64,000 bases of DNA, taken from the sequence record MT446386.1; one strand, 5' to 3'. The stretch's first letter is position 1. The number at the start of each line of letters is the position of its first letter. A program made the translations under genes and the position numbers. The notes beneath the pieces are model-generated. The model saw nothing but the letters and a program-made list of their open reading frames with translations, did not search any database and had not been told where the DNA came from. Shown here piece by piece: positions 1-64,000 of the stretch. This DNA is from Escherichia virus TH06.

Positions 1-1
1 T

Positions 2-175
2 AAGCTGACATTTGAATTCCATAACGTAACCAAGCATCATAGCTTACGAGTTCGTGCTGGTATGCGTGTTGGTCAGATGGTTATGTTTGAGCACTCTCAT
101 GCAGGGGAGCACTCCTATGCAGTGAAGGGTCGTTATAATAACTCTGAAGGTGTAGTTGCATCTAAAGGTGTGTAA
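2..175 (+). CDS. 3' end of a small protein gene (5'-partial); C-terminus (NNSEGVVASKGV) resembles the following tandem family, likely a 4th paralog
   Basis: Frame 2 is open from window edge to TAA at 173-175, immediately before ATG 176; shares NSEG motif with ORF 176-373. Confidence 0.3.
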   Translation, partial: KLTFEFHNVTKHHSLRVRAGMRVGQMVMFEHSHAGEHSYAVKGRYNNSEGVVASKGV

Positions 176-373
176 ATGAAAAAGTGGATTGTTCGTGTAC
201 ATGATAACACGACTGGAGAGTTAGTAGCTGTAGATTTTGTTAAGACTCGAGAGCACGCACGTAGGGTCAAAAATCAATACAAATCTACTTTTAGACTTAA
301 TAAGGTTACACTAGGAAAAGCTATCGTGAATAGTGAAGGTGCTTTTTGTGTTAACAGTAAGGTTTATTATTAA
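176..373 (+). CDS. small protein, tandem paralog family A (65 aa)
   Basis: Track ORF; stop overlaps next ATG (TAATG); shares TR..AR..K and C-terminal SKVYY-type motif with next two ORFs. Confidence 0.55.
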   Translation: MKKWIVRVHDNTTGELVAVDFVKTREHARRVKNQYKSTFRLNKVTLGKAIVNSEGAFCVNSKVYY

Positions 374-582
374 TGAGACCGATCACTATGAGACAATTTT
401 GGTTAGCAAAGATTAAGTGGGCATCAGGTGGTATGACTATGACTGCACTACCCACTCGTCAACAGGCTCGAGATTTTAAAAAGTCTATGTTCAATGTAGA
501 CTTAACTAAGAGCATCAGTATTCATAAGGCCAAGGAGTATTCTTCTGGTCGTGTTTATATCAGCGGAAAGGTACATTACTAA
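373..582 (+). CDS. small protein, tandem paralog family A (69 aa)
   Basis: Track ORF; translationally coupled; TRQQARDFKK and C-terminal GKVHY. Confidence 0.55.
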   Translation: MRPITMRQFWLAKIKWASGGMTMTALPTRQQARDFKKSMFNVDLTKSISIHKAKEYSSGRVYISGKVHY

Positions 583-791
583 TGAAAAAGATGTGGGCTA
601 TTCATGTTGTTTGGGATCTTGAGCAACACATGAGAAAAGATAACATCAAATTGTTTGACACTCGCAAAGAGGCTCGTATTGCTAAGAAACAGTTGAAGAC
701 TCTGGGCACAATAGTAAAAAGCGCTGACATACATCGCTGGTATGAAGACCCTAACACTGGTTCTTTTATGTCTAAAGTAATTTACTACTGA
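582..791 (+). CDS. small protein, tandem paralog family A (69 aa)
   Basis: Track ORF; TRKEARIAKK and C-terminal SKVIYY. Confidence 0.55.
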   Translation: MKKMWAIHVVWDLEQHMRKDNIKLFDTRKEARIAKKQLKTLGTIVKSADIHRWYEDPNTGSFMSKVIYY

Positions 792-815
792 TTGGTAGTA
801 GATATGATAACTCTC

Positions 816-824
816 AAATGTATA
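816..824 (+). promoter_or_regulatory. AAATGTATA element, 8/9 match to the TAATGTATA element seen upstream of other genes in this window
   Basis: Located about 40 nt upstream of ATG 864. Confidence 0.2.
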
Positions 825-863
825 TAGAGTACAATAAGAATTTGTATTTTACAGGAGAGAGTT

Positions 864-1193
864 ATGTTAGATTTGAGTAAAGTGGCCCCGCCCACTGAAG
901 AGATTACAAAATCCAAGGTGATGCAACAGTTTTATCATCGTGATATGCTTGGTCGCTTTATCAAGAATCGTGATGTTGTTGCTTGGTCTATTGGTAATCA
1001 GGGATATCTGTTGAAGGTTCTTCAGGTTACAGGCTCAACTGCTAAGCGAGTTAAGGTGTATGACCCTGAAATGGGGCGTTCTAAGTCAGTAGACCCACAG
1101 AACTGCATCGTAATTACCCAGCAGGTAATGGATAATATTGCACGTAACGTTGCTAACTCAGTTGAACTTGATGGAGAAAACCCAAATGCATAA
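864..1193 (+). CDS. hypothetical protein (109 aa)
   Basis: Track ORF with upstream GGAGAG. Confidence 0.5.
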   Translation: MLDLSKVAPPTEEITKSKVMQQFYHRDMLGRFIKNRDVVAWSIGNQGYLLKVLQVTGSTAKRVKVYDPEMGRSKSVDPQNCIVITQQVMDNIARNVANSVELDGENPNA

Positions 1194-1749
1194 GAATGTT
1201 TTTGATTTACCTGAGATTGGTCGTGACAGTTATAGTATGTTAGACCGGTCTGAGCTTTCAATCTCTCGCCTTGAAACAATGCAAGGCATGATTAGTGCAA
1301 ACAGCCTAGAACACATCCTGAGCTGCTTACAAGCTAACATGGAACTATTGCATATCAAAGCTAAAAACTACCACTGGAACGTCTCTGGTGCAGGATTTCA
1401 GGGTGTTCATGGTATGTTTGATGAGCTGGAAGATTACGCACGACAGGTAGGAGATCGTATTGCTGAACGTATGCGTTACCACTGCGTTAAAGTGGATGCT
1501 ACAGCAGCTAATTATCTCTCCCATGCTTGGTTCTCAGAGGGTAATGCTGATCTAGACATGGACGGTATGCTCTCTGATATGTGCATGACCTTGATGTGTA
1601 TTATTGAGAAGATGGATGAGTTTGATGGTGATTTAGCCACCTACCCTGTCGATCAGAGTATGCTTCAAGAAATTAATGAAGGTCTTGGCAAGTATTGCTA
1701 CTTCGTCAAGAGCAACATGTCCCATTCAAGTGGTGATGTGTCTTACTAA
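1186..1749 (+). CDS. Dps/ferritin-like protein
   Basis: Motifs HWNVSGAGFQGVHGMFDELEDYARQVGDRIAERM resemble the Dps ferroxidase region; start moved to ATG 1186 (GGAG 9 nt upstream), overlapping upstream stop. Confidence 0.6.
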   Translation: MHKNVFDLPEIGRDSYSMLDRSELSISRLETMQGMISANSLEHILSCLQANMELLHIKAKNYHWNVSGAGFQGVHGMFDELEDYARQVGDRIAERMRYHCVKVDATAANYLSHAWFSEGNADLDMDGMLSDMCMTLMCIIEKMDEFDGDLATYPVDQSMLQEINEGLGKYCYFVKSNMSHSSGDVSY

Positions 1750-1809
1750 AACCTCCGCCCTGTCTCCTAACCCGAGGTGGGGAGAACTTATTTATAAGGA
1801 TATAGATAT

Positions 1810-1989
1810 ATGTTATCAGCAATCGTATGGGGTATTTGGGCTATCTTTATTGGTGGTGGTATTTATTGGGCTTCTGGTAAGCTTATTGAAGAAACTCCTG
1901 ATAAGAAAGGTGAGATTCAAACAGCATCAACTATCATGGTTATCGTAGCTGTTGTTATCCCGTTCCTGCTTCACCTCTTGACTGCATAA
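1810..1989 (+). CDS. small membrane protein, two predicted TM helices (59 aa)
   Basis: ATG 1810 after AAGGA; protein MLSAIVWGIWAIFIGGGIYW...IMVIVAVVIPFLLHLL; below the track length cut-off. Confidence 0.45.
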   Translation: MLSAIVWGIWAIFIGGGIYWASGKLIEETPDKKGEIQTASTIMVIVAVVIPFLLHLLTA

Positions 1990-1997
1990 GGATTTAC

Positions 1998-2273
1998 ATG
2001 TCTAAAGTAATTAAGTTTTATAGTGATCAGTGTGCTCCATGTAAAGCAATGGCTCCTACCTTTGAGAAGGTTGTTAAGGAGTTTGATGTAGAAGTGGAAG
2101 AGATTAACATCCTTGAAGGTGATGGTCGTGAACAAGCTGTTAAGTATGGTGTACGAAGCATCCCTGCTTTTGTTGTGCCTGACCGTAACAGTGGTGCACA
2201 CTACAGCCTCTCCGGTATGCAGACTGAAGCAAACCTGAAAGCATTTTTGGATACAGCTTTAGGTGTTAACTGA
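1998..2273 (+). CDS. thioredoxin-fold protein (CxxC)
   Basis: CAPC active-site-like motif and IPAFVV cis-Pro-like motif; 91 aa. Confidence 0.55.
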   Translation: MSKVIKFYSDQCAPCKAMAPTFEKVVKEFDVEVEEINILEGDGREQAVKYGVRSIPAFVVPDRNSGAHYSLSGMQTEANLKAFLDTALGVN

Positions 2274-2742
2274 TAAGATAAAAGAAGACCTAGCATATGA
2301 CCCTGATACTGGAATCTTTAGATGGAAGAATACTAAAGGTCGGAGAGTATCAGGGAACATTGCTGGGTGTGTCTCAACATTAGGTTACAGGTACATCTAT
2401 TGTGAAGGGAAATCTTACAGAGCATGTCGATTAGCTTGGTTTTTCTCTTATGGAAAGATGCCTGAGTTTGAGATTGATCACATCAACCAGATTAAACTGG
2501 ATGACTCTCTTAAAAACCTAAGAGATGTTGACCCATCTACAAACTGTCATAACAGAAAACAATACAATAGAGCCGGAAAAGCTGGAAAACTCCCAATGGG
2601 TGTTTACATTAGAGAGACGGCTAGTGGTACAAAATTCAGAGCTATCATCGGAGTTAACGGAAAGACTAAGCATTTAGGAACTTTCCACACTCCAGAGGAA
2701 GCAGAGATTGCTTATAACAAGGAGAAGTTGAAGTATGAATGA
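2263..2742 (+). CDS. HNH homing endonuclease with AP2-like DNA-binding domain
   Basis: EIDHINQIK...NLRDV...NCHNR HNH motif and C-terminal GVY..ETASGTKFRA...G.FHTPEEA; GTG start per track. Confidence 0.65.
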   Translation: MLTDKIKEDLAYDPDTGIFRWKNTKGRRVSGNIAGCVSTLGYRYIYCEGKSYRACRLAWFFSYGKMPEFEIDHINQIKLDDSLKNLRDVDPSTNCHNRKQYNRAGKAGKLPMGVYIRETASGTKFRAIIGVNGKTKHLGTFHTPEEAEIAYNKEKLKYE

Positions 2743-3391
2743 ACAATTACAAGCAACATTGATTGAAGCTATGGGCAGTGATAAAACCGTTGTTAATGCT
2801 GCAAGAGTTTCTTTTGGTGTTGTACGAGAGGGTGATTTGAATGATCGTGATACTCGGCTGATTAACTTCTTGGCTAGAGAGAAACACTGCACTCCGTTCC
2901 GTCATCCACAAGTGTCCTTTCGTTGTAAGGCTCCAATTGCAATCGCTCGTCAACTACAGAAGCATCAGGTTGGATTCTCGTGGAACGAAATGTCCCGGCG
3001 GTATAAAGATGGAGCAGTTGAAGTCTTCATCCCTAAAGAGATTTTTGCGAGACCTTCGGACCTCCATGCAGGTTCAGGGATTCAACTCATCGACGGAGAG
3101 CGAGCTGAAGCATTAATGCTGATTAACGATGCATATGAAGCTTCTCTAGCAGCATATGACAAGTTGATTGAATTTATTGCACCAGAGCAAGCTCGATTTG
3201 TTCTTCCTCAGGGGATGATCACTGAGTGGGTGTGGACTGGTTCTTTGTATGGCTGGTTTGAGTTGTGCCGTCAGCGACTCTCCTCTCACGCTCAATATGA
3301 AGTTCGAGTGTTTGCTAAATCTCTAGATGAAGAGATGGCTAAACTCTACCCAATCTCGTGGGCAGCTCTGAAGAAAACTTTGGAGAGTTAA
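2735..3391 (+). CDS. thyX: flavin-dependent thymidylate synthase (ThyX)-like protein, divergent motif
   Basis: HCTPFRH and KHQVGFSWNEMSRRY resemble the ThyX HxSPFEH / RHR...S.RY signature, with substitutions. Confidence 0.55.
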   Translation: MNEQLQATLIEAMGSDKTVVNAARVSFGVVREGDLNDRDTRLINFLAREKHCTPFRHPQVSFRCKAPIAIARQLQKHQVGFSWNEMSRRYKDGAVEVFIPKEIFARPSDLHAGSGIQLIDGERAEALMLINDAYEASLAAYDKLIEFIAPEQARFVLPQGMITEWVWTGSLYGWFELCRQRLSSHAQYEVRVFAKSLDEEMAKLYPISWAALKKTLES

Positions 3392-3392
3392 A

Positions 3393-3641
3393 ATGGCTAG
3401 TAAAAGTATTTGGATTCTGAGTCGTGTTGAAGAGACAGACAGAGGGGAGTACACAGAAGTGCTTTGCTCTTTCATTACATACCCCACAAAACAACAGCTT
3501 GAAGATGCTGGAGTAGAAATAAATCTTTCTCAATCTCTTTTTGATAAAAAGGTTTCCAAGTCAACAGCCCCATTCTTTGGTTATTACTACACACTTGATA
3601 GTTTGGAGCTACTGATGAATGATTCTTGTTTGGAGAATTAA
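3393..3641 (+). CDS. hypothetical protein (82 aa)
   Basis: Track ORF. Confidence 0.45.
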   Translation: MASKSIWILSRVEETDRGEYTEVLCSFITYPTKQQLEDAGVEINLSQSLFDKKVSKSTAPFFGYYYTLDSLELLMNDSCLEN

Positions 3642-3775
3642 TGTTGGAAGAAGATGACGATGTGTTCTGCACCAAGTGTGGGATGACAGTTGATGATGCA
3701 TATGACCCAAGTGTAGAAATTTGTCCATGTTGCGGAGTATGTGAATATTGCTGTTCCCACAACTCAGAGGATTAG
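3641..3775 (+). CDS. small Cys-rich protein (44 aa), zinc-ribbon-like
   Basis: ATG overlaps upstream stop (TAATG); CTKCG...CPCCGVCEYCC. Confidence 0.35.
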   Translation: MLEEDDDVFCTKCGMTVDDAYDPSVEICPCCGVCEYCCSHNSED

Positions 3776-3787
3776 CAGGAATTCCTT

Positions 3788-4021
3788 ATGAAGATAAAAC
3801 ATATTACAGATATTCAGGAGGCATTTAGAATGCTTCCTCGAAGAGAGAAAGATAAGATTAAGAAGCTTATTCAAGTCTATGGTCATACATCTGAAGGTGA
3901 TGTAGATTATATGCCTGCCACTTTTAGAGAATGCGGAATTGCTCGTAATTTCACATTTGATCGTAAAGTGTTTCAGCAATTCGTTGACCACTGGAGAAAA
4001 GATGGAAAAGAAAGTCTGTAG
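3788..4021 (+). CDS. hypothetical protein (77 aa)
   Basis: Track ORF. Confidence 0.4.
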   Translation: MKIKHITDIQEAFRMLPRREKDKIKKLIQVYGHTSEGDVDYMPATFRECGIARNFTFDRKVFQQFVDHWRKDGKESL

Positions 4022-4187
4022 CTTCTGTAAGAAAGAGAAGACTGTCGCCAACTTTAAACCTAATCCTGTAACCGGTTTGACTCATGTCATGTGTCACTCT
4101 TGCAGGATATACCTTGAAACAAAGCACACCATTAACAGGTTGCACTATTATCACCCAACAACATTCAAATTTAAGGTTGTGAAATGA
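4002..4187 (+). CDS. small zinc-ribbon-like protein (61 aa)
   Basis: Internal ATG 4002 after GGAG; CSFC...CHSC; track ORF 3939 N-terminus overlaps previous gene. Confidence 0.4.
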   Translation: MEKKVCSFCKKEKTVANFKPNPVTGLTHVMCHSCRIYLETKHTINRLHYYHPTTFKFKVVK

Positions 4188-4513
4188 TTGACAGTAATAC
4201 ATTTAGGACTTCAAATGGAAGTGAGATAAGTCCCGCTGAAGTAATAAATCGGCACAGAAGGCAATTGATCATCCATTCCTATTTGTATTACTGGTTGGAT
4301 GACCCTATCTGGTCTGATGATAAATGGCAACAAGTTGCTAATGATCTAGTGGAGCTGCAAGCTCTGTATCCAGAGCCTACCGGAGTCTTTGACGCTGAGT
4401 TCAAAGATTGGGATGGTTCTACAGGAATGCATCTCCCACACAACGAGGCTGTTGCTTGTATGGCGACAGCTGTTTACAGGATTCATAAAGACATGAACCA
4501 TGAAGTGCTCTAG
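4184..4513 (+). CDS. hypothetical protein (109 aa)
   Basis: Track ORF, start overlaps upstream stop. Confidence 0.5.
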   Translation: MIDSNTFRTSNGSEISPAEVINRHRRQLIIHSYLYYWLDDPIWSDDKWQQVANDLVELQALYPEPTGVFDAEFKDWDGSTGMHLPHNEAVACMATAVYRIHKDMNHEVL

Positions 4514-4685
4514 ATGTGAAGGAACAAACCTTCATTTAAGTAACAAGGTTATCAGAGAGCTTGCCAAAGGCTCTCCAACCAAAGGGAAGAACAAACGATT
4601 TACTAACGTCAGGGTTTATACAGCAATCTGCAAAGACTGCTTAACTACTGAGTGTCATTACGAAGAAATTGGAGAGCGTAAATGA
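4500..4685 (+). CDS. small zinc-ribbon-like protein (61 aa)
   Basis: CSRC...CKDC pairs. Confidence 0.45.
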   Translation: MKCSRCEGTNLHLSNKVIRELAKGSPTKGKNKRFTNVRVYTAICKDCLTTECHYEEIGERK

Positions 4686-5419
4686 GTCGTCGTCAATCAC
4701 GGAAAGAATCACGGAAAGACCTTCGTCGGGAAGCACTTGTTACTCGTAAAGGTAAGAGAGAGTATGAAGAGGTGGTTTTAGCAAAGCCTGTAGTTCCTCA
4801 GAACCAGTTTCAGTCTGAGCTACTTAATGCTATCAAGACTAAACAAGTTGTGTTCACAGACGCTCCTGCGGGCTGTGGTAAGACCTTTGTAATCACTTCC
4901 ACGGTTATTGATGCACTGAAGAGTGGTAAGATTCAGAAGATCATCTTGAGTCGACCTTCAGTTGGCATGGGTAACTCTCTTGGGTTACTTCCGGGAGGGA
5001 TGCGTGAGAAGTTTGAACCATACCTTATGCCTATTATTGATGTTATTACTCAGCGATATGGTAAGGGGTTCTATGAATGCCAAATCGGAAATGGTAATAT
5101 TGAATTTGTACCTCTGGAATATCTCCGTGGTCGTTCCTTCAATGATGCCATTGTTATCGTGGATGAGTTCCAGAACACCACTAAAGAGGAAGCCTTCTCC
5201 ATCATGACTCGATTGGGAGAAACCTCTCAGCTGTTCTGCATGGGTGATACAAACCAGCATGATATGCGTGGTCGTGAGAGTGGCCTCACTTGGGCTACTA
5301 ACTTTATTGATGAACACGATCTGTATGAGTTTGCTGAGATTGTAGACGGTGAATCGGATGATATTGTTCGTTCTGGTTTCTGTAAGGCGATTGTTAAAGC
5401 AATGGAAAAGAAAGCTTAA
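4682..5419 (+). CDS. phoH: PhoH-like ATPase
   Basis: Walker A DAPAGCGKTF, LSRPSVGMGNSLGLLPG, IVDEFQN, MGDTNQHD match the PhoH family. Confidence 0.8.
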   Translation: MSRRQSRKESRKDLRREALVTRKGKREYEEVVLAKPVVPQNQFQSELLNAIKTKQVVFTDAPAGCGKTFVITSTVIDALKSGKIQKIILSRPSVGMGNSLGLLPGGMREKFEPYLMPIIDVITQRYGKGFYECQIGNGNIEFVPLEYLRGRSFNDAIVIVDEFQNTTKEEAFSIMTRLGETSQLFCMGDTNQHDMRGRESGLTWATNFIDEHDLYEFAEIVDGESDDIVRSGFCKAIVKAMEKKA

Positions 5420-5430
5420 ACAGTAACTTA

Positions 5431-5439
5431 TAATGTATA
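5431..5439 (+). promoter_or_regulatory. TAATGTATA element, candidate promoter for the phage-encoded sigma factor
   Basis: Exact 9-mer 37 nt upstream of ATG 5476; same 9-mer recurs upstream of three other genes. Confidence 0.4.
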
Positions 5440-5475
5440 CTCCTTAGTGTACACTGATATATTAAGGAGTTTTAA

Positions 5476-5793
5476 ATGGCAGATCATGTAGGAAAGAGAG
5501 ATTATGCACAAGAAAGACGTACCGCAATTGCCCGTGGTGAGACAGGCGTTGGGAGCAAGAGCGGAGATGCTCAGCGCCACCGTGCACGTCGCATCGTTGA
5601 AAAGCGCGATGGAAAAGCTGCTGTCAGAGGTAAAGACGTTGGACACAAACGAGCTGTCAAGTCTGGAGGCTCTAATGCGTCAAGCAACTTACGTGTTGAA
5701 TCAGTCAGCTCAAACCGTTCAAACGGCGGCAAAAGTGGTGATCGAGCTGGAAAAGCAGCTGGAGCACGCAAAGGAGCTTTAAGCTCATCGTAA
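5476..5793 (+). CDS. basic G/K/R/S-rich protein (105 aa); alternative overlapping frame 5504-5782 also open
   Basis: Strong RBS TAAGGAG 8 nt upstream; own upstream element and downstream terminator; locally GC-rich. Confidence 0.4.
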   Translation: MADHVGKRDYAQERRTAIARGETGVGSKSGDAQRHRARRIVEKRDGKAAVRGKDVGHKRAVKSGGSNASSNLRVESVSSNRSNGGKSGDRAGKAAGARKGALSSS

Positions 5794-5797
5794 TATG

Positions 5798-5826
5798 AGG
5801 CCACCCAAATGGGTGGCCTTTTCTTT
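5798..5826 (+). terminator. rho-independent terminator
   Basis: GGCCACCC-AAAT-GGGTGGCC stem-loop followed by TTTTCTTTT. Confidence 0.65.
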
Positions 5827-5861
5827 TATATAAACCAAATTAAACTTCTTAGGTAATAAAT

Positions 5862-6116
5862 ATGTCTATTGTAAAAATCGTAAATATCATTGATGTAACT
5901 CGTACCGGTAAAACTATTAGTTGGAAATTCACCAATAAGCATAGAGGTTCAGAGAACATCATTCGTTCTATGATTCAACAAAACCCAAATACAGCTCGCA
6001 CTAACGTACTCCTTCGCGGAGCTGATGGAAAATTTATCTCTTATAAGAATAAGAACGTAGAAAAATCTTTCCGTGTTGCAGTAGAAAATCTCATCCCATT
6101 CCCTAAAGGAGTTTAA
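5862..6116 (+). CDS. small protein, paralog family B (84 aa)
   Basis: Shares ...LLRGADGKFISYKNKN...PFPKG with the next ORF. Confidence 0.5.
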   Translation: MSIVKIVNIIDVTRTGKTISWKFTNKHRGSENIIRSMIQQNPNTARTNVLLRGADGKFISYKNKNVEKSFRVAVENLIPFPKGV

Positions 6117-6117
6117 T

Positions 6118-6402
6118 ATGAATAAGTTAGCTATGGTTCAGATTCGGGACACATACCCTAACCGCCCGGAGCAGAAACCGCGTACTTGGTCTTATCTGTT
6201 GGCTGAAAGTAAGACTATTGACAAATACGCTGTAGGAATTGATACTATCCCAACCAGTATCACTTTGCTTCCTCACAAAACAGCCAGAACCCATGTGATG
6301 TTACGTGACAGCAAAGGTAAGTTTATCTCTTACCGTGATTCACGAATCAGTAATGAGATTAAAGCTGCTGTAGGATTTTTAATGACATTCCCAAAAGGTT
6401 GA
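6118..6402 (+). CDS. small protein, paralog family B (94 aa)
   Basis: ...MLRDSKGKFISYRDSR...TFPKG. Confidence 0.5.
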   Translation: MNKLAMVQIRDTYPNRPEQKPRTWSYLLAESKTIDKYAVGIDTIPTSITLLPHKTARTHVMLRDSKGKFISYRDSRISNEIKAAVGFLMTFPKG

Positions 6403-6405
6403 GTG

Positions 6406-6564
6406 ATGAAAGAATACATTTACGTAGGACAGCGCTGGTTCGGTGATGAATGGGAAGGTGGATACAGCGTTGTGAAAGCTTTTAAGTCGGAAGAAGATGC
6501 CAAGTCATGGGTCTTAAAAGACGATGTTGGCGAGAGAACTTACATTGAAGTAGAGGTGGAGTAG
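6406..6564 (+). CDS. small hypothetical protein (52 aa)
   Basis: ATG 6406 directly after upstream stop; fills a gap; weak RBS. Confidence 0.3.
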   Translation: MKEYIYVGQRWFGDEWEGGYSVVKAFKSEEDAKSWVLKDDVGERTYIEVEVE

Positions 6565-6565
6565 G

Positions 6566-6979
6566 ATGCCATTACCAACTAGACATCAAAACCGTTTCTT
6601 AGTTCTCAAGTGGGATGATATCGAAATGAATCTCACTGAGCACGAACTAGATTTGTTCCATGAATTATTATCAGAGATTCGCTCTGGTATTCCTGAACGT
6701 CAGTATGTGGTTATCAGTGATAAGCACCCTCAAGAGTTTGAAGAAGCTTGGGGCATGAAGCTGGCCTACATCCAGAGAGCTATTAGAGAAAGAGAAGAAG
6801 TCACTAACCAAAGGGTTGTGGCTCATTTAGTACGAGAGCAGCCTCGTGAGATTAGGTCTTCTTATTCTCCATCTACTTGGGCACAAACAAATGCAGCAAT
6901 GAGAACGTATGCTGTTGATTCCACATCATTGGATGTAGTAGAAGATAACCAAGCATTTACAGATTTACTTTACCAATAA
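6566..6979 (+). CDS. hypothetical protein (137 aa)
   Basis: Track ORF. Confidence 0.5.
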   Translation: MPLPTRHQNRFLVLKWDDIEMNLTEHELDLFHELLSEIRSGIPERQYVVISDKHPQEFEEAWGMKLAYIQRAIREREEVTNQRVVAHLVREQPREIRSSYSPSTWAQTNAAMRTYAVDSTSLDVVEDNQAFTDLLYQ

Positions 6980-6995
6980 TTTAAAGGAGTATAAA

Positions 6996-8840
6996 GTGAG
7001 CAACCCGGACGCTCTTCCATTTTTGACAGAGATGACTGTCGCTGATATAATCTCTAAGCAAGCAAAGCACGGAGTGAGTTTCAACCGAAGAAATGCTCGG
7101 TGGTATGTTCACCTCCTTAAAGAGATTATTGTTAATATTGACAGAGAGCTGATTCCTCTCTTACCTAAGATGAGATTAGATGGCTCTACTTACATGAAGC
7201 CGTTTAAGAAGTCTGGAGCTTTACAGAAGTGGCCTCAAGCCTATTGTGATAGGGTTGGGCTGAAGAGAGAAGATATTGGTGGAGCTTTTACCTGTGTCGA
7301 ATACGTAGACTTTGACCCATCGAAAGATGCACGAGTTAAAGAAGCTCTTATGGATGAGGGCTTTCTTCCTCCAGAGTTTAACGTATCTAAGAAGCCTTGG
7401 AATACTTTCGAAATTAAGAAAGATATGAGAAAGTATGGAACATACCAAGCATGGTATACTGCTTGGATGCGAGGCAATGCTAAGCAGAAGCAGACAGCCG
7501 AGATGGTTGACGCTGATATTAAGAAGTTCTTAGAAAAGCATTTCAGGTTTAAGACTAAGAATTACATGAAGGCTTACGTATTTGGTTTGGGGTTGAACCC
7601 TAATCGCCGTAATCCTGTAACGTTTGATGAGATTAAGAAAGCACTAGCCACATCAAACAAGTGGCCTACAGCTCCTACAAACCTCGAGGAGACTCTTGAA
7701 GAAGGGTTAGGGGGTGAGCTAGGGAGTGTCGGAAGTTTGCTTAAGAGACGCGTTGTAGCGGCTCACAGGCTAGGTCTTATCAGTGGACTCATAGCAAAGG
7801 AACGCGAAGATGGTAAACTTTCGGCAGAAGCTAACAGCTGCGCTACGCCGACTTTTCGATTCAAACATCGTATCGTGGTTAATATTCCCTCCCGTGGTCT
7901 GTTTGGTCACGAGTGTCGCAGTTTGTTTGAGTCTGACTATAACTCAGACAGTGATCACTCTCGTCCTTTCGTTATTACTAACGTTGTTCCTGATGGTTGT
8001 TATATACGAAAAGGTACTAACGTAATTTACGAGAAAGGTAAGCCGGGGAAGAAAGACAAACCTGTAGGCGCTTACAAATATTATATACCCGCTGGTAAAG
8101 AAGTATTCTTAGGGTATGATGGTTCTGGACTTGAACTTCGTATGCTCGCTCACTACCTCATTAAAGAGTGTAGGGATATGCTTGCTGAGGCAATTGAAGA
8201 GAACAACCCAGCTAAGAAAGCTCTGGCAGAACGTGGTTTAGCTTCTGCTATTATATATCGTGATATTCTCCTTGAAGGTGATATCCACTCCCACAACCAG
8301 AAACTTGCTGGTCTTCCTACTCGTGACAACGCTAAAACGTTTATCTATGCATTCAACTACGGTGCTGGCGATGCTAAGCTTGGTTCAATTGTAGGTGGTG
8401 GGGCTGATGAAGGTTCAGTGATGCGAGCACGTTTCTTAGCAGAGAACCCATGTATTGCAATCCTCATTGATCGTATGACAGAGAAAGCTGCTCAAGGATA
8501 CTTGATTGGAGTTGATGGTCGTAAGATTACAATGAGACGGGATGCCACTGGTAAGGTTATGGTTCATAAAGCCCTTAACACACTCCTGCAATGTGCTGGT
8601 GCTGTTGTTATGAAATATGCTATGATGTTCCTTAACAAGTGGATTGAGAAAGATAAGGTTCGTTGTGCTAAGGTAATTGATATGCACGATGAAGGTCAAT
8701 TCTCAGTAAACCGTAATGATGTACAGAAACTCAAAGAACACACTGAGCTTTGTGTTAAGAAAGCTGGCGAGTATCTGAACATGGAATGTCCTCTGGCATC
8801 TGATTGTCAGATTGGACTTAACTGGATGCATACACACTAA
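6996..8840 (+). CDS. family A DNA polymerase (polymerase domain)
   Basis: Motif A YDGSGLELRMLAH, motif B RDNAKTFIYAFNYGAG, motif C VIDMHDEGQ; GTG start after AGGAG; no obvious 3'-5' exonuclease motifs. Confidence 0.85.
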   Translation: MSNPDALPFLTEMTVADIISKQAKHGVSFNRRNARWYVHLLKEIIVNIDRELIPLLPKMRLDGSTYMKPFKKSGALQKWPQAYCDRVGLKREDIGGAFTCVEYVDFDPSKDARVKEALMDEGFLPPEFNVSKKPWNTFEIKKDMRKYGTYQAWYTAWMRGNAKQKQTAEMVDADIKKFLEKHFRFKTKNYMKAYVFGLGLNPNRRNPVTFDEIKKALATSNKWPTAPTNLEETLEEGLGGELGSVGSLLKRRVVAAHRLGLISGLIAKEREDGKLSAEANSCATPTFRFKHRIVVNIPSRGLFGHECRSLFESDYNSDSDHSRPFVITNVVPDGCYIRKGTNVIYEKGKPGKKDKPVGAYKYYIPAGKEVFLGYDGSGLELRMLAHYLIKECRDMLAEAIEENNPAKKALAERGLASAIIYRDILLEGDIHSHNQKLAGLPTRDNAKTFIYAFNYGAGDAKLGSIVGGGADEGSVMRARFLAENPCIAILIDRMTEKAAQGYLIGVDGRKITMRRDATGKVMVHKALNTLLQCAGAVVMKYAMMFLNKWIEKDKVRCAKVIDMHDEGQFSVNRNDVQKLKEHTELCVKKAGEYLNMECPLASDCQIGLNWMHTH

Positions 8841-8845
8841 GGTGA

Positions 8846-9214
8846 GTGATGAAAGAAACCAATATCATCTACAGAACATTGAGATGTTTAGCTAAAGAGA
8901 GGGGGATGGAGGATTTCCTCCTCCAATATTATGAAATAACTAAGACTGGAATTTATCCAAAATGGTTTAGTGAAGATCACGGATTATGCTTCAACTTTCG
9001 CTGTTATAAGAGGTATTACTATTTCACAAAGCATTTAGATATTGACGACATGAAGAATATGTTTAACCAAGATAAATTCTCGGACCATACATACCCTTTT
9101 GGCTGTGACCAATATTTCAGAGATAGGGATAACAGATCACACCACAAGAACCAAAAAAGAATTACTTGGATTAAAGATACACTGAAAACTCTATATAATA
9201 TTGAGGTTGAGTGA
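8846..9214 (+). CDS. hypothetical protein (122 aa)
   Basis: Track ORF. Confidence 0.5.
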   Translation: MMKETNIIYRTLRCLAKERGMEDFLLQYYEITKTGIYPKWFSEDHGLCFNFRCYKRYYYFTKHLDIDDMKNMFNQDKFSDHTYPFGCDQYFRDRDNRSHHKNQKRITWIKDTLKTLYNIEVE

Positions 9215-9405
9215 TGAGTGTTCGTGGTTATTATGAATCTTGGGCCGTCTTCAGCGGTGGCTCCACTCTCGTAGCATTAAATGGTCAACTGTGTATCTTT
9301 GAGACAGAGAACTTAGCAATAACCAAAGCAGCAGAGCTAGTTCGAAAGTTTCCAAACAAGACATTCACAGTTAAAAGGATAGAAGTACCTGCATTGGTAG
9401 AGTGA
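9211..9405 (+). CDS. hypothetical protein (64 aa)
   Basis: Track ORF, start overlaps upstream stop. Confidence 0.45.
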   Translation: MMSVRGYYESWAVFSGGSTLVALNGQLCIFETENLAITKAAELVRKFPNKTFTVKRIEVPALVE

Positions 9406-9588
9406 ATAAATAAGACGAATGAACTATTCTTATTGATTGGTTCGTAACAAGGAGATTGAAGTGGAAGAGATGCCATCGGATTGGTGTTATCGTCAGAGCG
9501 CCATCTGTAATGAACAAGGTCGTCCTGATGAGGCTGAGTTCTATCTAGAGCTAGCCGAACTGTGGAAAGAACGAGAGGAGAAAGAGTG

Positions 9589-9756
9589 ATGGAAGGTATT
9601 TACCGTAAACCGCCTCCAAAATATAACATCCTTTATACTGATGCAACAGGTGAGTTTAGAAGTGTGTTAGTCTACACGGATGAAGAACGAAACCAAATGG
9701 TTGCTGCTATTGAAGCCAATGGTGGTACAATCATGCGAATTTATAACATAACATAA
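9589..9756 (+). CDS. hypothetical protein (55 aa)
   Basis: Internal ATG 9589 of track ORF 9562, preceded by GGAG. Confidence 0.4.
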   Translation: MEGIYRKPPPKYNILYTDATGEFRSVLVYTDEERNQMVAAIEANGGTIMRIYNIT

Positions 9757-9765
9757 GGAATATCA

Positions 9766-9942
9766 ATGACTGCTTCTGAATTAAAAGAAACCCTATCCAC
9801 TGAAGAAGGTAAAGCTTTCTTCTTATCTCAAGTACACTCTATGGGTAAAGATGCCCTTCGCCAAGCAGTCGTTGAGCTTACTGGTGTAGTGATTGACTTG
9901 AGTATTGAAAATGAAACACTTGAAGCTAAAGTGAACAGTTAA
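9766..9942 (+). CDS. hypothetical protein (58 aa)
   Basis: ATG 9766 after AAGGAA; followed by terminator. Confidence 0.4.
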   Translation: MTASELKETLSTEEGKAFFLSQVHSMGKDALRQAVVELTGVVIDLSIENETLEAKVNS

Positions 9943-9948
9943 ATAAGA

Positions 9949-9972
9949 AGCTGCCTTCGGGCGGCTTTTCTT
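9949..9972 (+). terminator. rho-independent terminator
   Basis: GCTGCC-TTCG-GGCGGC stem-loop followed by TTTTCTTGT. Confidence 0.5.
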
Positions 9973-9988
9973 GTCTAAAGGATTTGAC

Positions 9989-10381
9989 ATGAATATTGGT
10001 TTAGATTACGATGACACTTACACCTCAGATAAAAAGCTGTGGCGCTCTGTGGTGGCATTAATGCAAGAAAAGGGCTATGATGTACGCTTTGTAACTTATC
10101 GCTTTGCAGAGCCTAATGGGTACGATAATCACGACATTAAGATTGATGCAGAGTGTTTGCAGATTCCTATCATCTTTTGTAATGGTGTGCAGAAGGATGA
10201 GGTCTGTCGACAGCTAGGTTTCTTCGTAGATATCTGGATTGACGACTTCCCTGTTGGAATCCCCAAAAAGGACCACCTAGACGGTATGCTGAAGGGCGTA
10301 AGACTTAATGACCTTAGGGCAGCACCTCCTGTAGAAATAGCCGCTCCTGTGTACTCTGAAGAGCCTTTGGTGATTCGATGA
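9989..10381 (+). CDS. HAD-like phosphatase (possible nucleotidase)
   Basis: N-terminal IGLDYDDTYT fits HAD motif I (DxDxT); start moved to ATG 9989 downstream of the terminator. Confidence 0.45.
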   Translation: MNIGLDYDDTYTSDKKLWRSVVALMQEKGYDVRFVTYRFAEPNGYDNHDIKIDAECLQIPIIFCNGVQKDEVCRQLGFFVDIWIDDFPVGIPKKDHLDGMLKGVRLNDLRAAPPVEIAAPVYSEEPLVIR

Positions 10382-10554
10382 AGAAGATAATTCTTTGGGC
10401 TTTAGGTATAGCTCTATTCCTGTATCTGATTGATATCGGAGGAGATGCCAGTAGAGAAGACTGTGAAGTGAGATTGTCTCAAGAATTTAAGTCAGAGACA
10501 AAGTGGATTAACGGTCGATGCTATGTAAAAGATTGGGGAAGAACTTCTCGATGA
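10378..10554 (+). CDS. small protein with N-terminal TM/signal segment (58 aa)
   Basis: ATG overlaps upstream stop; MKKIILWALGIALFLYLIDIGG. Confidence 0.4.
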   Translation: MKKIILWALGIALFLYLIDIGGDASREDCEVRLSQEFKSETKWINGRCYVKDWGRTSR

Positions 10555-10712
10555 AAAAGTATAGTGTATGGTTTAACGAAGTAGAAGAAGGTTTTGATGA
10601 AGTTGGAGGATGGGTGAATATCCTAAACACTGACGACATAGAAGAGGCCGAGAAGTGCGCCCTAAACTACAACTCTGGGTATTATGAAAGAAATTGGGAA
10701 TATGAGGAATAA
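10551..10712 (+). CDS. hypothetical protein (53 aa)
   Basis: Internal ATG of track ORF 10518, overlapping upstream stop (ATGA). Confidence 0.4.
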   Translation: MKKYSVWFNEVEEGFDEVGGWVNILNTDDIEEAEKCALNYNSGYYERNWEYEE

Positions 10713-10714
10713 GA

Positions 10715-10936
10715 ATGATTTGGGTTCACACTTATAGAATTGGGAAGAAAGGGCTTACTACTATTCACACATCTGAAGACAGTGCTAAAGCATCTCAGGC
10801 TGTACTGAAAGGAAAGATCACACCTTATGTAGTCGCTGAAGAAAAGAAGAGTCCTCCAGTTTTGGAATACTTAGGAACAGGTAAAGCTTATACAGCACTG
10901 GATGTTATTAACAACAAACAAGGAGATGTGGCATAA
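10715..10936 (+). CDS. hypothetical protein (73 aa)
   Basis: Track ORF. Confidence 0.45.
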   Translation: MIWVHTYRIGKKGLTTIHTSEDSAKASQAVLKGKITPYVVAEEKKSPPVLEYLGTGKAYTALDVINNKQGDVA

Positions 10937-10938
10937 AA

Positions 10939-11154
10939 ATGGAATACATTGATAAATACTCAAGTGAAGACTCAACCAACGCTGAAGTTTTGTTCGTACT
11001 AAAAACAGACTGCCTCGAACATGGTCAGCTCATTAACTTTATGGAGTTGGCAAAACTTAAAGAAGAGATTGATCAACTATACAGCGATGAGCAATCCAGA
11101 TTACTTTCCCTGTCCCTGCTAGGTGACTTAACTTGTGATGGATGTACTATCTAA
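10939..11154 (+). CDS. hypothetical protein (71 aa)
   Basis: Track ORF. Confidence 0.45.
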   Translation: MEYIDKYSSEDSTNAEVLFVLKTDCLEHGQLINFMELAKLKEEIDQLYSDEQSRLLSLSLLGDLTCDGCTI

Positions 11155-11163
11155 GAGGTCTTT

Positions 11164-11667
11164 ATGGCTGAAGTTTATTTTGCAGGGGATGGTCACTTAG
11201 GCCATCGCAACATCTGTAGTTTTCGTAAGCAATTTAAAACCATCGAAGAACACGACAAAGCAATCCTAGCTGCATTTGATCATGTAACTAAGCGTGATAA
11301 AATCTTCTTTACCGGTGATTGGGTGTTTGAAAAGTATGCCCTTGATATCATCGCTGAAGTAAGAGGAGAGAAGCATCTAGTCTTAGGAAACCATGACAGG
11401 TTAGAACTTCTCCCTGATATGATGAAAGTCTTCCGTAGAATCTCTGGTGATTATAAATATAAAGAGTTTTGGGTAACTCATATTCCTATTCACACTGATG
11501 AGATGAGATGGAAGTTTAATATTTATGCTCATACCCATAACCACGTAATTGATGATTGGAGATATTTCTGTACATCAATGGAGCAAATTAACTATAAAGC
11601 TGTTTCTCTGCAAGAGATTAGGAAGGTCTTTGATGAAAGAAGAAAAGAACAAGATCTCGTTATTTAA
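11164..11667 (+). CDS. calcineurin-like metallophosphoesterase
   Basis: GDGHLGH, GDW, GNHD and HTHNH motifs. Confidence 0.65.
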   Translation: MAEVYFAGDGHLGHRNICSFRKQFKTIEEHDKAILAAFDHVTKRDKIFFTGDWVFEKYALDIIAEVRGEKHLVLGNHDRLELLPDMMKVFRRISGDYKYKEFWVTHIPIHTDEMRWKFNIYAHTHNHVIDDWRYFCTSMEQINYKAVSLQEIRKVFDERRKEQDLVI

Positions 11668-11912
11668 AGAACCTGTAGTACATAAAGACTCTATCAGAGA
11701 TCAATATAATGAGATGTTAAAGAAACAAGCTGATTCTAATCTTCGTTATCAGAGGATAGTAGAAAAATCTAACTTTAAAGGTTTACTTGAATGGTAACTT
11801 ATATCCTTTACTTTTTAGCTTTCTTAGGAATAATCTTTTTATCTATTCTTATTGAATTTGGTTTAAGTAAGTTAGTTAATTATTTAGGTAATAAGTAATT
11901 AATATTCTTTTA

Positions 11913-11976
11913 AATAGAGAATCAAAGTCCCTAGGAGTCCCTACAACCTAAATCAAGGATTCCTTAATTCTCTATT
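11913..11976. promoter_or_regulatory. 10-bp perfect inverted repeat (AATAGAGAAT / ATTCTCTATT) flanking a 44-nt segment with internal AGTCCCTA direct repeat
   Basis: Read directly; lies in a 410-bp intergenic region rich in further hairpins and an AT-rich tract. Confidence 0.35.
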
Positions 11977-12145
11977 TTTATCTCGCAGGTGGCTCCTGCC
12001 CTTCGGTACTTGCAAGGGATTCTGTGAATTGCCCAATATACAAGCCTGCAATAACTTTATCAGCTATACAATATATACATTACTAGTGTGATATATCTAC
12101 TACCAAAGATACTTATATTATATAGTACTCTTATCGGTATAAGCG

Positions 12146-12154
12146 TAATGTATA
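12146..12154 (+). promoter_or_regulatory. TAATGTATA element, candidate phage-sigma promoter
   Basis: Exact 9-mer about 60 nt upstream of ATG 12214. Confidence 0.4.
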
Positions 12155-12213
12155 CTATACATAACCGCTCAAAGAGAGCAACAATCTTTCAAATTAAATA
12201 AGGAAATTAAAAT

Positions 12214-12960
12214 ATGTCTATGATTCCAACTATCGCAACCGCTTCCCGTAAATCCAACTACGATGTAATCCCTGATGGTGAGTACGAAGCACGTATCGTT
12301 CGTGTAGTAGGTTTGGGTGTTCACAATCGTGACCCTTGGATTGACCCGAAGACCAAAGCAGTGACTCCTAAGAATCCGGCTTTCCGTATGGATTTAGCTT
12401 TCGAGCTGATTGGTGTTGATGCTACTGGTAAAGATTCCGATGGTAAGGCATTAGAACCACGTCCAGCTTGCCAGTTCAAGAGCTATGATGTAAACCCACG
12501 AGCTAAGAACTCTGGTATTCTTGATCTTTGCAAGATGATTGACCCAAGTATTCAAGCACTGAAAGGTGATCTATCTTGGTTCAAGGATGTTCTGTTAGGT
12601 CAGCCTGTTAACATTCTGGTTAACTCTTACACTAACAAAGCTGGTGAAGTTAAAAACTCCATCAAGACCATTTCTCCAATCCCAACCAAATATCGTGCAG
12701 CAGTTGGTGAAGCTCGTAGTCCTCTGGTATTCTTCGAACCGTATGCTGAAACCGATGAGAACGTAGCATCCTATCAACTGATGTTCCCGTTCCAGCGCAA
12801 CCTGCTTACTCAAGCTAATGACGCTAAGAACATGCCTCTGGCTGGTCGTGAAATTACTCGTGCTTCTGAAACAGAACAGAAAGAAGCTACTCCTTCAATC
12901 CCTACGATTGATAAAGAGCCTGCTTCTACTTACGAAGACGACAACGATAGCCCATTCTAA
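12214..12960 (+). CDS. putative single-stranded DNA-binding protein
   Basis: Acidic C-terminal tail ending DDNDSPF resembles SSB C-termini; own element upstream and terminator downstream. Confidence 0.4.
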   Translation: MSMIPTIATASRKSNYDVIPDGEYEARIVRVVGLGVHNRDPWIDPKTKAVTPKNPAFRMDLAFELIGVDATGKDSDGKALEPRPACQFKSYDVNPRAKNSGILDLCKMIDPSIQALKGDLSWFKDVLLGQPVNILVNSYTNKAGEVKNSIKTISPIPTKYRAAVGEARSPLVFFEPYAETDENVASYQLMFPFQRNLLTQANDAKNMPLAGREITRASETEQKEATPSIPTIDKEPASTYEDDNDSPF

Positions 12961-12981
12961 TAACTCTCCTTGTTATAGCTT

Positions 12982-13005
12982 AGCCACCTCCGGGTGGCTT
13001 TTTTC
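12982..13005 (+). terminator. rho-independent terminator
   Basis: AGCCACC-TCCG-GGTGGCT followed by TTTTTT. Confidence 0.65.
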
Positions 13006-13017
13006 GTTGGAGACAAC

Positions 13018-13368
13018 ATGCAAAACACATTAAGTGATAACTTAGGGTTTATCGTTTTCTCAGCTCTTGTATTCTTTGGTGGTATGAAGTTTAACGAATA
13101 TCAAACAGACAGCAGTAATCTGGACAAAGAGAAGCACCAGCAAGAGTTAGAGATTGAAAGAAGTAGAGCAGCTGATGAAGTTGCTCAGAGAGTTCTTACC
13201 GGTTTATCTAACTGGAAGAAGAACACGGAAACCGTTTATAAAGAGATGCATTATGAGAAAACTAAACCAGTTTTTTATAATGTCTGCGCTAGTGATGAGT
13301 ATGTCAGCTTGTTCAACGAGCGACAACAGCAGGCAATCAATGCCCTTACCAACAAACCTAAAAGCTGA
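13018..13368 (+). CDS. membrane-anchored coiled-coil protein, i-spanin (Rz)-like architecture
   Basis: Start at ATG 13018 after GGAGA; N-terminal TM LGFIVFSALVFFGGM then charged helical region with late Cys. Confidence 0.4.
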   Translation: MQNTLSDNLGFIVFSALVFFGGMKFNEYQTDSSNLDKEKHQQELEIERSRAADEVAQRVLTGLSNWKKNTETVYKEMHYEKTKPVFYNVCASDEYVSLFNERQQQAINALTNKPKS

Positions 13369-13512
13369 ATGTAGGGTTGACCTACCTCTTTTAGAAAGTG
13401 CTCAAGGAAAAGCACTAGCCACTACGTTGGAGTGGTATCAGGACCAGTACACAGAATGTGCTGCTAATCACAATGGATTGTTAGAAGCTCTGAAAGAGCG
13501 TGGAATAGAATA

Positions 13513-13513
<1 letters not shown>
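13253..13513 (+). CDS. putative lipoprotein in +1 frame overlapping the 3' part of the previous gene, o-spanin (Rz1)-like
   Basis: MRKLNQFFIMSALVMSMSAC lipobox-like signal, Pro-containing mature part with Cys; overlapped arrangement. Confidence 0.3.
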
Positions 13514-15005
<1,492 letters not shown>

Positions 15006-15009
<4 letters not shown>

Positions 15010-15899
15010 ATGAAGAGGTAAAAGCTTTAAAGAAAGCTCTTGCAATTAAAATCAAACATTTAAATTTCGTCAGAGATGAGTTGGAGGAGCTATCCAACTT
15101 ATCAGGATATGAGTTACAGAATGAGCTTGTAGAGTTTCAAATCAATATTGATGGCGGTAAATACGTAGAAACAACTAGAGCGATTTTACCTAAAGTTACT
15201 GGTAACAAAACTTCTCCAATAGACTACTCACATGACCACACGGAGCAATTAGAAATGGAATCTCAAGGCAATCCAGCACTGACCAATATGGTGGGAGATT
15301 CCCATTATAAGCCTTTAGTAGTAATTCTTAATGGGCCTCCGGGTTGTGGTAAAGATACGATAGCCAATGCTTGGGTTAATGCCCATTCATACCATCACAA
15401 TTATTCAACCAAATCCTTCAAGGAGCCAATGTACAAGGTAGCTGCTGCTGCACTAGGCATACCTCTAGAAAACTTTCTAGCACGCTATGAAGACCGTGAA
15501 TGGAAAGAAAAACCTAGACCAGAATGGGGAGGGAAGTCTGTAAGAGATTTGATGATTTCTACAAGTGAAGACTTCTTAAAACCTATGTTTGGCAATAATC
15601 ATATGGGGACTCTTGCTGTAAAGAGCATCAAACAAGAAGGGCTAGGTCAGGATGATATTGTCGTGTTTACTGACGGAGGTTTTGATGCAGAGGTACGAGA
15701 ACTAGAAAAGAATTTCCATGTCCAAGTTGTCCAAGTTCTTAGAGATGGTTGCTCTTTTGAGGGAGATTCTCGCTCATATATTGAAGGTGAGCAGAGAAAA
15801 ACATATCTACTGTATAATGACTCAACTGTTGAATCAGCAGTGTTAGATCTAGATTGGATTATTGATCAAGCTCGGGATGATATTTATGGAAGAAGTTAA
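15006..15899 (+). CDS. P-loop kinase, deoxynucleoside monophosphate kinase-like
   Basis: Walker A NGPPGCGKDT, later RDLM and FTDGG segments reminiscent of T4 gp1-type dNMP kinases; ATG 15006 overlaps upstream stop. Confidence 0.5.
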
Positions 15900-16704
15900 G
15901 CTCCCTGAAGTTGCTCTAGTGGATGCTGACGTTCTTCGATATGAAGTGGGTGCTCTTACTCAGGAGCATCCTTTTCTTGACACAGGACGTGTTCCAGTTG
16001 ATTACAATTTCATGATTGAACGACTTCAGTACAAGATTGATACGATCATATCTCGCTCAGGTTGCAGTAAGGTTGTATTCTACTTCAGCGAAGGTGGTAA
16101 CTTCCGTTTCGATGTTGCTAAGCAACAAGACTACAAGGCAAACAGACCTCCCGGAGAAAGACCTTTTCATTGGCAAAACGTTGGTGATTACATTAAAGCC
16201 AAGTACGAATACATTGAGGTCTTTGGGAGAGAAGCTGATGATGCACTAGCTGAAAGGCAACGTAGGGATAAGAATACTATCATCTGTACCAGAGACAAGG
16301 ATTTGTTGATAACTCCCGGATGGCATTATCGCTGGGCTTGTGGAGAAAGGCAGAAAGAAGTCCCTCCTCACTATGTATCTGATTTAGTCTCATGGCAAAA
16401 CTTCTTCTATCAAATGTTGATTGGAGACGGTACGGATAATATTTCCGGATGTGGGGAACGTGAAGAAGTCATGTGGGGTGGTAAGCTTCAGCTTCGACGT
16501 CAAGGAGTAGGGAAGAAGGCAGCAGCTAAATTACTAGCTGGTGTTACAGATAAGTGGACCATGTATCATATAGTACGAATGGAATATTATAAGAAGTTCG
16601 ATACTGAAGATGAAGAGAAGATGCTTGAGAATGCGCGGCTGCTCTTTGTTGGTCAGACTCCTGAAGACCTGTTCGACTGGACATGGTTAGATAAATCTTG
16701 GTAA
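15886..16704 (+). CDS. 5'-3' exonuclease (FEN / RNase H-like flap endonuclease)
   Basis: KANR, EADD, TRDKDLL and GDGTDNISG motifs; start at internal ATG 15886. Confidence 0.7.
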   Translation: MEEVKLPEVALVDADVLRYEVGALTQEHPFLDTGRVPVDYNFMIERLQYKIDTIISRSGCSKVVFYFSEGGNFRFDVAKQQDYKANRPPGERPFHWQNVGDYIKAKYEYIEVFGREADDALAERQRRDKNTIICTRDKDLLITPGWHYRWACGERQKEVPPHYVSDLVSWQNFFYQMLIGDGTDNISGCGEREEVMWGGKLQLRRQGVGKKAAAKLLAGVTDKWTMYHIVRMEYYKKFDTEDEEKMLENARLLFVGQTPEDLFDWTWLDKSW

Positions 16705-16717
16705 TAAGGATATTATA

Positions 16718-16897
16718 ATGGGTAAATTTGATTATCGTTCATATGATGAAAACTACTCCAACCGTGAATCTCGTAAAGACCAAAAGATTAAACATCAACT
16801 GTTTGATCAGAGAACTGGTCGTATTCCTCGTGAGGGTAAGGTGAGCCATCGTGTAAACAAACGAGTTTGGGAAGAAGCTGATTATGGCGAAGTCTGA
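16718..16897 (+). CDS. small hypothetical protein (59 aa)
   Basis: ATG 16718 after AAGGA; fills gap before next gene. Confidence 0.35.
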   Translation: MGKFDYRSYDENYSNRESRKDQKIKHQLFDQRTGRIPREGKVSHRVNKRVWEEADYGEV

Positions 16898-17285
16898 GAA
16901 GACTCGCTGTAGTGGAATGTGGACTGAAGCTCGTTACAACTCTTTCATCAAGTCAGGGATTCGTTCTCTGACTAGAAAGTGGAAGCCCATGTTCGATGCA
17001 CTAGCAGACGCCAAGACAGAGCAGAAGATTAATCCAAAGACAGGTAGACTGGCAATGCACTTTAAGTGTGCCATGTGTGGTTCTGACCACCCTGTAAAGG
17101 ATATGGCTATTGACCACATAGAACCTATAGTTCCTCTTGACCACGAAGCAACTTGGGATGAGATCATCTCTCGTGCTCTGTGTGAGAAAGAAGGTTTTCA
17201 GGTTCTGTGTAAAGACCCTTGTCATAAGATTAAAACAAAAGAAGAGAATGATGCAAGAAAACAATTCAAAAAAGGAAATGAGTGA
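16884..17285 (+). CDS. HNH nuclease
   Basis: CAMCG...DMAIDHIEPI...CKDPCHKIK fits the HNH zinc-finger nuclease motif. Confidence 0.6.
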   Translation: MAKSEKTRCSGMWTEARYNSFIKSGIRSLTRKWKPMFDALADAKTEQKINPKTGRLAMHFKCAMCGSDHPVKDMAIDHIEPIVPLDHEATWDEIISRALCEKEGFQVLCKDPCHKIKTKEENDARKQFKKGNE

Positions 17286-17505
17286 TGATCAAAAATCTAC
17301 GCAACAAGTGCTTCGCTTTCGCTATCGCAATTGGAGAGGCGAGGTTTCTGACCGGTCCGTTATTCCACTCCGAACCTCCGTTGCTAGCTCCCGTTTTCAT
17401 AACGGTGGCAAACCTTGTTGGATTATGACAGCAATAGATGTAGAGAAAGATGAGATTCGAGAATTCAAACTCTCTGACATTATTCAGTATTATGATTTAA
17501 TCTAG
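17278..17505 (+). CDS. hypothetical protein (75 aa)
   Basis: Internal ATG 17278 of track ORF 17137, overlapping upstream stop. Confidence 0.4.
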   Translation: MSDDQKSTQQVLRFRYRNWRGEVSDRSVIPLRTSVASSRFHNGGKPCWIMTAIDVEKDEIREFKLSDIIQYYDLI

Positions 17506-17513
17506 GAACTGAC

Positions 17514-17675
17514 ATGATCACACAAGCAGATAAAAATAAACTCTTCGACTTAATCCATGACCTACTAGAAGCTCAGAGCTTTATTGACAATGCCGATACT
17601 TGGGAGATGGAAGCAGCTGGAAAAGCTTTTGATGAAAGTGAAGAGAAACTTACTAATTTTATAAACACAATCTAG
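17514..17675 (+). CDS. small acidic hypothetical protein (53 aa)
   Basis: ATG 17514 after AGGA; no stops to 17675. Confidence 0.35.
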   Translation: MITQADKNKLFDLIHDLLEAQSFIDNADTWEMEAAGKAFDESEEKLTNFINTI

Positions 17676-17832
17676 GGGGAGTTATATGAATGAAGAAGTT
17701 GTTATTCTTGGAAGTAAATCAGATTGGTTCTACGGAGGCATCTCAGGATGCTTTGAAGATGAACATCCAGACTTCTGAAGAGAATTGGGATGTATGACGA
17801 ATTTGATGGTTTTTAAAACTTAGAAACAAATA

Positions 17833-17869
17833 AAGCCCTCTTGGATTTCTCCTTGAGGGCTTTTCTTTT
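17833..17869. terminator. bidirectional terminator at the convergence of plus-strand and minus-strand gene blocks
   Basis: AAGCCCTC...GAGGGCTT inverted repeat with T-run on plus strand and A-run upstream. Confidence 0.5.
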
Positions 17870-17870
17870 A

Positions 17871-20800
17871 TCACTCCTTAGGTCGAACTCTTACACGGAG
17901 TCTCGATTGACGCTTACTGCGTTCAAGCTTCTCTGACAATGAGCCACGTTTAATCTTCGGCTTCCCTTCGTCATTAAACTTCTCCAAGAACTGCAAGTAC
18001 TCAGTACGATTGGTTGTCTTGTAAGAAGGAATCTTAATATCAGGGTTCTCTTCAATTACACGTCTCATCTTCGCTACATCATCCCTACCAAGCAACTTAC
18101 TCTTAGCCTGTTCAGCTGTAGAACCAAAGATTTTCTCCAGTGCTCTGGATTTGTTACCACCTGCGGAAGAAGCACCAAGTTTAGCAATGGCAGAGTAATC
18201 ATCAGCACTAAACCAAGCTACTGGATTATCACCATACTTCTTCTTGTTTTCAGCAGCAGTCTGCAATGCACGTACAAAGCGACGGTTGTTACCAGCCTTA
18301 TCTGCACCATGAACCCTGTCTAAAACTTCAGCCACACTAACCAACTCATCCAAGCTTTTCCCACTCAAGAAAGCTTTCTCTACTTTATCAGCAAAGACCT
18401 CTTCCTGTTGTTTAATGCTTTCCAAGATATCAGAATTTGCTTGAGATCTTTCATCATCAGGCAGAGCAGAACGAATCTTCTCCATCTCCAACTCTTCCTC
18501 TTGCAGTTTCTTAATATCAGAGTCAACCTTCTGAGCCTCCTCAATAGCCTTCCTGGTATCCGCATCCAAGTTATCAAGCTTACCTTCAGTATCTCCAGTA
18601 ACCTTAACAATCTCTTTCTCGATAGGGGTCATTGATTCATACTTCTTAGCAAACTTCTCAACATCAGCTTCGATACGAGAACGAGCATTCTGATGTTCAG
18701 TAGGAGTCATAGGCTTCTCAAGAAGTGCATAACGGTTATCCATATAGGAACCAGCAAATGCTTCAGCATCCTCTCTAGATATGCCCTTATCTTCCATAGT
18801 ACGCATCAGGCGGCGATGAATGTCATCACGTTGACGTTGTACTGCCATAAGGTCATTCTCACGCTCTTGGGCCGCTTTAAGCTCTTCACTGCGCTTAACT
18901 CTCTTGTCCACATCAAACTTACGGTTCATTTCTTCCGCTTGCTCATACATCTTGTTCCACTTGGCCTGACGAGCATCTTCCTCTGCATCAGTTAAACGAC
19001 GCTGACGATCAAGGTAATCTGACTCGGCGTTGTGGATACGTTCAATGTAACTACGGAACTTCTCTGGAGGAACTGGAGAGTTCTTGTCATGGTGAGCAGC
19101 CAACTGTTTCAATGTACGAGATTCCTGAGCCTCACGAACAGGTTTAGGTAAACCTTCCATCATCTTCTCAATCTCACTCTTCTGAGCTGCAATAGCCTCT
19201 AGAGTTTTACGTTCATTCTCAACAGCAGCCTTAGCATCTGAACGAGCCTGAGCCTTTTTCCTGAGGGTAGCAAGACGTTCTTCACGAGCCTGTAAGTGCT
19301 TAGCAGCAGCTTCGTACTGAGAGTTCTTGTTAGCTTTGTTGAAGGCATTCACTTCTCTGTTGTAGGTGTTAATAAACCCATCCCAAATATCCTTCATCTG
19401 ACCGACTTCCAAAGCCTCTTCCCTACCAGCCTTCTCTGAAGATTTAAACTTCCCATCTACAAAGTCATTCATCAGCTTACGCATAGCATCTTTCTGAGCA
19501 GGACGTAAAGGTTCTGAATCAATCAAAGCATCAATCTCAGACTGAAGCTCTTTCTTCTGGTCAACCAGTTTAGGAGCATCTTTCTTATCGAAAGCTTTGT
19601 TCTCTTCTAGAGCTTGTTGGTACAGTCTATCAAACTCATCCTCACGCTGCTTCTGATACAACCTTTCAGCACGACGTTTCAGACTATCCAAGTTAGTTAC
19701 GTTCCCACCTAAACCTTTCTCTTCAGCACGTAATGCCTTAGTGGCAATGTCTTCTGGCAGACCACGTTCTTTAACCCATTCAGCAAAATTAGTTCGTACA
19801 GTGTTGTTCTTAGCAGTAGCAATACCTTGCTGAGAGGCCAGCTGGTTACGAGCCATTTCTTCATGACGTTCAGTATTGATAGCATTATCTTCCTGACGAA
19901 TACGACGCATCAGTTCCTTAGGATCGCCTTTATAAGCCAAGAAGTTTTCAGCAGTAGCTTTAGCTTTAGCAGCCTTAGAGTACAGAGAACGAGCAAAGCG
20001 TTCTGCACGATCTTTAGTAGCCTGACGAGCAGCACTAGACATAGCAGCTAAACGTTCTACACCACTTGCCGGTTTAACGTCCTGTACAGCTTCCTTAGGA
20101 GCTTTAGGAGCACGAGCAGGTAATGGCTCAGCTTTGACTGTTGGTTCCTCTACGGTTGGTTCTGGAGCCTGTGCGGCCTCTTCTTGAGCACGTTGCTGTT
20201 CCATTGCACGACGCTCCTCTAGAGGGTTACGAGCAGGGAGAGGTTCAGCCTGTGGAGCTTGTTCGACCGGAGCTTCTTGAGCTGCTGCTGCCTCTTCTTC
20301 AGCGCGACGCTGTTCAGCCTGACGGATAGCGCGTCTTTGCGCAACTAAATCACGAGCTGTGAGAGGGGTTTCTTGAGGAGTAGAAGAAGGAAGATTTTCT
20401 TCCGTCACAGTACTAGAAGAAGGCTCCCGAACCGGTTCGGTTTCCACGTCATTTTGCGTCTTAAATTTAATGTCATCAACAACTGGTTCTTCTTCCATCT
20501 TAGCACGAGCTTCATCAGCAGTAGATTTAGCACGAGCAACTTCCAAATCACCACGAGCCAGAGAGCGGATAGCTTCACTATTAGACTCTTGTTGCTTAAC
20601 ACGTTGAGAACGGGCACGCTGAGAAGAGAAGCGATTCAGAGCATATTTAGCAGCACCGAGAGTGTTCATCACCAGACTAGGAGAAGAAGCCTCACGGAAT
20701 CCATCATCAGTCAAGGAAGTCCAACCACGATCTTGGTTGCTCATGAATTTAGCTGTATTGTTCAGAGTGTAAGCATCTTGAATAGGATTAAAACCTTCAG

Positions 20801-22292
20801 GCATACCTTTCAGTTTCTTCAACCCACCGATAGCTTTCTTCATCTCTGGAGAAACATTATCAGCCATCTTCTGTAGTTCAGTAGCTTTCTCTACAAAGTT
20901 ATTAAAATCTTCACCTTCACGAGCTTTGAATCGATTTGCTTCATTGTAGAAAGTCTTGTAAGCATCAATGAAATCACGGTCAGCTTGTGTACGATTCTTA
21001 ATATCAATCGGACTACCAGTAAAATCACCAGAAGCTCGGAGAGAAGTTAATTCACGGTCTAGGTTATCTAGAACATCTGTAAGAGCTTTCGTGTTGTCTT
21101 TGGTGTAGTCAGCCATTGCATCCTTCATAGCAACAGCCTGCTTCTGGTTGTGCTCATTATCAGCAAATGCTTTACCACGAGTCTTAGCAGGAGAAGCTAA
21201 AGGATTAAGGCCCGGAATGTTGGAATGTTCTTTCTGAACAGAAGCAGCTTTCTCAGCACGAACTTGGTCAGTATTAAGAATACGCTGAGCAGCAGGAGAA
21301 TCTACAGCAACAGCATCTGTAATACGGAATCCATTCTCATCCAGAAGGTTAAGAGCAGAAGCAGCGTTAGCAGTTTCAGCTTTAGAGTAAGCTTCTTTCA
21401 GTTCATCAATATTCTTAGCACTACGAATTAGTTCATCATCAGCAGCAATATCAGTCTTCGCATACTCTGGAGTATTCTTGAAGACAGCAGAATCCGGACG
21501 GCTAATCAAACCATGAACCCCACCAACTGCACCACCGAATGCAGCACCCATAGCACCTTCTTCGATAGCACCTTCTAATACATTGGCAAAGGTTGTGTCA
21601 TCTCCGTGCTTATTCTGAGCTTCAGCAGCACCCACAAGAGCACCACCTTTAGCACCAGCCACTGCGTTACTAGCAACGTTCTGACCAATACGTCCAAGTG
21701 TGGACTCAGCTGTACCGACAGCACCTGGAAGGATTCTCTGAGCCGCATAGTTAGCACCACCAACTAAGGCTGCATCTAGAATAGACTTATCTTCTCCCTC
21801 TTCAGGGGTTTGGTCTGCATATGCACGACCTGTCTCACGACCTGCGATGATAGCAGCAGCAGCCAATGGGTTAGCAACTGTCAAACCGATATCACCAGCA
21901 ACGCCAGCATACTGACCGACAGTTTTACCAATCCCATCCTCAATCTTATCCATACGTTCTTTCAGAAGGTTCTGAGAGTTCTCTTGGATACGCTTACCAT
22001 AACTAGTTTGTGCTCCAGCTAGATTCTCACCAATCTCAACTAAACCACCAATACCTTTAGCAGCACTAGCTGCAATATTTGCACCACCAGATTGAAGAGC
22101 ATTTGACACACCTTGAGCAAACTCACCTATAGCACCACGTTCTTCTTGTTGTGGTTGTGCTACTGGTTGTTCCTCAGGAATAGAGCCACCTGCTGCCTTA
22201 TATTGTTCTCTCATTTGAGCTTGTTGCTCCGGAGAGGCATTCAGATACGCAGGAGCTTTGGAAGCTTCTTCCCACGGTTTAATGTTAGCCAT
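17871..22292 (-). CDS. large virion protein (1473 aa), coiled-coil and Ala/Glu-rich; internal virion/ejection protein or tape-measure-like
   Basis: Start moved to MANIKPW (ATG at 22292) 6 nt after GGAGACG; last gene of the late block. Confidence 0.5.
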   Translation of the reverse strand: MANIKPWEEASKAPAYLNASPEQQAQMREQYKAAGGSIPEEQPVAQPQQEERGAIGEFAQGVSNALQSGGANIAASAAKGIGGLVEIGENLAGAQTSYGKRIQENSQNLLKERMDKIEDGIGKTVGQYAGVAGDIGLTVANPLAAAAIIAGRETGRAYADQTPEEGEDKSILDAALVGGANYAAQRILPGAVGTAESTLGRIGQNVASNAVAGAKGGALVGAAEAQNKHGDDTTFANVLEGAIEEGAMGAAFGGAVGGVHGLISRPDSAVFKNTPEYAKTDIAADDELIRSAKNIDELKEAYSKAETANAASALNLLDENGFRITDAVAVDSPAAQRILNTDQVRAEKAASVQKEHSNIPGLNPLASPAKTRGKAFADNEHNQKQAVAMKDAMADYTKDNTKALTDVLDNLDRELTSLRASGDFTGSPIDIKNRTQADRDFIDAYKTFYNEANRFKAREGEDFNNFVEKATELQKMADNVSPEMKKAIGGLKKLKGMPEGFNPIQDAYTLNNTAKFMSNQDRGWTSLTDDGFREASSPSLVMNTLGAAKYALNRFSSQRARSQRVKQQESNSEAIRSLARGDLEVARAKSTADEARAKMEEEPVVDDIKFKTQNDVETEPVREPSSSTVTEENLPSSTPQETPLTARDLVAQRRAIRQAEQRRAEEEAAAAQEAPVEQAPQAEPLPARNPLEERRAMEQQRAQEEAAQAPEPTVEEPTVKAEPLPARAPKAPKEAVQDVKPASGVERLAAMSSAARQATKDRAERFARSLYSKAAKAKATAENFLAYKGDPKELMRRIRQEDNAINTERHEEMARNQLASQQGIATAKNNTVRTNFAEWVKERGLPEDIATKALRAEEKGLGGNVTNLDSLKRRAERLYQKQREDEFDRLYQQALEENKAFDKKDAPKLVDQKKELQSEIDALIDSEPLRPAQKDAMRKLMNDFVDGKFKSSEKAGREEALEVGQMKDIWDGFINTYNREVNAFNKANKNSQYEAAAKHLQAREERLATLRKKAQARSDAKAAVENERKTLEAIAAQKSEIEKMMEGLPKPVREAQESRTLKQLAAHHDKNSPVPPEKFRSYIERIHNAESDYLDRQRRLTDAEEDARQAKWNKMYEQAEEMNRKFDVDKRVKRSEELKAAQERENDLMAVQRQRDDIHRRLMRTMEDKGISREDAEAFAGSYMDNRYALLEKPMTPTEHQNARSRIEADVEKFAKKYESMTPIEKEIVKVTGDTEGKLDNLDADTRKAIEEAQKVDSDIKKLQEEELEMEKIRSALPDDERSQANSDILESIKQQEEVFADKVEKAFLSGKSLDELVSVAEVLDRVHGADKAGNNRRFVRALQTAAENKKKYGDNPVAWFSADDYSAIAKLGASSAGGNKSRALEKIFGSTAEQAKSKLLGRDDVAKMRRVIEENPDIKIPSYKTTNRTEYLQFLEKFNDEGKPKIKRGSLSEKLERSKRQSRLRVRVRPKE

Positions 22293-22330
22293 AACGTCTC
22301 CTTTTATAAATAAAAATGTCCTACCCCCTA

Positions 22331-22339
22331 TATACATTA
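22331..22339 (-). promoter_or_regulatory. TAATGTATA element (minus strand)
   Basis: Plus-strand TATACATTA, about 39 nt upstream of start codon at 22292. Confidence 0.4.
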
Positions 22340-22359
22340 TAGAAGGCAGGACTTAGGTC

Positions 22360-24009
22360 TTATTGAGTAAACCAGCTAGTGTCTTCGACAGCTGATAAAG
22401 CACCATTAAGCTTAGGATTGGTTGCTGCACCACCAACTGCTTCTTCTGCTTGTTCAGAGAAAACACCTAGAGGGTCATAGAAACCACCAGAAGGGATTGC
22501 ACGGTTAACCAATGCAGTAGCTCTCTTCTTATCCATACCAGAACCGATGTAAGCTTCAATCGTAGCTCTCTTAGCATCAGCAACACCTTTCATTGCAGAG
22601 GTGTGACCAACGTTAGCTTGCTTACGAGCATAAGCAAGAGCAGAGTCAGTAGGACGCCATCCAGATTTCAGTGCAAACTTGTTGCCAACACGAACGAAGA
22701 TTGATGGGTCTTCTGCAAAGTGCCCTAAGTCTTCTTCGGTAAGAGAACGAGTAGCACCGATTTCAGCCCTTGCGGAGTTCATGATAGCCTGCATGTAAGC
22801 AGAACGAGCTGTCTGATAGTCTTTATCCTTAACAGCCTTATCAGCCAAATCCAAGTCTTTGTTAGACTGGTTAAACAGGCCACCTTTCTCTGCCCACTGC
22901 TTAGCAACCGTACCTTCAGCTGTGTTCTGAGCAAGACGAACTTCTTTCGGGTTAAAGTTAAAACTCTGAGCAGCTTGCTCAGCACGTTCAGCCTTAACCT
23001 TATCACGATAACCAATCAACTCTTTCTGACGTTCAAAGTTCATGTTAGCCCTTTCTTCAGCGGCACGACGAGTTTCATCAGCACGCTCACGCATAGTTTG
23101 CTCTTGAATCTGTTGACGTCTATCCCATTCAGCATTTTGTCGTTCTTCACGAGCAGCATACAGTGCTTCTTTCTGAGCAGGGTCTACAGCTCTCATCTTC
23201 AGTAGAGATGGGTCTCCGTTAGCAATAGCAGCTGCGATCGAGTCTTGAGAGAAGCCTTGTTCAATCAGAGCATCACGGTTAGCTTCAAGTTGCTTCTTAG
23301 TCTCATCTTGATTAGCCATTCCCTGACCAATCTGGAAAGCTTCAATAGGAGACTTACCTGACATAATGGAAAGACCTACACCCATCAAACCTGTGTAGAA
23401 ACTAGAGTTCTGATAGAATGGTTCTTTCTGTAGTTTGTTCCAAGCTTCCGAAGGGTCTTTAGCTTTCGCAACTTGCAAGATATCGTTGTTAACACGTTCC
23501 TGATCTTTAGCACGAGTAGCAGCAGTCATTCCATCACCAGCGTCTTGTCCTTGAGCAAGAGTATTAATCACACCTTGTGCCTGTTCAACCTGAGAAGGAG
23601 TAAACTCCATAGGACCAGCTTCTAACGGTTTAGTAGGAGGTGTTACCGGAAGAGGTTCTGATTCTGGAGGAATAGAAGAAGGAGAAAGTCCAGCAGCTTG
23701 CATGGTTTCTTGATTCTCAAACTCAGGAAGAGTTACATCCTGTTGTGCTTGAGGTTGTACATCATTTGGGATATCAGAAGGAAGACCATTACTCTGAACA
23801 GGATTCAACATATTCTGATAATCTACTGAAGTTTGACCTACAAGAGAGGAAAGCCCAGCAGGTATAGCAGGACGTTGATACATAGAAATATCTGCTGTCT
23901 GAGTTGGTCTAGCCATATAAGGAGAGGCCGAAGCCGCTCCCGGATTAACACCATAGAAAGTATTTCTCGGGTCACGACTTCTGACCTGAGCGTAAGTTGT
24001 CTGTTGCAT
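22360..24009 (-). CDS. virion structural protein (549 aa)
   Basis: Track ORF in late block with RBS GGAGATAAAT. Confidence 0.45.
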   Translation of the reverse strand: MQQTTYAQVRSRDPRNTFYGVNPGAASASPYMARPTQTADISMYQRPAIPAGLSSLVGQTSVDYQNMLNPVQSNGLPSDIPNDVQPQAQQDVTLPEFENQETMQAAGLSPSSIPPESEPLPVTPPTKPLEAGPMEFTPSQVEQAQGVINTLAQGQDAGDGMTAATRAKDQERVNNDILQVAKAKDPSEAWNKLQKEPFYQNSSFYTGLMGVGLSIMSGKSPIEAFQIGQGMANQDETKKQLEANRDALIEQGFSQDSIAAAIANGDPSLLKMRAVDPAQKEALYAAREERQNAEWDRRQQIQEQTMRERADETRRAAEERANMNFERQKELIGYRDKVKAERAEQAAQSFNFNPKEVRLAQNTAEGTVAKQWAEKGGLFNQSNKDLDLADKAVKDKDYQTARSAYMQAIMNSARAEIGATRSLTEEDLGHFAEDPSIFVRVGNKFALKSGWRPTDSALAYARKQANVGHTSAMKGVADAKRATIEAYIGSGMDKKRATALVNRAIPSGGFYDPLGVFSEQAEEAVGGAATNPKLNGALSAVEDTSWFTQ

Positions 24010-24022
24010 ATTTATCTCCTAA

Positions 24023-24991
24023 TTAAGTACTAGCCAACCCACCGATTACACCCCCAGCTAATGCACCCCAAGGCCCAAAGGAAGAGCCAGCTGCTGCACC
24101 ACTCATAGCTCCACCAAGGAAACCACCTTTGCCACCAGATGTTTTAGTAGTTGTAGTTTGTCCGAGAGCACCGTTAAGTACACCTGCTGCACCGAGTTGG
24201 TTATTGATATCTTGCCATCCCCAATTAGCTGCGTTCTGAGCATTCTGGTAGGCATTATCATATTCATTCTGTTGTTGCTGTTGTTGCTGCAACCCTGCAT
24301 TCCATTGATTCATTATTTGCTGTTGAGACAAATTAGCACCCTGCTGACCTAGGTTAGAAAGGTTAGAACCAATATTAGAAAGACCAGAGAGAGCAGCTGC
24401 CTGATTCTGTCGATTACCAGAGAGGATGCTTTCAGCTTGGCTAATAGCCGAGTTATAGGCACTATTGGTAATATCTGTTGCTTGGCCTTGCATCTGATTC
24501 AGAGCATCACCTTGGGCAAAAGATTTAGCCATACGAGCACCTGAACCTTGTTGACCAGCAAACTGTTGAGCTAACTGAGGAAGAGCATTACGTGCCAAGT
24601 TCTGTTGAACCTGTTCATTATTAGCTGTAATGGCTGCTTGCACAGCGTCATCATCATACAGTTGACCAGCGAGAGCACCAATCTGTTCTCCAGTAATCCC
24701 ACCTTGTCCAGAGAGGCTCTGATAGCCTTTATAGGCATTATCTAGATAACCCAAGCCTTGACCTGCTGCATCCATGTATTGCTGTGAGAGAGTGCCCAAA
24801 GCGCCAGATTGTGCTAGGTTGTTAAGTGCCTCTGTCTGATTATTATTAAACCCTACATTATCTCGATAAACATAATCCCCTGAACTAGTATTACCGATCT
24901 GCTGGTTAAGCTGGTCAATATACTGTTGAATGTATTCAGGGCGAATCATTTGGGAAGTAGTTTTACTACCCCCGCCTCCGAAAAGTCCCAT
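24023..24991 (-). CDS. Q/N/G-rich low-complexity virion protein (322 aa)
   Basis: Compositionally similar to the next ORF; RBS AGGAG. Confidence 0.45.
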   Translation of the reverse strand: MGLFGGGGSKTTSQMIRPEYIQQYIDQLNQQIGNTSSGDYVYRDNVGFNNNQTEALNNLAQSGALGTLSQQYMDAAGQGLGYLDNAYKGYQSLSGQGGITGEQIGALAGQLYDDDAVQAAITANNEQVQQNLARNALPQLAQQFAGQQGSGARMAKSFAQGDALNQMQGQATDITNSAYNSAISQAESILSGNRQNQAAALSGLSNIGSNLSNLGQQGANLSQQQIMNQWNAGLQQQQQQQNEYDNAYQNAQNAANWGWQDINNQLGAAGVLNGALGQTTTTKTSGGKGGFLGGAMSGAAAGSSFGPWGALAGGVIGGLAST

Positions 24992-25003
24992 ATCAAATCT
25001 CCT

Positions 25004-26056
25004 TTAGTTTGCTCCAAATGCCCCTAAGACACCACCTAAGATATTACTACCTGCTGTGGATAACCAGTTAGACTGACCTCTCTGTTGAGAAAGATTAGAA
25101 CCTCCAATCATAGGTCCAGCCATTCCAGATTGCCCACCTGAGTTGTTATAGGAACTCCAAGCATTCTGAGTCTGTTGATTAGGAGAGAAAGCACCCATAC
25201 GACCTGCAATACCTAAACCAGTGATACCAGCACCTAGGAGCTGTTGTCCAGTATTAACACCCGGAGCAGCATTCTTAATTGTATACCCAGCCATTGGGCT
25301 TACACTATTTAATACATTAAGTTGGTTGTTAAGCTGATTCCACCCATACTGCTGAGAGCCAATAGCGTTCTGCCAATTAATATCAGCTTGAGCTTGGGCT
25401 TGTTGCTGTTGTAGATTACCAGCCATGAGTTGATTCTGGATAGCTTGTTGAGTTGCCTGAACACCTTGAGCACCTAGGTTGAGATTCTGTCCAGCCAATC
25501 CTGACTGAGCACCAAGTAAACCTCTCTGGAAGTTTTGGTCTTGTTGAAGAGCACTGATTCCCATATTCTTGCCACTGATAGTACGAGCTAAGTTTGTATT
25601 AGCACTGTTCAGAGCAGCACCTTGAGCAGCAGCTCTACGGAGAGAGCCTGAATCAGAACCATTTCCGAGGGATACATTGGAAGCTGCCTTACTAGTCGCT
25701 TGAGCAAGAGCTGAGTTATTCAATCCTTTACTAAAGTTATTAACACCATCAGCAGTTAGACCACCACCATTGACAATATTCTGATACTGCTGTGCAAGAG
25801 AGTTTAATTGGTCCAACCCTTGCTGTGTACGAGGCGTGTACATATCAGCCAATTGCTTCTGAGTAGTAGAAGCTGCTAAGTTGTTCAGAGCACCCTGTTG
25901 GTTGCCATTAAACCCAGCCAGTTGTTGGGAGATGAATCCCGGATCGTTGTTCTGCATATTCTGAGCATTAGCAACAATCTGCTTCAGCAGGGCATCAACC
26001 TGAGAGGAAGGGGCCACTGTGGTTTTGCTAGAAGCTGATTTTCCAAATAAAGACAT
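25004..26056 (-). CDS. Q/N/G-rich low-complexity virion protein (350 aa)
   Basis: Paralog-like to ORF 24023-24991. Confidence 0.45.
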   Translation of the reverse strand: MSLFGKSASSKTTVAPSSQVDALLKQIVANAQNMQNNDPGFISQQLAGFNGNQQGALNNLAASTTQKQLADMYTPRTQQGLDQLNSLAQQYQNIVNGGGLTADGVNNFSKGLNNSALAQATSKAASNVSLGNGSDSGSLRRAAAQGAALNSANTNLARTISGKNMGISALQQDQNFQRGLLGAQSGLAGQNLNLGAQGVQATQQAIQNQLMAGNLQQQQAQAQADINWQNAIGSQQYGWNQLNNQLNVLNSVSPMAGYTIKNAAPGVNTGQQLLGAGITGLGIAGRMGAFSPNQQTQNAWSSYNNSGGQSGMAGPMIGGSNLSQQRGQSNWLSTAGSNILGGVLGAFGAN

Positions 26057-26075
26057 AAGTCCTCCTTAAAGATTA

Positions 26076-26858
26076 TTACTTTACACCAATGCTAGCCAGA
26101 CGTCTGAGCACTGCTTGTGTTTGTGGACTGTACTGAGAACCTGCTGCATGTGGTGCACTTGCCCTCTGAACTGTTTGAGAAGTGGGAGGTTTACCAGCAA
26201 GCATAGCAGCTACCCCTAATACTGCATTACCAAAGTTCTGTTGAGGTTTCTGATTTTCGCCTTCCTGCACTTCATCAGAGTAAAACTCTACTGGATTTCC
26301 ACCTAAAGCACCTGTCTTAGAAGCAGCAATCTCTGCCTGAGTTGGAGCTTGTGCGGCCTTCTCTCTATCTAACAAGTCAGGACTAAACTGATTGACTGGT
26401 TGAACAGCTTGCAAAGCTCCAACAGGGTTAGCAATCTGAGAAGCTGCATCACCATAGAAAGGAAGAAAGTGTTTGTTGTTCATTGAGTCAAGGGCTTGAG
26501 GTGTAAATCCCTTTTTACCAGCGAACATTTGCTTAGCACCACCGATACCTTCTGAGTAACCAACCATTGCTTTCTTAACATCACCATTAAAAGCCTTTAA
26601 GTTATCTCTAATATAACGAGCACCCATATCAATATTCTTTGCTGGGTCAAGTCTGTCTTCTAGTTTGTAACCGTAATCTTTAGCCAACCCTTTACTAATC
26701 TGCATTAAACCTACAGGACCAGTTCCAGAAGCCACTGTAGGACGACCACTAGACTCTCTTTGGATTACAGCATGAATCAAAGCAGCAGGAATCCCATACT
26801 TCTTTGAAGCCTGTTGAACCATTGGGTCTAGTTCTTCAATACCCATTCTAATTGACAT
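26076..26858 (-). CDS. lytic transglycosylase (SLT domain), virion-associated
   Basis: QRESSGRP...ASGTGPVGLMQIS matches the SLT catalytic region (E-S...GLMQ). Confidence 0.65.
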   Translation of the reverse strand: MSIRMGIEELDPMVQQASKKYGIPAALIHAVIQRESSGRPTVASGTGPVGLMQISKGLAKDYGYKLEDRLDPAKNIDMGARYIRDNLKAFNGDVKKAMVGYSEGIGGAKQMFAGKKGFTPQALDSMNNKHFLPFYGDAASQIANPVGALQAVQPVNQFSPDLLDREKAAQAPTQAEIAASKTGALGGNPVEFYSDEVQEGENQKPQQNFGNAVLGVAAMLAGKPPTSQTVQRASAPHAAGSQYSPQTQAVLRRLASIGVK

Positions 26859-26867
26859 AATAACTCC

Positions 26868-27902
26868 TTATTGTATACTCCTGAATATTTTCCTAGCATC
26901 TAATATCGGAATGCTTAATCCGAGAGCACCACCCCCTCCTAAATCGTATTGGTCACTCCAAGAGTAAATCATCCTACCGAAACCTGTGCTGAAAGAAGAG
27001 CCATTCATCATGTGAGATCTTGTGTGTTGAAAATACCAACCACTAGTCCTGCCTCTTATTGCTCCGGCTCCGTAAGATAGTGGTATCATTGGATAGGCCA
27101 GAGATGTGTTACCACCACTCATAGGCATAAATCCCTCAACACTAAAAGGGGTTCTATATGTAGAAAATACACACTGATACCCATTTGGAGAAAAGATATT
27201 TAAACCTCCATTATGAGTCGGTACTCCAGAACCATCACAGAAGACGGCAATTCTAACACCGCCAATGGATCCTGTTTGGTTTGTGTTACCATTATCATGA
27301 GACCTGTTCTGGTACACATAAACAACCCTATTGGATGGATTGTATAGAAGCCCTGCTCCTCCGTTACTCCAATTTGCGTAGACAGTTGCTCGGCTCATAT
27401 CAAAACCACCAATATCTGGTATTTGAAGAGAACCATTTATGTCACCTTCCCAAGCCCAAATACATTGACCAACAACTCCAGAATCAGAGATTGAGAAATA
27501 GTCAGCAGAGTTGGAGAATGTGATTCCATAGTTCCTATTAGCTCTAGGCCATATTTGATACACATTAAAAGCCATATCAAATATCCAACCGTTTACGTTA
27601 TAGTCCATAGTAACTCTGAAGGTTGAGTTATTAATAACAGATATGTCAGTTATCCAATATACATCAGATGTTAAATTGGGAGGTATGTATCTCTCCCAAA
27701 CAACAGACCCTGTTGGAACTATAACTATCTGACCACTACCATCCCAACCACTTATAGGCAAGTCACAGGTATTTCCACTAAAAGAGAAATTCCCACTGAC
27801 CCTATTTCTGAGTTGAGGGAATGTGCTACCACTATCAATATAAATATCAGCAGGGGCCGCTGGACCCGGACCAACCGGGCGTGTCCATATTCCATATGCC
27901 AT
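26868..27902 (-). CDS. virion structural protein (344 aa)
   Basis: Track ORF in late block. Confidence 0.4.
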   Translation of the reverse strand: MAYGIWTRPVGPGPAAPADIYIDSGSTFPQLRNRVSGNFSFSGNTCDLPISGWDGSGQIVIVPTGSVVWERYIPPNLTSDVYWITDISVINNSTFRVTMDYNVNGWIFDMAFNVYQIWPRANRNYGITFSNSADYFSISDSGVVGQCIWAWEGDINGSLQIPDIGGFDMSRATVYANWSNGGAGLLYNPSNRVVYVYQNRSHDNGNTNQTGSIGGVRIAVFCDGSGVPTHNGGLNIFSPNGYQCVFSTYRTPFSVEGFMPMSGGNTSLAYPMIPLSYGAGAIRGRTSGWYFQHTRSHMMNGSSFSTGFGRMIYSWSDQYDLGGGGALGLSIPILDARKIFRSIQ

Positions 27903-27903
27903 G

Positions 27904-28872
27904 TTACCAACTCCCTATTCTTATGCGAAGAGTTCCACTCCCATCATAAAAATCTATTCTATTACCATTCATCCACAACTGAGAACCACCTGTACCACCC
28001 ATAACAAAATCACCACCAACAGTAAGTCTCCAGTTAGAACCCCACATAGAGCCAGCAGTAATCTTATCCGCTGACAAGTTCTGAATCTGAGCATTGGAGA
28101 TGGATACGTTATCGATCTGTGCCCATTGGATTCTAGCGTTAGCAATCTGAGCTGTTGTGATATTGACATTCTTTATATCAGCAAATTCCATCCTAGCTCG
28201 CCCACCCTCAAACACGAAGGGAGTATTCCCAGAGCTACCATCACCAACAATAAATTTGTTAGCTGTTACTTGGAATTGACTGTTTGTACCATTATTAGTT
28301 AACTTGACCCCAGCATATCTTCCGTTGACTGTAGAGTTAATACCCCACGTAGCTTCATACTCAGAGAGTTTCATATACTGAGAAAGGCTTCCGTTGATAT
28401 TTTGTAGTTCTGTCTGAACAAGAGCAATCTCTTGACCTTGATCGTTAACAATACCTTCTACTGTCTGAATTTTAGTTGTGTTACCTTCGATGCTGGTCTT
28501 AAAACCAGATACAGTGCTTTCTAGCTTCACAGGGGGTTGAACAGAATTATCCCAAATGTCCTCAGTGGACAGGTTCCCCATCTGGGTTTGGATATCTGCA
28601 ATAGCTGTTTCTATCTCTGTAGTAATTCTATTCTCAAGCTCATCAAATTGTAGATTCATTGCATTAAGAGCTTTAATACGAACATCAATCTCTTCGTGAA
28701 TTTCATCTATAGCTTGGAACATTTGGTTAGTAGCTGTGCTAACTTTTTGTAATTCATCATACACGGCTACGTTATATGTTTCTGTGTCCTGTACATTATT
28801 GAGAAACCCAACGTTGTACGGGAGTGTGGTGTTATTGCGACCAGTGTTCTTACGAAAACCACCTGCACCCAT
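27904..28872 (-). CDS. tail fiber-like protein (322 aa)
   Basis: Start moved to MGAGGFRK after GGAGG; N-terminal coiled coil and C-terminal repetitive N/I/Q-rich region. Confidence 0.4.
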   Translation of the reverse strand: MGAGGFRKNTGRNNTTLPYNVGFLNNVQDTETYNVAVYDELQKVSTATNQMFQAIDEIHEEIDVRIKALNAMNLQFDELENRITTEIETAIADIQTQMGNLSTEDIWDNSVQPPVKLESTVSGFKTSIEGNTTKIQTVEGIVNDQGQEIALVQTELQNINGSLSQYMKLSEYEATWGINSTVNGRYAGVKLTNNGTNSQFQVTANKFIVGDGSSGNTPFVFEGGRARMEFADIKNVNITTAQIANARIQWAQIDNVSISNAQIQNLSADKITAGSMWGSNWRLTVGGDFVMGGTGGSQLWMNGNRIDFYDGSGTLRIRIGSW

Positions 28873-28882
28873 AAGTTCCTCC

Positions 28883-28910
28883 AAAACAATAAAAGGGGCA
28901 CGAAGCCCCT
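28883..28910 (-). terminator. intra-operon hairpin with T-run (attenuator-like)
   Basis: AGGGGC-loop-GCCCCT followed by TTTTATTGTTTTG on minus strand. Confidence 0.4.
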
Positions 28911-28915
28911 TGTTG

Positions 28916-31900
28916 TTATCTCCGCCCGCCAACAGCAAACTCTATCGTTAAACCATTGATAGCAGCATTACTGTTAACATCATTATCTATAACATTATAG
29001 AAAAGGTATGGATGGTTCAGCCTCACAGAGACATGCCTGTCAACACCAATTGTATAAGTCTTCGATGTGTGTGGGTGTCCGTATTCATTTGAGAATTGAC
29101 TACCACCAGCTTCAAATATGTAAGTACCTGAACCGGTTGTCTGAGGCCGGAACCTGTTAATATGCTTCTGATTCCACTCATTAGTCACATTATCAAAATC
29201 TATACCAGTCCTCTCCAACCTCATTTCCAGAGGCTTCTCTATAACAACATCATTTAGCCTGTCATAGAAATAATCAAGAGCACCTACATCCACTTGATAG
29301 AATCCCTTCAAGAATGAACCTACTATCGTAACCCTCTGTCTAAAGTTTGTTGCATCCTTTCTCCAAACGAGTTCTTTAATAGATGGGTCATCCCAAGTGA
29401 TTTCTTGGAAGTCAGACCAGATTGGACCTCTTTCTAAAACAGGAGGATCAACCAGACCAATACACTGAGCATATGGTATAGTACGGAAAGACCAAGTATC
29501 AAACTCGTAGTTCCATACAGCAGCTTTAGTACAAGCGAAGCTTTCTTTTGGCTCCCCCGGTCCTACATAGAGAACCCAAACTTCTTTCTTATCCTGATGC
29601 AAGTGCACTCGAGTTGCTAGAGGGTTAACCAGACACACCTCGTTAATCAGCATATTCTTGACACGGTTAGATGCAATTGACTTCTTGGTTGCACCATTAT
29701 GCAAGATTACATCATTCTGAGTAACTACGAAATGACTACCTTCTACTTCAACCACGCACTCAGGAGCAAGGATACCAGAGTCGTTAAAGAGCTTCTTGAA
29801 CATTAGAGGTTGGTACGTGTTATTAGTCGGAGAACCAATATACGTTTCAAACTCTGTATAAACGAACAAGTAATCTTTAAGAGGTAGGATATCAATCAAG
29901 CTACCATTAGAATCTGCTAGATCAATATAACCAGCATACCCATTCTCTAGAGCCTGAGTCTGACCTACGATGTTAGAAGCTAAGTCCGAAGACACAACTC
30001 GATCATAGGCAAAGTCATCCCACAGTGTAGGAGCCTTGTTCTCATTGGCAAAGTTAGACCAACGAAGACGAAGCGGATAGTTAGTGGTAACACCAGAAGC
30101 ATTAGCTTCTCTCATATTCAGAGCAAAAAGACGGTTGTTAAAAGATCTCACTCTCTCACATTTCCAGTTAAACTTCTTGACTGAAGGGTTTCCATCATTA
30201 TCCACAACTGTTTGCTCACCCCATCCCGGAAGATCTACAAAGTATTCTGATTCGAATTCTTTTACCTGAGGAGTTTCATAGTGAGTTGTAGCAACTGCAC
30301 AGTTAGAGATAACAGCATGATACCAAGGATAGTCATCAAAAGCATCGTAATCTTTTTGAGTCATCTGACTAACAGTACAAGTTACGTTAATCTCTCCTTT
30401 ACGAAGAGCAACCAGTTTGATAGATTTACCAGTAACTGAGGTTGTAGAAACATAACCAGTCTTATCAACAGACCACTGATAGGAGTACTCACCTTCCGGA
30501 GAAGCTGTGGCTGTAACAACAATCTCTTCACCAACATCAAGAGAAGCGCTGACAATATCTAAGGTGACAGATGACAAAGGAGTTGCGAGTAAAGAAGCTC
30601 TTGCAAAACCTTCAATGTCATTCACGTTAGAGTAGTCGTAGAAGTTGTTACCTTCATACATCCCTGACGTATCAATACCGGATGTAGGCTCAGCAAAATA
30701 AACCGTCTCTTCACTTTCAGGAGGAGTTACTACTTCTTCCTCTTGAGTTTCTACTGACTCTGACACAGGAGCGGCAAATGCCATAGCACTTGTTCTCATT
30801 GTCCTTCCAGCTAAATCCACACGTACAATACAGACAGCAACTCTGTTACCTTCTTCAGTGGTAGCTGTAATCTCAGTAAAACCAGCAAGTAGAGCGTTGA
30901 TCGTCCCTTGTGTACTAGTCCCTGATACTGTTGCAATATTTGGATTAGAAGAGGTCCAAGTAATATTTTGATTAGGGGCGTTAGCAGGAGAAAGGGTAGC
31001 AGTTAAGATGTACTGAGAACCTCTACTCACAGTAACATCTGACTGGCTTAAAGAGATACTATCAATCTGAGGGATAGAAACAATCTCACAAGAAGCAGTC
31101 TTAGTCCCGTTATCAGCAGTGATTGTTACATTACCTTCTCCATTCGCTGTAATGACAGCAGTTAAAGAGTTGGCGTTAGGGGTTACGGATACAATAGAAG
31201 CGTTACTGCTGGACCAAGTTACAGGAGTCTTGCCAGTAACAGCCGTGAGAGTAGTAGTCCCTCCCTTACGAATTGTAACAGTATCTTGACTCAAGAAGAT
31301 GCCTGAATCACCATCTATGATATTAACAGCAATCTGAGCCACTACGGATTCATTGGCAGTAGAGATAGTTACTACAAGATTACCCTCTTTCTCAAAAGAT
31401 GTTAGAGTAGCAAGTTTAGAGTCACTAGGGTCTACTGTAATACTTCCATAAGATGAGTTACTAACCTCCCAAACAAGATCAGTATTGTTGGCATCAGCAG
31501 GAAGAAGAGAAACCTCTAGATTCTTGGTCTGATTGAAGTTCATTGAGATGGTTGATTCTTTAGGAACAATCTGAGAAACAACCGGATAAATCTTAATTGA
31601 GGCAGAAGCCTTTTTAGTGACTGTAGCAACCTTACGGCTAATATCAGTCAAGCTTTCATCTGTCAGTTTATATAACTTCTTATCCGTACCTACAACAAGA
31701 AAGCTATTACCTGCGCTATAATAATCGAAAGGCATAGAAATGAAAGACAGAGGGGTTAAATCCTTATCTTCATCTACATAAGAAAGAGGGGCATTGCCCC
31801 CCGTCTTAAATACTCTCTGCTCAACAAACCGAGCATTTATAGCATTAGTGAAAGCATTAGGAGCTAAGTCTGTCGGAGCCTGATCAGCGATAACGCCTAC

Positions 31901-31933
31901 AGCACCTAATGACTTTATTGGATACAGCGCCAT
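28916..31933 (-). CDS. large tail/virion protein with Ig-like (BIG2-type) repeats (1005 aa)
   Basis: Repeated T/S/V-rich Ig-like segments in N-terminal third. Confidence 0.45.
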   Translation of the reverse strand: MALYPIKSLGAVGVIADQAPTDLAPNAFTNAINARFVEQRVFKTGGNAPLSYVDEDKDLTPLSFISMPFDYYSAGNSFLVVGTDKKLYKLTDESLTDISRKVATVTKKASASIKIYPVVSQIVPKESTISMNFNQTKNLEVSLLPADANNTDLVWEVSNSSYGSITVDPSDSKLATLTSFEKEGNLVVTISTANESVVAQIAVNIIDGDSGIFLSQDTVTIRKGGTTTLTAVTGKTPVTWSSSNASIVSVTPNANSLTAVITANGEGNVTITADNGTKTASCEIVSIPQIDSISLSQSDVTVSRGSQYILTATLSPANAPNQNITWTSSNPNIATVSGTSTQGTINALLAGFTEITATTEEGNRVAVCIVRVDLAGRTMRTSAMAFAAPVSESVETQEEEVVTPPESEETVYFAEPTSGIDTSGMYEGNNFYDYSNVNDIEGFARASLLATPLSSVTLDIVSASLDVGEEIVVTATASPEGEYSYQWSVDKTGYVSTTSVTGKSIKLVALRKGEINVTCTVSQMTQKDYDAFDDYPWYHAVISNCAVATTHYETPQVKEFESEYFVDLPGWGEQTVVDNDGNPSVKKFNWKCERVRSFNNRLFALNMREANASGVTTNYPLRLRWSNFANENKAPTLWDDFAYDRVVSSDLASNIVGQTQALENGYAGYIDLADSNGSLIDILPLKDYLFVYTEFETYIGSPTNNTYQPLMFKKLFNDSGILAPECVVEVEGSHFVVTQNDVILHNGATKKSIASNRVKNMLINEVCLVNPLATRVHLHQDKKEVWVLYVGPGEPKESFACTKAAVWNYEFDTWSFRTIPYAQCIGLVDPPVLERGPIWSDFQEITWDDPSIKELVWRKDATNFRQRVTIVGSFLKGFYQVDVGALDYFYDRLNDVVIEKPLEMRLERTGIDFDNVTNEWNQKHINRFRPQTTGSGTYIFEAGGSQFSNEYGHPHTSKTYTIGVDRHVSVRLNHPYLFYNVIDNDVNSNAAINGLTIEFAVGGRR

Positions 31934-31942
31934 AATTCCTCC

Positions 31943-32746
31943 TTAGCTAATACGTCTCCAAATGTGAGCTGCTCTGAATGGTGGCAAAGTGTTAATAGGT
32001 TGACGAGAGATATCATCACGACCAAGACTTACACTACCAGAGATTGTATGAGTATGCGTGTCGTTATCAGTTCTCTGACTGTAACCACCACCCGGACTAT
32101 ACCAGTTTGGTGAGCTGTTATGACCACTAGCATCTCCACGACCAAATACCATATTGTGACTGTGGGTGTTACTGGATAAGGAGAAGCTGGAGCCATTAAC
32201 TGTCATCAAAGGTACGTTCTCTGTTCGAATGGTATTGAAGACACGACCACCAGTACCACCTGCTTGGAACTCAACTCTCTGAGCATTAGGGACAGAGCCA
32301 TCAGGGTTTACTACACCAGTACCCATAATGACACCAGTCACTTTAGCCCAAGAACCAAACCCTAAGGAGATAGAATCACCGGGGTTAATATCTTCTTCAG
32401 TGATGTAGTAAGAGCCAATTCGATAGAGCTTATTCTCCATCCAGTTCTTCATGAACGCTTCCATCTGACCTTTAGTGACAACGTCCTTGTCACCAGTTCC
32501 CGGAGTAACGTTCTTGATCATAAGACCACCAACATCCATTGCATCACCAGTAAACTTGAGCTTCTCTGACATAATCTTAAAGGTGTCAGAATCAATATCA
32601 ACTGGCTCTGTGACATTGGGGAATGTGTTCTGTAGTGTTTGTTTAATGAGGCGGATTTGAGCCGCCCCTTCGTAGATGTAATCCCTGTCTCTAGGATAGA
32701 GTGGGTTTAAATCGGTAATAACTACCGCATTAGTTTCGATAGCCAA
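31943..32746 (-). CDS. tail-associated structural protein (267 aa)
   Basis: Track ORF in tail region. Confidence 0.4.
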   Translation of the reverse strand: MAIETNAVVITDLNPLYPRDRDYIYEGAAQIRLIKQTLQNTFPNVTEPVDIDSDTFKIMSEKLKFTGDAMDVGGLMIKNVTPGTGDKDVVTKGQMEAFMKNWMENKLYRIGSYYITEEDINPGDSISLGFGSWAKVTGVIMGTGVVNPDGSVPNAQRVEFQAGGTGGRVFNTIRTENVPLMTVNGSSFSLSSNTHSHNMVFGRGDASGHNSSPNWYSPGGGYSQRTDNDTHTHTISGSVSLGRDDISRQPINTLPPFRAAHIWRRIS

Positions 32747-32758
32747 AAGGCACCTCCA

Positions 32759-33250
32759 TTAATATTTACCTTCGGTGTAAAGATTAGCTTCTGCAACTCT
32801 TCTATTATGAAGACCCTGACTTCTCTGCTTCTCTCCCTTGACCGTTATTTTATCCCAACGAAGAAATTCGGAATAAACATCCCCCTTAACATCTCCATTG
32901 ATTACTTTCCTTAACTTAGATGTGCTCAAAGCACCACTGCCAACGTTGAAGTTGAAAGAAGTGAGTGCATCAAACTCATGAACTAGTAAAGGAACCTTTA
33001 TGTTCTTCTGAGTAGCACGAACAGAGTCTTGTGTGTCTCTATCTAGCAGAGCTAGACAATCCTCTATAGAATACGTTAATCCTTGTCTAACCGGATAACC
33101 ATTCATATCGCGCGTAGCCCCTACACATATAGTCCAGATACCTGCGGAATCTTTATAAGCCTTGGTTCTCATACCCTCATGCTTCATGATGAATTCCATT
33201 CCAGCTGGGCTTAAGTTTAGTTGTACAGGTGGCAATGCGGCGTTATCCAT
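32759..33250 (-). CDS. endolysin, phage lysozyme (GH24-like)
   Basis: HEGMRTKAYKDSAGIWTICVG and FNFNVGSGALSTS resemble the T4/lambda-type lysozyme signature. Confidence 0.7.
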   Translation of the reverse strand: MDNAALPPVQLNLSPAGMEFIMKHEGMRTKAYKDSAGIWTICVGATRDMNGYPVRQGLTYSIEDCLALLDRDTQDSVRATQKNIKVPLLVHEFDALTSFNFNVGSGALSTSKLRKVINGDVKGDVYSEFLRWDKITVKGEKQRSQGLHNRRVAEANLYTEGKY

Positions 33251-33279
33251 TTCTAACCTCCTTTTGTGGTCCCTTTAAA

Positions 33280-33498
33280 TTAAGGTAGTATCTTTCTCAG
33301 AGCGTTAGATTCAGCATCAGGACAAATAACAACTAGATTATTTTGAATGGTTCGCTGCTTACATTGAGAACTAAGTTTCTCTACTGGAGCAGGTGCTGTA
33401 ACTAATGGATGAACTGCGCTTACAGGGATTGCAGTAGATACCACGACTCCTGCACCTAAACAAACTAAACCATATACAGCTTGTTTCATCATTTTCAT
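33280..33498 (-). CDS. small secreted protein (72 aa) adjacent to endolysin
   Basis: N-terminal signal peptide-like MKMMKQAVYGLVCLGAGVVVSTAIPVSA, Pro-rich mature part with 2 Cys. Confidence 0.4.
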   Translation of the reverse strand: MKMMKQAVYGLVCLGAGVVVSTAIPVSAVHPLVTAPAPVEKLSSQCKQRTIQNNLVVICPDAESNALRKILP

Positions 33499-33590
33499 TT
33501 GAGTGTCTCCTATAAATTAACCTCTTGGGATATATTAGTTTCATTACTTACTAAGGGTACTTACTACTAAAGCCCCCGAAGGGGCTTATC

Positions 33591-35759
33591 TTACTTCTCT
33601 GCTAACTTAGCTTCTAGAACTTCAATACGTTTCAACAGGTCTTGAACAACTTGCATGGTGTCGAGGAGCATTGGAGCTGAGTCTAGCTCTTTCTGTTCTT
33701 GTTCTACACCGTCGTTGTCATGGAACTTACGAGTCTTAACATAAAGAGGTTCTACCTTTTCTGCTTGCTGTGCGATAATACCACGACGAGTTCTTCCTTG
33801 TTCGTCATTGTTGTACACGAATGATTTGAAGTCCAAACCTTTAATCGCACGAATTGCTTCATCAGGCGAGAGATCTTGAATGTTGTGTTTCAACCTTTCA
33901 TCTGACACAGGATTCATAGCAAGAGTATAAGTTCCGGTTGAACTTGGCTGCCAAGTGTAGTAGTAAATCTCGTTCCTGTTTGGTCGGAGAGTTAAACGAC
34001 AACCATATTTGTTGTCTTCATCTCCCGAAACATGCCAACAGGAATCAGCAAAAGATCCAGCATCATTGTGAATCATCCCTACATGGGTAGTAGTTTTGTA
34101 TCCACCTTGGGATGCTTGGGAAGCACTCAGTATAGAGTTAAAAGAGTAGTTAGCACCAACCCCTTGGTTGTCTATAGAAAACGTCCCTCTGCGACTTCCT
34201 GTTTCACTCCAAGACATCAATGTTCTAGACCGAGCAACATATCTATCAGAGTTCAGGGTTCCAGAATCGTCAAAAGCTAATTGCTTGGTAACTCCTTTGG
34301 TTTTATTATAAACATTGATAATCCCATAATAAGCTCCGTCGATATAAGCATCAGTTTGGAGCGTAGTAGAGGCTTCTACTTCTGAACCTATTTTATATTC
34401 AGAAACAACTGAACCGCTAGTTACCCTAGTTCCACCAGCAGGACGGTTTGCATCACTGTTAATAACTGACCAAGAGGTGTTAGCAGCAGTAAAACCACCA
34501 TGCGCACGAATAGTCCAAACACCTACAAAGTTACGGGTCAGAATCTCCTCAGTGGAGCGACCATAAATAGGACTGGAACGCGATGCGTCAAAGTTTGTGG
34601 ATATGTATTTACCTCCAGTCCCCACTGGAGCCACATCGTCTGTAGAGGTGATTGATTGAATTGCCCCGTCAGTCGCCACCTGCCCAGGAGCGGAGGCTAG
34701 TGTTACCATTGTGTGAGGGGACGCATATGTGATGTTCGGTGCAGCAGAATCAAACACTTGACCGTTTGCAGCAGAATTACCACCATCACCACGGCCATAT
34801 AAAGCTCTCAGTGACCCCTCTTGGATGCCATTTCGGTCAGGAACACGGAAAGTTGTTGTACCGTTTCCGGTAGAATACCTACCCCTCTGATAGATATTAG
34901 ACAACCAAAGAGAGTCTTCAATTGGGGATAGCAGTTGTGCATAAGCCCATAAATCTGGGTAGTCAGCACGATTCAAAAGCTGCCCATCCGACACAACCTC
35001 AAAAGCTGGGATGAAAGCTCGACTATCACGTAAGTGGAAATCACCAATACCAAAGTTAGAAATACCACTCATGGTAGGACCACCAGAACCACCACCACTA
35101 TTTCGGAGCTGTCTCAGTGTAACCGCATCATAATCTCCAACTGCATCAGGAACAGTAACGGGTTGAGTGAAGGTTACCTTCTGGGTAAGTTGTTTGATAT
35201 CAGAGTTAATCCCTGTACGAGTAACACCAATAGTCCGACCTTTGGAATCTTTGACATAAGAACCAATTGCAGCAAAAGGCAAATCCTCAATCTCTGGACG
35301 ATACCGTTTAGAATAGACCGGATATTTAGTTTCTACTCCAGAGTCGTTCTGGTCTACTACTTGAAGACGACCAGCAGAATGAATCTCTACACCTTGAACT
35401 GAAGAGGCATAGCTACCAATCTTGATTGAGTTATCGGGAGTAACCTTCATCATATCCACAGACTCTACACCATTAGCACCAGTAGATCGGAAAGGTGTAT
35501 CATTCACAACCCAAGGGTCTGCTCTGAATAAAGCACCAGACATAAGAGGTTGAATTGAATCTAACACGTAGTCCTTAGATGCACCTTCTGTTTTAGTTTG
35601 GTATGTAGCAGCTGCATCGGTTTTCTGTAAGTACTTATCAGTCAGATTCACAGCCCCTGCCTGACCATCTACTGTAGAAACACCAACAACTGCCGCATCT
35701 CTGGTCACAACTACGTGGGGCATCATTATGCCAGATTTGGGCATTAATTCTCTAGACAT
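33591..35759 (-). CDS. tail fiber/spike protein with C-terminal intramolecular chaperone (peptidase S74-like) domain
   Basis: C-terminal SDERLKHNIQDL...GIIAQQAEKVEP motif typical of autoproteolytic chaperone domains. Confidence 0.65.
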   Translation of the reverse strand: MSRELMPKSGIMMPHVVVTRDAAVVGVSTVDGQAGAVNLTDKYLQKTDAAATYQTKTEGASKDYVLDSIQPLMSGALFRADPWVVNDTPFRSTGANGVESVDMMKVTPDNSIKIGSYASSVQGVEIHSAGRLQVVDQNDSGVETKYPVYSKRYRPEIEDLPFAAIGSYVKDSKGRTIGVTRTGINSDIKQLTQKVTFTQPVTVPDAVGDYDAVTLRQLRNSGGGSGGPTMSGISNFGIGDFHLRDSRAFIPAFEVVSDGQLLNRADYPDLWAYAQLLSPIEDSLWLSNIYQRGRYSTGNGTTTFRVPDRNGIQEGSLRALYGRGDGGNSAANGQVFDSAAPNITYASPHTMVTLASAPGQVATDGAIQSITSTDDVAPVGTGGKYISTNFDASRSSPIYGRSTEEILTRNFVGVWTIRAHGGFTAANTSWSVINSDANRPAGGTRVTSGSVVSEYKIGSEVEASTTLQTDAYIDGAYYGIINVYNKTKGVTKQLAFDDSGTLNSDRYVARSRTLMSWSETGSRRGTFSIDNQGVGANYSFNSILSASQASQGGYKTTTHVGMIHNDAGSFADSCWHVSGDEDNKYGCRLTLRPNRNEIYYYTWQPSSTGTYTLAMNPVSDERLKHNIQDLSPDEAIRAIKGLDFKSFVYNNDEQGRTRRGIIAQQAEKVEPLYVKTRKFHDNDGVEQEQKELDSAPMLLDTMQVVQDLLKRIEVLEAKLAEK

Positions 35760-35799
35760 TTATTTCTCCTTAAAGCTCCCCGAAGGGAGCATTATTGTT

Positions 35800-38580
35800 T
35801 CATTTAGAAGGCATCTCAACACGAAGGTCAATCCATCTTCCAGAAGGGATATCAATTGGTTCACCATCCACCACACCTTCTATTACATTACTTGCAAAAG
35901 AAGGAACTCCCTCGTGAGTTCGATGGTAAGTTTTCAGAGTAATATCACCTTCTTCATCAACTTCATAATCAACCCAAAGAAGAGGTAATCCGTTAGAGTT
36001 CTGAGGAATAGAAAAACCACCGTCATTACCACCCCAAGAGGCATCTGAGTTAAACCCTAAGACTCCTGAGATTTTATAGACACCAACATCTAATCTTTCG
36101 GTTGTCACTCCTTGGGCTTGGTCATTAGCTTCAGAAGACCCGTCAGATTTTAGTTTGACTATAGGGGATGCAATTTTAACAAAACCATTAACATCTACAG
36201 TGGTGTTCAAGTCCCGTACTAAGAAATCTCTCCAGTTAGTAATCAAAGCTGGGTCATTGGTTCTTTGACGATACCGAGGAGCTTGGTTGGTAATAGTAGA
36301 GAAACCAATCTGAGACCAGTTACCACCGCGACCTCCTTCTGATATAGTCATAATCTCTGCATAAGAATAAGGCGCTCCATTACCTCCGGGGAAAGGGGAA
36401 ACGTCTTGACTATAGAACCCAATACCTGTTGGTAAATCTTCACTGCCATAAAAAGTTGATTGACCATACTGACAATGCATGGCTCCTAATTTTTCAGAAC
36501 CTTCAGCTGGTGTTTTCCCTCCAGTACCACCACTTATTACTGGCAAGGCTATTCTAGAAGAATCAGAGTTATTGAAATACCCCCAATCTGCATCTGTAAT
36601 AAAGAAGGTATGTTCTCCAGAACCATCCAGCAGTTTTGTGTCTGTTGAACTTTGAACAAGCTTATCCACCTTCAGATTGACACGAGCAGCAGCCTCAGAG
36701 GTCGCTCCTGTACCACCTTGTCCTACCCCTAAAGCTCTCCATGCTGAGTCAGCAGAACTATAAGCCCCCCAAGAGGTGTCTGAAATTGTTAAATATGAAG
36801 ATTTACTAGGAGCCATAACTATGGTTTCATTGCTAGGCTGTAAAAATCTCTCCAAATTTAAGCTAATTCGAGCATCGTTTAATGTGGTTGCTCCCGTACC
36901 ACCTGATTCTATAGCAAAAGGTACAACTTCTTCCGTCCCTGCATTAATAGAAGCAACAAGTCCCGAGTTATCCACTTTGAAAGCATACTCCCCGTTAGGA
37001 GATCTATAACTGTTATAAGATTGAGGATCAGCCTGATCATTACATAAAACCCCCTGGACCAACGCCGACCTACGAAGCGAGCCAATATCGGTAACACCTG
37101 TACCACCCTGAGCAACAGAAAGAGGGGTAGTCAATCCACTAAGGGATGTGATATCAGAGTTAGCGCCTGAAGATGCTGCCCCAACATTAGCAGCTGTGAG
37201 GACTACATTACCATTAGCGTCATCAGGGGCTTTTCCGTTTACGGTTACAATGTAAGGAATCTGAGATTGAACACGACCTTTGTAATTAGCATCTTTATCT
37301 GAATCAGGAGACCTGATAGCCTCACCACCAGTCCAGTCAGGAAGTCGGATACTTATAAAGTTAGTAGAATCTGCATCAGTTATACCATCAGCCAGCTTAC
37401 CCCAAGAGAAATATTGACGAGCACCAGATTGCCATTCAGTTTCAGAAACAACAGGAAGTTGTCCACTGACAAGAGATGGACCTAAGTCTGAAGCAGATTC
37501 TTTAGATACTAGACGACCGTCAGCTGGAAGAACACCCGGATAGGAGATATTCTTCGTTGGGTCATAAGGGAACATCACCATCTCACCAAGATACAGAGAA
37601 GGGTTTCCTGTTGGAATAGTAATGTCAATGTTACCACTGGAATCTGGAGAACGGGAGTTAACAGTAAGGATCCTACCTTCAGTTTTAACAGGAGTTAATG
37701 TTTTGTTAGCAGCAACAGTGTAGAACTCATACTTAGTAGCTTCCCAGACTAAGACTTTCTCACCAACTTGACGATACTGAGCGTCAGCATCAGCTTCTGC
37801 TTTTGATTGGTATGTCTTGGTAGTTTTGTCAAACTTGTCGTTAATCTCTTGACGGCTATACTGAGCAACGTTCAGAACATTCCCTAAACCTACCGTCTCT
37901 TTGTTGATTGTTAAGGCAACCTCTCCATCAAGAGCTGGACCACCGTTAATAGAAACAGAACGAACAGACGGGATTAAGTTGGCAATGTTCTCTAGAGTAG
38001 TCTTGTGGACAGTATTATCATCTTTGTCAACATAGAAACCCAAGTCACCTAACTCTGGAACACCGGTAGGTGCTGTATCCAAATCCTTAACAGAACCATC
38101 CTTTCCGGGATCACCTTCTGGGATACCTAGAGAGATTACACCAGTGTTCGGATTAAAAGAGCCAGTAGCCGGAGTTCCCGGAGGAAGTGTGGTTACATCA
38201 ACGGACATTCCTAACAGAACGTCAAGCTGGTTCTGGACTTCAATAAGTTTCTGATTAATTAGAGCTACAGCATTATTCGCATCTGATACCGCTGCGTTAG
38301 TTTGAGCAATCAAACTCATCAGACGAGCATCTTGATCTTTAAAGTCCTGCTTAAGATCTTCGATATCCTGCTTCATCAGAACACCTTGCTGATACAAACG
38401 TTCTACTTCAGCGATCAGGTCATCAATTGTACCAAACTTAGACTCTGCTAACAGTGCCCAATATTTGGAGTCAGCTGCATATTCTGCGGCTTGCTTATAA
38501 GCTCCAATAGAGCCTTCAGTAGCACCAAACTGCCCAACGTTATTCACTGCATCAGGTGCTTGGTTATTATAAACGATCAT
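35800..38580 (-). CDS. tail fiber protein with phage tail-fiber repeats
   Basis: Four copies of a GGTGxT...AR.NL-type repeat (QGGTGATSEAAARVNL, ESGGTGATTLNDARISL and others). Confidence 0.65.
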   Translation of the reverse strand: MIVYNNQAPDAVNNVGQFGATEGSIGAYKQAAEYAADSKYWALLAESKFGTIDDLIAEVERLYQQGVLMKQDIEDLKQDFKDQDARLMSLIAQTNAAVSDANNAVALINQKLIEVQNQLDVLLGMSVDVTTLPPGTPATGSFNPNTGVISLGIPEGDPGKDGSVKDLDTAPTGVPELGDLGFYVDKDDNTVHKTTLENIANLIPSVRSVSINGGPALDGEVALTINKETVGLGNVLNVAQYSRQEINDKFDKTTKTYQSKAEADADAQYRQVGEKVLVWEATKYEFYTVAANKTLTPVKTEGRILTVNSRSPDSSGNIDITIPTGNPSLYLGEMVMFPYDPTKNISYPGVLPADGRLVSKESASDLGPSLVSGQLPVVSETEWQSGARQYFSWGKLADGITDADSTNFISIRLPDWTGGEAIRSPDSDKDANYKGRVQSQIPYIVTVNGKAPDDANGNVVLTAANVGAASSGANSDITSLSGLTTPLSVAQGGTGVTDIGSLRRSALVQGVLCNDQADPQSYNSYRSPNGEYAFKVDNSGLVASINAGTEEVVPFAIESGGTGATTLNDARISLNLERFLQPSNETIVMAPSKSSYLTISDTSWGAYSSADSAWRALGVGQGGTGATSEAAARVNLKVDKLVQSSTDTKLLDGSGEHTFFITDADWGYFNNSDSSRIALPVISGGTGGKTPAEGSEKLGAMHCQYGQSTFYGSEDLPTGIGFYSQDVSPFPGGNGAPYSYAEIMTISEGGRGGNWSQIGFSTITNQAPRYRQRTNDPALITNWRDFLVRDLNTTVDVNGFVKIASPIVKLKSDGSSEANDQAQGVTTERLDVGVYKISGVLGFNSDASWGGNDGGFSIPQNSNGLPLLWVDYEVDEEGDITLKTYHRTHEGVPSFASNVIEGVVDGEPIDIPSGRWIDLRVEMPSK

Positions 38581-38589
38581 ATTATCTCC

Positions 38590-39339
38590 TTATACACGAG
38601 AAGTACGAATACCATAAATATCAGGCAAGCTGCTCTGAAGTCGAGTCATGTTATTCGGAATTGCGATAGGTGAACCTGAGTACTCTTGTTTCTTATTCTG
38701 TTCTACCATTTCATCAAGGATAGCTTTTCCTAATGCTGACCATTTCTGAACACCATTATCATCTTGAACAAAGAGACAAGCATGACGTAGGGTGAAGTAC
38801 AGAAGAAGTTCTGGTGCTATAGTAAGAATAGTACTAGTATCTGTATCTTCATGGAATTCCGGTGGGTCTGCATAATAGCTAAGAATCACTGAGTTTTCTG
38901 CTGGAATCAAAGGGCTTCCATCATCAGGGTAGTACGGAGTATCTGCTTCGATGCTAGGGTAGAAAATGAAACGACTACCGAAACGAGCAAAGTTGACAGG
39001 TTGGTTATTCCAGTGAGATGGGTTAATTGTTCCATGCTGTCTACGATAGCTAATCTCTTCAGGAGAGGTTACTTGGAAGATTGTGCCATCTTTGGCTCTC
39101 ATCATCCATTGAGCTTCTAAGTAATCAGGAGGAATGTAAGCTACTCCATCTTTAATATCTAAATACACTTCTTTTTCCAGAGGAGGAATACGTAAGTTAC
39201 GATAAATCTCTTTCTCTGCAAAGTTAATAAAGTTTGGAATTTGATTAACAAATTCGTCATCGTCCCTATCTGCCCAGAGGGCCACGGCCTTCTTTAGCCA
39301 CCCATAGGTATTGATGGGGTATTGAACGTCAGGCAACAT
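38590..39339 (-). CDS. virion protein, possible head-tail adaptor (249 aa)
   Basis: Start moved to internal ATG after GGAAGGAGG; position between capsid and fiber genes. Confidence 0.35.
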   Translation of the reverse strand: MLPDVQYPINTYGWLKKAVALWADRDDDEFVNQIPNFINFAEKEIYRNLRIPPLEKEVYLDIKDGVAYIPPDYLEAQWMMRAKDGTIFQVTSPEEISYRRQHGTINPSHWNNQPVNFARFGSRFIFYPSIEADTPYYPDDGSPLIPAENSVILSYYADPPEFHEDTDTSTILTIAPELLLYFTLRHACLFVQDDNGVQKWSALGKAILDEMVEQNKKQEYSGSPIAIPNNMTRLQSSLPDIYGIRTSRV

Positions 39340-39841
39340 AGGATACCTCCTTCCAGTTTGTGCCATTGATTATCAGGCTTATTGTACTTGAAGAGACTCC
39401 AAACTTCCTAGCTAAAGCTCTAGCTCCGAACTGTCTGTCCCTCGGTTTATAGTTCTCTAAACAGAAAAGAACTTGTTCTTTAGTAAGCTTGGAATTAGGG
39501 TTATCCTCAAGATTCCTTGGTGTTGAGAGTTTTGTTTCATAAGCATGTACACAGTTTTCTTGTTGAGTACACCACTCTAGATTCTCAATCCTGTTGTCAT
39601 CTTTTATTCCATTCTTATGGTTGACATAGTCCTTCCCTTCTACTTTAGGAAGAAAGAGTTCAGCTATGACCCTGTGCTCTAGGTATGATTTCTTCTTGAA
39701 GGTTAGTACACGATATCCCTTATTATTAATACATCCAGCACGTTGCCTTTTCTGTTTATTGAATATATTACTCATAGACCAGAAAAGATGCCCTGTATTT
39801 GGGTTATATGTAAAAGCTCCTCTGAAATCTGGCATTGCCAT
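39329..39841 (-). CDS. HNH homing endonuclease
   Basis: HRVIAELFLP...VNHKNGIKDDNRIENLEWCTQQEN HNH motif; free-standing inside structural block. Confidence 0.6.
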   Translation of the reverse strand: MAMPDFRGAFTYNPNTGHLFWSMSNIFNKQKRQRAGCINNKGYRVLTFKKKSYLEHRVIAELFLPKVEGKDYVNHKNGIKDDNRIENLEWCTQQENCVHAYETKLSTPRNLEDNPNSKLTKEQVLFCLENYKPRDRQFGARALARKFGVSSSTISLIINGTNWKEVSYVA

Positions 39842-39874
39842 AGGTTGTCCTCCTTGTTATATGTAGACAAAGAA

Positions 39875-39883
39875 TATACATTA
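39875..39883 (-). promoter_or_regulatory. TAATGTATA element (minus strand)
   Basis: Plus-strand TATACATTA, 34 nt upstream of the HNH start. Confidence 0.4.
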
Positions 39884-39910
39884 CACACTGGCTTGTATAG
39901 GTCTTAAAAC

Positions 39911-39935
39911 GAAAAAACCCCGCCCGAAGGCAGGG
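39911..39935 (-). terminator. rho-independent terminator (minus strand)
   Basis: Minus strand CCCTGCC-TTCG-GGCGGGG followed by TTTTTTC. Confidence 0.6.
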
Positions 39936-39942
39936 TCTAGTT

Positions 39943-40455
39943 TTAAGCAGGTGTTACACCAGTAAAAGTGCATGTTGCATTGATGGATGGGTCAGCTGTC
40001 AAACTTGCTTGAACAGTAACTTCGCCACTTGCAGCAGCATCTAAGGTTAACGCACCAGCGGCGCTTACTGTACCAGCTTCTGTAGGGGTTACAACAAACG
40101 TGTAATCCGCAGCAGTAGAATTAGTTACAGTAAACATGGTAGTGAAGTTAGTGGAAGAACCACCAGTTTTACCCGTAATTGGACCCTTAGCTACAATAGT
40201 AGGAGCAGGAGCAACAATTTCAGAAATGGTTGCTGTACCAGAAACACCTTCTAAAGTTGCAGTAATGGATACATCAGTGGATTGAGACGCACTCGGAGCA
40301 GTATACAAACCAGACTGAGTGATAGAACCACCTCCTGTCACTGACCAAGTAAAGCCAGTTGTTTCGGTAGAACCATCACTTTTCTCCGCGCTTGCAGTGA
40401 ACTGCCGAGTAGCCCCTGTCTCTAGACTTGCTAAAGACGCAGGGCTAACAGTCAC
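39943..40455 (-). CDS. Ig-like domain protein, possible capsid decoration
   Basis: T/S/G-rich beta-rich sequence directly downstream of major capsid gene; GTG start. Confidence 0.45.
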   Translation of the reverse strand: MTVSPASLASLETGATRQFTASAEKSDGSTETTGFTWSVTGGGSITQSGLYTAPSASQSTDVSITATLEGVSGTATISEIVAPAPTIVAKGPITGKTGGSSTNFTTMFTVTNSTAADYTFVVTPTEAGTVSAAGALTLDAAASGEVTVQASLTADPSINATCTFTGVTPA

Positions 40456-40466
40456 ACTGTCTACTG

Positions 40467-41525
40467 TTACGCCGCCACCTTTCCCGCGGCAGTGAACAGA
40501 ACGCCGGAAGCGTACGGGTTGCGGTGACGCAGACCAACTTCCATTTCAATCATCCACTTCTCGTAAGAACCGTCTTTAGCCAGTTCAGTGCGTTTCGGAG
40601 CACGCAGAACCATCTGAGTCCAGTCAGCGCTACGGAAGAAGTAAACTGCATCGGTAGGCATCCAACGGTTAACGATGATTTTGTAGCTCTGGCCCAGCGG
40701 GTCAGTGATGCTGTTAACTTCGTAGATGAACTGCTTGGTGTTCTCAAAGATACGCTTACGTGAACCCTGAGTATTTTCTTGCAGACCAGCGAAGATCTTA
40801 GCATGAGCCGGGTTAATCATGATGATATCTGCTTCAGAACCAGCGGTATACAGTTGCAGAGTCATATCAAAGATATCAGCTTCGTCAAAACCAATGTTAG
40901 TGGTCGGGTTAGAAGCATTCTGTGCAACTTTAACAGTTACTGCACCAGTATCCGGGTCAGCAGGACCATTCTTGGTCTTGTCAACAACGCCACCAGCAAG
41001 ACCACCGTGAGCACACAGGAACTGGAATGCACCAGTCTTACGAGCTGCATGAGTGTCGTTCAGACCAACAGTTGCAGGATCAGTTGCAGAGTTAGTCAGG
41101 TACTGATCAGCCAGAACGTCGGTACGAGCCTGACCGGACAGAAGGATTTTCTCGAGGTCACGCTTGATCTCTTTACCTTTCTTCTCCAGCTGATACATCA
41201 GTTCACGACCACGACCGTAGTTAGCGGTGGTGTTAGCAGTATCAGAAACACGAACAACCTTACGCAGAATCTGAGTAACGTTAGATTTGATAACAGTCGG
41301 TTTCATTTCGCCGTCTTCAGCACGAGAGCCTTCGACGTGTGCGTTATTACCGTCAACGCTTGCCAGTGCATCGGTCTGCCAGCTAAAGATAGTCTGGTTG
41401 ATAGACTCTTTACCGGTCATAGATACGAACGGGGTATCCTGAGGGGACAGAACAGAAATCCAGTTAGCAAAAGAAAGTTTTTTACCATTCTGGTCATACG
41501 ATACAAATAAAGTTGGATTAGCCAT
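40467..41525 (-). CDS. major capsid protein
   Basis: 352 aa ORF directly after acidic scaffold gene in the canonical terminase-portal-scaffold-capsid order. Confidence 0.65.
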   Translation of the reverse strand: MANPTLFVSYDQNGKKLSFANWISVLSPQDTPFVSMTGKESINQTIFSWQTDALASVDGNNAHVEGSRAEDGEMKPTVIKSNVTQILRKVVRVSDTANTTANYGRGRELMYQLEKKGKEIKRDLEKILLSGQARTDVLADQYLTNSATDPATVGLNDTHAARKTGAFQFLCAHGGLAGGVVDKTKNGPADPDTGAVTVKVAQNASNPTTNIGFDEADIFDMTLQLYTAGSEADIIMINPAHAKIFAGLQENTQGSRKRIFENTKQFIYEVNSITDPLGQSYKIIVNRWMPTDAVYFFRSADWTQMVLRAPKRTELAKDGSYEKWMIEMEVGLRHRNPYASGVLFTAAGKVAA

Positions 41526-41566
41526 GTTATGTTAGCTCCTATACTATTAATAATTTAATTTGTCGA

Positions 41567-42643
41567 TTAATCTACGAGGAATTTGAATGCGTCTTCGTGA
41601 CTAACGCGACCCTCTGCGAATGCCTTGGCAACCTTAGCGTTGTCGGGCTTATTGGAAGTGCGAGACTTTGCAGCATCAGACTTCACAACCTTGCGTGGAG
41701 CACCGGGACGTTTAATCTTAGCCATCACCTGTTGCTTACCTTTATCAAATTGGTATGCTTTATGGAGAGCTAGGAAAATAGACGGACGGTTTTCCTTCAA
41801 TACTTCTTCTTCAGTAGCACCTAAGTCAATTGCGTATTGCATTAAGTTTTGATATAAGTTTTCATCCCAATTTGGAATCTCGCGTTTCAGAATATTAACA
41901 CATTCAATACTCTTGGCTTGGAAAGCTTCCTGCTCTTTAGCTGCTGCTTCCTGCTTAATACGGACCTGAGCCTGTTCAAGCTGTTGACGGCGAGCTGTGT
42001 ACTTCTCTAGGAAACGTTTGTTTTCAACATATGCTTGAGGATCTTCTACTGCAAGCTTGTCCCAATCAAAACCGTTATAATCTTCAATTACTCGGTCTGC
42101 TTCTAAAGACGCTAGTTCTAATACATCCTTCAAACCTACTACACGTTCCTCGAATGCTTCCATATGACGCTGAAGAGTTGATTCTCGTTCTGTCATATCA
42201 GCACCAGTAAGATAGCCATTAGAAAGTTCTTCAATAGTCATCTCACGTCCATCAGGAAGGGTGATAACGGTTTCGTAGTCTACATCAAAGACTTCACCTT
42301 CACCGTCAGCAGAATCATCTTCATACTCTGCATCGCTTGAATCTTCTTCCTCTTGTTCTTCTGCTTCAGAGGATTCGTCTTCATCTTCTTCGACTTCGCC
42401 TTCCTCTTCACGATCTTCCCAACCATCTTCATCTTCGAACTTAAGCTCATCGCTTTCACCGAGAAGGTCGGTATCAAAGTCGAAATCGTCACCGTCTTTT
42501 TCCGGGAACTCATCGTCAATGTCCACTTCTGGTTCTTGTTCAGATTCTAATCGACCGAGTTCTTCTTTGAAAGAACCTTTCAGGTCATCCAGTTGGAGGA
42601 AAGATTTAAAATCGTTCGGGTCAATATAATTATCTTGTGGCAT
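41567..42643 (-). CDS. scaffolding protein
   Basis: Highly acidic N-terminal region, helical; position between portal and capsid. Confidence 0.5.
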   Translation of the reverse strand: MPQDNYIDPNDFKSFLQLDDLKGSFKEELGRLESEQEPEVDIDDEFPEKDGDDFDFDTDLLGESDELKFEDEDGWEDREEEGEVEEDEDESSEAEEQEEEDSSDAEYEDDSADGEGEVFDVDYETVITLPDGREMTIEELSNGYLTGADMTERESTLQRHMEAFEERVVGLKDVLELASLEADRVIEDYNGFDWDKLAVEDPQAYVENKRFLEKYTARRQQLEQAQVRIKQEAAAKEQEAFQAKSIECVNILKREIPNWDENLYQNLMQYAIDLGATEEEVLKENRPSIFLALHKAYQFDKGKQQVMAKIKRPGAPRKVVKSDAAKSRTSNKPDNAKVAKAFAEGRVSHEDAFKFLVD

Positions 42644-42879
42644 TATGAAACATCTCCTGCACTATTGATAGCAGCTTTTATGACCTCTTTTAAGCTACCA
42701 ACCATTTTATACTTTTGATAACAATCTTCGCGTTTCTTATTCTCATGAGGTTCTGTTTGAACTATCTCTGTCATGAGTCTTTCTTTCAATGCCTCTAATG
42801 CTGCGTCAAGACTGCCGTTAAGGTTGAGAGCCGCCAAAGCGGCGGCGTGCTCTTTATTAAATTGATGTCTAATGTTCAT
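42643..42879 (-). CDS. hypothetical protein (78 aa)
   Basis: Track ORF between portal and scaffold. Confidence 0.4.
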   Translation of the reverse strand: MNIRHQFNKEHAAALAALNLNGSLDAALEALKERLMTEIVQTEPHENKKREDCYQKYKMVGSLKEVIKAAINSAGDVS

Positions 42880-42888
42880 TCGACGTCC

Positions 42889-45132
42889 TTAGTTTTTACT
42901 TCCAAGACGTTTGCCTGGAATCCGTGAATCTTTGAGAGAAGCTTGTTGCTCTTTCTTAGTTACATTAGCTTCTTTCTTTTGGAGTTCCAAAGTTTTATCC
43001 TGAACACGAGCTTGCTGAACAATCTTCTCTTGGTCTACCTGATGAGACATAACCATCTGCAATTCTTTCAGTACAGATTCATACTGACGGACCTGCTGTT
43101 GCATAAGAGCTAACTTGTGCTTAGCTTGTTCCAGAGTAGCATTGTTGTCTTCTTTACGGTTTTCCAGAGTCATTGCATCTGCTGCATTTTCTTGCTTGAA
43201 TTGCAACTCTTCCTGACGTAGACTTAATTCATCCGCAGCTTTCTGCTGTTCGAATGTAGTACGTTCACGTTGGTCGAATGCATCAGCAATCATCTTCTGA
43301 GAAGAAGCCTGTACGTTCTCAACCTGTGCTTTAGTCATCTCGAGCTGGAGGATTTCCATCGGAGAAGGTTCTGGAGGTTGATACTGTTCCAGAGGCAGAA
43401 GGTATTTATGTGTGTCCTTAATGCCCATCAACTCAAAGATCTGTGCAGTCATGTAACGATCTTGCTCCAAACCAAAGAGAGGCGCTAACTGTGCATCTGC
43501 TGCAATCAGCTGTTTCAAGCTAATCAGTTTCTGTGCACGTTCTGCTTTCTCATTAGGAGAGATAGCTACAACAACTTGAAGATTGTGACGAGCTGGCAGT
43601 TGTTTTGGATTTACCTGAATCATACCACGAGGGGTTTGTACCTCGATAGGAACTTCACCATTTTCTCTGATAAGGTTGTAAATACCACGCATCAATTCAA
43701 CCATACCGTTGTGAGCAATGTTACGACATACCATACGGAGGCGGTTCTGTGCAGCATTCATCATCAAGCCTACGGTTGCATAAGCGTTATCATTCTTAAA
43801 CACATCAGGGTTGATACCCATGCCTAGTTTGGTTACACCGGTACGTGTCTCTTTAAGCTCCTCAGACATGCCTAGAAGGCCGTCAATACCTTGAGGTAGG
43901 TTATGGTATGGGAACAGGTCAATAGCGTCCTGACGTTCCATTTCAACCACTCCACCGGGACGGTTATCAAGCAGAGAGCGACGGTCGTATGCACCAACAA
44001 GAGCTTTGTATCGACCATAGTTAGCATTGTTGACGTTATCAATATAACCACGAACTAACGCGGTACGTAAATCTTGAATATCTTTCGTAATGTCATAGAC
44101 CGATTGACCATAGAAGGAACCCGGAATCGGATACGGACAGAAGGTTACAAACGGAATGTGAGTTACTTCTTCAGTGTGAAGGATATGCTCACCAGCTTGA
44201 ATAACCTGATAGAGTTTAGACTCTTTATTCTTATCTAGAACACCAGTACGAATATAGTGCTCATAAACCCAAACCATAGAAGCGATATCTTCGGTATCTG
44301 TACCAATATCAGCATCAATATCCTGACGCCAGTCAGTACGAGACCAAGCAACTGTAGATTGAGTGGTATCCATCGTGTCTGTCCAGTCGTTGAATGCTTC
44401 AATCTCATCTTTAGGGAAGCCCATAGCAACCAGATCTTCTTTAGAGCGACGTACACGATGACAGAAATATTGTGCATCTGCGAAAGAGGTAGCATGTTCA
44501 TCAACAAAGATTTGCTCTGAAGGAACATATTCAACTTTCACACGTTTAACAGTTTGTTCGTAAGTAACTTTAACATCTACTGTACCATCTTCATTTTCTT
44601 CAGTGAAGATTTCCAGATTCTTGAGTCCACCAGCTTCTAATCCCTGAACATATGCAGCCAATGCTTCCGGTGGTACACCTTCAGCCTCTTCAGTTTGAGT
44701 AGAAGTTTGCTCATCCCAATAATACTTGATAAAAGAGTTACGAGTAACTAGACATTCTTGTGCAGCAGAAGAGATAATATTGTATCCCGGATTATCACGC
44801 AGAAGAATTTGGTTAACTAATTTAGTTGCTACATCAGCAGCATCAGAATCCTGTTGGTTGTCAGCTACGAAAGTAACTGCTTCATCACCAGAACAGAATA
44901 CGTTAATAATATCTTGCAATGTACCGTTAACAGATTCCCAAACAGTACGATCTACCCAACTAGAGCTGCCAGCAGTTACTGGTGCAGGTAAGTTACCATA
45001 GAAATATTCCCAAGCTTCACGAGCATAGCCCTTAACAGCCATGTCCACGTAACCTTGAGCGTAATTAAAACGACGTTGAAGGTCAACACGTAACTCGTCC
45101 AACACCTCTTCACTATATTTTTGCTTAGCCAT
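42889..45132 (-). CDS. portal protein
   Basis: 747 aa ORF immediately downstream of large terminase; C-terminal coiled-coil region. Confidence 0.6.
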   Translation of the reverse strand: MAKQKYSEEVLDELRVDLQRRFNYAQGYVDMAVKGYAREAWEYFYGNLPAPVTAGSSSWVDRTVWESVNGTLQDIINVFCSGDEAVTFVADNQQDSDAADVATKLVNQILLRDNPGYNIISSAAQECLVTRNSFIKYYWDEQTSTQTEEAEGVPPEALAAYVQGLEAGGLKNLEIFTEENEDGTVDVKVTYEQTVKRVKVEYVPSEQIFVDEHATSFADAQYFCHRVRRSKEDLVAMGFPKDEIEAFNDWTDTMDTTQSTVAWSRTDWRQDIDADIGTDTEDIASMVWVYEHYIRTGVLDKNKESKLYQVIQAGEHILHTEEVTHIPFVTFCPYPIPGSFYGQSVYDITKDIQDLRTALVRGYIDNVNNANYGRYKALVGAYDRRSLLDNRPGGVVEMERQDAIDLFPYHNLPQGIDGLLGMSEELKETRTGVTKLGMGINPDVFKNDNAYATVGLMMNAAQNRLRMVCRNIAHNGMVELMRGIYNLIRENGEVPIEVQTPRGMIQVNPKQLPARHNLQVVVAISPNEKAERAQKLISLKQLIAADAQLAPLFGLEQDRYMTAQIFELMGIKDTHKYLLPLEQYQPPEPSPMEILQLEMTKAQVENVQASSQKMIADAFDQRERTTFEQQKAADELSLRQEELQFKQENAADAMTLENRKEDNNATLEQAKHKLALMQQQVRQYESVLKELQMVMSHQVDQEKIVQQARVQDKTLELQKKEANVTKKEQQASLKDSRIPGKRLGSKN

Positions 45133-45160
45133 CTATTCTCTCCCTCGGTTGATAGCTTAA

Positions 45161-45186
45161 ATAAAAGAAGGGAGGACAAACCTCCC
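45161..45186 (-). terminator. intra-operon hairpin with T-run between terminase and portal
   Basis: GGGAGG-ACAAA-CCTCCC hairpin, TTCTTTTAT on minus strand. Confidence 0.35.
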
Positions 45187-45193
45187 CCTTACT

Positions 45194-46735
45194 TTAGTAA
45201 CTCTGATTCCATCTGCTTACGTTTGCCTCATACAGAGAAGCACTTCCGTAGCTAACGTCATGCTTAGAGCGACCACGATGTGTAACAGAGCACGCTGAAT
45301 AGCGCATTGCATCCATTAAGTCATCATGTTCTTTAATAATCTTACCAACCTTACGGTGATATCTAGCTTTCTCTTCGAATAGCTTAGCATTAGCGGCTGT
45401 GTTAAAGATTTTAAAGCGTCCACTCATCATTCTTTCTCGGATATCTGTGATTCCCGGTTCTACAAAGAAGTTCTTTTTACCATCCATTCCAATTTTGTTG
45501 TAGAAGGTCTCACTCTGTACGTTAACTCCTGCATTCTTATAGAATTGAGCAACAGATGAGCCACTACCTTTCTCAATATTGTCCGCATCGTGCGGTAGGA
45601 TGACAGGAATCCACTGACCACGACCATTAATAGCTGGAGCATGATACACTGGAGTAAAGCCACCTTCTTTATATGAGTCGTAAACATAGATAGTATCCGT
45701 GTTTGCATCGTAAGCTGTCCAAACAGCAGCAGTTGGGTGATCAATACCAATATCAATTGCACAGACACGTTTCCACGTATCAGGAATTTCGAATGGTTCA
45801 CATTTAATTGTGTCATCCGATACATCATAAATCAAACCACTTCCTAACAATGGCATACCTTTCGAACGCATCTCTAACTGCCACGCTGGAATACCTTCAG
45901 TCATATCTTTTATATCTTGGTCAGTGATATGTCCACCTAGGTCTGCATGAGCATCCCACCAAGAAGCGTTCTGGAAATATAGAGAACCTGTGTTCTCATC
46001 CCCTTCACCTTTCATAAATTTATCTACCAGTTCAGTTAAACCGTTCTCTGGTGTAGCTGTAATTGTAACTAGACCTTTAGTTGTGAGTGTACGTGTGACG
46101 CACTGTGCGAATATAGCCATAGACTCGTATGGATCTTCTTCGTCTAACCAAATGTAGTCAACTGTTGCACCCATCAATGTGTGTTCACCCTGTTGGGTTG
46201 AACGGAATTCTAATGTACTTAAACCGTCAAACTCCCCTCTCTCATTTTGATGTTTGATTTGTACGATTTGAAGTTTGTTACCATCTCGTTCTATCGTGTC
46301 AATGACGATAGCATCACGAGGAATGACACCTGTCCCCAATAAGTTTGTATCCTTTCCGATAGGTGTACCAAACAATTCCTTTTGCAATACTTTCCTTGTG
46401 GAATCCCCTGTAATACCAACTGCCCATGCTAAGATAGGTCTTTTAAATTTATATCCTGTCCACCAAGTTGGGTAGCGACCTGTGACATGACAAGCAAACT
46501 CGTATGCCTCGCTATAAGATTTACCAACACGGTTCGCTGCACACAAGAATCTAAAGCGATGCTTCAATCCTGCTGCATAAAATTTCTTTTGGAAGTCATA
46601 CGCCTTGAAAGACAAAATCTTATTATACTTCCTCCATTGGTCACGCTCTTTCAACATATTCAATAGTGCTTTCTTTTCCTCTACACTAAGATTGTTACCA
46701 GTTAGAGCTTCATAAATTTGTTTATCTAATGACAT
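45194..46735 (-). CDS. terminase large subunit
   Basis: P-loop ANRVGKSYSEAYEF near N-terminus, 513 aa, position upstream of portal. Confidence 0.75.
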   Translation of the reverse strand: MSLDKQIYEALTGNNLSVEEKKALLNMLKERDQWRKYNKILSFKAYDFQKKFYAAGLKHRFRFLCAANRVGKSYSEAYEFACHVTGRYPTWWTGYKFKRPILAWAVGITGDSTRKVLQKELFGTPIGKDTNLLGTGVIPRDAIVIDTIERDGNKLQIVQIKHQNERGEFDGLSTLEFRSTQQGEHTLMGATVDYIWLDEEDPYESMAIFAQCVTRTLTTKGLVTITATPENGLTELVDKFMKGEGDENTGSLYFQNASWWDAHADLGGHITDQDIKDMTEGIPAWQLEMRSKGMPLLGSGLIYDVSDDTIKCEPFEIPDTWKRVCAIDIGIDHPTAAVWTAYDANTDTIYVYDSYKEGGFTPVYHAPAINGRGQWIPVILPHDADNIEKGSGSSVAQFYKNAGVNVQSETFYNKIGMDGKKNFFVEPGITDIRERMMSGRFKIFNTAANAKLFEEKARYHRKVGKIIKEHDDLMDAMRYSACSVTHRGRSKHDVSYGSASLYEANVSRWNQSY

Positions 46736-46804
46736 ACTTCCTCCAATTTAAAAATAGAAAAGGGAAAGTCCCTTCGTCAAAGAACCTCCCCTTCTTTCCT
46801 TTAC

Positions 46805-47278
46805 TTAACTCTCGTCCGCTTCCTCCCCCTTTTCAGCGTCCTCAGAGTTGTCTTCTTCTGGAGGCATAACGTCGATACCAAGTGCTCCAGTCAAGAAGTC
46901 CTTGATTTGTGCATTCAATGATTCTTCGTTGATTACATTCTCTTCCTCAATCTTAACTTCAACAGAGGCCGCCTTAGGATATACCAGATCTGCAACTTTT
47001 GATGCAGCCTTGAATCTAAGATCAGGTGGAATATTAGGATCTTCGTAAATTTGAATTAACACTTCATCAGGAGACAAATGACTTGCAGCAACACGGTCCA
47101 ACATTAATTGTGTCAGTTTACCTCTACTACCTCTGGGTCGTCCGAATTTATTTCCCTTTTGAAACTTCCCATTGCTTGGATTCATACCACGGCCTTCAAG
47201 TTCTTCCGTTACTCCGGGTAATCTTCCTGTAATCTCAGCTACCTGTGCAGGCGTGAGTTCTCCGTTTTCTCCAAACAT
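46805..47278 (-). CDS. terminase small subunit (putative)
   Basis: 157 aa, basic GNKFGRPRGSRG DNA-binding-like segment, strong RBS GAAGGAG, directly upstream of large terminase. Confidence 0.5.
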   Translation of the reverse strand: MFGENGELTPAQVAEITGRLPGVTEELEGRGMNPSNGKFQKGNKFGRPRGSRGKLTQLMLDRVAASHLSPDEVLIQIYEDPNIPPDLRFKAASKVADLVYPKAASVEVKIEEENVINEESLNAQIKDFLTGALGIDVMPPEEDNSEDAEKGEEADES

Positions 47279-47304
47279 TTTATACTCCTTCTACATTATC
47301 AACA

Positions 47305-47329
47305 ACACAAAAAGCCTCCCAACGGAGGC
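47305..47329 (-). terminator. rho-independent terminator (minus strand)
   Basis: Minus strand GCCTCC-GTTG-GGAGGC followed by TTTTTGTGTTG. Confidence 0.6.
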
Positions 47330-47334
47330 AAATA

Positions 47335-47967
47335 TTACTTACAATCACCAACGGACAGGTTAAACATCTTACCTAGAGCAATCGTCTCACCTTCCCACGG
47401 AAGTTCTGCACCCTTCTCTTCCTCTAAAAGAATAGAGCCGTCGACCAAAAATTTTTCGTAGTCTCGCAGTGCGTCGTCTACTAGCTCACTCTTGTGAATC
47501 CATGTAATTGTTTCTGTACCATCCTCTTCGATTCTAACATCACGATGCCATTCATCTTTGGAGGTAATATAATCATGGAGCATTTCGTATTCAGCTTCTT
47601 CAATCATCTCAATCATTGCACGAGCATAGTCAGGGAGGTGATCATGTTTAGTAGATTCGTATTCAACTACTTCCAGAGTAGAAGGCTTAGCCCGTGCAAC
47701 TTCTTCAAGTACTTTTGAGCGATCTTTGTAGTAGTTCTCATATTTATCACCAATAGTACCGACTTGAAGTCCACGGTATTGTTCTACTAAACTCATCATA
47801 TCTTTCTTCTCCGTAATAGTTGGTTTAAGAATACTTCCACTATATAAATCTTGTACAGCCAATCCTGAAACATTTCCCATAGTTTCTAAATGCTGTAAGC
47901 TACAACCAGATCGACATAGCTGTGAATTGTAATCGTTAAGGTCCATCGCTTGGATTAAATTATTCAT
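47335..47967 (-). CDS. hypothetical protein (210 aa)
   Basis: Start moved to MNNLIQ after GGGAG. Confidence 0.45.
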   Translation of the reverse strand: MNNLIQAMDLNDYNSQLCRSGCSLQHLETMGNVSGLAVQDLYSGSILKPTITEKKDMMSLVEQYRGLQVGTIGDKYENYYKDRSKVLEEVARAKPSTLEVVEYESTKHDHLPDYARAMIEMIEEAEYEMLHDYITSKDEWHRDVRIEEDGTETITWIHKSELVDDALRDYEKFLVDGSILLEEEKGAELPWEGETIALGKMFNLSVGDCK

Positions 47968-48214
47968 TTGTATCTCCCTTGCTGTAATCTTTGTATGTTT
48001 CTTTTCTGTAAGTGCGGAATGCTCTGAAGAAGAGCCAACCAAAACTACTTACATCAATTGTAATATCGAAATCTGTTTCATCATCTAAATCAACAAGACG
48101 GCCTAAGCAAGTAGCTTCCATCCCTTCTTCAGAGTCACTGTTGACCACGAAAGCGTATGTCTCCGTTCTGAACCGAGGCACCATCTCTGATAAAAAGTCT
48201 AGTACTAAATTCAT
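47960..48214 (-). CDS. hypothetical acidic protein (84 aa), first gene of the minus-strand block
   Basis: Track ORF with RBS GGAGAAG. Confidence 0.4.
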   Translation of the reverse strand: MNLVLDFLSEMVPRFRTETYAFVVNSDSEEGMEATCLGRLVDLDDETDFDITIDVSSFGWLFFRAFRTYRKETYKDYSKGDTNE

Positions 48215-48237
48215 AATTCTTCTCCTCTGAATAAGAG

Positions 48238-48455
48238 TATAAAGGGCACATCATAAGACCTACCCGTAAAGGCCACCTCACATTAACACCCGTGAGAATA
48301 CCTGTATTCATTTTCGTAGTCTTCTTCAGAGAAGCTACCGTATTCATCTTCTGTCATACATCCCTCTGATAAAGTTAAGACATAAAGGGGACGTCATCTT
48401 TGATGACTACTTCACATTAAGGCACCCCCATAAAGGCCATGTCACGTTAAGGCCT
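48238..48455. repeat. iteron-like imperfect direct repeats (ATAAAGGsCAC...TCACrTTAA units, at least 4 copies)
   Basis: Read directly: copies near 48238-48285 and 48381-48452. Confidence 0.4.
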
Positions 48456-48535
48456 ATCCATCCATGTGCTGTGTTTAAGCTTACCACATTTACTACATCT
48501 CCAAGTGGACTTATAAAGGGTGTGAACTCTTTCAT

Positions 48536-49219
48536 CCCCGTAAGCTTTGCGTATCCGATAGTACTCATGATCACATTTGAATTGCTTAATGATTAACTTA
48601 ATTTTCCACATAAGTTCTCTTTCAACCTTATATATAAGAGTTTAAAATTCTGATTTGACTGAGTAGGGCTAGCCGCTTCCCGCGCGTTTCCTAAAAGGGG
48701 GGAGTCCTCATTTAAAAAAGGGTTATTGGCAATGCCTTTACCTTCCTTTTCAACGTTCCACTTTTCCCCGTGCCTACTCCCCGTTATTCTTTCCCCGTGT
48801 ATACCATCCTATTCATTAGCTACCCGTTTATTTAGTACCCCTTTAAAGAGTGAGAGAAAGGCTATACTCTGATAACGGTCTGTTAAGGCGTGATAATAAC
48901 AGGTCTAATAATACCCCTAGTTACTACCCCATTCCCCCATAGTTACGTTGATAATAGTTTCAATAGTAATGATTATGAGTGCAATAATGATATATGTATT
49001 AATTAAGTGGATGATTGTGTTTCTTTTATTCTTTTCTTTTTCAGCGTGCCTTTGTGAGCGTAGCGAACGTCTTTGATGTTTGAGTTATACAATTATTTAA
49101 GTGGTATATTATTACCGCACTATCTTGCTATGTTTCCCCGTGGTCTGTTCTGCGGTTGTGTGTTCCCCGTTTGCCCTGGTCTGTTGGTCTGCTACCCGTA
49201 GCACCAGCGTAACACCCGT
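48536..49219. repeat. region enriched for the pentamer CCCGT (about 11 copies in under 1 kb, mostly as TCCCCGT) plus GGTCTGTT direct repeats and an AT-rich tract
   Basis: Counted by eye; strongly over-represented. Confidence 0.4.
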
Positions 49220-49336
49220 AGGATTAGTGTTATAAAGTAACAATAGCTAGTAAGCTGATTCTCTGAGTATGGAAAGTTTAGTAAATTAAATTCCTTTAGT
49301 TTTCAGTGAGTTATAAGAAAGTTAGAAAATAAATGG

Positions 49337-49364
49337 TTGACAGGTTTTTCCTTTATTATATAGT
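49337..49364 (+). promoter_or_regulatory. sigma70-type promoter P0 (TTGACA, 16 nt spacer, TATAGT)
   Basis: Consensus -35 and near-consensus -10 about 45 nt upstream of gene 49409. Confidence 0.5.
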
Positions 49365-49408
49365 TGCGATTGTAATTTGTAGTTTTCATCAACCATAAGG
49401 AATATCAA

Positions 49409-50281
49409 ATGTCTAAAGTAGCAATTAACCACTTGAACAAAGCAAACGAAAGTCTTTCCTCTTTAGGCTTAACTGTTGGTAGTCCTGATGCGTGGATGGA
49501 AAACGAAAGCGCACGTAAAGGATTCAAAAACTCTGTAATGCTGGCTTGCTTGATCATTAATTCTACTGCGAACGCTTTACAGTGTGAAGATGAAAGCACG
49601 TTCAAAGAGAACGGTTTTACCGATATGCAGGACGCTATCAATTGTTACATTCAAGCGAATTTGGATAGCTGGAATCAGAAAGATTGGCCTGAGTCATGCC
49701 GTGATGTGAAAGCTGAATTATCCCGCTTGTCTGTCATGGTTGAAGCATGGAACAAGAAAAACAAGAAACAGCCAATCAAGCCTACTGTTGCAAGTAAGAT
49801 TATGAAGTCTGTTAATCTGGCAAGTTATGCACTGGTTGCAGCTATCGGTGTTAGTGCACTGGTCACATCTCTTTCTGATAAGGCTATCGCTAGTCCTGCT
49901 CCTGCAACTGATGCGGCTAGTGTCTTCTCTAGTTCCATCAATAAGGGTTGGATGATTTGCAACGGTGCGGATAGTGACAGCAATAATATCGTGCTAAAGA
50001 TGAAATTTAGCAACGTAACAAATGATGGCGTTCTCTTTCAATCTAAAACGTTAGATAATCAGCCTAACAGTGATCTAGTTCTCAAGCGTACTGATAACGA
50101 TGCGGATATGGTGACATTTGGCACTGTACAACGTTACGAAGACGTTAAAGCTGTAACCAACCTAGTGAGCTATGGCCCGATCAATGAGTCGATGATTGCT
50201 ACAACTGTTTACAATAACGCTGATAACGCTGTTTATACCGTTCACGTTAATTTAGCCAACTGTATTAAGGCTAGTAAGTAA
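49409..50281 (+). CDS. early protein (290 aa), internal hydrophobic segment
   Basis: Track ORF, first gene downstream of P0. Confidence 0.5.
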   Translation: MSKVAINHLNKANESLSSLGLTVGSPDAWMENESARKGFKNSVMLACLIINSTANALQCEDESTFKENGFTDMQDAINCYIQANLDSWNQKDWPESCRDVKAELSRLSVMVEAWNKKNKKQPIKPTVASKIMKSVNLASYALVAAIGVSALVTSLSDKAIASPAPATDAASVFSSSINKGWMICNGADSDSNNIVLKMKFSNVTNDGVLFQSKTLDNQPNSDLVLKRTDNDADMVTFGTVQRYEDVKAVTNLVSYGPINESMIATTVYNNADNAVYTVHVNLANCIKASK

Positions 50282-50306
50282 ATAACCTATTTTCAGGAGT
50301 GTAAAA

Positions 50307-50570
50307 ATGGCTATCAAAGAAGTTAGATTATCTAATGGCTATTCTGTTTTTGTTGGCGATACCGCTATCACGTTTAATCTGCGTCATGGTCAGTTAACGT
50401 TGCCTGTTGTTACTTTCTGCGTTATGGATTTTAAACAGGCTAAAAATTGGCTATCTGCTATCGGCGTTGAAATTAACCGTGATGATTTTCGTTCTATATA
50501 TTTTGACGGTGGCTTGTCACTGGCTAACCTGCTCAATCATGGCCTTGTTGGAGGTGGCACTAATGGGTAA
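50307..50570 (+). CDS. hypothetical protein (87 aa)
   Basis: Track ORF. Confidence 0.45.
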   Translation: MAIKEVRLSNGYSVFVGDTAITFNLRHGQLTLPVVTFCVMDFKQAKNWLSAIGVEINRDDFRSIYFDGGLSLANLLNHGLVGGGTNG

Positions 50571-50817
50571 TGAAACAATCGCACTGATTGACACGCACAA
50601 TTACGGTGGCGTTACGCTCTCCTTTGATGAGTCAATCGACTACACTTATTTGTCCTTTCTAACTAAGGGTGAAATAAAAACTATTAGCTTTCCTGCGGTC
50701 TATTTAGTACAGGATTATCTCACTATTGGGAAGTATTTAGCCCAACGCGGGATTCTTCTGTCGCTGGAAGAAGTGGAACAGGTTAGCGTAGCATTTTTTG
50801 GCGAGGATAGCAACTAG
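50563..50817 (+). CDS. hypothetical protein (84 aa)
   Basis: Internal ATG 50563 of track ORF 50407, after GGAGGTGG, overlapping upstream stop. Confidence 0.4.
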   Translation: MGNETIALIDTHNYGGVTLSFDESIDYTYLSFLTKGEIKTISFPAVYLVQDYLTIGKYLAQRGILLSLEEVEQVSVAFFGEDSN

Positions 50818-50921
50818 TGATTCATGATTATTTTTGGCGTTGCTTGTTCGTTGTTACAGTGGCGTTATTCGTCGCTGATATGCTTTATTCTTATATTCTC
50901 TAACTATAGGTGATTATTATC

Positions 50922-51287
50922 ATGGGTATTATCAAATTTGTAGTAAAAGTATTCGTGGGCTTCTTCCTTGTCGTTCTCCTGCTGGGTGTGCTCCTATCGG
51001 CTATGGGTAGCGTTAAGGCTGCAACATTCTCCCCTGCTACGGTTGACGGCTTGCAATGTACTTATCTTGTAGAAAACTATGAAACCGGTAAAAAGTCACC
51101 TAAAGTTATTATTTTGCATGTAAATGATTTCGATCATGTGCAATCATATGATAAAACTGTTCAACTGGTAAATGAAACAACCGGTAAACAAGTCATGATT
51201 GATCACTTGATGCGCTCATCGTTAACGCTCTTTGATGAGTCCATGAATGAAATTGAATCCGGTAACGGTCAATGTGTAAATCCATAG
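50922..51287 (+). CDS. membrane-anchored protein (121 aa)
   Basis: N-terminal TM GIIKFVVKVFVGFFLVVLLLGVLL. Confidence 0.45.
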   Translation: MGIIKFVVKVFVGFFLVVLLLGVLLSAMGSVKAATFSPATVDGLQCTYLVENYETGKKSPKVIILHVNDFDHVQSYDKTVQLVNETTGKQVMIDHLMRSSLTLFDESMNEIESGNGQCVNP

Positions 51288-51363
51288 GGTTACTATTTCT
51301 GCTTTATTGTGCCGTGGTCATGCCTATGGTCATAATTTATCTGATACTTTAAAACCTTCCTAT

Positions 51364-51388
51364 AAGCCTCGCTATGAGGCTTTTTTCA
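51364..51388 (+). terminator. rho-independent terminator
   Basis: AAGCCTC-GCTAT-GAGGCTT followed by TTTTTT. Confidence 0.65.
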
Positions 51389-51591
51389 TTTCTAGGGTGA
51401 TTGTATGGCTTACTCCCTTTTAGCTCGCTACAGTGCGTTTCAGGCCGCTTATTATTGCTTTACAAGCCGTTTTCTATGATGTATCACGCGCCCCCGCTCT
51501 TTTACCTCCTGATTTCTTCCGGTGTCCTACCGACAATAAAATAAATTCCTTTATAAAACAGTGAGATGAAAAATAATTTGAAAAAAGGGTA

Positions 51592-51619
51592 TTGACATGA
51601 TTTTCCTTTATAGTAATAT
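51592..51619 (+). promoter_or_regulatory. sigma70-type promoter P1 (TTGACA, 16 nt, TAATAT)
   Basis: Consensus -35, A-rich upstream tract; homologous to P0 over about 60 bp. Confidence 0.5.
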
Positions 51620-51748
51620 GAATCCCGTAGTAAGCAGTAAGTAACAACAAGTAGTAAAAACTCCTCGATAGGTGATTAGCATCACGGTAAAAGGCTTCAA
51701 CGGGGAGCGGTAGGAATACCGACAGTAAGACGCACAATGAAGGTGCTA

Positions 51749-51762
51749 CGCTCTTTAAAAAT
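51749..51762 (+). repeat. conserved box CGCTCTTTAAAAAT, copy 1
   Basis: Exact 14-mer present 3 times plus one near-copy within 700 bp. Confidence 0.4.
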
Positions 51763-51797
51763 CAGGCTAGAAAGTGAAAATATTCTTAAAAAGAGTA

Positions 51798-51826
51798 TTG
51801 ACACCAGAAAAAGCCTGATACATAAT
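51798..51826 (+). promoter_or_regulatory. sigma70-type promoter P2 (TTGACA, 17 nt, CATAAT)
   Basis: Followed by GAGCACTCA, shared with P4. Confidence 0.5.
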
Positions 51827-51858
51827 GAGCACTCATTCAGCGATGAATCAAAACATCC

Positions 51859-51872
51859 CGCTCTTTAAAAAT
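51859..51872 (+). repeat. conserved box CGCTCTTTAAAAAT, copy 2
   Basis: Exact 14-mer. Confidence 0.4.
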
Positions 51873-52127
51873 ATGATTTGTCTTACAGGTGGCGGTAACG
51901 TCATTACTATAAGGCGCTTAGTTGATCGCTAGAATTGATTCCTGATTCATACGTGAATAGGCGGACGAAGAGCAACAAAATAAGCCTCATTTGTTCGATA
52001 CTTTCAAATGGTCGATGCTTGAAAGCGCACTAGATTCCTAAAAGACAAATCAGACTTATCATCTTGCCCTTTCGCAAAGATTCAAGCGAGATAAGGGAAC
52101 GGAATAAAAGAAGATGATAAAAAGAGT

Positions 52128-52155
52128 TTGACAAGCTAACACGATGTGTTAAGCT
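52128..52155 (+). promoter_or_regulatory. possible sigma70-type promoter P3 (TTGACA with weak -10)
   Basis: Consensus -35 after AAAAAGAGT, but -10 poor; box copy 3 lies 36 nt downstream. Confidence 0.3.
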
Positions 52156-52168
52156 GTAAATGCTCCAC

Positions 52169-52182
52169 CGCTCTTTAAAAAT
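52169..52182 (+). repeat. conserved box CGCTCTTTAAAAAT, copy 3
   Basis: Exact 14-mer. Confidence 0.4.
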
Positions 52183-52285
52183 ATGAATCATAAGTTTAAG
52201 CCTCACCGCTTAATCCTCAATCAAATAAAGCTGATTGATATATCCTCCCAATAGCGGGAACGACGAAAAAAGATTAAAAAAGTGG

Positions 52286-52314
52286 TTGACAGCGAAAACA
52301 ACATGATTCATAAT
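52286..52314 (+). promoter_or_regulatory. sigma70-type promoter P4 (TTGACA, 17 nt, CATAAT)
   Basis: Followed by GAGCACTCA as in P2. Confidence 0.5.
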
Positions 52315-52404
52315 GAGCACTCACTAAGCAAATCACCGCTTCAGTGAAAAGCGCAACAACGGCTAACAGTTGCATAGCGTGAGAAAGCACGCTGATAGGT
52401 TTAC

Positions 52405-52418
52405 CGCTCTTTAATAAT
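52405..52418 (+). repeat. conserved box variant CGCTCTTTAATAAT, copy 4
   Basis: 13/14 match. Confidence 0.35.
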
Positions 52419-53086
52419 TTAAACATTCTCCTATATCGGTTGAATATGCTTGATGATAATAACCATCGGAAAGCATACCAGATAAAACGGTGTAAGATTC
52501 TCTAAACTATCAGAGAAAACAATCTTACAATCCCTTGCTGGAAACGTCACCACTGATAAACGGATTCATTGAGTGTACGCAAAGACTTAAGCTAATCGCC
52601 CACGGTTAAGGGTAGCGGCGGTCATCGCTAACAAGGCGCTACAGTGAAAGAAGTTAATCAGGGTAGGCAAGCCCGAAGAATTAACGCTCAATTGAGAGCG
52701 GCGGGGAGTGGTTAAAAAGTGGCAAATTGCTATTTAACAATAAGGTTTAGTGTGAACGTTTACGATGTGAATGATTTGAGGCCACTATCGATGGCGTACA
52801 TAGTCAGTTTATGTAGTAAACTTGCCGAAAGATATAAAACGTCAGAACATTAGACGGTCAATGACTCTTTCACAATAGCATCCCGTTGTGGGCGATGGCT
52901 AGTGATTGAGAGTTGATACAAAAGGATAGGCGAGAGCGAAAGCAAAGTAGACGATATTGCCGACGGTTACAATAAACGTAACTAATTAGAGTCGGACGCA
53001 CTGCCTTATTGTGATGATTGATCATCGCTATCAGGTCGGCTTCGTTTATAGCGACTAATTAAAGATACCAGATGAAACATCACGGA

Positions 53087-53134
53087 TAAGGGGGCGGCAA
53101 GGTTAACTCCTGATAAGACCGCCCCGCTTATCAA
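53087..53134. promoter_or_regulatory. long imperfect palindrome GATAAGGGGGCGG...CCGCCCCGCTTATC with GATAAG repeats
   Basis: Read directly; about 100 nt upstream of gene 53236. Confidence 0.3.
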
Positions 53135-53235
53135 TAATTACTTAACAATGAGTGGTTATTGATAAGTTAATAGTGACTTAAACAAGCTCATAGAGAGCGG
53201 GGCAATAGCGCCCTTACAATTGAAAGGTGAATATC

Positions 53236-54135
53236 ATGGCTAAAGTTTTTACTCTGGTTAACGAATCTGGTTTTAATGCACTGGCTAACAACATTCGTAG
53301 CAATAACGCGGCGATCAAACAAGATGTCTCTAACTTCCTGTTAGGGCACTTACAGCACTTCCGCAGTAACGGTAAAAAGCTGGACGTATTGCAGACGGCG
53401 GTTGACTTCTTGTTAACTGAACGTTTTCGTGATATGGATGTGATTGCCACTGCAATTACTTTCTTAACTCCTATCAAGTTTAACACTGATGCGGCAAATG
53501 GTCGTAAAAAGTGGATTAATCTGGAAGGTGAGGCGAAAGCTAAAGAAGACGCGAAAGAAGCGCAAATTAAAACCAAAATGGAACAAAACCGCGCTCGCTG
53601 GTCAAACGCTTTCGAAAACTTTGCTTTAGGCCGTGAAATTGAAGTCGATAACCCTAACTTTTACAAGGGTTGCAATGACAATGTGGCGGCACACCTGCAA
53701 ATCCCGGCGAAAAACAAGGAAGACTTTAACCAAGATATTTACGCTTTGGTTGAACGCTTGAATGCAATCCGTATTGAAGCCAAATTACTGGCTGATGAGC
53801 GCAACGGTGCAACTAGTGATAACACTATCGCCCTGAGTGAAGAAGTAGGAAAGGTTAAGAAATCTTTTGATTCACTCATCAAGAAAGTCACGGCCTCAAC
53901 GGTAGCGATCTCTGATAACTACCTGATGAACGCATCAAGCAAGGAATTAGAATCACTCGATTCATACGCTGATGAAATGGAAAAGACTGTTGCAGCTATG
54001 CAGGAGAAGTTAGAAAGTCTGCGCGGTCGTATCTCTTCAACGGTTGCTACCCGTACCGAACAAGCTGCGAAAGCAGAAGAGGAAGAAGTATTGCGTAAAG
54101 CGGCTGAAATTATGGCGGCACGTCAAGCGGCATAA
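53236..54135 (+). CDS. hypothetical helical protein (299 aa)
   Basis: Start moved to ATG 53236 after GAAAGGTG; preceded by about 0.9 kb without ORFs. Confidence 0.5.
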   Translation: MAKVFTLVNESGFNALANNIRSNNAAIKQDVSNFLLGHLQHFRSNGKKLDVLQTAVDFLLTERFRDMDVIATAITFLTPIKFNTDAANGRKKWINLEGEAKAKEDAKEAQIKTKMEQNRARWSNAFENFALGREIEVDNPNFYKGCNDNVAAHLQIPAKNKEDFNQDIYALVERLNAIRIEAKLLADERNGATSDNTIALSEEVGKVKKSFDSLIKKVTASTVAISDNYLMNASSKELESLDSYADEMEKTVAAMQEKLESLRGRISSTVATRTEQAAKAEEEEVLRKAAEIMAARQAA

Positions 54136-54240
54136 GTAAGACAGTTTAAATAAACATAAGGTGCTATCTTAACGGGTAGCGCCTTTTCTTTTATCAGTGC
54201 ATTGATTCAGTGCATTAATCAAAGAATTTAATCAAAGGTG

Positions 54241-54465
54241 ATGATCATGTTAATTACGCATACCACGATTTATAGGAATCTTGTCAACGGTCAACATTAC
54301 CGCCTATCTAAAAAGTATGGCGTTGAATGTAAATGTGTTATTACCGGTGAATGGTATCCGTCACCAATGAAGATTGAAACGTTGGAACGTGAAGCGATCA
54401 GCTATATTATCACGCAAGAAACAACGTTAGGCCGTATCTTAAGAAAGTTGGGATTGAGAAAATGA
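54241..54465 (+). CDS. hypothetical protein (74 aa)
   Basis: Track ORF, first ATG. Confidence 0.4.
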   Translation: MIMLITHTTIYRNLVNGQHYRLSKKYGVECKCVITGEWYPSPMKIETLEREAISYIITQETTLGRILRKLGLRK

Positions 54466-54686
54466 TATTCAGTAGCAATTTTGGCAAGTGTCCTATTTGT
54501 GAGAAACATCGCAGCACGGGAAACCATCGCAAATGTAGTAAGATATTACAGCGCCAACGTGATAACAACCATTGGGATACTGTACACGCTAATCAGCGTA
54601 AAGAAGAAGTTAAAGAAATGGCTGTTAAAGCATCCTTTGCCCAATCCACCCGTATTGAACACATCCAAAGGTATCAAGCATTATGA
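54462..54686 (+). CDS. small Cys/His-containing basic protein (74 aa)
   Basis: CPICEKH...HRKC. Confidence 0.4.
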   Translation: MIFSSNFGKCPICEKHRSTGNHRKCSKILQRQRDNNHWDTVHANQRKEEVKEMAVKASFAQSTRIEHIQRYQAL

Positions 54687-54892
54687 TCACTAATATTTCA
54701 GAGTTTAAGAAAGCGCCTTCTCGTCTGTTAGGTCGTCGTGTTGTGTATCTTTATAGCAATAAAGGTAAAGCTACAACTGGACGAATTACAACAGTAAGTA
54801 GTGTTACTAAAGGTTTGCTCAAGTTATGTGTAGATATGGACGATGGTACAATCCTGCTACGCAGTTGGAAGTCGTTTAGTTTACTTGATTAA
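54683..54892 (+). CDS. hypothetical protein (69 aa)
   Basis: Track ORF, overlapping upstream stop. Confidence 0.4.
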   Translation: MITNISEFKKAPSRLLGRRVVYLYSNKGKATTGRITTVSSVTKGLLKLCVDMDDGTILLRSWKSFSLLD

Positions 54893-54961
54893 GTTGTTTG
54901 TTCAAGCCTATCACCTTGATGGGCTTGCCCGATATAACTTATCACTAAAAGGAATAAGATT

Positions 54962-55405
54962 GTGGCTAAATCAAAAATCAGCATGAAGGGCGGGCGTTGT
55001 TTTGCTATCTCTGAACTGGAGAAAGAGAAGCCAAAGGCAACCAATCACGTCAGCAAGCGTAGTTTAAAACGTCGTGCTGCAAAGGCTGAGGCTGAATCTC
55101 ATGTTCCTTCTAGTATACCTAAGCGCGTAGGCCATCGCGTTCATCGTGCTGATGCGTTATTGTTAGCTGATCATAAACGATCTTTGTTACAGAGCGGGGG
55201 CGCTAAAACAGAAGAAGAGAAGAAGTTAGAAATCTTCTGTAATGGTCGCACCCGTGGTAAACAGAAGTTTAAGGGTAGCACGAAAGACCCGCAGGCTTTC
55301 CCTAAGACAAGCCAATGCGCACCTGATGTTTTCTACGCAGACAGTAAACATAAATGGGGCGTTGAGAAATACATTGACCCCATCAAAGAGGCAAGGGTTA
55401 AGTAG
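54962..55405 (+). CDS. basic hypothetical protein (147 aa)
   Basis: GTG start after AAGGAA; K/R-rich. Confidence 0.45.
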   Translation: MAKSKISMKGGRCFAISELEKEKPKATNHVSKRSLKRRAAKAEAESHVPSSIPKRVGHRVHRADALLLADHKRSLLQSGGAKTEEEKKLEIFCNGRTRGKQKFKGSTKDPQAFPKTSQCAPDVFYADSKHKWGVEKYIDPIKEARVK

Positions 55406-55422
55406 TAGGAATATAGCCCCTC

Positions 55423-55439
55423 TTTTAGTACTATGACGC
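55423..55439 (+). repeat. conserved 17-nt motif TTTTAGTACTATGACGC, copy 1
   Basis: Identical 17-mer also at 62143-62159; contains palindrome TAGTACTA; followed by a hairpin. Confidence 0.4.
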
Positions 55440-55484
55440 TCTTTCTGTAGCGTCGTGCCCTCTCCCCATTTGAAGATTCCGCAT

Positions 55485-55507
55485 AGCCGCCTTTGAGCGG
55501 CTTTTTG
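55485..55507 (+). terminator. rho-independent terminator
   Basis: AGCCGC-CTTTGA-GCGGCT followed by TTTTT. Confidence 0.55.
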
Positions 55508-55569
55508 CGTTGCTGTAAGTGCATTTGCGAGTGTATTTATAGCAACGGTCATGTGTTGCTTTCAGGTTT

Positions 55570-55596
55570 GCCCCGGCTACGGCTGGGGCTTTTTTA
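55570..55596 (+). terminator. rho-independent terminator
   Basis: GCCCCGGC-TACG-GCTGGGGC followed by TTTTTT. Confidence 0.65.
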
Positions 55597-55644
55597 TGCC
55601 CGTAAAACAGGAGGTATCAAGTTCTGATAACAACGGCCCAGCTA

Positions 55645-56034
55645 ATGTTGACATTGACTATTTATTATGAGGCAGGGAATCAGCCAACCGCATGTAAGGC
55701 TTTAGTTGCGGATACCGTAATAAATAGAATGGCACAACGAAAACTGACCGCTGAACAGGTGATAAGACAAAAGAACCAGTTTGAGTGGATTCCGGTACTA
55801 TTAAAACAGGAGAAACCTTATAAACGTTATGTAAAGCTGATTCGTGATAAAAATCCGATGACTAAGCAAGCCATTGGAGAAAGCGAGCGGCTAGCTAAAC
55901 GTGCCCTTAAGAAGAATTATGTTCCGCTTTATAGTGGGACTTACTTTCAGAGTAAGAGCGAAGGGGTGCCAAAATGGTATGCCAATCCTATGTATTGTGG
56001 TGATTTAGTGTTCGATAATAGCTCTAGGGAATAA
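55645..56034 (+). CDS. cell wall hydrolase, SleB-like (Hydrolase_2-type) domain protein
   Basis: LTLTIYYEAGNQPTACKALVADTVINRMAQ...QKNQFEW resembles the SleB-family N-terminal signature. Confidence 0.5.
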   Translation: MLTLTIYYEAGNQPTACKALVADTVINRMAQRKLTAEQVIRQKNQFEWIPVLLKQEKPYKRYVKLIRDKNPMTKQAIGESERLAKRALKKNYVPLYSGTYFQSKSEGVPKWYANPMYCGDLVFDNSSRE

Positions 56035-56233
56035 TCTCTAGTGCCAGATTTAACAAACTAAATTCCTTTATAAACCAACCACTTAGTAAATTTATTGAAA
56101 AAGATGGTAGTATTCTGGGACTATGGGTAATGCTCTGTATATAGACCCTTTGAAAATTTCTTAGAAAATAAGTTTACTAAATATAACTTACTTAAATAAT
56201 ATTACTTTTAATCTCTGATAAAGGGTAAATAAT

Positions 56234-56530
56234 ATGACTTTAGAGGTATATAAATTCCTTTTTGTAAGCTGTTTAACTATCAGCGTTATAGGGTTTATTG
56301 TTCTCAGAAACAAAGCAGCAAGCTGGGAGAGAATGTATAAATCTCTAGTCCGAGTGGATGAGATGTATAATGAGAAAGTTAAAGTAACACTTAATGATCT
56401 TATTATGCAAGTTGAAGACAGAAATAAGCGTCTTCAGAACCTCAACCATGAAGTATTACGACTTGCTCGTGCTAATGAAGACTTGCGAGTAGCTATTGCT
56501 AAGCAGCAGGAGATTAACAGTGAAAGTTAA
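56234..56530 (+). CDS. membrane-anchored coiled-coil protein (98 aa)
   Basis: N-terminal TM FLFVSCLTISVIGFIVL then heptad-like region. Confidence 0.45.
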   Translation: MTLEVYKFLFVSCLTISVIGFIVLRNKAASWERMYKSLVRVDEMYNEKVKVTLNDLIMQVEDRNKRLQNLNHEVLRLARANEDLRVAIAKQQEINSES

Positions 56531-56756
56531 TATTAAATCTGATCGTACAATGCTTCGATTAAATAACATGAAGCCGGGGGTTCTGTTTGAGCGTAAAGAA
56601 TCCCTTTACATCAGAACCGACACATTGTACGCAGACAATTATGTCAACTGTGTTGATGTGGTAACTGGAAAGCTCATGCCTTTTAAACGGGATGAAGTTT
56701 GCCAAGTACGCAGTGATCTCCATATAACCAACATAGAGGCTAAAGATGAAGATTAA
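56520..56756 (+). CDS. small protein, paralog family C member 1
   Basis: GTG 56520 after AGGAG gives MKVNIK N-terminus like other members; shares G.VF...Y...V.L.TG pattern. Confidence 0.45.
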   Translation: MKVNIKSDRTMLRLNNMKPGVLFERKESLYIRTDTLYADNYVNCVDVVTGKLMPFKRDEVCQVRSDLHITNIEAKDED

Positions 56757-57003
56757 TCTTGAAGTAAATGAACCGTCTTTGTGTGTTGGTGATCTCAAAC
56801 TTGGGGATGTATTCCAAATCAGGGAAACACGAGCAGATTTCTACATGGTTGTTCAGCTATTTACCTCACAGATTGAAGAGACCAAGCCTTCTGATGGGGG
56901 TTGTGTCGTCCTTAGTCTGACAAATAAGCAAGTCCTTAAACTTAGCTCGAAAAGCAAGGTTGTTCTTCTTCATGATGTTGTTATTACTAACAAGGGCAAG
57001 TAG
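56746..57003 (+). CDS. small protein, paralog family C member 2
   Basis: MKINLE..., LKLGDVFQ...FYMVV. Confidence 0.5.
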   Translation: MKINLEVNEPSLCVGDLKLGDVFQIRETRADFYMVVQLFTSQIEETKPSDGGCVVLSLTNKQVLKLSSKSKVVLLHDVVITNKGK

Positions 57004-57222
57004 ATGGAAATTAAAGTAGTTGATTATCCTAAATATGCAAATGCAGAAGATGTTAAAGGTGGTGATGTTTTCTCTTACGACAGACGTTTCTGGCTGATGT
57101 TAGAAGATAAAACTCCCGATGGTTTATGTAAGGCCGCCAATCTGAACAGCGGTTCTGTTGAAGTCTTCGGTCTATCAACCACTGTTATGCCACGCCCTGA
57201 TCTGTGTTTATCCCAAAAGTAA
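57004..57222 (+). CDS. small protein, paralog family C member 3
   Basis: MEIKVV..., VKGGDVFS. Confidence 0.5.
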   Translation: MEIKVVDYPKYANAEDVKGGDVFSYDRRFWLMLEDKTPDGLCKAANLNSGSVEVFGLSTTVMPRPDLCLSQK

Positions 57223-57230
57223 CATCGACT

Positions 57231-57333
57231 TATAGCCCTTGTGTTTATCAGAGGGCTATGTGAGGGTGTTCCTCATTAACTTATTAATTCAGGCATATGC
57301 CACACCGCTAGGGAGAGCTTGCTCGAACATCCG
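57231..57333 (+). repeat. conserved intergenic element, copy A (hairpin ATAGCCC/GGGCTAT, then GCTAGGGAGAG and CTCGAACATCCG)
   Basis: Paralogous to 62693-62804; both follow a gene stop. Confidence 0.45.
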
Positions 57334-57580
57334 GTGTTAGACTAAAACCTGTTCAATTTCGGTAGACTTTCCACTACGTAGGGGTACGTATTGGTTTGGG
57401 ATTCAGGAGATCTCCTAGGGGTAGGAGGTCTTCACCAGTTGGGATAAGAGATAGCTCTAGAACCTGAACTCTTAGGCAGAGAGGGTCGGCAATGAGTACG
57501 CGGTCAGAATTAGCCTCCTGACTAGGGCTATCCCTTATATCAACTGGCAATAATGCCTCCACTAATAAAGAGAGAACGTT

Positions 57581-57721
57581 ATGAAGAAGTCAACCAAGCG
57601 TATGAACCGTCCTGAGCGTATGGATGCAGTAGCAAATGGTGCACTGAAGATCGAGTCTGCCATGCTGCGTCTGATGGGTAACATCCGTAAGCGTCAAGGT
57701 GGTTGGGTTTACAATAACTGA
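57581..57721 (+). CDS. small basic protein (46 aa)
   Basis: ATG 57581, no stops to 57721, followed by terminator; weak RBS. Confidence 0.35.
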   Translation: MKKSTKRMNRPERMDAVANGALKIESAMLRLMGNIRKRQGGWVYNN

Positions 57722-57730
57722 TTTAATAAA

Positions 57731-57764
57731 AGGCTGCCTAGAAATAGGTGGCCTTTGTTGTTTT
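57731..57764 (+). terminator. rho-independent terminator
   Basis: AGGCTGCC...GGTGGCCT hairpin (with G-U pairs) followed by TTGTTGTTTT. Confidence 0.5.
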
Positions 57765-57887
57765 AATTAAGGGTCAACTCTTACTTAAACTAACAACGGG
57801 TGTATGGTATTGACAGGCATCGGCACGGAACTTGTTACCAACAAGGTTGGCGAATCAAGACCTCTGTGAAGCTCCGAAGAAATCAAG

Positions 57888-57914
57888 GCAGGTTCGACTC
57901 CTGCTCCCCGACCA
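57888..57914 (+). other. tRNA-like 3' fragment (perfect T-arm GCAGG-TTCGACT-CCTGC plus acceptor-like tail), no complete cloverleaf found
   Basis: GGTTCGACTCC T-loop consensus; no matching 5' acceptor strand upstream. Confidence 0.25.
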
Positions 57915-57934
57915 AATCAGCAAGAGGTGCTTAT

Positions 57935-58288
57935 ATGAGAAGCATGGTTAAAGATTGGGTAACTAAATCAGGTCTTCGTGCTGTGATTATGCACATGAAC
58001 GACTCCCACTTTTGTGGATATGTAGAGCTACCAGACAGCTTAAAACATAAAAACTTCACCGGATATAACGGGAATGAAGAAGTTTGTTATGTAAGTGTTC
58101 ATGGTGGTGTCACATGGCAAGATACCCTTGAAGAGATGGATGGTTTAGATACAATCGGATTTGATTGTGCCCATGCAGGTGATAAGACACGGTTCAACCC
58201 TAACGGGGTTCCAAGAACAGAAACGTTCTGCATCAACGAATGCGAACAAATGGCTGAACAACTAAGAGATCTCGAATCAAATGTCTAA
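57935..58288 (+). CDS. hypothetical protein (117 aa)
   Basis: Internal ATG 57935 of track ORF 57800 after AGAGGTG; track N-terminus overlaps the tRNA-like element. Confidence 0.45.
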   Translation: MRSMVKDWVTKSGLRAVIMHMNDSHFCGYVELPDSLKHKNFTGYNGNEEVCYVSVHGGVTWQDTLEEMDGLDTIGFDCAHAGDKTRFNPNGVPRTETFCINECEQMAEQLRDLESNV

Positions 58289-58457
58289 GCAAACAATCAA
58301 ACATACGCAAGCTGGTTACTCTTATATCAACTCTCCTTGTTGTGGTGCTCGTGTGAATCTGGTTAAGGAAGAGGTTCGTATCGTTCAGCGTGGCGCTACT
58401 GTTGTCCGTTCATGCTGTGTCTGTGGTAATGACATTTTTATCAAAGGTAAAGTATGA
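58281..58457 (+). CDS. small Cys-rich zinc-ribbon-like protein (58 aa)
   Basis: ATG 58281 overlaps upstream stop; SPCCG...SCCVCG. Confidence 0.4.
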   Translation: MSKQTIKHTQAGYSYINSPCCGARVNLVKEEVRIVQRGATVVRSCCVCGNDIFIKGKV

Positions 58458-58705
58458 AAAACTTCCAAGCTGCACCAATCACGAAAGTTATTTCAGTTGA
58501 TGATGTGATGATGACTGTTCCTCTGAACACTCGTTACATTGCAATTGACAAGATGGGTTATGTATGGGCTTGGAAGATTAAGCCTAGCTATAACGCACTG
58601 TTCGACGAGTTTGTTTGTACTGGTACGTATAGCCCTACGTTCTTGGGTTTGTTTGGAGAGTTCGAAGGTCAGTATAAAATCATCACTCTCCCTGCTTGTG
58701 CTTGA
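58454..58705 (+). CDS. hypothetical protein (83 aa)
   Basis: Track ORF. Confidence 0.45.
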   Translation: MKNFQAAPITKVISVDDVMMTVPLNTRYIAIDKMGYVWAWKIKPSYNALFDEFVCTGTYSPTFLGLFGEFEGQYKIITLPACA

Positions 58706-58712
58706 GGTTAGT

Positions 58713-58877
58713 ATGTTCAAGTGGTTTAAACGTCTATTCCATCTGCACGATTGGGTAATTCTCGAGAAGTATACACTAAAGATCACTGATGATTATGGTG
58801 GTACGAAACATAAAGGTTTACGTTATATCATGCAGTGCAAAACATGTGGTTGTATCACCAAGCGGGATATGATCTAA
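58713..58877 (+). CDS. small protein (54 aa) with C-terminal CxxC
   Basis: Internal ATG 58713 of track ORF 58539 after GAGGT. Confidence 0.4.
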   Translation: MFKWFKRLFHLHDWVILEKYTLKITDDYGGTKHKGLRYIMQCKTCGCITKRDMI

Positions 58878-58885
58878 ATAATTCT

Positions 58886-58961
58886 GCGCTCTTAGCTCAA
58901 TGGATAGAGCAGTAGCCTTCTAAGCTATTGGTTACAGGTTCGAGTCCTGTAGGGCGCACCA
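58886..58961 (+). tRNA. tRNA-Arg (anticodon UCU)
   Basis: 76-nt cloverleaf: acceptor GCGCTCT/AGGGCGC, D-arm GCTC/GAGC, anticodon stem GTAGC/GCTAT with loop CTTCTAA, T-arm ACAGG-TTCGAGT-CCTGT, encoded CCA. Confidence 0.8.
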
Positions 58962-59055
58962 CATTTAGGGCTAGTATGGGTGCGGCACCAGAGTTAGTGT
59001 ATCCCTGTTGAGGCAAGTGCTTTTATAACAGTGGGAATTACTTTCTTAGTGAGCT

Positions 59056-59082
59056 TCTGGTTCGATTCCAGATAGTCCACCA
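59056..59082 (+). other. tRNA-like 3' fragment (T-arm TCTGG-TTCGATT-CCAGA plus acceptor-like tail)
   Basis: GGTTCGATTCC T-loop consensus directly downstream of tRNA-Arg; no complete cloverleaf found in the preceding 115 nt. Confidence 0.25.
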
Positions 59083-59101
59083 AATCTAATAGGAGGTAAT
59101 T

Positions 59102-59401
59102 ATGAGTTGGGGTGGTGTAATATCCTTAATCTGTATCTTCCTTGTCTGTGTGGCCCTTACAGGCTGCGTACAGAGCCGCCCTGATGGGTGGTGTGCAGTA
59201 GCAGTGGATGGTATTTGTGTATCTCGCTGGCATTCAGGAAACAAGATTCCTAGTGGTGAGATTGATATGCGCTACAACGGGGCAACCTGCTCTAATGCTA
59301 ACCCTTCTATCAACGAAGAGAAGTCTACGCCAGACAATGTTGTGATCGATACAGCGTTGTGGTGTGGCGGTTCTGTAACAACAACCGGTAAGGAGTGGTA
59401 A
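59102..59401 (+). CDS. Cys-rich lipoprotein (99 aa)
   Basis: Signal peptide with lipobox LTGC (MSWGGVISLICIFLVCVALTGC); strong RBS AGGAGG. Confidence 0.55.
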   Translation: MSWGGVISLICIFLVCVALTGCVQSRPDGWCAVAVDGICVSRWHSGNKIPSGEIDMRYNGATCSNANPSINEEKSTPDNVVIDTALWCGGSVTTTGKEW

Positions 59402-59402
59402 T

Positions 59403-59564
59403 GTGACTATTGAAGAACTCATTAGAACTCTTGAAAACTTATCTGTTACTTGTGGTCCAGATGCTATCGTCTACATCGAAGAACCTTCAGGGAATGAATA
59501 CCCTGTGAAAGAGGTTCTTGAGTACTCAGTAGGAGATCTTTCATCAGTAACCCTAAGACATTGA
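59403..59564 (+). CDS. small hypothetical protein (53 aa)
   Basis: GTG start after AAGGAG; fills gap. Confidence 0.3.
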   Translation: MTIEELIRTLENLSVTCGPDAIVYIEEPSGNEYPVKEVLEYSVGDLSSVTLRH

Positions 59565-59571
59565 GGTGTAT

Positions 59572-59820
59572 ATGACAGCTCATTATTGGAATACAAAGAA
59601 GCTTCTTGAAGAGATGGCTGGGGGTAGTAAGTTCCAGTTAAACTCCATGCTTCGAATGGATGCCCGCTCTTTACGTTTCCAAGTAAAGATTGGTAACTTC
59701 AGTGATGGACTTTATTATACCTTGAAAGAAAGGATTAAGAAGACTCACTTCATCATATATGGACTCAAACCGAGAACATATGTTAACTACATGTATTGGG
59801 ATACATGCTACGATAATTGA
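59572..59820 (+). CDS. hypothetical protein (82 aa)
   Basis: ATG 59572 after GAGGTG. Confidence 0.45.
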   Translation: MTAHYWNTKKLLEEMAGGSKFQLNSMLRMDARSLRFQVKIGNFSDGLYYTLKERIKKTHFIIYGLKPRTYVNYMYWDTCYDN

Positions 59821-59827
59821 GGTTATT

Positions 59828-60049
59828 ATGTTATTTGAAGCTAAGCAAACATTACCAGTAGTTCCTTTGTCTACACTTCTTAGTGGGAGTGCTTTTAGAC
59901 ATGATAATGGTTTTTGGATTAAGGGCGACCAAGAGGTTGGAGGGTATATTACCTGCATCAACATCTGCAACGGCGTTGTTGACGGATTTCGTCCAGCCGC
60001 TGAAGTCACTCCTCAATCCAACGCAAAGGTTGTAGGTTTAGTTTACTAA
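59828..60049 (+). CDS. hypothetical protein (73 aa)
   Basis: Internal ATG 59828 of track ORF 59759 after GAGG. Confidence 0.4.
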   Translation: MLFEAKQTLPVVPLSTLLSGSAFRHDNGFWIKGDQEVGGYITCINICNGVVDGFRPAAEVTPQSNAKVVGLVY

Positions 60050-60058
60050 GGAGCCTGT

Positions 60059-60232
60059 ATGAGTTGTTTTGGTGGCGGTGAAGTAGATGACGATGATGAC
60101 ATGGAATCCAACGGTACATGCCCTGATTGTGGGTGTGAGACATTTGATGGGGTGTCAGTATATCCTGCCTGTAGTTACTCACCAGTGATCTGTAAAACAT
60201 GTGGAGATCAGCCTTGTGATCAATCTTGTTAA
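60059..60232 (+). CDS. small Cys-rich acidic protein (57 aa)
   Basis: ATG after TAAGGAG; CPDCGC...CKTCGDQPCDQSC. Confidence 0.4.
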   Translation: MSCFGGGEVDDDDDMESNGTCPDCGCETFDGVSVYPACSYSPVICKTCGDQPCDQSC

Positions 60233-60241
60233 GAGAATCTT

Positions 60242-60373
60242 ATGACTGAAGAATTTTTAGAGTGGTTTAGTGACACCTTCAAAGAATACCTATTCACTCC
60301 AGAAAGTTTAGAAGAGTTGAAAACCTACACTTGGTTGGCTTGGAGAGATAGCCGACGAAAAATGAATAAGTAA
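60242..60373 (+). CDS. small hypothetical protein (43 aa)
   Basis: ATG 60242, open to TAA 60371-60373; weak RBS. Confidence 0.3.
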   Translation: MTEEFLEWFSDTFKEYLFTPESLEELKTYTWLAWRDSRRKMNK

Positions 60374-60384
60374 GAGACGATTAA

Positions 60385-60642
60385 ATGGGTTTACTTGATA
60401 TTTTTATCTCAGTTTACTTTATTGGAGTATTCCTCTCTGTTTTAGTGCTGAAACTGCTATACAAGAAAGGTCTACTAAAAGGGGTCATTACAACAGAGTC
60501 TACCAGCTCTGAACCTGATGAGATGATGGTTGTGCTCTTAATTGTGTTGTGGCCTATCTCAATACTGGCAGGAGTTTTTTATCCAATAGGTTTGCTTCTG
60601 TTTAAAGCATATGACGCAGTTATGCATTTTATCTTTAAGTAA
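60385..60642 (+). CDS. small membrane protein with two TM helices (holin-like topology)
   Basis: Two hydrophobic segments separated by a charged loop. Confidence 0.45.
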   Translation: MGLLDIFISVYFIGVFLSVLVLKLLYKKGLLKGVITTESTSSEPDEMMVVLLIVLWPISILAGVFYPIGLLLFKAYDAVMHFIFK

Positions 60643-60932
60643 TATCGTGAAGGATTCTTACGAGAGTCCTTTGAGATAGGACTTCAGATCTCCTATCAAA
60701 CTAACATTCATGTAACTAGCCCATAAGGGCGTTACCCTTTAATAACCCAGCCCACTAAGGGGGCGGGAGTTTAGTGCTGGATTGGCTTTACGCTTATTCC
60801 TACAAAGGCAACCGATTGTTAGATCTTACATGCAATATTAACTAATAGGATAAGGGAGGATTCGTCCCCTCCCCCTATTTTATTGAATCTTTATCTAAGC
60901 AAGTCTTACATAAATATTTAATTGGAGGATGT

Positions 60933-61244
60933 ATGAAAGCTCGAAGAACTATATGGACTCCGATGCAGATTGAAAATCTTCGGAGACTAATCAAAGAGTA
61001 CTCGGTTCAAGAAGTTGCTCAGATTATGAATGTAACGGAGAATGCAGTTAACACAGCTTGTACTAAATTCGGAATATCAAGAGCTTCAGTCCGAGTTAAA
61101 TGGTCTGAAGAAGAAGATCAGTTCCTTATCCGTAATGCTGGGTTCATGCCTATTCAGAGAATGGCTGACATGCTCGGTAGAAGTTATGCTGCTGTACAGA
61201 ACAGGGCATGTATGCACCTTAATATTAGCCTCAAACTTAAATAG
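60933..61244 (+). CDS. DNA-binding protein with two tandem HTH-like repeats
   Basis: Internal repeat W...E.L...I.E-S.QEVAQIMNVTENAV / W.EEED.FL......P.QRMADMLGRSYAAV. Confidence 0.4.
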   Translation: MKARRTIWTPMQIENLRRLIKEYSVQEVAQIMNVTENAVNTACTKFGISRASVRVKWSEEEDQFLIRNAGFMPIQRMADMLGRSYAAVQNRACMHLNISLKLK

Positions 61245-61252
61245 GAATCAAT

Positions 61253-61501
61253 ATGAAGATTACTCACAAGAAAGAAGAAGTGTCCACGGTTGATATCAAC
61301 TCTCTTCCTAGTGGAGCAGTATTTAAATTCCCTGAGAGTTCTACTCTCTATGTCAAAGGGTCTGTGTCTGAAAGTCCTAATGTAACCGTTAACTCCGATC
61401 GAGCAATCACTCTTCGTCTATCTGATGGTAACGTAACAGCCCCTTCTATCTGGTGCCGAGTTGTCCCTGTATCGGCAGAACTTTTGGTGGATAATACATA
61501 A
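61253..61501 (+). CDS. small protein, paralog family C member 4
   Basis: MKITHKK..., LPSGAVFKF. Confidence 0.5.
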   Translation: MKITHKKEEVSTVDINSLPSGAVFKFPESSTLYVKGSVSESPNVTVNSDRAITLRLSDGNVTAPSIWCRVVPVSAELLVDNT

Positions 61502-61746
61502 TGAAAATCATCCCAAAGAAAAAGGATAATACGGTACGATTGGAAACAATCATTCCCGGAAACCCTTTCGTGGTTCAGAACGGAAGTGCCTCTCCTCAGT
61601 ATTACATGAGGGTTGAAAATGCTTCTGGTAACATTCGTATAGCCAGTGGTTGGGTTCCTGTGGTAAACCTTTCCACAGGTGTGTTATCTGTTAAAGGTCT
61701 TGATGATCAGGTAGAAATGATTCGTATGTCAGTGGTTCAGGAGTAG
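61501..61746 (+). CDS. small protein, paralog family C member 5
   Basis: MKIIPKK..., translationally coupled (TAATG). Confidence 0.5.
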   Translation: MKIIPKKKDNTVRLETIIPGNPFVVQNGSASPQYYMRVENASGNIRIASGWVPVVNLSTGVLSVKGLDDQVEMIRMSVVQE

Positions 61747-61751
61747 TGCAT

Positions 61752-62000
61752 ATGAGCATTATTAACATTAAAGTTAAAGACAAAGAGGAAAAAATCCTCC
61801 GCGTCAGAGATCTAAATATGTCAGATGTGTTCACTCTCCAAGAGTGCCAAAATCAAAAGGTTTATATGATGACAGCTAAAAGCAGGGGTTGTCAACCTGC
61901 TGGAGCTGTTAACCTAGGCACTGGAGAACTACGTGTCATCTCTGGTGATATGGTTGTTGGTGAGAAGTTTATTAAGGCTGAAATCATCTTAACTTCGTAG
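61752..62000 (+). CDS. small protein, paralog family C member 6
   Basis: ATG 61752 after CAGGAG; MSDVFTL...VNLGTGELRV. Confidence 0.5.
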   Translation: MSIINIKVKDKEEKILRVRDLNMSDVFTLQECQNQKVYMMTAKSRGCQPAGAVNLGTGELRVISGDMVVGEKFIKAEIILTS

Positions 62001-62142
62001 GAAAACAAATGAGACGTAAAGCATATTCTTATGACGATATGATTAACCAGAAAGGCTTCGGTCAACGACAGCCTGACGGTTCAATTATCTGGTTCGTAAA
62101 CGGACAGAAAAAGGTAGCTAAATAGGCTCTCTTCTCTCCTCC

Positions 62143-62159
62143 TTTTAGTACTATGACGC
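62143..62159 (+). repeat. conserved 17-nt motif TTTTAGTACTATGACGC, copy 2
   Basis: Identical to 55423-55439; followed by hairpin TGCGTAG...CTACGCA. Confidence 0.4.
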
Positions 62160-62231
62160 CTCTCTGTGGGCGGCCCAATTTGCGTAGGGAATTCCCTCTA
62201 CGCAGCCATAACTTTTTAAGGAATTTCCCCT

Positions 62232-62465
62232 ATGTCTAAAGTAAGCGCAATTGATGCAATCCGTCAACCATTCCAGTTCCAATCTAAATCAACCCAAACC
62301 TTCAGTGAGCCTAAGCAAATTCGCTTGGGCGGCACAGAGAAGACTGTGTTTGATCTGGCTAAAAACAAGAGCGTTACTGTAGTTGATGGTGGCACTCTGG
62401 TTAACGTTTCCCATCGCATCCGCACTGGCAAAACTGCCAAAGATCGTGCTAAGAAAGGCGAGTAA
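62232..62465 (+). CDS. hypothetical protein (77 aa)
   Basis: Track ORF. Confidence 0.45.
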   Translation: MSKVSAIDAIRQPFQFQSKSTQTFSEPKQIRLGGTEKTVFDLAKNKSVTVVDGGTLVNVSHRIRTGKTAKDRAKKGE

Positions 62466-62680
62466 TGATAACACTTGTGTCGATCGTTTACAGAATACAC
62501 TACCGTCTAGACAAAGGTAAAACCTATAAGTGCAAGAGTAAGACAGGCAATAGATGCTCTGTAGAAAACAACTCTGGTCAATGGGTGGATGTACCTTGTT
62601 GTTGGTTCAGGAAAGACTTGACTAACAAAGAAATTGACGAAATCCTTAGTGATGGTTTTGTAAAATCAAGTGATTTTTAG
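62465..62680 (+). CDS. hypothetical protein (71 aa)
   Basis: Track ORF, coupled (TAATG). Confidence 0.45.
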   Translation: MITLVSIVYRIHYRLDKGKTYKCKSKTGNRCSVENNSGQWVDVPCCWFRKDLTNKEIDEILSDGFVKSSDF

Positions 62681-62692
62681 TTGTAGTAACGC

Positions 62693-62804
62693 CTATAGCC
62701 TTCTTCGGAGGGCTATGTGAGTTATTCTGACTCAACTAACCTAATCTTGATATATTTCCCGTATGGGGCCGATGCTAGGGAGAGGAACATTCCTCGAACA
62801 TCCG
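62693..62804 (+). repeat. conserved intergenic element, copy B (hairpin ATAGCC/GGCTAT, then GCTAGGGAGAG and CTCGAACATCCG)
   Basis: Paralogous to 57231-57333. Confidence 0.45.
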
Positions 62805-62915
62805 TCGGATAGATATTTTAAGAGCAGGTTATCCACAGATATTGGGTAATATCTTTTTGTGTTTAAAGCTTGACTCTTTTCGGAGAGTCCTTTTTTAAAT
62901 TCAACGAGAGGAAAT

Positions 62916-63068
62916 ATGTCTAAATTAGATTTAAAACTGCTAGCAGCAGCGGTAGTGATTTGTGCACTAGCACTGGTAACGCAGAGAACATCTGGATTTA
63001 TTCAGTGTTTCTTTTCTGGGCAATCCACTTATCAGTGGGTTATTGACGAGTGTAAACAACAGGAGTAA
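62916..63068 (+). CDS. small membrane protein (50 aa)
   Basis: ATG after GAGAGGAAAT; N-terminal TM LLAAAVVICALALV. Confidence 0.35.
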   Translation: MSKLDLKLLAAAVVICALALVTQRTSGFIQCFFSGQSTYQWVIDECKQQE

Positions 63069-63070
63069 GT

Positions 63071-63433
63071 ATGAATACACGTCCCATCAAGGGCAACGTT
63101 AATATTGAAACTCTGAACAAGGTTGCATCAAACCTCGGTGGAATGTCCAACGATGAGCTTGAGCAAGAACTTGCTTGGATTGCAAATGGTATCAAAGTTG
63201 CTAAAGGTAAGATTGCTCGTGAGCAAAGCAACATGAAAGCTCACAAGTATGTCATCCGTCATGCAAACATGTTACCAGAACGGGTTGTACATCTTGCCCG
63301 TAAAAGCTACGCAGACGCAAAGAAAGCTCTGGAAGAAGCTACTTTCCAGAAGCATCAATTTATGAACAACTATCGAAACTTCCGAGATATTCTTTATATT
63401 CGTAAATCGATTGAGTTGATTAAAAACCAATAG
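63071..63433 (+). CDS. hypothetical protein (120 aa)
   Basis: Track ORF. Confidence 0.45.
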   Translation: MNTRPIKGNVNIETLNKVASNLGGMSNDELEQELAWIANGIKVAKGKIAREQSNMKAHKYVIRHANMLPERVVHLARKSYADAKKALEEATFQKHQFMNNYRNFRDILYIRKSIELIKNQ

Positions 63434-63444
63434 AGGTTGGTATA

Positions 63445-64000
63445 ATGTTTCCAGTAACATTAGAAGATACTGAAGGTAATGTTTTAACGGTCAACCCCCC
63501 TTGTTATGGGTTCCTTCAACTTCGCAACTATAATGGCGGCGTTGATGAAAACGACGATGAAGATGATGACTACTTCGACCCTAACATGTATGAGGCAACT
63601 CATGGATGGAATATGCACGTTCGAGTGTGGCATGAAGAAGCCAACGTTCGTAGTGCTGACGGTGAAGAGTTCTTGTTAAGCCGAGAGATGGATATGTGTA
63701 AAATCAAGCATATCTGGAACTCCGGAACTCACATGAAGATGTTAGGTTTTAGACGTTGGCGTGATGAAAAACCTGTATCCGCAGCTTTAGGTTGGGGTGC
63801 TATTGATTACGAAGGCGAGCTTAAAAACAACATTGAACGTTGGAATGACAAAAACCCTGAACATCGAACCACACCTCGTGCTGTACTGGAAGCTATGGAA
63901 GCATTTGTGGACAAAGATCGTCCCTCCTGTTTACGCTGGCACGAAAAAGGTTTTATGGGGGTAGCAACTGAGAACATCCCTGCTGATCGCTGTCTGTTCT
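63445..64000 (+). CDS. hypothetical protein, 3'-partial (runs off the window end)
   Basis: ATG 63445 after AGAGG; frame open to position 64000. Confidence 0.45.
   Translation, partial: MFPVTLEDTEGNVLTVNPPCYGFLQLRNYNGGVDENDDEDDDYFDPNMYEATHGWNMHVRVWHEEANVRSADGEEFLLSREMDMCKIKHIWNSGTHMKMLGFRRWRDEKPVSAALGWGAIDYEGELKNNIERWNDKNPEHRTTPRAVLEAMEAFVDKDRPSCLRWHEKGFMGVATENIPADRCLF

What the first reader, a model, noticed from the sequence alone, without database searches (positions are those of the whole stretch)
5431..5826. Self-contained expression unit with locally GC-rich composition and two long overlapping reading frames
A TAATGTATA element, a strong RBS, an ORF and a strong terminator form a compact cassette. 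Within it, frame 1 (5476-5793, G/K/R-rich) and frame 2 (5504-5782, a helical-looking K/E/L/A-rich protein with its own GAGAG upstream) are both open for about 280 nt, and the minus strand is also open (5571-5804). Three open frames implies stop-poor, GC-rich composition atypical for this genome, possibly a recently acquired gene or a genuine dual-coding region.
Basis: seen in the sequence. Interest (0 to 1): 0.45.

Follow-up and report, generated by a model that had tools for sequence, protein, structure and literature searches.

The report
Known phage gene with shadow frames
This is the already described gene 58 unit of a phiEco32-like E. coli phage (own phage-sigma promoter, strong ribosome site, small basic HNH-nuclease-like protein, terminator), and the two extra open frames are composition by-products, not a second gene.

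Summary
The window is a Kuravirus (phiEco32/SU10-like) genome. TAATGTATA (5431-5439) is the consensus of promoters read by the phage sigma factor gp36. Gene 58 is one of six phiEco32 genes with an experimentally mapped promoter of this kind, and the SU10 paper lists the identical sequence. Frame 1 (5476-5793) is identical to phiEco32 gp58. It belongs to a conserved family (phrog_4590, more than 200 homologs) of about 100-aa, cysteine-less, very basic HNH-like proteins. These sit upstream of the DNA polymerase gene in four phage groups.

Frame 2 and the minus-strand ORF are shadow ORFs:
- They match no protein family.
- Among Kuraviruses, variation falls on frame-1 third positions (20/8/46 variable sites).
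- dN/dS is 0.05-0.2 in frame 1 and 1-2.6 in frame 2.
- The frame-2 products of Kuravirus and LUZ24 share no similarity, while the frame-1 products are 61% identical.

The local GC excess (0.51 vs 0.42) lies in codon positions 1-2 (Gly/Ala/Arg). GC3 is 0.33, so the gene is not foreign, and it is present in all 98 related genomes. Hydrophobic codons, the only source of +1 stops, are half as frequent as in neighbouring genes.

Verdict: ordinary and already known. Two small residues remain: a Kuravirus-specific stretch of low synonymous divergence, and an Asp-to-Gly change in the HNH motif.

The parts
5431..5439 (+). gp36 (phage sigma factor) promoter element tAATGTAtA; homolog of the phiEco32 gene 58 promoter
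   Evidence: Exact consensus, 5 copies in the window against 0.73 expected. The identical 41-nt sequence is listed as the SU10 middle promoter between CDS56 and CDS57. Gene 58 is one of six phiEco32 genes with experimentally identified gp36 promoters. The element is invariant in 18 Kuravirus-group sequences, while the sequence immediately upstream differs between clades.
5446..5446 (+). Predicted transcription start (inferred, not measured here)
   Evidence: AATGTA is centred at -11.5 (PMC12276001) and the start lies 6-8 bp downstream of the element (PMC8948821). Arithmetic on 5432-5437 gives +1 at about 5446.
5439..5470 (+). Inverted repeat ACTCCTTAGTGTA / TATATTAAGGAGT. In transcripts read through from upstream it would form a 13-bp hairpin that covers the ribosome binding site. 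Transcripts starting at about 5446 lack the 5' arm.
   Evidence: Fold of 5420-5500: hairpin centroid -14.7 kcal/mol, z -1.6. Fold of 5446-5500: -3 kcal/mol with the SD unpaired. The sequence is almost invariant, so there is no covariation test. One A-to-G variant keeps a U-G pair. The functional role is inference only.
5464..5469 (+). Shine-Dalgarno AAGGAG, 6 nt before the start codon
   Evidence: -8.7 kcal/mol against the anti-SD; top 2% of ATGs.
5476..5793 (+). Gene 58 homolog: 105-aa protein, pI 11.5, rich in Gly/Ala/Arg/Ser/Lys; cysteine-less HNH-like protein (frame 1). This is the real gene.
   Evidence: Exact match to phiEco32 phi32_58, YP_001671803.1. phrog_4590 at E 7.7e-41. 200 homologs at E <= 1e-3. 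319 50%-identity clusters at E <= 1e-3. dN/dS 0.05-0.20.
5632..5733 (+). HNH-like beta-beta-alpha-metal core (residues 53-86). His57, Asn71 and Asn80 are invariant. The usual Asp before the His is Gly56 in Kuraviruses.
5797..5830 (+). Intrinsic terminator: 10-bp GC-rich stem, 4-nt loop, T run
   Evidence: -20.3 kcal/mol, z -4.9, 0 of 200 shuffles. Conserved in Kuraviruses, including a G-C to G-U change in the stem. Probably partial, because the downstream replication genes have no TAATGTATA of their own before 12146.
5504..5782 (+).
   Evidence: No Pfam, PHROG or NCBIfam match. dN/dS 1-2.6. Most variable sites fall on its codon position 2. Weak ribosome site. The exact product was called as a protein only 3 times, against a 122-member cluster for frame 1.
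5571..5804 (-). Shadow ORF on the minus strand; not a gene
   Evidence: No family match. Not in the protein collection. P = 0.11 under synonymous randomisation. GTG start inside the terminator stem with a weak ribosome site.
5554..5649 (+). Codons 27-58 of gene 58: a stretch with unusually low synonymous divergence among Kuraviruses (unexplained)
   Evidence: pS is 0.00-0.27 here, against 0.49-0.72 in codons 1-26 (Fisher P 0.0015 for ECBP2 and 0.076 for KBNP1711). No variable site at all in codons 27-42 across 17 sequences. No Rfam hit and no unusual fold. The same codons are fully randomised across the wider family.

Best explanation
The region is the gene 58 transcription unit of a phiEco32-like (Kuravirus) phage.

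How it most likely works:
1. In the middle phase of infection, E. coli RNA polymerase carrying the phage sigma factor gp36 recognises the single element TAATGTATA. A gp36 homolog is encoded at 13973-14620 in this window. Transcription starts about 7 nt downstream, near 5446 (recognition known from phiEco32; start site inferred here).
2. A strong Shine-Dalgarno sequence drives translation of one product, the 105-aa frame-1 protein (shown by homology and selection pattern).
3. A strong hairpin terminator ends most transcripts. Some read-through must feed the downstream replication genes (inferred).

The protein is a very basic, cysteine-less member of the HNH (beta-beta-alpha-metal) nuclease superfamily. 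It is a core component of the replication gene module of several podophage groups. It most likely binds DNA, and may nick or cut it, during replication or recombination (inferred). In Kuraviruses one predicted metal ligand, the Asp of the Asp-His pair, is Gly, so catalysis may be weakened.

The long +1 and antisense open frames are by-products of the protein's composition. It is 67% Gly/Ala/Arg/Ser/Lys and has half the usual share of Val/Leu/Ile/Met codons, which are the only codons that can create +1 stops. The same composition raises GC at codon positions 1 and 2.
For: Identity of the unit:
- Megablast finds 98 Kuravirus-group records.
- The protein is an exact match to phi32_58.
- The promoter sequence is identical to the SU10 middle promoter in that paper's Table S2.
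- Gene 58 is listed among the six experimentally identified gp36 promoters.
- The motif is enriched, 5 copies against 0.73 expected.
- A sigma factor gene is present in the window.

Single coding frame:
- phrog_4590 at E 8e-41 for frame 1, and nothing for frame 2 or the minus ORF.
- Variable sites by frame-1 codon position are 20/8/46.
- dN/dS is 0.05-0.2 in frame 1 and 1-2.6 in frame 2.
- Frame-1 products of the window and LUZ24 are 61% identical (E 1e-29), while the +1 products have no alignment at E <= 100.
- Invariant residues use fully randomised codons across the family.

Composition:
- GC1/2/3 are 0.62/0.58/0.33, against 0.53/0.39/0.36 in long ORFs.
- V+L+I+M make up 12.0% of codons, against 23.5% in neighbouring genes.
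- Across 44 family genes, within-gene synonymous shuffling predicts 101.8 +1 stops and 101 are observed.
- Openness retained across 17 Kuraviruses has P 0.34-0.72 under synonymous-only randomisation.

HNH assignment. A remote family member, P0230, passes the Pfam HNH threshold.

Core gene with conserved position. The SU10 paper states that CDS56 is present in all five C3-morphotype phages.
Against: - With neighbour-gene codon usage as the null, +1 stops across 32 non-redundant family members are 23% fewer than expected (81 against 105.4, z -3.2). Neighbour genes themselves sit at a ratio of 1.00. I attribute the deficit to slightly lower use of GTA and ATA codons (P 0.08), but this is not proven.
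- Synonymous divergence of gene 58 between Kuravirus clades (dS 0.47-0.54) is about half that of phoH and the polymerase gene (0.94-1.37). The deficit is concentrated in codons 27-58. An overlapping element could cause this.
- No biochemical function of gp58 is known.
- The transcription start, terminator efficiency and expression level were not measured here.
Confidence: 0.87

Rival explanations
1. True dual coding in Kuraviruses. The 92-aa frame-2 ORF (5504-5782) is a young overprinted gene, translated from its own ATG and encoding a helical protein.
For: - The ORF and its ATG are kept in all 17 distinct Kuravirus-group sequences examined.
- The a priori chance of such an open +1 frame is 0.08.
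- Synonymous divergence is reduced in the central part of the gene.
- There is a family-wide 23% deficit of +1 stops against neighbour codon usage.
- Gene callers have annotated this frame in three records, and LUZ24 gp26 is the equivalent frame.
Against: - dN/dS in frame 2 is 1-2.6 in ten pairwise comparisons, and its codon position 2 is the most variable.
- The ATG exists only because frame 1 encodes Asp-Tyr-Ala. Most relatives have Lys at that position, which removes it.
- The ribosome site is weak.
- No homologs were found, and there is no similarity to the LUZ24 +1 product.
- Retention of openness is not significant once only synonymous changes are randomised (P 0.34-0.72).
- The window holds 12 comparable shadow ORFs, so a P of 0.08 is expected by chance somewhere.
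- The +1 frame is broken in 13 of 32 family members.
Confidence: 0.04
2. A recently acquired foreign gene (a moron-like cassette from a GC-richer donor), which would explain the GC excess and the private promoter and terminator.
For: - Local GC is in the top 0.9% of the window.
- The promoter-gene-terminator layout resembles a moron.
- The flanks are hypervariable: different ORFs are inserted just upstream of the promoter, and between the stop codon and the terminator.
Against: - GC3 is 0.33, at or below the genome's 0.36. The excess is confined to positions fixed by the amino acids.
- The promoter is the phage's own gp36 type.
- The gene is in 98 records, the same count as hold the polymerase gene.
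- It is conserved in distant C3-morphotype phages.
- It keeps its position upstream of the DNA polymerase gene in Grimontviridae, Lahexavirus and Bruynoghevirus.
Confidence: 0.02
3. Frame 1 encodes a selfish free-standing HNH homing endonuclease rather than a functional part of the replication module.
For: - HNH-like fold.
- In LUZ24-like phages the gene lies between the two halves of a split DNA polymerase, a typical signature of a homing endonuclease.
- Some homologs are annotated as HNH or McrA.
Against: - Homing endonuclease genes are patchy in distribution. This gene is found in as many Kuravirus-group records (98) as the polymerase gene.
- It is under purifying selection (dN/dS 0.05-0.2).
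- It is 55-61% identical across phage families.
- It has a dedicated middle-phase promoter.
- A different, canonical 164-aa HNH homing endonuclease is the sporadic element at this locus.
- Kuravirus copies lack the Asp of the Asp-His pair.
Confidence: 0.07

Closest known systems
phiEco32 gene 58 with its gp36-dependent promoter; SU10 CDS56 and the middle promoter between CDS56 and CDS57
   Same: The protein sequence is identical to phi32_58. The 41 nt of promoter and leader are identical to the sequence in SU10 Table S2. The neighbours are the same: phoH upstream, two small paralogous ORFs and the exonuclease-less DNA polymerase downstream.
   Different: In this window phoH directly abuts the promoter, and the terminator directly follows the stop codon. 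phiEco32 has an extra ORF (phi32_59) upstream. SU10 has an extra ORF (gp55) between the gene and the terminator. Other relatives carry a homing endonuclease there.
Small stand-alone phage HNH endonucleases (Pfam PF01844/PF13392), for example the GVE2 HNH and Geobacter Gme HNH nicking enzymes
   Different: There are no zinc-binding cysteines. The family has a distinctive, highly conserved N-terminal helix-loop (RGETGxGSKSGDAxRHRARR) and a Gly/Lys-rich basic tail. It sits in the replication module, not next to the terminase genes. Kuravirus copies have Gly instead of the Asp that precedes the catalytic His. The window protein does not reach any Pfam HNH threshold.
Shadow ORFs (long spurious alternative-frame ORFs inside real genes), as opposed to overprinted genes such as those of phiX174
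   Same: Long alternative-frame ORFs produced by a stop-poor composition. They are occasionally picked up by gene callers.
   Different: Real overprinted genes show constraint in both frames. Here frame 2 has dN/dS of at least 1 and no conservation outside close relatives.

Membership tests
phiEco32-type gp36-dependent middle/late promoter | Single consensus element tAATGTAtA (AATGTA centred at -11.5), with no -35 element required | tested here: met
   Exact TAATGTATA at 5431-5439. Consensus taken from PMC8948821 and PMC12276001.
phiEco32-type gp36-dependent middle/late promoter | Located upstream of one of the genes known to carry such a promoter (6, 13, 26, 40, 58, 68) | tested here: met
   The downstream ORF is identical to phi32_58. 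The sequence is identical to the SU10 promoter between CDS56 and CDS57.
phiEco32-type gp36-dependent middle/late promoter | The cognate phage sigma factor is encoded by the same genome | tested here: met
   ORF 13973-14620 matches phrog_1740, RNA polymerase sigma factor, at E 6e-46.
phiEco32-type gp36-dependent middle/late promoter | Transcripts start 6-8 nt downstream, with gp36 and gp79 dependence in vitro or in vivo | not testable with these tools
   Requires primer extension or in vitro transcription. This was done for phiEco32 according to PMC8948821, not for this genome.
HNH endonuclease superfamily (beta-beta-alpha-metal) | Significant match to an HNH profile (Pfam PF01844 or relatives) | tested here: inconclusive
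   The window protein has no HNH hit at E <= 1. 23 of 30 family members hit PF01844 (best E 5e-4) and 11 hit HNH_3 (7.5e-5), with no member shown to reach Pfam's cut-off. The remote member P0230 passes the threshold (24.1 against 21.4 bits).
HNH endonuclease superfamily (beta-beta-alpha-metal) | Two beta strands followed by a helix, carrying the catalytic His, the structural Asn and the metal-binding Asn or His | tested here: met
HNH endonuclease superfamily (beta-beta-alpha-metal) | Asp (or equivalent ligand) immediately before the catalytic His, as in Cas9 D839-H840 and T4 endonuclease VII D40-H41 (comparison from my own knowledge) | tested here: not met
   Asp56 is present in at least 90% of the family but is Gly in all 18 Kuravirus-group copies, including the window.
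HNH endonuclease superfamily (beta-beta-alpha-metal) | Metal-dependent nuclease or nickase activity | not testable with these tools
   No biochemical data on any family member were found in the literature searched.
Overlapping (dual-coding) genes | Purifying selection on the second frame (dN/dS below 1; reduced synonymous rate of frame 1 over the whole overlap) | tested here: not met
   Frame-2 dN/dS is 0.97-2.64. Frame-1 third positions are the most variable. The reduced dS is confined to codons 27-58.
Overlapping (dual-coding) genes | The second ORF, and its product, are conserved in distant relatives | tested here: not met
   The +1 frame is interrupted in 13 of 32 non-redundant homologs. 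There is no similarity between the +1 products of the window and LUZ24.
Overlapping (dual-coding) genes | Evidence of translation (ribosome profiling or peptides) | not testable with these tools

The most novel reading that the evidence does not exclude
The gp58 family may be a domesticated, cysteine-less mini-HNH that acts on the phage's own DNA as part of the replication module. One possibility is that it is the still unidentified site-specific nickase behind the localized single-strand interruptions of LUZ24-like phage tf. The family is present in LUZ24-like genomes, between the two polymerase halves. In that reading, the Kuravirus copies (Asp to Gly) would have shifted to a non-catalytic or altered role. 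The Kuravirus-specific 100-nt stretch without synonymous change inside the gene would mark an additional nucleic-acid-level signal.
Probability: 0.08. Interest if true: 0.5.

Novelty: already known. Interest (0 to 1): 0.12.

Why it matters
As found, it matters little. It re-identifies a published promoter-gene unit of phiEco32-like phages and shows that the dual-coding signal is a composition artefact.

Two practical points follow:
1. This gene family is a recurrent annotation trap. LUZ24 gp26 and a few Kuravirus records annotate the +1 shadow ORF instead of the conserved HNH-like protein.
2. gp58 is one of the few proteins shared by phiEco32-like, 7-11-like, Lahexavirus and LUZ24-like phages. 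It has its own middle promoter and no known function, so it is a reasonable target for biochemical study.

Tried and rejected
- Rfam scan of 5200-6100 at E <= 1 gave only sub-threshold hits on the terminator hairpin.
- RNA folding of the low-dS stretch gave z -0.45, so there is no special structure.
- A profile search of solved structures by sequence gave no hit at E <= 10.
- NCBIfam gave nothing for either frame.
- Pfam on four large proteins (450-958 aa) that carry the family as a C-terminal domain gave nothing.
- Foldseek against PDB returned mostly HNH proteins, but none significant (E > 1).
- I considered programmed frameshifting from frame 1 into frame 2 and rejected it. Frame 2 ends 11 nt before the frame-1 stop, so no extended product would result.
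- I considered the SD-sequestering hairpin as a regulator and kept it only as an inference (z -1.6, no covariation possible).
- A randomisation of all changed codons gave P 0.03-0.04 for retained +1 openness. I rejected that null as unrealistic, because it redraws nonsynonymous replacements that in reality arise by single-base steps. The synonymous-only version gives P 0.34-0.72.
- The two original phiEco32 papers (PMC2587145, PMC3275717) are not held in the library, so the experimental mapping is cited second-hand from PMC8948821 and PMC4281155.
- I ran no further search on the frame-2 product, because the selection tests and exact look-up already answered the question.

Full report
**What the window is.** Megablast of 5300-6000 finds 98 phage records, nearly all Escherichia or Shigella phages of the phiEco32/SU10 group (Kuravirus and sister genera), at 80-99% identity. 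The annotated neighbourhood in SU10 and phiEco32 runs thymidylate synthase, small ORFs, PhoH-like protein, a 'hypothetical protein' of 104-105 aa, two small ORFs, then a DNA polymerase lacking both exonuclease domains. The ORF in the finding is phiEco32 phi32_58, equivalent to SU10 gp56. An exact-sequence look-up returns YP_001671803.1 in a 90%-identity cluster of 122 members.

**Checking the observation.** All coordinates hold.
- TAATGTATA lies at 5431-5439.
- AAGGAG lies at 5464-5469, 6 nt before the ATG at 5476.
- The ORFs are 5476-5793 (105 aa), 5504-5782 (92 aa) and 5571-5804 on the minus strand (77 aa).
- A 10-bp GC-rich hairpin with a T run lies at 5797-5830. The hairpin folds at -20.3 kcal/mol, z -4.9.
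- The frame-1 ribosome site pairs with the anti-SD at -8.7 kcal/mol (top 2% of all ATGs). The GAGAG before the frame-2 ATG gives -4.2 (21st percentile).
- Gene GC is 0.513 against 0.419 for the window, in the top 0.9% of 318-nt windows.

The description is accurate.

**The TAATGTATA element.** It occurs 5 times exactly in the window, against 0.73 expected (0 of 100 shuffles reach 5). [quoted passage not shown]
- Transcription starts 6-8 bp downstream, and AATGTA is centred at -11.5 (PMC8948821; PMC12276001).
- PMC8948821 lists genes 6, 13, 26, 40, 58 and 68 as the six phiEco32 genes downstream of gp36-dependent promoters, and says the six promoters were identified experimentally.
- Table S2 of the SU10 paper gives 'acttataatgtatactccttagtgtacactgatatattaag between CDS56 and CDS57', which is identical to window 5424-5464. 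The other three exact + or - copies that I printed match its other promoters.
- The window also encodes the sigma factor (13973-14620, phrog_1740, E 6e-46).

The predicted start is therefore near A5446 (inference). Across 18 Kuravirus-group sequences, conservation begins exactly at the promoter element, while the sequence just upstream differs between clades.

**Which frame is the gene.**
- Frame 1 matches phrog_4590 at E 7.7e-41. Frame 2 and the minus ORF match nothing in Pfam, PHROGs or NCBIfam.
- Frame 1 has 200 homologs at E <= 1e-3 in the large protein collection, at 55-97% identity, from Escherichia, Vibrio, Plesiomonas, Pseudomonas and metagenomes. It has 319 50%-identity clusters in the exhaustive profile search.
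- In a codon alignment of 17 distinct Kuravirus-group sequences, the variable sites in the overlap fall 20/8/46 on frame-1 codon positions 1/2/3. The most variable class is therefore position 2 of frame 2.
- Pairwise Nei-Gojobori estimates give dN/dS of 0.05-0.20 for frame 1 and 0.97-2.64 for frame 2.
- Between the window and LUZ24, the frame-1 products are 61% identical (E 1e-29), while the +1 products give no alignment at E <= 100.
- Across 40 family members, the invariant residues use synonymous codons at near-maximal entropy, so only the frame-1 amino-acid sequence is conserved.
- The frame-2 ATG exists only because frame 1 reads Asp-Tyr-Ala (GAT TAT GCA). Most relatives have Lys there.

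**Why the other frames are open.** Stops in the +1 frame can arise only from NTA or NTG codons (Val, Leu, Ile, Met) followed by a purine-initial codon, which for NTG must start with A.
- The protein is 67% Gly/Ala/Arg/Ser/Lys, with pI 11.5.
- In the family, V+L+I+M make up 12.0% of codons, against 23.5% in neighbouring genes.
- Given the protein and the phage's codon usage, a +1 frame open for at least 96 codons has P 0.08, and the antisense ORF has P 0.11.
- The window contains 12 shadow ORFs of at least 92 aa, so one such case is expected by chance.
- Across 44 family genes, +1 stops number 101, against 101.8 expected from shuffling synonymous codons within each gene.
- With neighbour-gene codon usage as the null there is a 23% deficit (81 against 105.4, z -3.2), while neighbour genes themselves sit at a ratio of 1.000. 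This goes with slightly lower use of GTA and ATA. It is not accompanied by any position-specific avoidance, and 13 of 32 non-redundant members have a broken +1 frame.
- Retention of the open frame among the 17 Kuravirus sequences is not significant when synonymous changes are randomised (P 0.34-0.72).

**Composition and origin.** The GC excess is in codon positions 1 and 2 (0.62 and 0.58, against 0.53 and 0.39 in long ORFs). GC3 is 0.33 against 0.36. That is the signature of Gly/Ala/Arg codons, not of a foreign donor.
- The cassette is found in 98 records, the same number that hold at least 80% of the polymerase gene.
- The SU10 paper notes that CDS56 is one of the few genes shared by all five C3-morphotype phages.
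- Homologs lie 0.7-2.3 kb upstream of the DNA polymerase gene in Grimontviridae (Cronobacter phage A24, Salmonella phage pSal-SNUABM-01) and Lahexavirus. In LUZ24 the homolog lies between 'DNA polymerase part I' and 'part II'.

**What the protein is.** The family consensus is KRDYxQERxTAIARGETGVGSKSGDAQRHRARR...VDHKKxxKxGGSNxxSNLRVRSxSSNxSDGGKxG, followed by a Gly/Lys-rich tail. Invariant residues include His57, Asn71 and Asn80, and there are no cysteines.
- An AlphaFold model (pLDDT 73.5) has helices, then strand 53-57, strand 72-76 and helix 77-86.
- The Foldseek hits are also HNH proteins, but none is significant.
- 23 of 30 members give weak Pfam HNH hits, though the window protein itself gives none. 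One remote member passes the Pfam threshold.

I therefore call it HNH-like and do not file it as a verified HNH nuclease. All Kuravirus-group copies have Gly where at least 90% of the family has the Asp preceding the catalytic His. In Cas9 and T4 endonuclease VII that Asp is a metal ligand (my own knowledge). Its role is inferred from context: a DNA-binding or nicking factor of the replication and recombination module. No experimental function was found.

**Is it a self-contained unit?** Partly. The next TAATGTATA on the + strand is at 12146. The genes from 5862 to about 12100, including the polymerase, must therefore be reached by read-through of the 5797-5820 terminator or from unrecognised promoters. 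The terminator most likely attenuates rather than insulates (inference).

An inverted repeat (5439-5470) would hide the ribosome site in transcripts arriving from upstream (-14.7 kcal/mol), but not in transcripts starting at 5446. That would tie gp58 translation to its own promoter. It is untested, and the sequence offers no covariation.

**Residual oddities.**
- Gene 58 has dS of 0.47-0.54 against ECBP2, KBNP1711 and EP335, while phoH and the polymerase gene have 0.94-1.37 in the same comparisons.
- The deficit is concentrated in codons 27-58: pS 0-0.27, against 0.49-0.72 in codons 1-26, with Fisher P 0.0015 and 0.076. Codons 27-42 have no variable site at all.
- There is no Rfam match or unusual fold there, and the wider family shows no such constraint.

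A recombination tract or a Kuravirus-specific nucleic-acid signal could each explain this. Frame-2 coding cannot be excluded for this stretch alone, but nothing supports it.

**Verdict.** The dual-coding and recent-acquisition readings are not supported. Novelty: already known. Interest: low.

Noticed in passing
L056 (LUZ24, AM910650) 3468-3783: The annotated LUZ24 gp26 (GTG start, 89 aa, 'contains transmembrane domain') is the +1 shadow ORF of the unannotated 103-aa HNH-like homolog at 3468-3779. The record seems to have picked the wrong frame. Phage phiEc_1 (BEH83364.1) likewise carries the window's frame-2 ORF as a protein.
   Followed up: yes
window 5790-5797, compared with L001 2991-3300, L054 754-1124 and L055 763-1257: The few bases between the gene 58 stop codon and its terminator are an insertion hot spot. 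SU10 has an extra 97-aa ORF there. Bas89, EcoN5, TH34 and others have a 164-aa canonical HNH homing endonuclease that overlaps the stop codon. Their last 8 or so codons of gene 58 are recoded (GALSQ*), which looks like a co-conversion tract.
   Followed up: partly
window 5554-5649: Codons 27-58 of gene 58 show almost no synonymous divergence among Kuravirus clades, whose neighbouring genes are near saturation. No RNA family or fold explains it.
   Followed up: partly
window 5439-5470: A 13-bp inverted repeat pairs the Shine-Dalgarno sequence with the sequence just after the promoter element. It would form only in read-through transcripts, not in transcripts from the gene's own promoter.
   Followed up: partly
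window 5641-5646 (Gly56-His57): All Kuravirus-group copies have Gly-His where the rest of the family has the Asp-His pair of the HNH motif, yet the gene stays under purifying selection.
   Followed up: partly
window 5862-6116 and 6118-6402: Two tandem paralogous small ORFs (both phrog_6814, E 7e-39 and 4e-34) follow the cassette. They diverge very fast between Kuraviruses (dN 0.2-0.6), and some records label them 'autotransporter adhesin', probably wrongly.
   Followed up: partly
window 12074-12082 (-) and 12146-12154 (+): Two exact TAATGTATA elements face away from each other, 64 bp apart, in an AT-rich intergenic region. The + one equals the SU10 promoter between CDS37 and CDS38. The - one is not in the SU10 promoter table.
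   Followed up: no
window 40467-41525 (-) and 40779-41510 (+): A 243-aa ORF lies antisense inside a 352-aa ORF, in another locally GC-rich region (GC >= 0.51 around 40221-40951). It is the largest shadow ORF in the window.
   Followed up: no
P0229, P0260, P0263, P0283 (metagenomic proteins of 450-958 aa): The whole gp58-like module (RDYKxEY...DHKKPLRxGGSN...NLRVRxxSxNRSxNG) also occurs as the C-terminal domain of large proteins with no Pfam match. P0283 starts with a nucleotidyltransferase-like HxGH-type motif.
   Followed up: partly
window 16884-17285: A separate, canonical cysteine-containing HNH endonuclease gene (133 aa, phrog_3106, E 6e-40) lies in the same middle-gene cluster. The phage therefore carries both a classical HNH and the cysteine-less gp58 type.
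   Followed up: no

What the first reader, a model, noticed from the sequence alone, without database searches (positions are those of the whole stretch)
11800..12213. Structured 410-bp intergenic region upstream of the SSB-like gene
The region contains a perfect 10-bp inverted repeat (11913-11922 / 11967-11976) enclosing AGTCCCTA direct repeats and an AAGGATTCCTT palindrome, then consecutive hairpins (GCAGG-TGGCT-CCTGC, CCCTT...AAGGG, ATTGC...GCAAT), then an AT-rich tract with TATAC repeats and the TAATGTATA element. A small hydrophobic 35-codon ORF (11791-11898) also lies here. Candidate replication origin or structured non-coding RNA next to the SSB gene.
Basis: seen in the sequence. Interest (0 to 1): 0.5.

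Follow-up and report, generated by a model that had tools for sequence, protein, structure and literature searches.

The report
Divergent phage-sigma promoters, candidate small RNA
The gap before the SSB-like gene of this phiEco32-type coliphage holds the already known promoter of that gene plus an apparently undescribed, conserved promoter of the same phage-sigma type pointing the other way, which should make a roughly 156-base non-coding RNA of unknown function.

Summary
The window is a phiEco32-like coliphage (Kuravirus). The TAATGTATA element (12146-12154, +) is the published gp36 (phage sigma)-dependent middle promoter of gene 40.

The 'TATAC repeats' belong to a second site on the minus strand, TTGGTAGTAGAT-N12-TAATGTATATA (12106→12072). 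It nearly copies promoter P68, including the -37G and -34A that gp36 contacts. I found it in no annotation or paper that I could read.

Both of its boxes are conserved in relatives, while the spacer varies in sequence but keeps its length within each clade (one base shorter in the most diverged relatives).

In all 24 distinct alleles with the promoter intact, a 5-7 bp hairpin with seven different stem sequences starts at the predicted +1 (A12067, or 2 nt after it in one allele). Downstream lie a swappable middle module and a nearly invariant block, 11912-12005. That block holds hairpin GCAGG/CCTGC (one compensatory A-U→U-A change) and the 66-nt hairpin containing the AGTCCCTA repeats.

Best reading: two divergent gp36 promoters, the leftward one making a ~156-nt non-coding RNA. 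The big hairpin probably also ends the upstream operon. No transcript data exist, so function is unknown. A replication origin is neither supported nor excluded.

The parts
11791..11898 (+). Gene 41: a 35-aa hydrophobic small protein whose start overlaps the stop of the upstream gene (ATGGTAA). It is the last gene of the upstream transcription unit.
   Evidence: ORF list. Annotated as phi32_41 in phiEco32. PHROG 24970, E = 6e-26. Length and hydrophobic character are kept in EP335 despite many substitutions. The gene is absent from the ECBP2/Bas87/Bas88/Paul group.
11912..11977 (.). H4: a 66-nt compound hairpin. The outer arms are AAATAGAGAAT / ATTCTCTATTT, and it encloses the AGTCCCTA x2 repeats and AAGGATTCCTT. 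It is predicted to be the 3'-terminal structure of the minus-strand RNA. On the plus strand it is followed by a T-run (11975-11979) and may stop or process transcripts from gene 41.
   Evidence: Searches give the arms. Fold energies are -23.5 kcal/mol (minus, z = -2.8) and -18.2 kcal/mol (plus, z = -2.4). 58 of 66 columns are invariant in 23 relatives. All indels fall in loops or bulges. Two invariant G.U pairs exist only on the minus strand.
11985..11999 (.). H3: hairpin GCAGG-TGGCT-CCTGC (minus-strand RNA: GCAGG-AGCCA-CCUGC), inside the invariant block 11978-12005.
   Evidence: The stem is identical in 23 kuravirus-type sequences and the loop varies G/T. L045 has GCTGG...CCAGC, a compensatory A-U to U-A change.
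12006..12050 (-). Variable middle module of the predicted RNA.
   Evidence: Unrelated sequence replaces it in MN05/ECBP2/EcM-vB1-type relatives (about 26 nt longer) and in L045/L046/L049. Folding is not better than shuffled sequence for the window type (z = -0.8).
12051..12067 (-). H1: the 5' hairpin of the predicted minus-strand RNA, AUAGCU-GAUAA-AGUUAU, starting at the predicted +1 (A at 12067).
   Evidence: Covariation UA<->GC and CG<->UA<->AU, plus 9 G.U pairs that would be A.C on the plus strand. All 24 distinct alleles with the promoter intact have a 5-7 bp hairpin at this point, starting 9 nt after the AATGxA hexamer (2 nt later in L034). There are seven different stem sequences.
12072..12106 (-). 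P(-): predicted gp36-dependent promoter firing leftward. TTGGTAGTAGAT lies at 12106-12095 (TTGGTA = -39..-34), followed by a 12-nt variable spacer and TAATGTATATA at 12082-12072 (AATGTA = -14..-9).
   Evidence: It matches 11 of 11 positions of the tAATGTATAtA consensus and 6 of 6 of P68's TTGGTA, the best combined site in the window. TTGGTAGTAGATAT occurs exactly twice in 64 kb, here and at P68. TGGTA-N19-AATGTA is exact only at these two sites. -37G and -34A are the gp36 CTD contacts in the P68 cryo-EM structure. The boxes are conserved and the spacer is free.
12107..12121 (.). AT-rich, unconstrained spacer between the two divergent promoters.
   Evidence: Pairwise identity is 0.38. A ~150-bp insertion with a 47-aa ORF sits here in EcM-vB1-type phages.
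12122..12161 (+). P40: the known gp36-dependent middle promoter of gene 40. ATAGTA lies at -39..-34 and TAATGTATA at 12146-12154. Predicted +1 is A12161.
   Evidence: The SU10 S2 Table lists 'aagcgtaatgtatactatacataaccgctcaaagagagcaa' between CDS37 and CDS38, identical to the window sequence. The consensus and its distance to the start site are described, and AATGTA centred at -11.5.
12161..12213 (+). 53-nt leader of gene 40: an invariant segment 12163-12190 with a small hairpin GCUC-AAAGA-GAGC, then an AU-rich tract and the Shine-Dalgarno AAGGA (12200-12204).
   Evidence: Identity is 0.94 with 23 of 28 columns invariant. A chance-level Rfam hit to DUF2815 RNA has E = 7.4.
12214..12960 (+). 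Gene 40: an OB-fold, SSB-like protein with an acidic C-terminal tail ending in Phe.

Best explanation
The 315-bp gap between genes 41 and 40 of this phiEco32-like phage is a compound transcription-control region built around two back-to-back promoters for the phage's own sigma factor gp36.

(1) Known. P40 (AATGTA 12147-12152, predicted +1 12161) transcribes the SSB-like gene 40 rightward through a conserved 53-nt leader.

(2) Inferred, and as far as I could find undescribed. A second gp36 promoter on the opposite strand (TTGGTA 12106-12101, AATGTA 12081-12076) resembles the gp79-activated middle promoter P68 more closely than P40 does. It should start transcription at A12067 and run leftward. 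It should therefore be active at middle times, together with the replication genes.

The predicted product has no AUG or GUG and no conserved frame. In order it contains:
- a covarying 5' hairpin, H1;
- a module that differs completely between phage lineages;
- a nearly invariant 3' block with hairpins H3 and H4.

Conservation stops at the base of H4 (11912), so the functional RNA is about 156 nt (about 182 nt in lineages with the longer module).

(3) Inferred. The same H4 hairpin, read on the plus strand, is followed by a T-run and lies 14 nt after the gene 41 stop. It probably also ends or processes the upstream operon. Having to work on both strands would help explain why its sequence is almost frozen.

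What the RNA does is not shown. My best guess is a regulatory or protein-binding small RNA of the middle phase rather than a primer.
For: - Identity of the phage: 98 Escherichia/Shigella phage records (those checked are Gordonclarkvirinae) match at 75-100%.
- P40: its sequence is published in the SU10 S2 Table, and the consensus is described.
- P(-) match: 11 of 11 on the extended -10 consensus and 6 of 6 on TTGGTA at the P68 position. The 14-mer TTGGTAGTAGATAT occurs only here and at P68.
- The pattern TGGTA-N19-AATGTA is exact only at P68 and P(-). With one mismatch it picks up P40, the late promoter that SU10 lists between CDS3 and CDS4 (gttgaTAATGTAGAagg), and one further site at 25342.
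- The gp36 CTD contacts -37G and -34A in the P68 structure, and both are present here.
- Conservation: both boxes are kept in 24 of 25 distinct relatives (one has AATATA). The spacer has fixed length but only 0.44 identity.
- More diverged relatives keep the same architecture, as TTGGTA-N18-AATGTA or GTGGTA-N18-AATGAA.
- P(-) stays with the hairpin module, not with P40, when a 150-bp insertion separates them.
- H1: a hairpin lies at the predicted +1 in all 24 alleles with the promoter intact (offset by 2 nt in one), with seven different stem sequences.
- H1 formal counts: 2 pairs with compensatory changes and 9 G.U cells that would be A.C on the plus strand.
- H3: one compensatory change in L045.
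- H4: it is significantly stable on both strands, and its indels fall in unpaired positions.
- The minus strand folds better than the plus strand in 17 of 17 sequences, mean -46.8 versus -39.7 kcal/mol.
- Not coding: the only minus-strand ORF (TTG start, 32 aa) is broken by indels and by module replacement in relatives.
- The conserved block is 0.96-0.98 identical, against 0.75 at gp40 third codon positions.
Against: - There are no transcript data of any kind. Initiation at P(-) is predicted only.
- The six gp36 promoters reported for phiEco32 do not appear to include this site. I could not read Pavlova et al. 2012 itself.
- On the minus strand H4 is not followed by a U-run, and no other terminator is predicted for 900 nt. 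The 3' end is inferred from where conservation stops.
- H3 and H4 hardly vary, so covariation cannot prove them. Two singleton variants (Bas88, MAVE01) favour plus-strand pairing in H4 and one (L038) favours minus.
- The better minus-strand folding may partly reflect base composition. Shuffle z-scores are only about -2.
- One metagenomic relative has the key -11G mutated (L028).
- In L046/L049 the hexamer is AATGAA, while their own P40 keeps AATGTA.
- The module is absent from relatives at 59-70% gp40 identity.
Confidence: 0.6

Rival explanations
1. Transcription-activated or transcription-primed replication origin. The leftward gp36 transcript forms an R-loop or primer in the conserved H3-H4 block, or the two divergent promoters open the AT-rich DNA between them. 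This would resemble the T7 primary origin (phage promoters plus an AT-rich tract) or T4 oriF/oriG (a middle promoter plus an unwinding element).
For: - A strong phage-specific promoter with no gene to serve points against the flow of all neighbouring genes.
- It sits inside the replication gene block (family A DNA polymerase at 6996-8840, OB-fold SSB-like gp40).
- An AT-rich spacer lies between the divergent promoters.
- The near-invariant 94-bp block could be a protein- or primer-processing site.
- No origin has been described for this phage group in the papers searched.
Against: - There are only two 8-bp direct repeats, no iteron array and no DnaA box.
- The inter-promoter AT-rich DNA is unconstrained and accepts a 150-bp insertion.
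- GC skew follows gene orientation, apart from an unresolved local dip over about 11-14 kb.
- The DNA downstream of P(-) is a set of stable hairpins rather than an easily melted tract.
- The covarying 5' hairpin with G.U pairs points to a folded, free RNA.
- Relatives at 59-70% gp40 identity lack the module altogether yet must also replicate.
Confidence: 0.15
2. Plus-strand elements only. H4 plus the T-run is the terminator or RNase III-type processing and stability hairpin of the gene 41 operon, and H3 is an accessory hairpin. The minus-strand promoter look-alike is silent or incidental. The conserved islands persist because they act as homology linkers for recombination between mosaic phages.
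For: - H4 lies 14 nt after the gene 41 stop and is followed by TTTTTAT on the plus strand only. It is stable on the plus strand (z = -2.4).
- The region is clearly mosaic. Middle modules, H1 types, the P40 upstream region and the presence of gene 41 assort independently between phages, with junctions at the conserved islands.
- Two singleton H4 variants keep pairing only on the plus strand.
Against: - A terminator does not need 58 of 66 invariant positions including its loops.
- The phage's canonical terminators are short and GC-rich, such as 12982-12999, and the scanner did not call H4.
- This reading leaves unexplained the exact conservation of a bipartite promoter with a free spacer.
- It leaves unexplained a hairpin that tracks the predicted start site through seven different stem sequences.
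- It leaves unexplained the G.U pairs that are mismatches on the plus strand.
Confidence: 0.15
3. A double-stranded DNA site for a phage or host DNA-binding protein, such as a regulator of P40 or P(-) or a nucleoid or packaging factor, which recognises the dyad AAATAGAGAAT/ATTCTCTATTT and the tandem AGTCC(C)TA repeats.
For: - A perfect 11-bp dyad encloses two direct repeats spaced one helical turn apart.
- The sequence is invariant, not merely its structure.
- Both repeat copies lose one C together in the ECBP2/Bas87/Paul group, as if read by one factor.
Against: - Arm-to-arm spacing changes by 2 bp, and repeat spacing changes from 10 to 9 bp between lineages. That would rotate sites on duplex DNA but is neutral in hairpin loops.
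- The motifs occur nowhere else in the 64 kb.
- No candidate binding protein was identified.
Confidence: 0.1

Closest known systems
phiEco32 gp36-dependent promoter P68 (middle, gp79-activated; cryo-EM open complex in Nucleic Acids Res 2025, PMC12276001)
   Same: It shares the 12-nt upstream box TTGGTAGTAGAT with -37G and -34A. The 19-nt distance from TTGGTA to AATGTA is the same. The extended -10 TATATA follows, and an A lies at the predicted +1.
   Different: The window's site points against the middle genes and has no protein-coding gene downstream. It is not among the promoters listed in the papers I could read. Its activity has not been tested.
phiEco32/SU10 promoter P40 (middle promoter between SU10 CDS37 and CDS38)
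   Different: Nothing differs. This part of the finding is already known.
Lambda OOP RNA (a short antisense RNA from its own promoter pO, next to the origin region)
   Same: Both would be short non-coding RNAs from a dedicated promoter that points against the neighbouring genes in the replication region of a phage.
   Different: OOP ends at a canonical intrinsic terminator and overlaps the 3' end of cII, which it silences. Here no U-run follows H4 on the minus strand. The conserved RNA stops 14 nt short of gene 41, so antisense action is not evident. The promoter uses a phage sigma factor, not sigma-70. This comparison rests on my own knowledge and was not tested here.
T7 primary origin and T4 oriF/oriG (origins made of phage-specific promoters plus a downstream element)
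   Same: A phage-specific promoter within the replication gene block whose transcript has no coding role.
   Different: Those origins have an AT-rich or easily unwound element downstream of the promoter. Here the downstream DNA encodes stable hairpins, and the AT-rich DNA lies upstream and is unconstrained. No replication data exist. This comparison also rests on my own knowledge.

Membership tests
gp36 (phiEco32 sigma)-dependent promoters | Consensus tAATGTATAtA, with AATGTA centred at -11.5 | tested here: met
   P(-) matches 11 of 11 and P40 matches 9 of 11.
gp36 (phiEco32 sigma)-dependent promoters | -35 region read by the gp36 CTD (-37G and -34A in P68) | tested here: met
   P(-) has TTGGTA at -39..-34, identical to P68. 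P40 has ATAGTA, so only -34A.
gp36 (phiEco32 sigma)-dependent promoters | Transcription by RNAP-gp36 starting 6-8 nt after the motif, in vivo or in vitro | not testable with these tools
   No transcript data are available. A hairpin that tracks the predicted +1 in 24 alleles is indirect support.
gp36 (phiEco32 sigma)-dependent promoters | Located upstream of middle or late protein-coding genes | tested here: not met
   P(-) faces away from gene 40. The first 170 nt downstream have no AUG or GUG and no conserved ORF, and all annotated neighbours are on the other strand.
Intrinsic (Rho-independent) terminator (H4 read on the plus strand) | GC-rich stem immediately followed by a U-run | tested here: inconclusive
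   A five-U run spans the end of the 3' arm and the two bases after it (11975-11979). However, the lower stem is A-U rich, the hairpin is 66 nt with internal loops, and the scanner did not call it.
Intrinsic terminator (H4 read on the minus strand, as the end of the predicted RNA) | U-run after the stem | tested here: not met
   The stem is followed by AAAAGAAUAUU. No terminator-like site is found on the minus strand between 11000 and 12067.
Any described RNA family (Rfam 15) | Score at or above the family's gathering threshold | tested here: not met
   Nothing in the region reaches gathering scores. With E up to 10 there are only two chance-level hits, CRISPR-DR47 (E = 3.2) and DUF2815 RNA (E = 7.4).
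Iteron or DnaA-box type replication origin | An array of three or more direct repeats and/or DnaA boxes next to an AT-rich unwinding element | tested here: not met
   There are only two 8-bp repeats, and the motif is not enriched elsewhere. I saw no TTATNCACA in the sequence. The AT-rich spacer is unconstrained.
Promoter-type phage origin (T7 or T4 kind) | Replication initiation mapped to a phage-specific promoter and its transcript | not testable with these tools
   The promoter is present. GC skew is largely uninformative: it follows gene orientation apart from an unresolved local dip at about 11-14 kb. This needs marker-frequency or RNA-DNA junction mapping.
Structured non-coding RNA (generic) | Base pairs kept through compensatory changes in relatives | tested here: met
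   H1 has 2 pairs with double changes in the formal count, and seven different stem sequences overall. H3 has one A-U to U-A change. H4 is invariant and therefore uninformative.

The most novel reading that the evidence does not exclude
The leftward gp36 promoter makes a discrete, abundant middle-phase small RNA that is a functional component of the phage programme.

One version is a licensing or primer RNA that couples firing of the still unmapped replication origin to the phage's own sigma factor. That would be a T7/T4-style transcription-dependent origin in a phage that has no RNA polymerase of its own.

The other version is a protein-binding RNA. Its frozen 94-nt 3' domain carries four GGA motifs, two of them in the tandem UAGG(G)ACU repeat, and could sequester a host or phage factor.
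Probability: 0.2. Interest if true: 0.7.

Novelty: new member of a known kind. Interest (0 to 1): 0.5.

Why it matters
phiEco32 is the reference system for a phage that reprograms E. coli RNA polymerase with its own sigma factor (gp36) and a co-activator (gp79). Its promoter set is thought to be six sites, all serving protein-coding operons.

A seventh site, the closest match to the structurally characterised P68, would add a non-coding output to that regulatory programme. It is conserved across the phiEco32-like coliphage genera sampled here (Kuravirus, Suseptimavirus, Nieuwekanaalvirus) and drives a conserved structured RNA instead of a gene.

These phages are widely isolated for therapy. 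A conserved small RNA expressed beside the replication genes could act on host takeover, on the timing of SSB and replication gene expression, or on origin firing. None of these is understood in this group.

The question is cheap to test. The promoter, the predicted start site and the expected product size are all defined, and the needed proteins (RNAP, gp36, gp79) have already been purified in published work.

The practical lesson for annotation is that the 'TATAC repeats' and TAATGTATA words in this gap are two opposed copies of one promoter motif.

Tried and rejected
- **tRNA or tmRNA:** none in the region.
- **Known RNA family:** none.
- **Small protein on the minus strand:** rejected. The 32-codon ORF 12051-11953 starts with TTG. 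It is frame-shifted in SU7-type phages and replaced in MN05-type phages. The RNA has no AUG or GUG.
- **Sigma-70 promoters or canonical terminators:** counts are not above shuffled expectation. The only terminator call is after gene 40.
- **Host mimicry or host-derived sequence:** no match in 5,426 complete E. coli genomes, even at E = 10.
- **Base-pairing target elsewhere in the phage:** the longest shared words are 11-12 nt, about the number expected by chance. The GCAGGTGGCTC match at 22183-22193 lies inside a coding region.
- **Extra copies of the element:** none elsewhere in the window.
- **Conserved overall fold of the middle module:** not supported, with z about -0.7 for the window type.
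- **G-quadruplex or R-loop signature:** the GGG runs are too far apart, and two of them become GG in the Bas87 group.
- **GC-skew evidence for an origin:** skew follows gene orientation. A local dip at about 11-14 kb was not pursued.
- **P(-) as an upstream activating element of P40:** rejected. A 150-bp insertion separates them in EcM-vB1-type phages, and P(-) stays with the hairpin module.
- **Primary papers:** attempts to read Pavlova 2012 and Savalia 2008 failed because they are not held.
- **One mis-specified search:** a pattern search with the wrong spacing was redone correctly.
Full report
**What the window is.** The region 11600-12400 matches 98 Escherichia and Shigella phage records at 75-100% identity. 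Those I opened are Gordonclarkvirinae (Kuravirus, Suseptimavirus, Nieuwekanaalvirus), including phiEco32 and SU10.

- In phiEco32 the ORF 12214-12960 is gene 40.
- The 35-codon ORF 11791-11898 is gene 41.
- The phage sigma factor gp36 lies at 13973-14620 (PHROG 1740).
- A family A DNA polymerase lies at 6996-8840.

- The inverted repeat is in fact 11 perfect bp: 11912-11922 / 11967-11977.
- As a fold the region is only modestly unusual. The 162-nt stretch gives z = -1.6 (plus) and -2.1 (minus). The 66-nt hairpin gives z = -2.4 and -2.8.

Conservation is what makes it non-random. Mean pairwise identity in 23 relatives:

| Segment | Identity |
|---|---|
| Big hairpin H4 | 0.96 |
| Linker plus GCAGG hairpin H3 | 0.98 |
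| Minus-strand -10 box | 0.98 |
| Minus-strand -35 box | 0.91 |
| P40 -10 box | 0.91 |
| Gene 40 leader (12163-12190) | 0.94 |
| Promoter spacers | 0.38-0.45 |
| gp40 third codon positions | 0.75 |

The CCCTT/AAGGG and ATTGC/GCAAT hairpins are not conserved.

**The known part.** The SU10 genome paper lists, among middle promoters recognised by the phage sigma, 'aagcgtaatgtatactatacataaccgctcaaagagagcaa between CDS37 and CDS38' (PMC4281155 S2 Table). That is the window's 12140-12180 exactly.

The motif tAATGTATAtA lies 6-8 nt upstream of mapped starts of the six gp36 promoters of phiEco32. AATGTA is centred at -11.5.

**The part I could not find described.** A perfect TAATGTATA also lies on the minus strand at 12074-12082. 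Read on that strand, 12106→12072 is TTGGTAGTAGATATATCACACTAGTAATGTATATA.

- P68, the middle promoter used for the gp79-gp36-RNAP open-complex structure, is TTGGTAGTAGATATGATAACTCTCAAATGTATATA.
- The two share the 14-mer TTGGTAGTAGATAT, which occurs only at these two places in 64 kb. They also share the distance to AATGTA.
- In the structure the gp36 C-terminal domain contacts -37G and -34A, and mutating them abolishes transcription. Both are present here.
- Of all AATGTA sites in the window this one has the best combined score: 11 of 11 on the extended -10 and 6 of 6 on TTGGTA.
- The bipartite pattern TGGTA-N19-AATGTA is exact only at P68 and here. With one mismatch it finds P40, the known late promoter upstream of the 47.3-kb late genes, and one further site at 25342.

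The predicted start is A12067.

**Conservation of that promoter.**

- In 28 distinct sequences of the kuravirus-type group, the -35 box and -10 box are kept. The 12 nt between them vary freely but never change length.
- One metagenomic variant has AATATA.
- More diverged relatives, reached through gp40 homologues at 71-82% identity, keep the same layout. L045 has TTGGTA-N18-AATGTA. L046, L049 and L050 have GTGGTA-N18-AATGAA. Their spacers again differ.
- In EcM-vB1-type phages a 150-bp insertion carrying a 47-codon ORF separates this promoter from P40. The promoter stays next to the hairpin module, so it is not an upstream element of P40.

**The predicted transcript.** From +1 leftward it has four parts.

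- **H1 (12067→12051), AUAGCU-GAUAA-AGUUAU.** In all 24 distinct promoter alleles a 5-7 bp hairpin begins 9 nt after the AATGxA hexamer (two bases later in L034, which has a TA insertion). It is always followed by U(U)GCA.
  - There are seven different stem sequences: AUAGCU/AGCUAU, AUAGCU/AGUUAU, AGAGUUA/UAACUCU, AUAGUU/AACUAU, AUAGA/UCUAU, AUCUCU/AGAGGU and ACAUC/GAUGU.
  - On 23 aligned sequences two pairs show compensatory changes.
  - Nine cells are G.U pairs, which would be A.C mismatches in a plus-strand RNA.
- **A middle module (12050→12006).** It exists in at least three unrelated versions and does not fold better than shuffled sequence in the window type.
- **H3 (11999→11985), GCAGG-AGCCA-CCUGC.** The stem is invariant, except that L045 has GCUGG...CCAGC, a compensatory A-U to U-A change.
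- **H4 (11977→11912), the 66-nt hairpin.** It is almost invariant.
  - All three lineage-specific indels, and the extra base of L046/L049, fall in its apical loop, a bulge or the internal loop.
  - On the minus strand its stem runs 15-16 bp and includes two invariant G.U pairs.

Further points on the transcript:

- The minus strand folds better than the plus strand in 17 of 17 sequences. That may partly reflect base composition.
- The RNA has no AUG or GUG. Its only ORF (TTG start, 32 codons) is not conserved.
- Conservation ends at the base of H4. To the left, phages with and without gene 41 have unrelated sequence. The functional unit is therefore about 156 nt.

**What remains uncertain.**

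- Nothing here shows that the promoter fires.
- On the minus strand H4 is followed by AAAAGAA, not a U-run, and no terminator is predicted further on. The 3' end would have to come from weak termination, Rho, or processing back to the hairpin.
- On the plus strand H4 lies 14 nt after the gene 41 stop and is followed by TTTTTAT. That fits a terminator or processing and stability hairpin for the upstream operon, although the stem base is A-U rich and the scanner did not call it.
- I think both uses are likely. A hairpin that must fold on both strands, with different inner pairings, has few neutral mutations, which would help explain its frozen sequence.
- Single variants are split. Two keep pairing only on the plus strand and one only on the minus strand.

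**Origin hypothesis.**

- In its favour: a strong phage promoter with no gene, inside the replication block, back to back with the SSB-like gene's promoter across an AT-rich spacer. No origin is described for this group.
- Against it:
  - there are only two short repeats and no DnaA boxes;
  - the AT-rich spacer is unconstrained;
  - GC skew follows gene orientation, apart from a dip over about 11-14 kb that I did not resolve further;
  - the DNA downstream of the promoter is strongly structured rather than easily melted;
  - the whole module is absent from relatives at 59-70% gp40 identity, whose short gap holds only a plus-strand TGGTAC-N19-AATGGA promoter.

I give it about 0.15.

**Literature and databases.**

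- No Rfam family matches.
- No host sequence matches.
- No paper in the searchable library mentions an antisense RNA, a small RNA or an origin at this locus.
- GenBank annotations of the relatives show nothing on the minus strand. They sometimes call spurious plus-strand ORFs across the gap, such as 4E8 g037c and 101114UKE3_039.
- I could not read Pavlova et al. 2012 or Savalia et al. 2008. 'Undescribed' is therefore qualified.

**Verdict.** Part of it is a known promoter. The rest is best explained as a second, divergent gp36 promoter making a conserved structured non-coding RNA, with its 3' hairpin doubling as the end of the upstream operon.

It is a new member of known kinds: gp36 promoters, and phage small RNAs with their own promoter. 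It is moderately interesting because it is sharply defined and easy to test, but its function is open.

Noticed in passing
window 12163-12213: The leader of gene 40 is nearly invariant in relatives (AACCGCTCAAAGAGAGCAACAATCTT, 23 of 28 columns). It has a small hairpin GCUC-AAAGA-GAGC followed by an AU-rich tract (AAAUUAAAUAAGGAAAUUAAAAU) up to the start codon. This resembles the layout of the T4 gene 32 autoregulatory leader, a comparison from my own knowledge. The only Rfam hint is a chance-level hit to DUF2815 RNA (E = 7.4). Possible translational autoregulation of the SSB-like protein is untested.
   Followed up: partly
window 25342-25300 (minus strand): TGGAATCAGCTTAACAACCAACTTAATGTATTAA matches the bipartite gp36 promoter pattern with one mismatch, on the late-gene strand. 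It is not among the promoters listed in the SU10 S2 Table and may be an additional late promoter.
   Followed up: no
window 11926-11943, with loci L005, L011-L014, L035 and L045: Both copies of the AGTCCCTA repeat lose one C together in the ECBP2/Bas87/Bas88/Paul/L045 lineages (AGTCCTAGGAGTCCT). The core CCTAGG palindrome is kept. This concerted change of two adjacent repeats is unexplained.
   Followed up: partly
L006 852-995 (EcM-vB1); also L016, L028-L032, L040: A ~150-bp insertion lies between the two divergent promoters. It carries a 47-codon ORF (MKFNHKYAATEKARAYV...) with no obvious ribosome-binding site, followed by a small hairpin ACTACC-TTTC-GGTAGT. It is a mobile small gene, or 'moron', in an otherwise conserved gap.
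   Followed up: no
[not shown]
   Followed up: partly
L020 2356, L021 2359, L047 and L048 (gap upstream of the gene 40 homologue): Relatives at 59-70% gp40 identity have TGGTAC (or TGGAAC)-N19-AATGGA upstream of the gene. The architecture is the same but the hexamer is AATGGA. This suggests co-variation of the -10 hexamer with the sigma factor across the subfamily.
   Followed up: partly
window 11000-14000: GC skew drops to about zero (-0.01 to 0.04) over 11-14 kb, inside a long run of +0.12 to +0.18. The dip covers the gap and gene 40. It could reflect gene 40 composition and was not resolved at finer scale.
   Followed up: no
window 11791-11898: Gene 41 encodes a 35-aa hydrophobic peptide coupled to the upstream gene by ATGGTAA. 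It is present in most kuraviruses but missing in several lineages (ECBP2, Bas87, Bas88, Paul, E20-1), where the phosphoesterase gene ends directly before H4.
   Followed up: partly
L001 1897-2091 (4E8 g037c); L037 299-460 (101114UKE3_039): Some GenBank records annotate plus-strand 'hypothetical protein' CDSs across the non-coding gap, over the hairpins and both promoters. Stop codons and indels in relatives make these likely annotation artefacts.
   Followed up: partly

What the first reader, a model, noticed from the sequence alone, without database searches (positions are those of the whole stretch)
13018..13513. Spanin-like overlapped gene pair located far from the endolysin
ORF 13018-13368 has an N-terminal TM and a periplasmic coiled-coil with a late Cys (i-spanin-like). 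A +1-frame ORF starting at 13253 inside it encodes a lipobox-type signal (SMSAC) and extends past its stop (overlapped o-spanin architecture). The endolysin lies about 19 kb away on the opposite strand.
Basis: partly seen in the sequence, partly recalled or inferred. Interest (0 to 1): 0.4.

Follow-up and report, generated by a model that had tools for sequence, protein, structure and literature searches.

The report
Overlapping spanin gene pair, phiEco32-type
These are two overlapping phage genes, one for an inner-membrane protein and one for an outer-membrane lipoprotein, that together most likely break the host's outer membrane at lysis; the same pair was already catalogued for the near-identical phage phiEco32, so the finding is correct but ordinary.

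Summary
The window is a phiEco32-like E. coli podophage (Kuravirus).

- **i-spanin:** ORF 13018-13368 encodes 116 aa with an N-terminal transmembrane segment and one periplasmic Cys. It matches PHROG 1152 "Rz-like spanin" at E=2.7e-37.
- **o-spanin:** the +1-frame ORF 13253-13513 encodes 86 aa with the signal MRKLNQFFIMSALVMSMSA|CS. The two ORFs overlap by 116 nt.
- **Selection:** past the i-spanin stop, the +1 ORF evolves at dN/dS of about 0.1 in its own frame only.
- **Conservation:** the start and the lipobox Cys are kept in every relative examined. These include Felix-O1-like phages and a Proteus phage where the pair follows a holin and an endolysin.
- **Natural experiment:** where a homing endonuclease has split the pair, a new lipoprotein signal replaces the old one.

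Kongari et al. 2018 list exactly this pair for phiEco32, with the same lengths and the same 116-nt overlap. The 19-kb distance from the holin and endolysin genes has precedent in T4 and in phage Privateer.

Three caveats apply. A coiled coil is not established. No experiment exists for this family. Public annotation is often wrong: the o-spanin is truncated to 57 aa or missing.

Novelty: already known. Interest: low.

The parts
12146..12154 (+). [quoted passage not shown] It lies 60 nt upstream of the gene-40 homologue and probably drives the operon that leads into the spanin genes.
   Evidence: Exact match. phiEco32 gene 40 is one of six genes with an experimentally mapped gp36-dependent promoter (PMC8948821). 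The motif sits at the same place in all Kuravirus-like loci that include this region.
12214..12960 (+). Homologue of phiEco32 gene 40 (248 aa, function unknown), the gene upstream of the spanin pair.
   Evidence: PHROG 6599, E=7e-119. Annotated as phi32_40 in RefSeq.
12982..13005 (+). Intrinsic-terminator-like hairpin (7-bp stem AGCCACC/GGTGGCT, 4-nt loop, T-run) that ends 12 nt before the i-spanin start codon.
   Evidence: Terminator scan. The 60-nt region folds at -19.5 kcal/mol, z=-3.2. The stem is invariant and only the loop varies (TCCG or TTCG) in the 16 Kuravirus-like sequences checked, the window and 15 relatives.
13018..13368 (+). i-spanin gene (116 aa). It has an N-terminal transmembrane segment around residues 5-27, a helical periplasmic part, the conserved motif EKTKPVFYNVC(A)SD.YV.LFNE and Cys90.
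   Evidence: PHROG 1152 'Rz-like spanin', E=2.7e-37. It is 34% identical to the annotated i-spanin of a Felix-O1-like phage. dN/dS is 0.03-0.28.
13042..13098 (+). Coding region for the i-spanin transmembrane segment (LGFIVFSALVFFGGMKF).
   Evidence: Hydropathy. The AlphaFold2 model is helical here.
13253..13513 (+). o-spanin gene in the +1 frame (86-aa precursor; 67-aa mature lipoprotein predicted after cleavage before Cys20).
   Evidence: PHROG 2425 matched full length, E=3.5e-27, with a weak match to PHROG 456 'Rz-like spanin', E=1.3e-3. Full-length tblastn matches in 253 phage records. dN/dS about 0.1 in this frame only.
13253..13368 (+). 116-nt dual-coding overlap. It encodes the i-spanin C-terminal 38 residues plus stop in one frame, and the o-spanin signal peptide, lipobox and first mature residues in the other.
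   Evidence: Variable sites make up 22% here, against 36% and 44% in the two single-coding parts. Synonymous divergence in the i-frame is roughly halved. The overlap length is the same as listed for phiEco32.
13298..13312 (+). Lipobox region S-M-S-A-C, with the Cys codon TGT at 13310-13312, followed by Ser at +2 (no Asp, so no inner-membrane retention signal).
   Evidence: Pattern match. The Cys is kept in all 14 relatives compared, as SMSAC, SMSSC, STSSC, NLSAC, IIAGC, TMSGC, SLMAC or SLSAC.
33280..33498 (-). Gene annotated as holin in relatives (72 aa, one hydrophobic segment), in the late morphogenesis cluster.
   Evidence: PHROG 11161 'holin', E=2.3e-48. Hydropathy.
32759..33250 (-). Endolysin (lysozyme type, 163 aa) with no N-terminal hydrophobic segment by my hydropathy measure.
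   Evidence: PHROG 7 'endolysin', E=3.8e-46. Maximum 19-residue hydropathy is 0.82.

Best explanation
The two ORFs are the two-component spanin of a phiEco32-like phage, in the 'overlapped' gene arrangement.

**Inferred mechanism, taken from what has been shown for lambda Rz/Rz1 (established knowledge summarised in PMC6139136):**
1. The 116-aa product inserts in the inner membrane by its N-terminal segment, with a mostly helical periplasmic part.
2. The 86-aa product is exported, lipidated on Cys20, cleaved by signal peptidase II and sorted to the outer membrane, because the +2 residue is Ser and not Asp.
3. The C-terminal parts of the two proteins bind and form a bridge across the periplasm. 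Intermolecular disulfides through Cys90 (i-spanin) and Cys40/Cys69 (o-spanin) probably stabilise it.
4. The bridge is held inactive by the peptidoglycan meshwork.
5. Once the holin (33280-33498) and endolysin (32759-33250) destroy the wall, the complexes disrupt the outer membrane, probably by fusing it to the inner membrane.

**Expression.** The genes sit in the middle-gene cluster, downstream of the gp36-dependent promoter of gene 40 and of a conserved terminator hairpin. They are probably made earlier than the late holin and endolysin, and at a modest read-through level. This is harmless because spanins cannot act until the wall is gone.

**Shown here:** gene anatomy, selection on both frames, conservation of the signals, family membership, and lysis-cassette context in relatives.

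**Inferred:** lipidation, sorting, complex formation, membrane disruption, and timing and level of expression.
For: 1. **i-spanin family.** ORF 13018-13368 matches PHROG 1152 'Rz-like spanin' at E=2.7e-37 over its full length.
2. **o-spanin family.** The 86-aa ORF matches PHROG 2425 from profile position 3 of 86, so that family includes the signal peptide. It also weakly matches PHROG 456 'Rz-like spanin'.
3. **Selection on the +1 frame.** In 13369-13513 the o-frame gives dN of about 0.1-0.2 with dS above 1.6 or saturated, so dN/dS is about 0.1. The other two frames give 0.7-1.0 and far above 1. Third codon positions of the o-frame carry 39 of 64 variable sites.
4. **Conserved start and lipobox.** The start M[KR][KR]L, the hydrophobic stretch and the lipobox Cys are kept in 14 of 14 relatives. 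These reach down to 28-40% identity: a Felix-O1-like phage, Proteus phage RS10pmA and an IMG/VR contig. tblastn finds full-length matches in 253 phage records, all 98 Kuravirus-like ones among them.
5. **Natural experiment.** In at least seven phages an HNH-AP2 homing endonuclease gene lies between the two genes (KM01, EK010, E20-1, Bas86, Bas87, SU7, PAS59). In KM01 and PAS59, which I read, the old signal peptide is lost. A different one, encoded inside the endonuclease gene's 3' end, restores a positively charged N-terminus, a hydrophobic stretch and LSAC or LMAC before the same mature protein. SU7's RefSeq record annotates that 88-aa ORF as O-spanin.
6. **Lysis-cassette context.** In Proteus phage RS10pmA the homologous pair directly follows a holin (PHROG 198) and an endolysin (PHROG 465). 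In Felix-O1-like phages the homologues are annotated i-spanin and o-spanin.
7. **Prior catalogue entry.** PMC6139136 lists phiEco32 as overlapped, 116-aa i-spanin, 86-aa o-spanin, 116-nt overlap. It places the i-spanin in the JH2 family with Felix O1, and the o-spanin in the NJ01/ECBP2/KBNP1711/PhiEco32 group. A 2026 Kuravirus paper reports the same features (PMC13417854).
8. **Uniqueness.** This is the only credible lipoprotein ORF in the window.
Against: - No member of this sequence family has been tested in a lysis assay, as far as the papers I could read show.
- Neither SU10 gp34 nor gp35 was among the 34 proteins detected by mass spectrometry (PMC4281155). There is therefore no direct evidence of translation from ATG 13253.
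- No Pfam family matched either protein above threshold. Membership of the spanin class rests on PHROG annotation and on topology signals.
- The lipobox has Met at -3, which is less common than Leu, Val or Ile.
- The o-spanin is not proline-rich, unlike lambda Rz1: 3 Pro in 67 mature residues.
- The genes lie in a middle-gene cluster behind a terminator, not in a late lysis cassette.
- The AlphaFold2 models are of low confidence (pLDDT 62.7 and 51.3).
Confidence: 0.9

Rival explanations
1. The +1 ORF is translated only from the internal ATG at 13340, as annotated in RefSeq phiEco32 (gp38, 57 aa) and in EK5. It would then be a small soluble protein with no lipid anchor, so the pair would not be a spanin.
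For: - Several public records annotate exactly this 57-aa CDS.
- Most clusters in the large protein database are 57 aa long.
Against: - The 57-aa calls are what gene finders produce when they penalise long overlaps.
- The 29 codons upstream keep an ATG, basic residues, a hydrophobic stretch and the Cys in relatives as distant as 28% identity.
- When a homing endonuclease removes that upstream part, a new lipoprotein signal takes its place.
- PHROG 2425 covers the signal peptide.
Confidence: 0.04
2. The pair is an envelope-targeted system with a different job, for example superinfection exclusion by a lipoprotein plus a membrane partner, expressed in mid-infection rather than at lysis.
For: - The genes lie in the middle-gene cluster next to a macro-domain gene and the phage sigma factor. 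They are 19 kb from the holin and endolysin and on the other strand.
- No experiment ties this family to lysis.
Against: - Homologues of both partners sit in a canonical holin-endolysin-spanin cassette in Proteus phage RS10pmA.
- The i-spanin matches a family annotated as spanin at E=2.7e-37.
- The window holds no other spanin candidate, yet the phage lyses E. coli.
- Spanin genes away from the other lysis genes are documented for T4 (PMC6139136).
Confidence: 0.05
3. The +1 ORF is a chance open frame inside and after a real gene.
For: Short overlapping ORFs are common in A+T-rich phage DNA.
Against: - The codon-position pattern and dN/dS of about 0.1 are specific to this frame.
- There are 253 full-length homologues.
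- Shuffled sequence gives 0.3 lipoprotein-like ORFs per window.
Confidence: 0.01

Closest known systems
phiEco32 gp39 / extended gp38, the spanin pair listed by Kongari et al. 2018 (PMC6139136)
   Same: Same genes. The i-spanin is 99% identical and the o-spanin 98.8% identical. Lengths are the same (116 and 86 aa), as are the 116-nt overlap and the genomic position between gene 40 and the macro-domain gene.
   Different: One or two amino-acid differences. The window's best-matching public record (YW01) does not annotate the o-spanin at all.
Felix O1-like and phiEa21-4-like spanins (i-spanin family 'JH2' of PMC6139136; annotated i-spanin and o-spanin in GEC_vB_NS7)
   Same: Both partners are homologous: i-spanin 34% identity, E=3e-16; o-spanin 28% identity over residues 1-80. 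The architecture is overlapped. The FYNVC..D.YV..FNE motif and the lipobox Cys are conserved.
   Different: The host phages are myoviruses. The o-spanin keeps only one of the two periplasmic Cys. PMC6139136 placed the two o-spanins in different families.
Lambda Rz/Rz1
   Same: Same functional design: a type II inner-membrane protein plus a small outer-membrane lipoprotein read from the +1 frame of the same DNA, with periplasmic Cys in both.
   Different: - No detectable sequence similarity (no Pfam match).
- Rz1 is fully embedded in Rz, while here the second gene runs 145 nt past the first.
- Rz1 is proline-rich, while this o-spanin has 3 Pro and predicted C-terminal helices.
- Lambda's genes follow S and R in one late cassette.
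T4 PseT.3/PseT.2
   Same: [quoted passage not shown] The o-spanin has a predicted C-terminal helix.
   Different: The architecture is separated, not overlapped. No sequence similarity was found here.
T5 versus Shivani/phiR201 spanins (PMC6139136)
   Same: [quoted passage not shown] It changes only the i-spanin's extreme C-terminus and the o-spanin's signal sequence. The same happens in seven Kuravirus-like relatives.
   Different: The T5 case involves a GIY-YIG enzyme, the Kuravirus case an HNH-AP2 enzyme. The window itself carries the uninterrupted form.

Membership tests
Two-component spanin (functional class, criteria of PMC6139136) | i-spanin: small protein with a single N-terminal transmembrane segment and a periplasmic C-terminal domain | tested here: met
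   Hydrophobic stretch within residues 5-27 and none elsewhere. 30 of 116 residues are charged, mostly after residue 27.
Two-component spanin (functional class, criteria of PMC6139136) | o-spanin: N-terminal lipoprotein signal with a lipobox ending in Cys | tested here: met
   MRKLNQFFIMSALVMSMSA|C fits the PROSITE-style core pattern. The Cys is conserved in 14 of 14 relatives. LipoP and SignalP were not available.
Two-component spanin (functional class, criteria of PMC6139136) | Outer-membrane sorting: no Asp at position +2 of the mature lipoprotein (the E. coli Lol rule, established knowledge) | tested here: met
   The mature N-terminus is C-S-T-S. Relatives have CST, CSM or CSS.
Two-component spanin (functional class, criteria of PMC6139136) | The two genes are adjacent, in embedded, overlapped or separated arrangement | tested here: met
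   Overlapped, 116 nt, with the o-spanin in the +1 frame. Identical to the phiEco32 entry in Table S4.
Two-component spanin (functional class, criteria of PMC6139136) | Periplasmic cysteines available for intermolecular disulfide bonds | tested here: met
   C90 in the i-spanin is invariant in 14 homologues. C40 and C69 in the o-spanin are invariant in 7. Disulfide formation itself was not tested.
Two-component spanin (functional class, criteria of PMC6139136) | The two proteins bind through their C-terminal parts to span the periplasm | not testable with these tools
The single-chain models are of low confidence.
Two-component spanin (functional class, criteria of PMC6139136) | Required for outer-membrane disruption (spherical-cell phenotype of mutants in the presence of divalent cations) | not testable with these tools
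   I found no experiment on this family in the papers I could read. SU10 proteomics did not detect the products.
PHROG 1152 (annotated Rz-like spanin) | Full-length profile match | tested here: met
   E=2.7e-37, residues 3-116 against profile positions 6-127 of 127. The Proteus homologue also matches, E=2.2e-18.
Lambda Rz and Rz1 sequence families (Pfam) | Match to a Pfam model for Rz-type or Rz1-type lysis proteins | tested here: not met
   At E up to 1 only DUF3290 and DUF7333 appeared for the i-spanin, both below their cut-offs. Nothing appeared for the o-spanin. The pair works like Rz/Rz1 but is not a sequence member of those families.

The most novel reading that the evidence does not exclude
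**Timing reading.** In phiEco32-like phages the spanin is deliberately uncoupled from the late holin and endolysin genes. It would be made from the gp36-dependent middle promoter of gene 40, at an attenuated level set by the invariant terminator hairpin 12 nt upstream of the i-spanin start. It would also be translationally coupled to the downstream macro-domain gene. The periplasmic bridges would then be in place long before wall degradation.

**Endonuclease reading.** The dual-coding overlap, because it is so constrained, serves as a homing site for an HNH-AP2 endonuclease. The cassette carries a recoded i-spanin tail and a replacement lipoprotein signal. That would make it a second, independent example of endonuclease-driven change of spanin gene architecture.
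Probability: 0.35. Interest if true: 0.25.

Novelty: already known. Interest (0 to 1): 0.1.

Why it matters
Its main value is for curation. The closest public record (YW01) lacks the o-spanin gene. RefSeq phiEco32, SU10 and many others start it at an internal ATG, which removes the lipoprotein signal. A recent review of the group does not mention spanins at all (PMC9965538).

Correct annotation matters for phages of this group, which are being developed for therapy and food safety, and for counts of 'spanin-less' phages. It adds nothing new to the biology of lysis.

Tried and rejected
- **Pfam and NCBIfam:** nothing above threshold for either protein. A weak Mfa1 fimbrillin hit (E=0.0065) covers only the lipoprotein-signal end and is far below its cut-off.
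- **Solved structures:** no meaningful match.
- **AlphaFold2 models:** pLDDT 62.7 and 51.3. I used them only for rough helix positions and did not run a fold search on them.
- **IMG/VR scan with the i-spanin:** only 6 loci.
- **Large protein database search with the o-spanin:** only 6 clusters, mostly truncated gene calls.
- **Primary phiEco32 transcription paper (Pavlova et al. 2012):** not held. The middle-class assignment of genes 38 and 39 therefore rests on their position within the cluster as described in PMC8948821 and PMC4281155, not on per-gene data.
- **GTG at 12994 as i-spanin start:** rejected. It lies inside the terminator stem and has no ribosome-binding site.
- **Two other lipobox-like hits (50467-50817 with a TTG start; 36776-37009 inside a large minus-strand gene):** judged spurious.

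Full report
**What the window is.** Region 12000-15000 is 100% identical to Escherichia phage YW01 and 97-99% identical to phiEco32, SU10 and about 60 other Kuravirus-like podophages of E. coli. The gene order around the finding is the phiEco32 one:
- gene 40 homologue, 12214-12960
- i-spanin, 13018-13368
- o-spanin, 13253-13513
- macro-domain protein, 13513-13953
- sigma factor gp36 homologue, 13973-14620

**Check of the observation.** Both ORFs exist as described.
- The first starts at ATG 13018, with GGAG five bases upstream, and ends at TGA 13368. It encodes 116 aa with one hydrophobic segment near the N-terminus, a charged remainder and a single Cys at position 90.
- The second starts at ATG 13253 in the +1 frame, with GAG seven bases upstream, and ends at TAA 13513. 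It encodes 86 aa beginning MRKLNQFFIMSALVMSMSA|CSTSD. This fits the lipoprotein core pattern and has Ser, not Asp, after the Cys.
- The overlap is 116 nt.
- A scan of all six frames of the window for such N-termini gave three hits, against 0.3 expected from shuffles. The other two are a TTG-started fragment and an ORF inside a large gene on the other strand.
- The endolysin (32759-33250, minus strand) and the gene annotated as holin in relatives (33280-33498, minus strand) lie 19.2 kb away among tail genes.

The 'coiled coil' is the one element I could not confirm. Pepcoil predicted none for the phiEco32 protein (PMC6139136 Table S3). The heptad pattern is weak. The AlphaFold2 model has a helix at 3-76, a linker at 77-92 and a helix at 93-111, but its confidence is low.

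**Is the +1 ORF a real gene, and where does it start?** I aligned the window with nine Kuravirus-like relatives.
- The part of the +1 ORF beyond the i-spanin stop (13369-13513) has 39 of its 64 variable sites at o-frame third codon positions.
- Pairwise dN/dS there is about 0.1, with synonymous sites near or at saturation. The other two frames give 0.7-1.0 and far above 1.
- The overlap is the least variable stretch: 22% variable sites against 36% and 44%. Synonymous divergence in the i-frame is about half that of the non-overlapping part, as expected for dual coding.
- The start at 13253, not the internal ATG at 13340 used in RefSeq phiEco32, SU10 and EK5, is supported by conservation. M-[KR]-[KR]-L, a hydrophobic stretch and the Cys are kept in all 14 relatives compared. 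These include an IMG/VR contig at 55% identity, Proteus phage RS10pmA at 40% and a Felix-O1-like phage at 28%.
- tblastn finds full-length matches, from residue 1-8 onwards, in 253 phage records.
- PHROG 2425, which the protein matches at E=3.5e-27, covers the signal peptide.

**A natural experiment in relatives.** In at least seven phages, an HNH-AP2 homing endonuclease gene lies between the two spanin genes. They are KM01, EK010 and E20-1 with one allele, and Bas86, Bas87, SU7 and PAS59 with a second allele about 65% identical. I read the junctions in KM01 and PAS59.
- The upstream DNA is identical to the window up to about 13305. After that point the i-spanin tail is recoded. In KM01, SLFN is kept with different codons and followed by QRQKEAERVLKSKE.
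- This recoding destroys the old o-spanin frame, which becomes MRKLNQFFIMSALVMSMSLYLTRD...stop, with no Cys.
- Downstream of the endonuclease gene the native sequence resumes at about 13304. It still carries the now dead i-frame tail SLFNERQQQAINALTNKPKS.
- The o-spanin there has a new signal peptide, encoded in another frame of the endonuclease gene's 3' end...HIKKKLLSCTGILLAFSLSA|C in KM01 and MLTKKKQKSCLVIFLASSLMA|C in PAS59.
- Gene callers find this version at full length (P0001), and SU7's RefSeq record names it O-spanin.

Both proteins were therefore preserved through a disruptive insertion, and the lipoprotein signal was specifically replaced. This is strong evidence that the signal matters. 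PMC6139136 described the same kind of event for T5 versus Shivani/phiR201 with a GIY-YIG enzyme, so the phenomenon is not new.

**What the proteins are.**
- The i-spanin matches PHROG 1152 'Rz-like spanin' at E=2.7e-37. It is 34% identical to the annotated i-spanin of a Felix-O1-like phage.
- In Proteus phage RS10pmA the homologous pair directly follows a holin (PHROG 198) and an endolysin (PHROG 465). That is the classical lysis cassette.
- No Pfam or NCBIfam model and no solved structure matches. The pair belongs to the spanin class by topology, architecture and PHROG family, not to the lambda Rz/Rz1 sequence families.
- The conserved features are the i-spanin motif EKTKPVFYNVC(A)SD.YV.LFNE with its invariant Cys, and the o-spanin segments PLPTNLKA.C and LEWY.D.Y..CAANHNGL with two invariant Cys.

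**Expression context.**
- The consensus of gp36-dependent promoters, TAATGTATA, occurs at 12146-12154, 60 nt before the gene-40 homologue. Gene 40 is one of six phiEco32 genes with an experimentally mapped promoter of this kind, classed as middle (PMC8948821).
- A 7-bp G+C-rich hairpin with a T-run lies between gene 40 and the i-spanin, at 12982-13005. Its stem is invariant in the 16 Kuravirus-like sequences checked, although nearby synonymous sites are saturated. In SU10 a different HNH gene is inserted upstream of the hairpin, so the hairpin stays next to the i-spanin.
- The o-spanin stop overlaps the macro-domain start (TAATG at 13511-13515).
- A near-consensus sigma-70-type promoter at 13925-13954 precedes the sigma gene, as described for SU10 (PMC4281155).
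- I infer that the spanin genes are expressed with the middle genes, by read-through of the hairpin. I could not read per-gene transcription data. SU10 proteomics did not detect these products.

**Comparison with what is known.** PMC6139136 lists 'Phieco32 ovl' with i-spanin 35417-35768, o-spanin 35272-35533 and overlap 116, with products of 116 and 86 aa (67 aa mature). It places the i-spanin in the JH2 family with Felix O1, and the o-spanin in the NJ01/ECBP2/KBNP1711/PhiEco32 group. A 2026 paper on Kuravirus ZCEC16 also reports overlapping spanins with a transmembrane domain and a lipobox (PMC13417854). Spanin genes far from the other lysis genes are documented for T4 and for phage Privateer (PMC7881722).

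**Verdict.** The finding is a correct reading of a known feature. Novelty: already known. Interest: low. Its value lies in annotation, and the endonuclease-split relatives give clean evolutionary support for the lipoprotein signal.

Noticed in passing
L005 688-1725 (PAS59), L006 685-1725 (KM01), L018 536-1573 (SU7); junction corresponds to window ~13304-13306: [quoted passage not shown] The overlapped pair becomes a separated one. The i-spanin tail is recoded, dead remnants of both old reading frames remain, and the new o-spanin signal peptide is encoded inside the endonuclease gene's 3' end. The insertion point is at the lipobox codons within the dual-coding overlap. An analogous T5/Shivani case is in PMC6139136.
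   Followed up: partly
window 13340-13513; L001, L002, L003, L004: Public annotation of the o-spanin is inconsistent. RefSeq phiEco32, SU10 and EK5 start it at the internal ATG 13340 (57 aa, no lipobox). YW01, which is 100% identical here, has no CDS at all. Most clusters in the 5.8-billion-protein database are the 57-aa form.
   Followed up: yes
window 12961-13017: The terminator-like hairpin 12982-12999 is invariant in its stem across the Kuravirus-like sequences checked. In the predicted fold, UCUCC at 12965-12969 pairs with the i-spanin ribosome-binding site GGAGA at 13009-13013. This could be a translational brake or could be chance.
   Followed up: partly
window 33280-33498 (-): The 72-aa protein annotated as holin in relatives (PHROG 11161) has a single Gly/Ala/Ser-rich hydrophobic segment at residues 7-29 and two Cys. 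Authors of PMC13417854 report that predictors see only a signal peptide and no transmembrane domain, and they call the adjacent endolysin a SAR endolysin. By hydropathy the window's endolysin has no hydrophobic N-terminus (maximum 0.82). The holin assignment in this phage group therefore looks unsettled.
   Followed up: partly
window 13925-13954 (+): A near-consensus sigma-70-type promoter (TGGACA, 18 nt, TATAAT; 11 of 12 matches) lies inside the 3' end of the macro-domain gene, just upstream of the phage sigma-factor gene. This agrees with the own promoter described for SU10 CDS32.
   Followed up: partly
window 13511-13515: The o-spanin stop codon overlaps the start codon of the macro-domain gene (TAATG), which suggests translational coupling of a lysis gene to a gene of unrelated function.
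   Followed up: no
L004 1171-1584 (SU10): A different HNH endonuclease (HNH_3 + NUMOD4) is inserted between the gene-40 homologue and the terminator hairpin in SU10. This small region has therefore been hit by at least two kinds of homing endonuclease.
   Followed up: partly
window 16884-17285 (+): The window itself carries an HNH endonuclease gene (PHROG 3106, E=5.9e-40), overlapped by another ORF at 17137-17505.
   Followed up: no
window 12000-15000 versus 31900-33650: The window is a mosaic relative to the database. The spanin region is 100% identical to YW01. The holin-endolysin region is 100% identical only to TH38, whose o-spanin is 97.7% identical to the window's, and YW01 is not among the 12 best matches listed there (all at or above 95.9%).
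   Followed up: no
window 58886-58961 (+): tRNA-Arg (anticodon TCT), as reported for other phages of the group.
   Followed up: no
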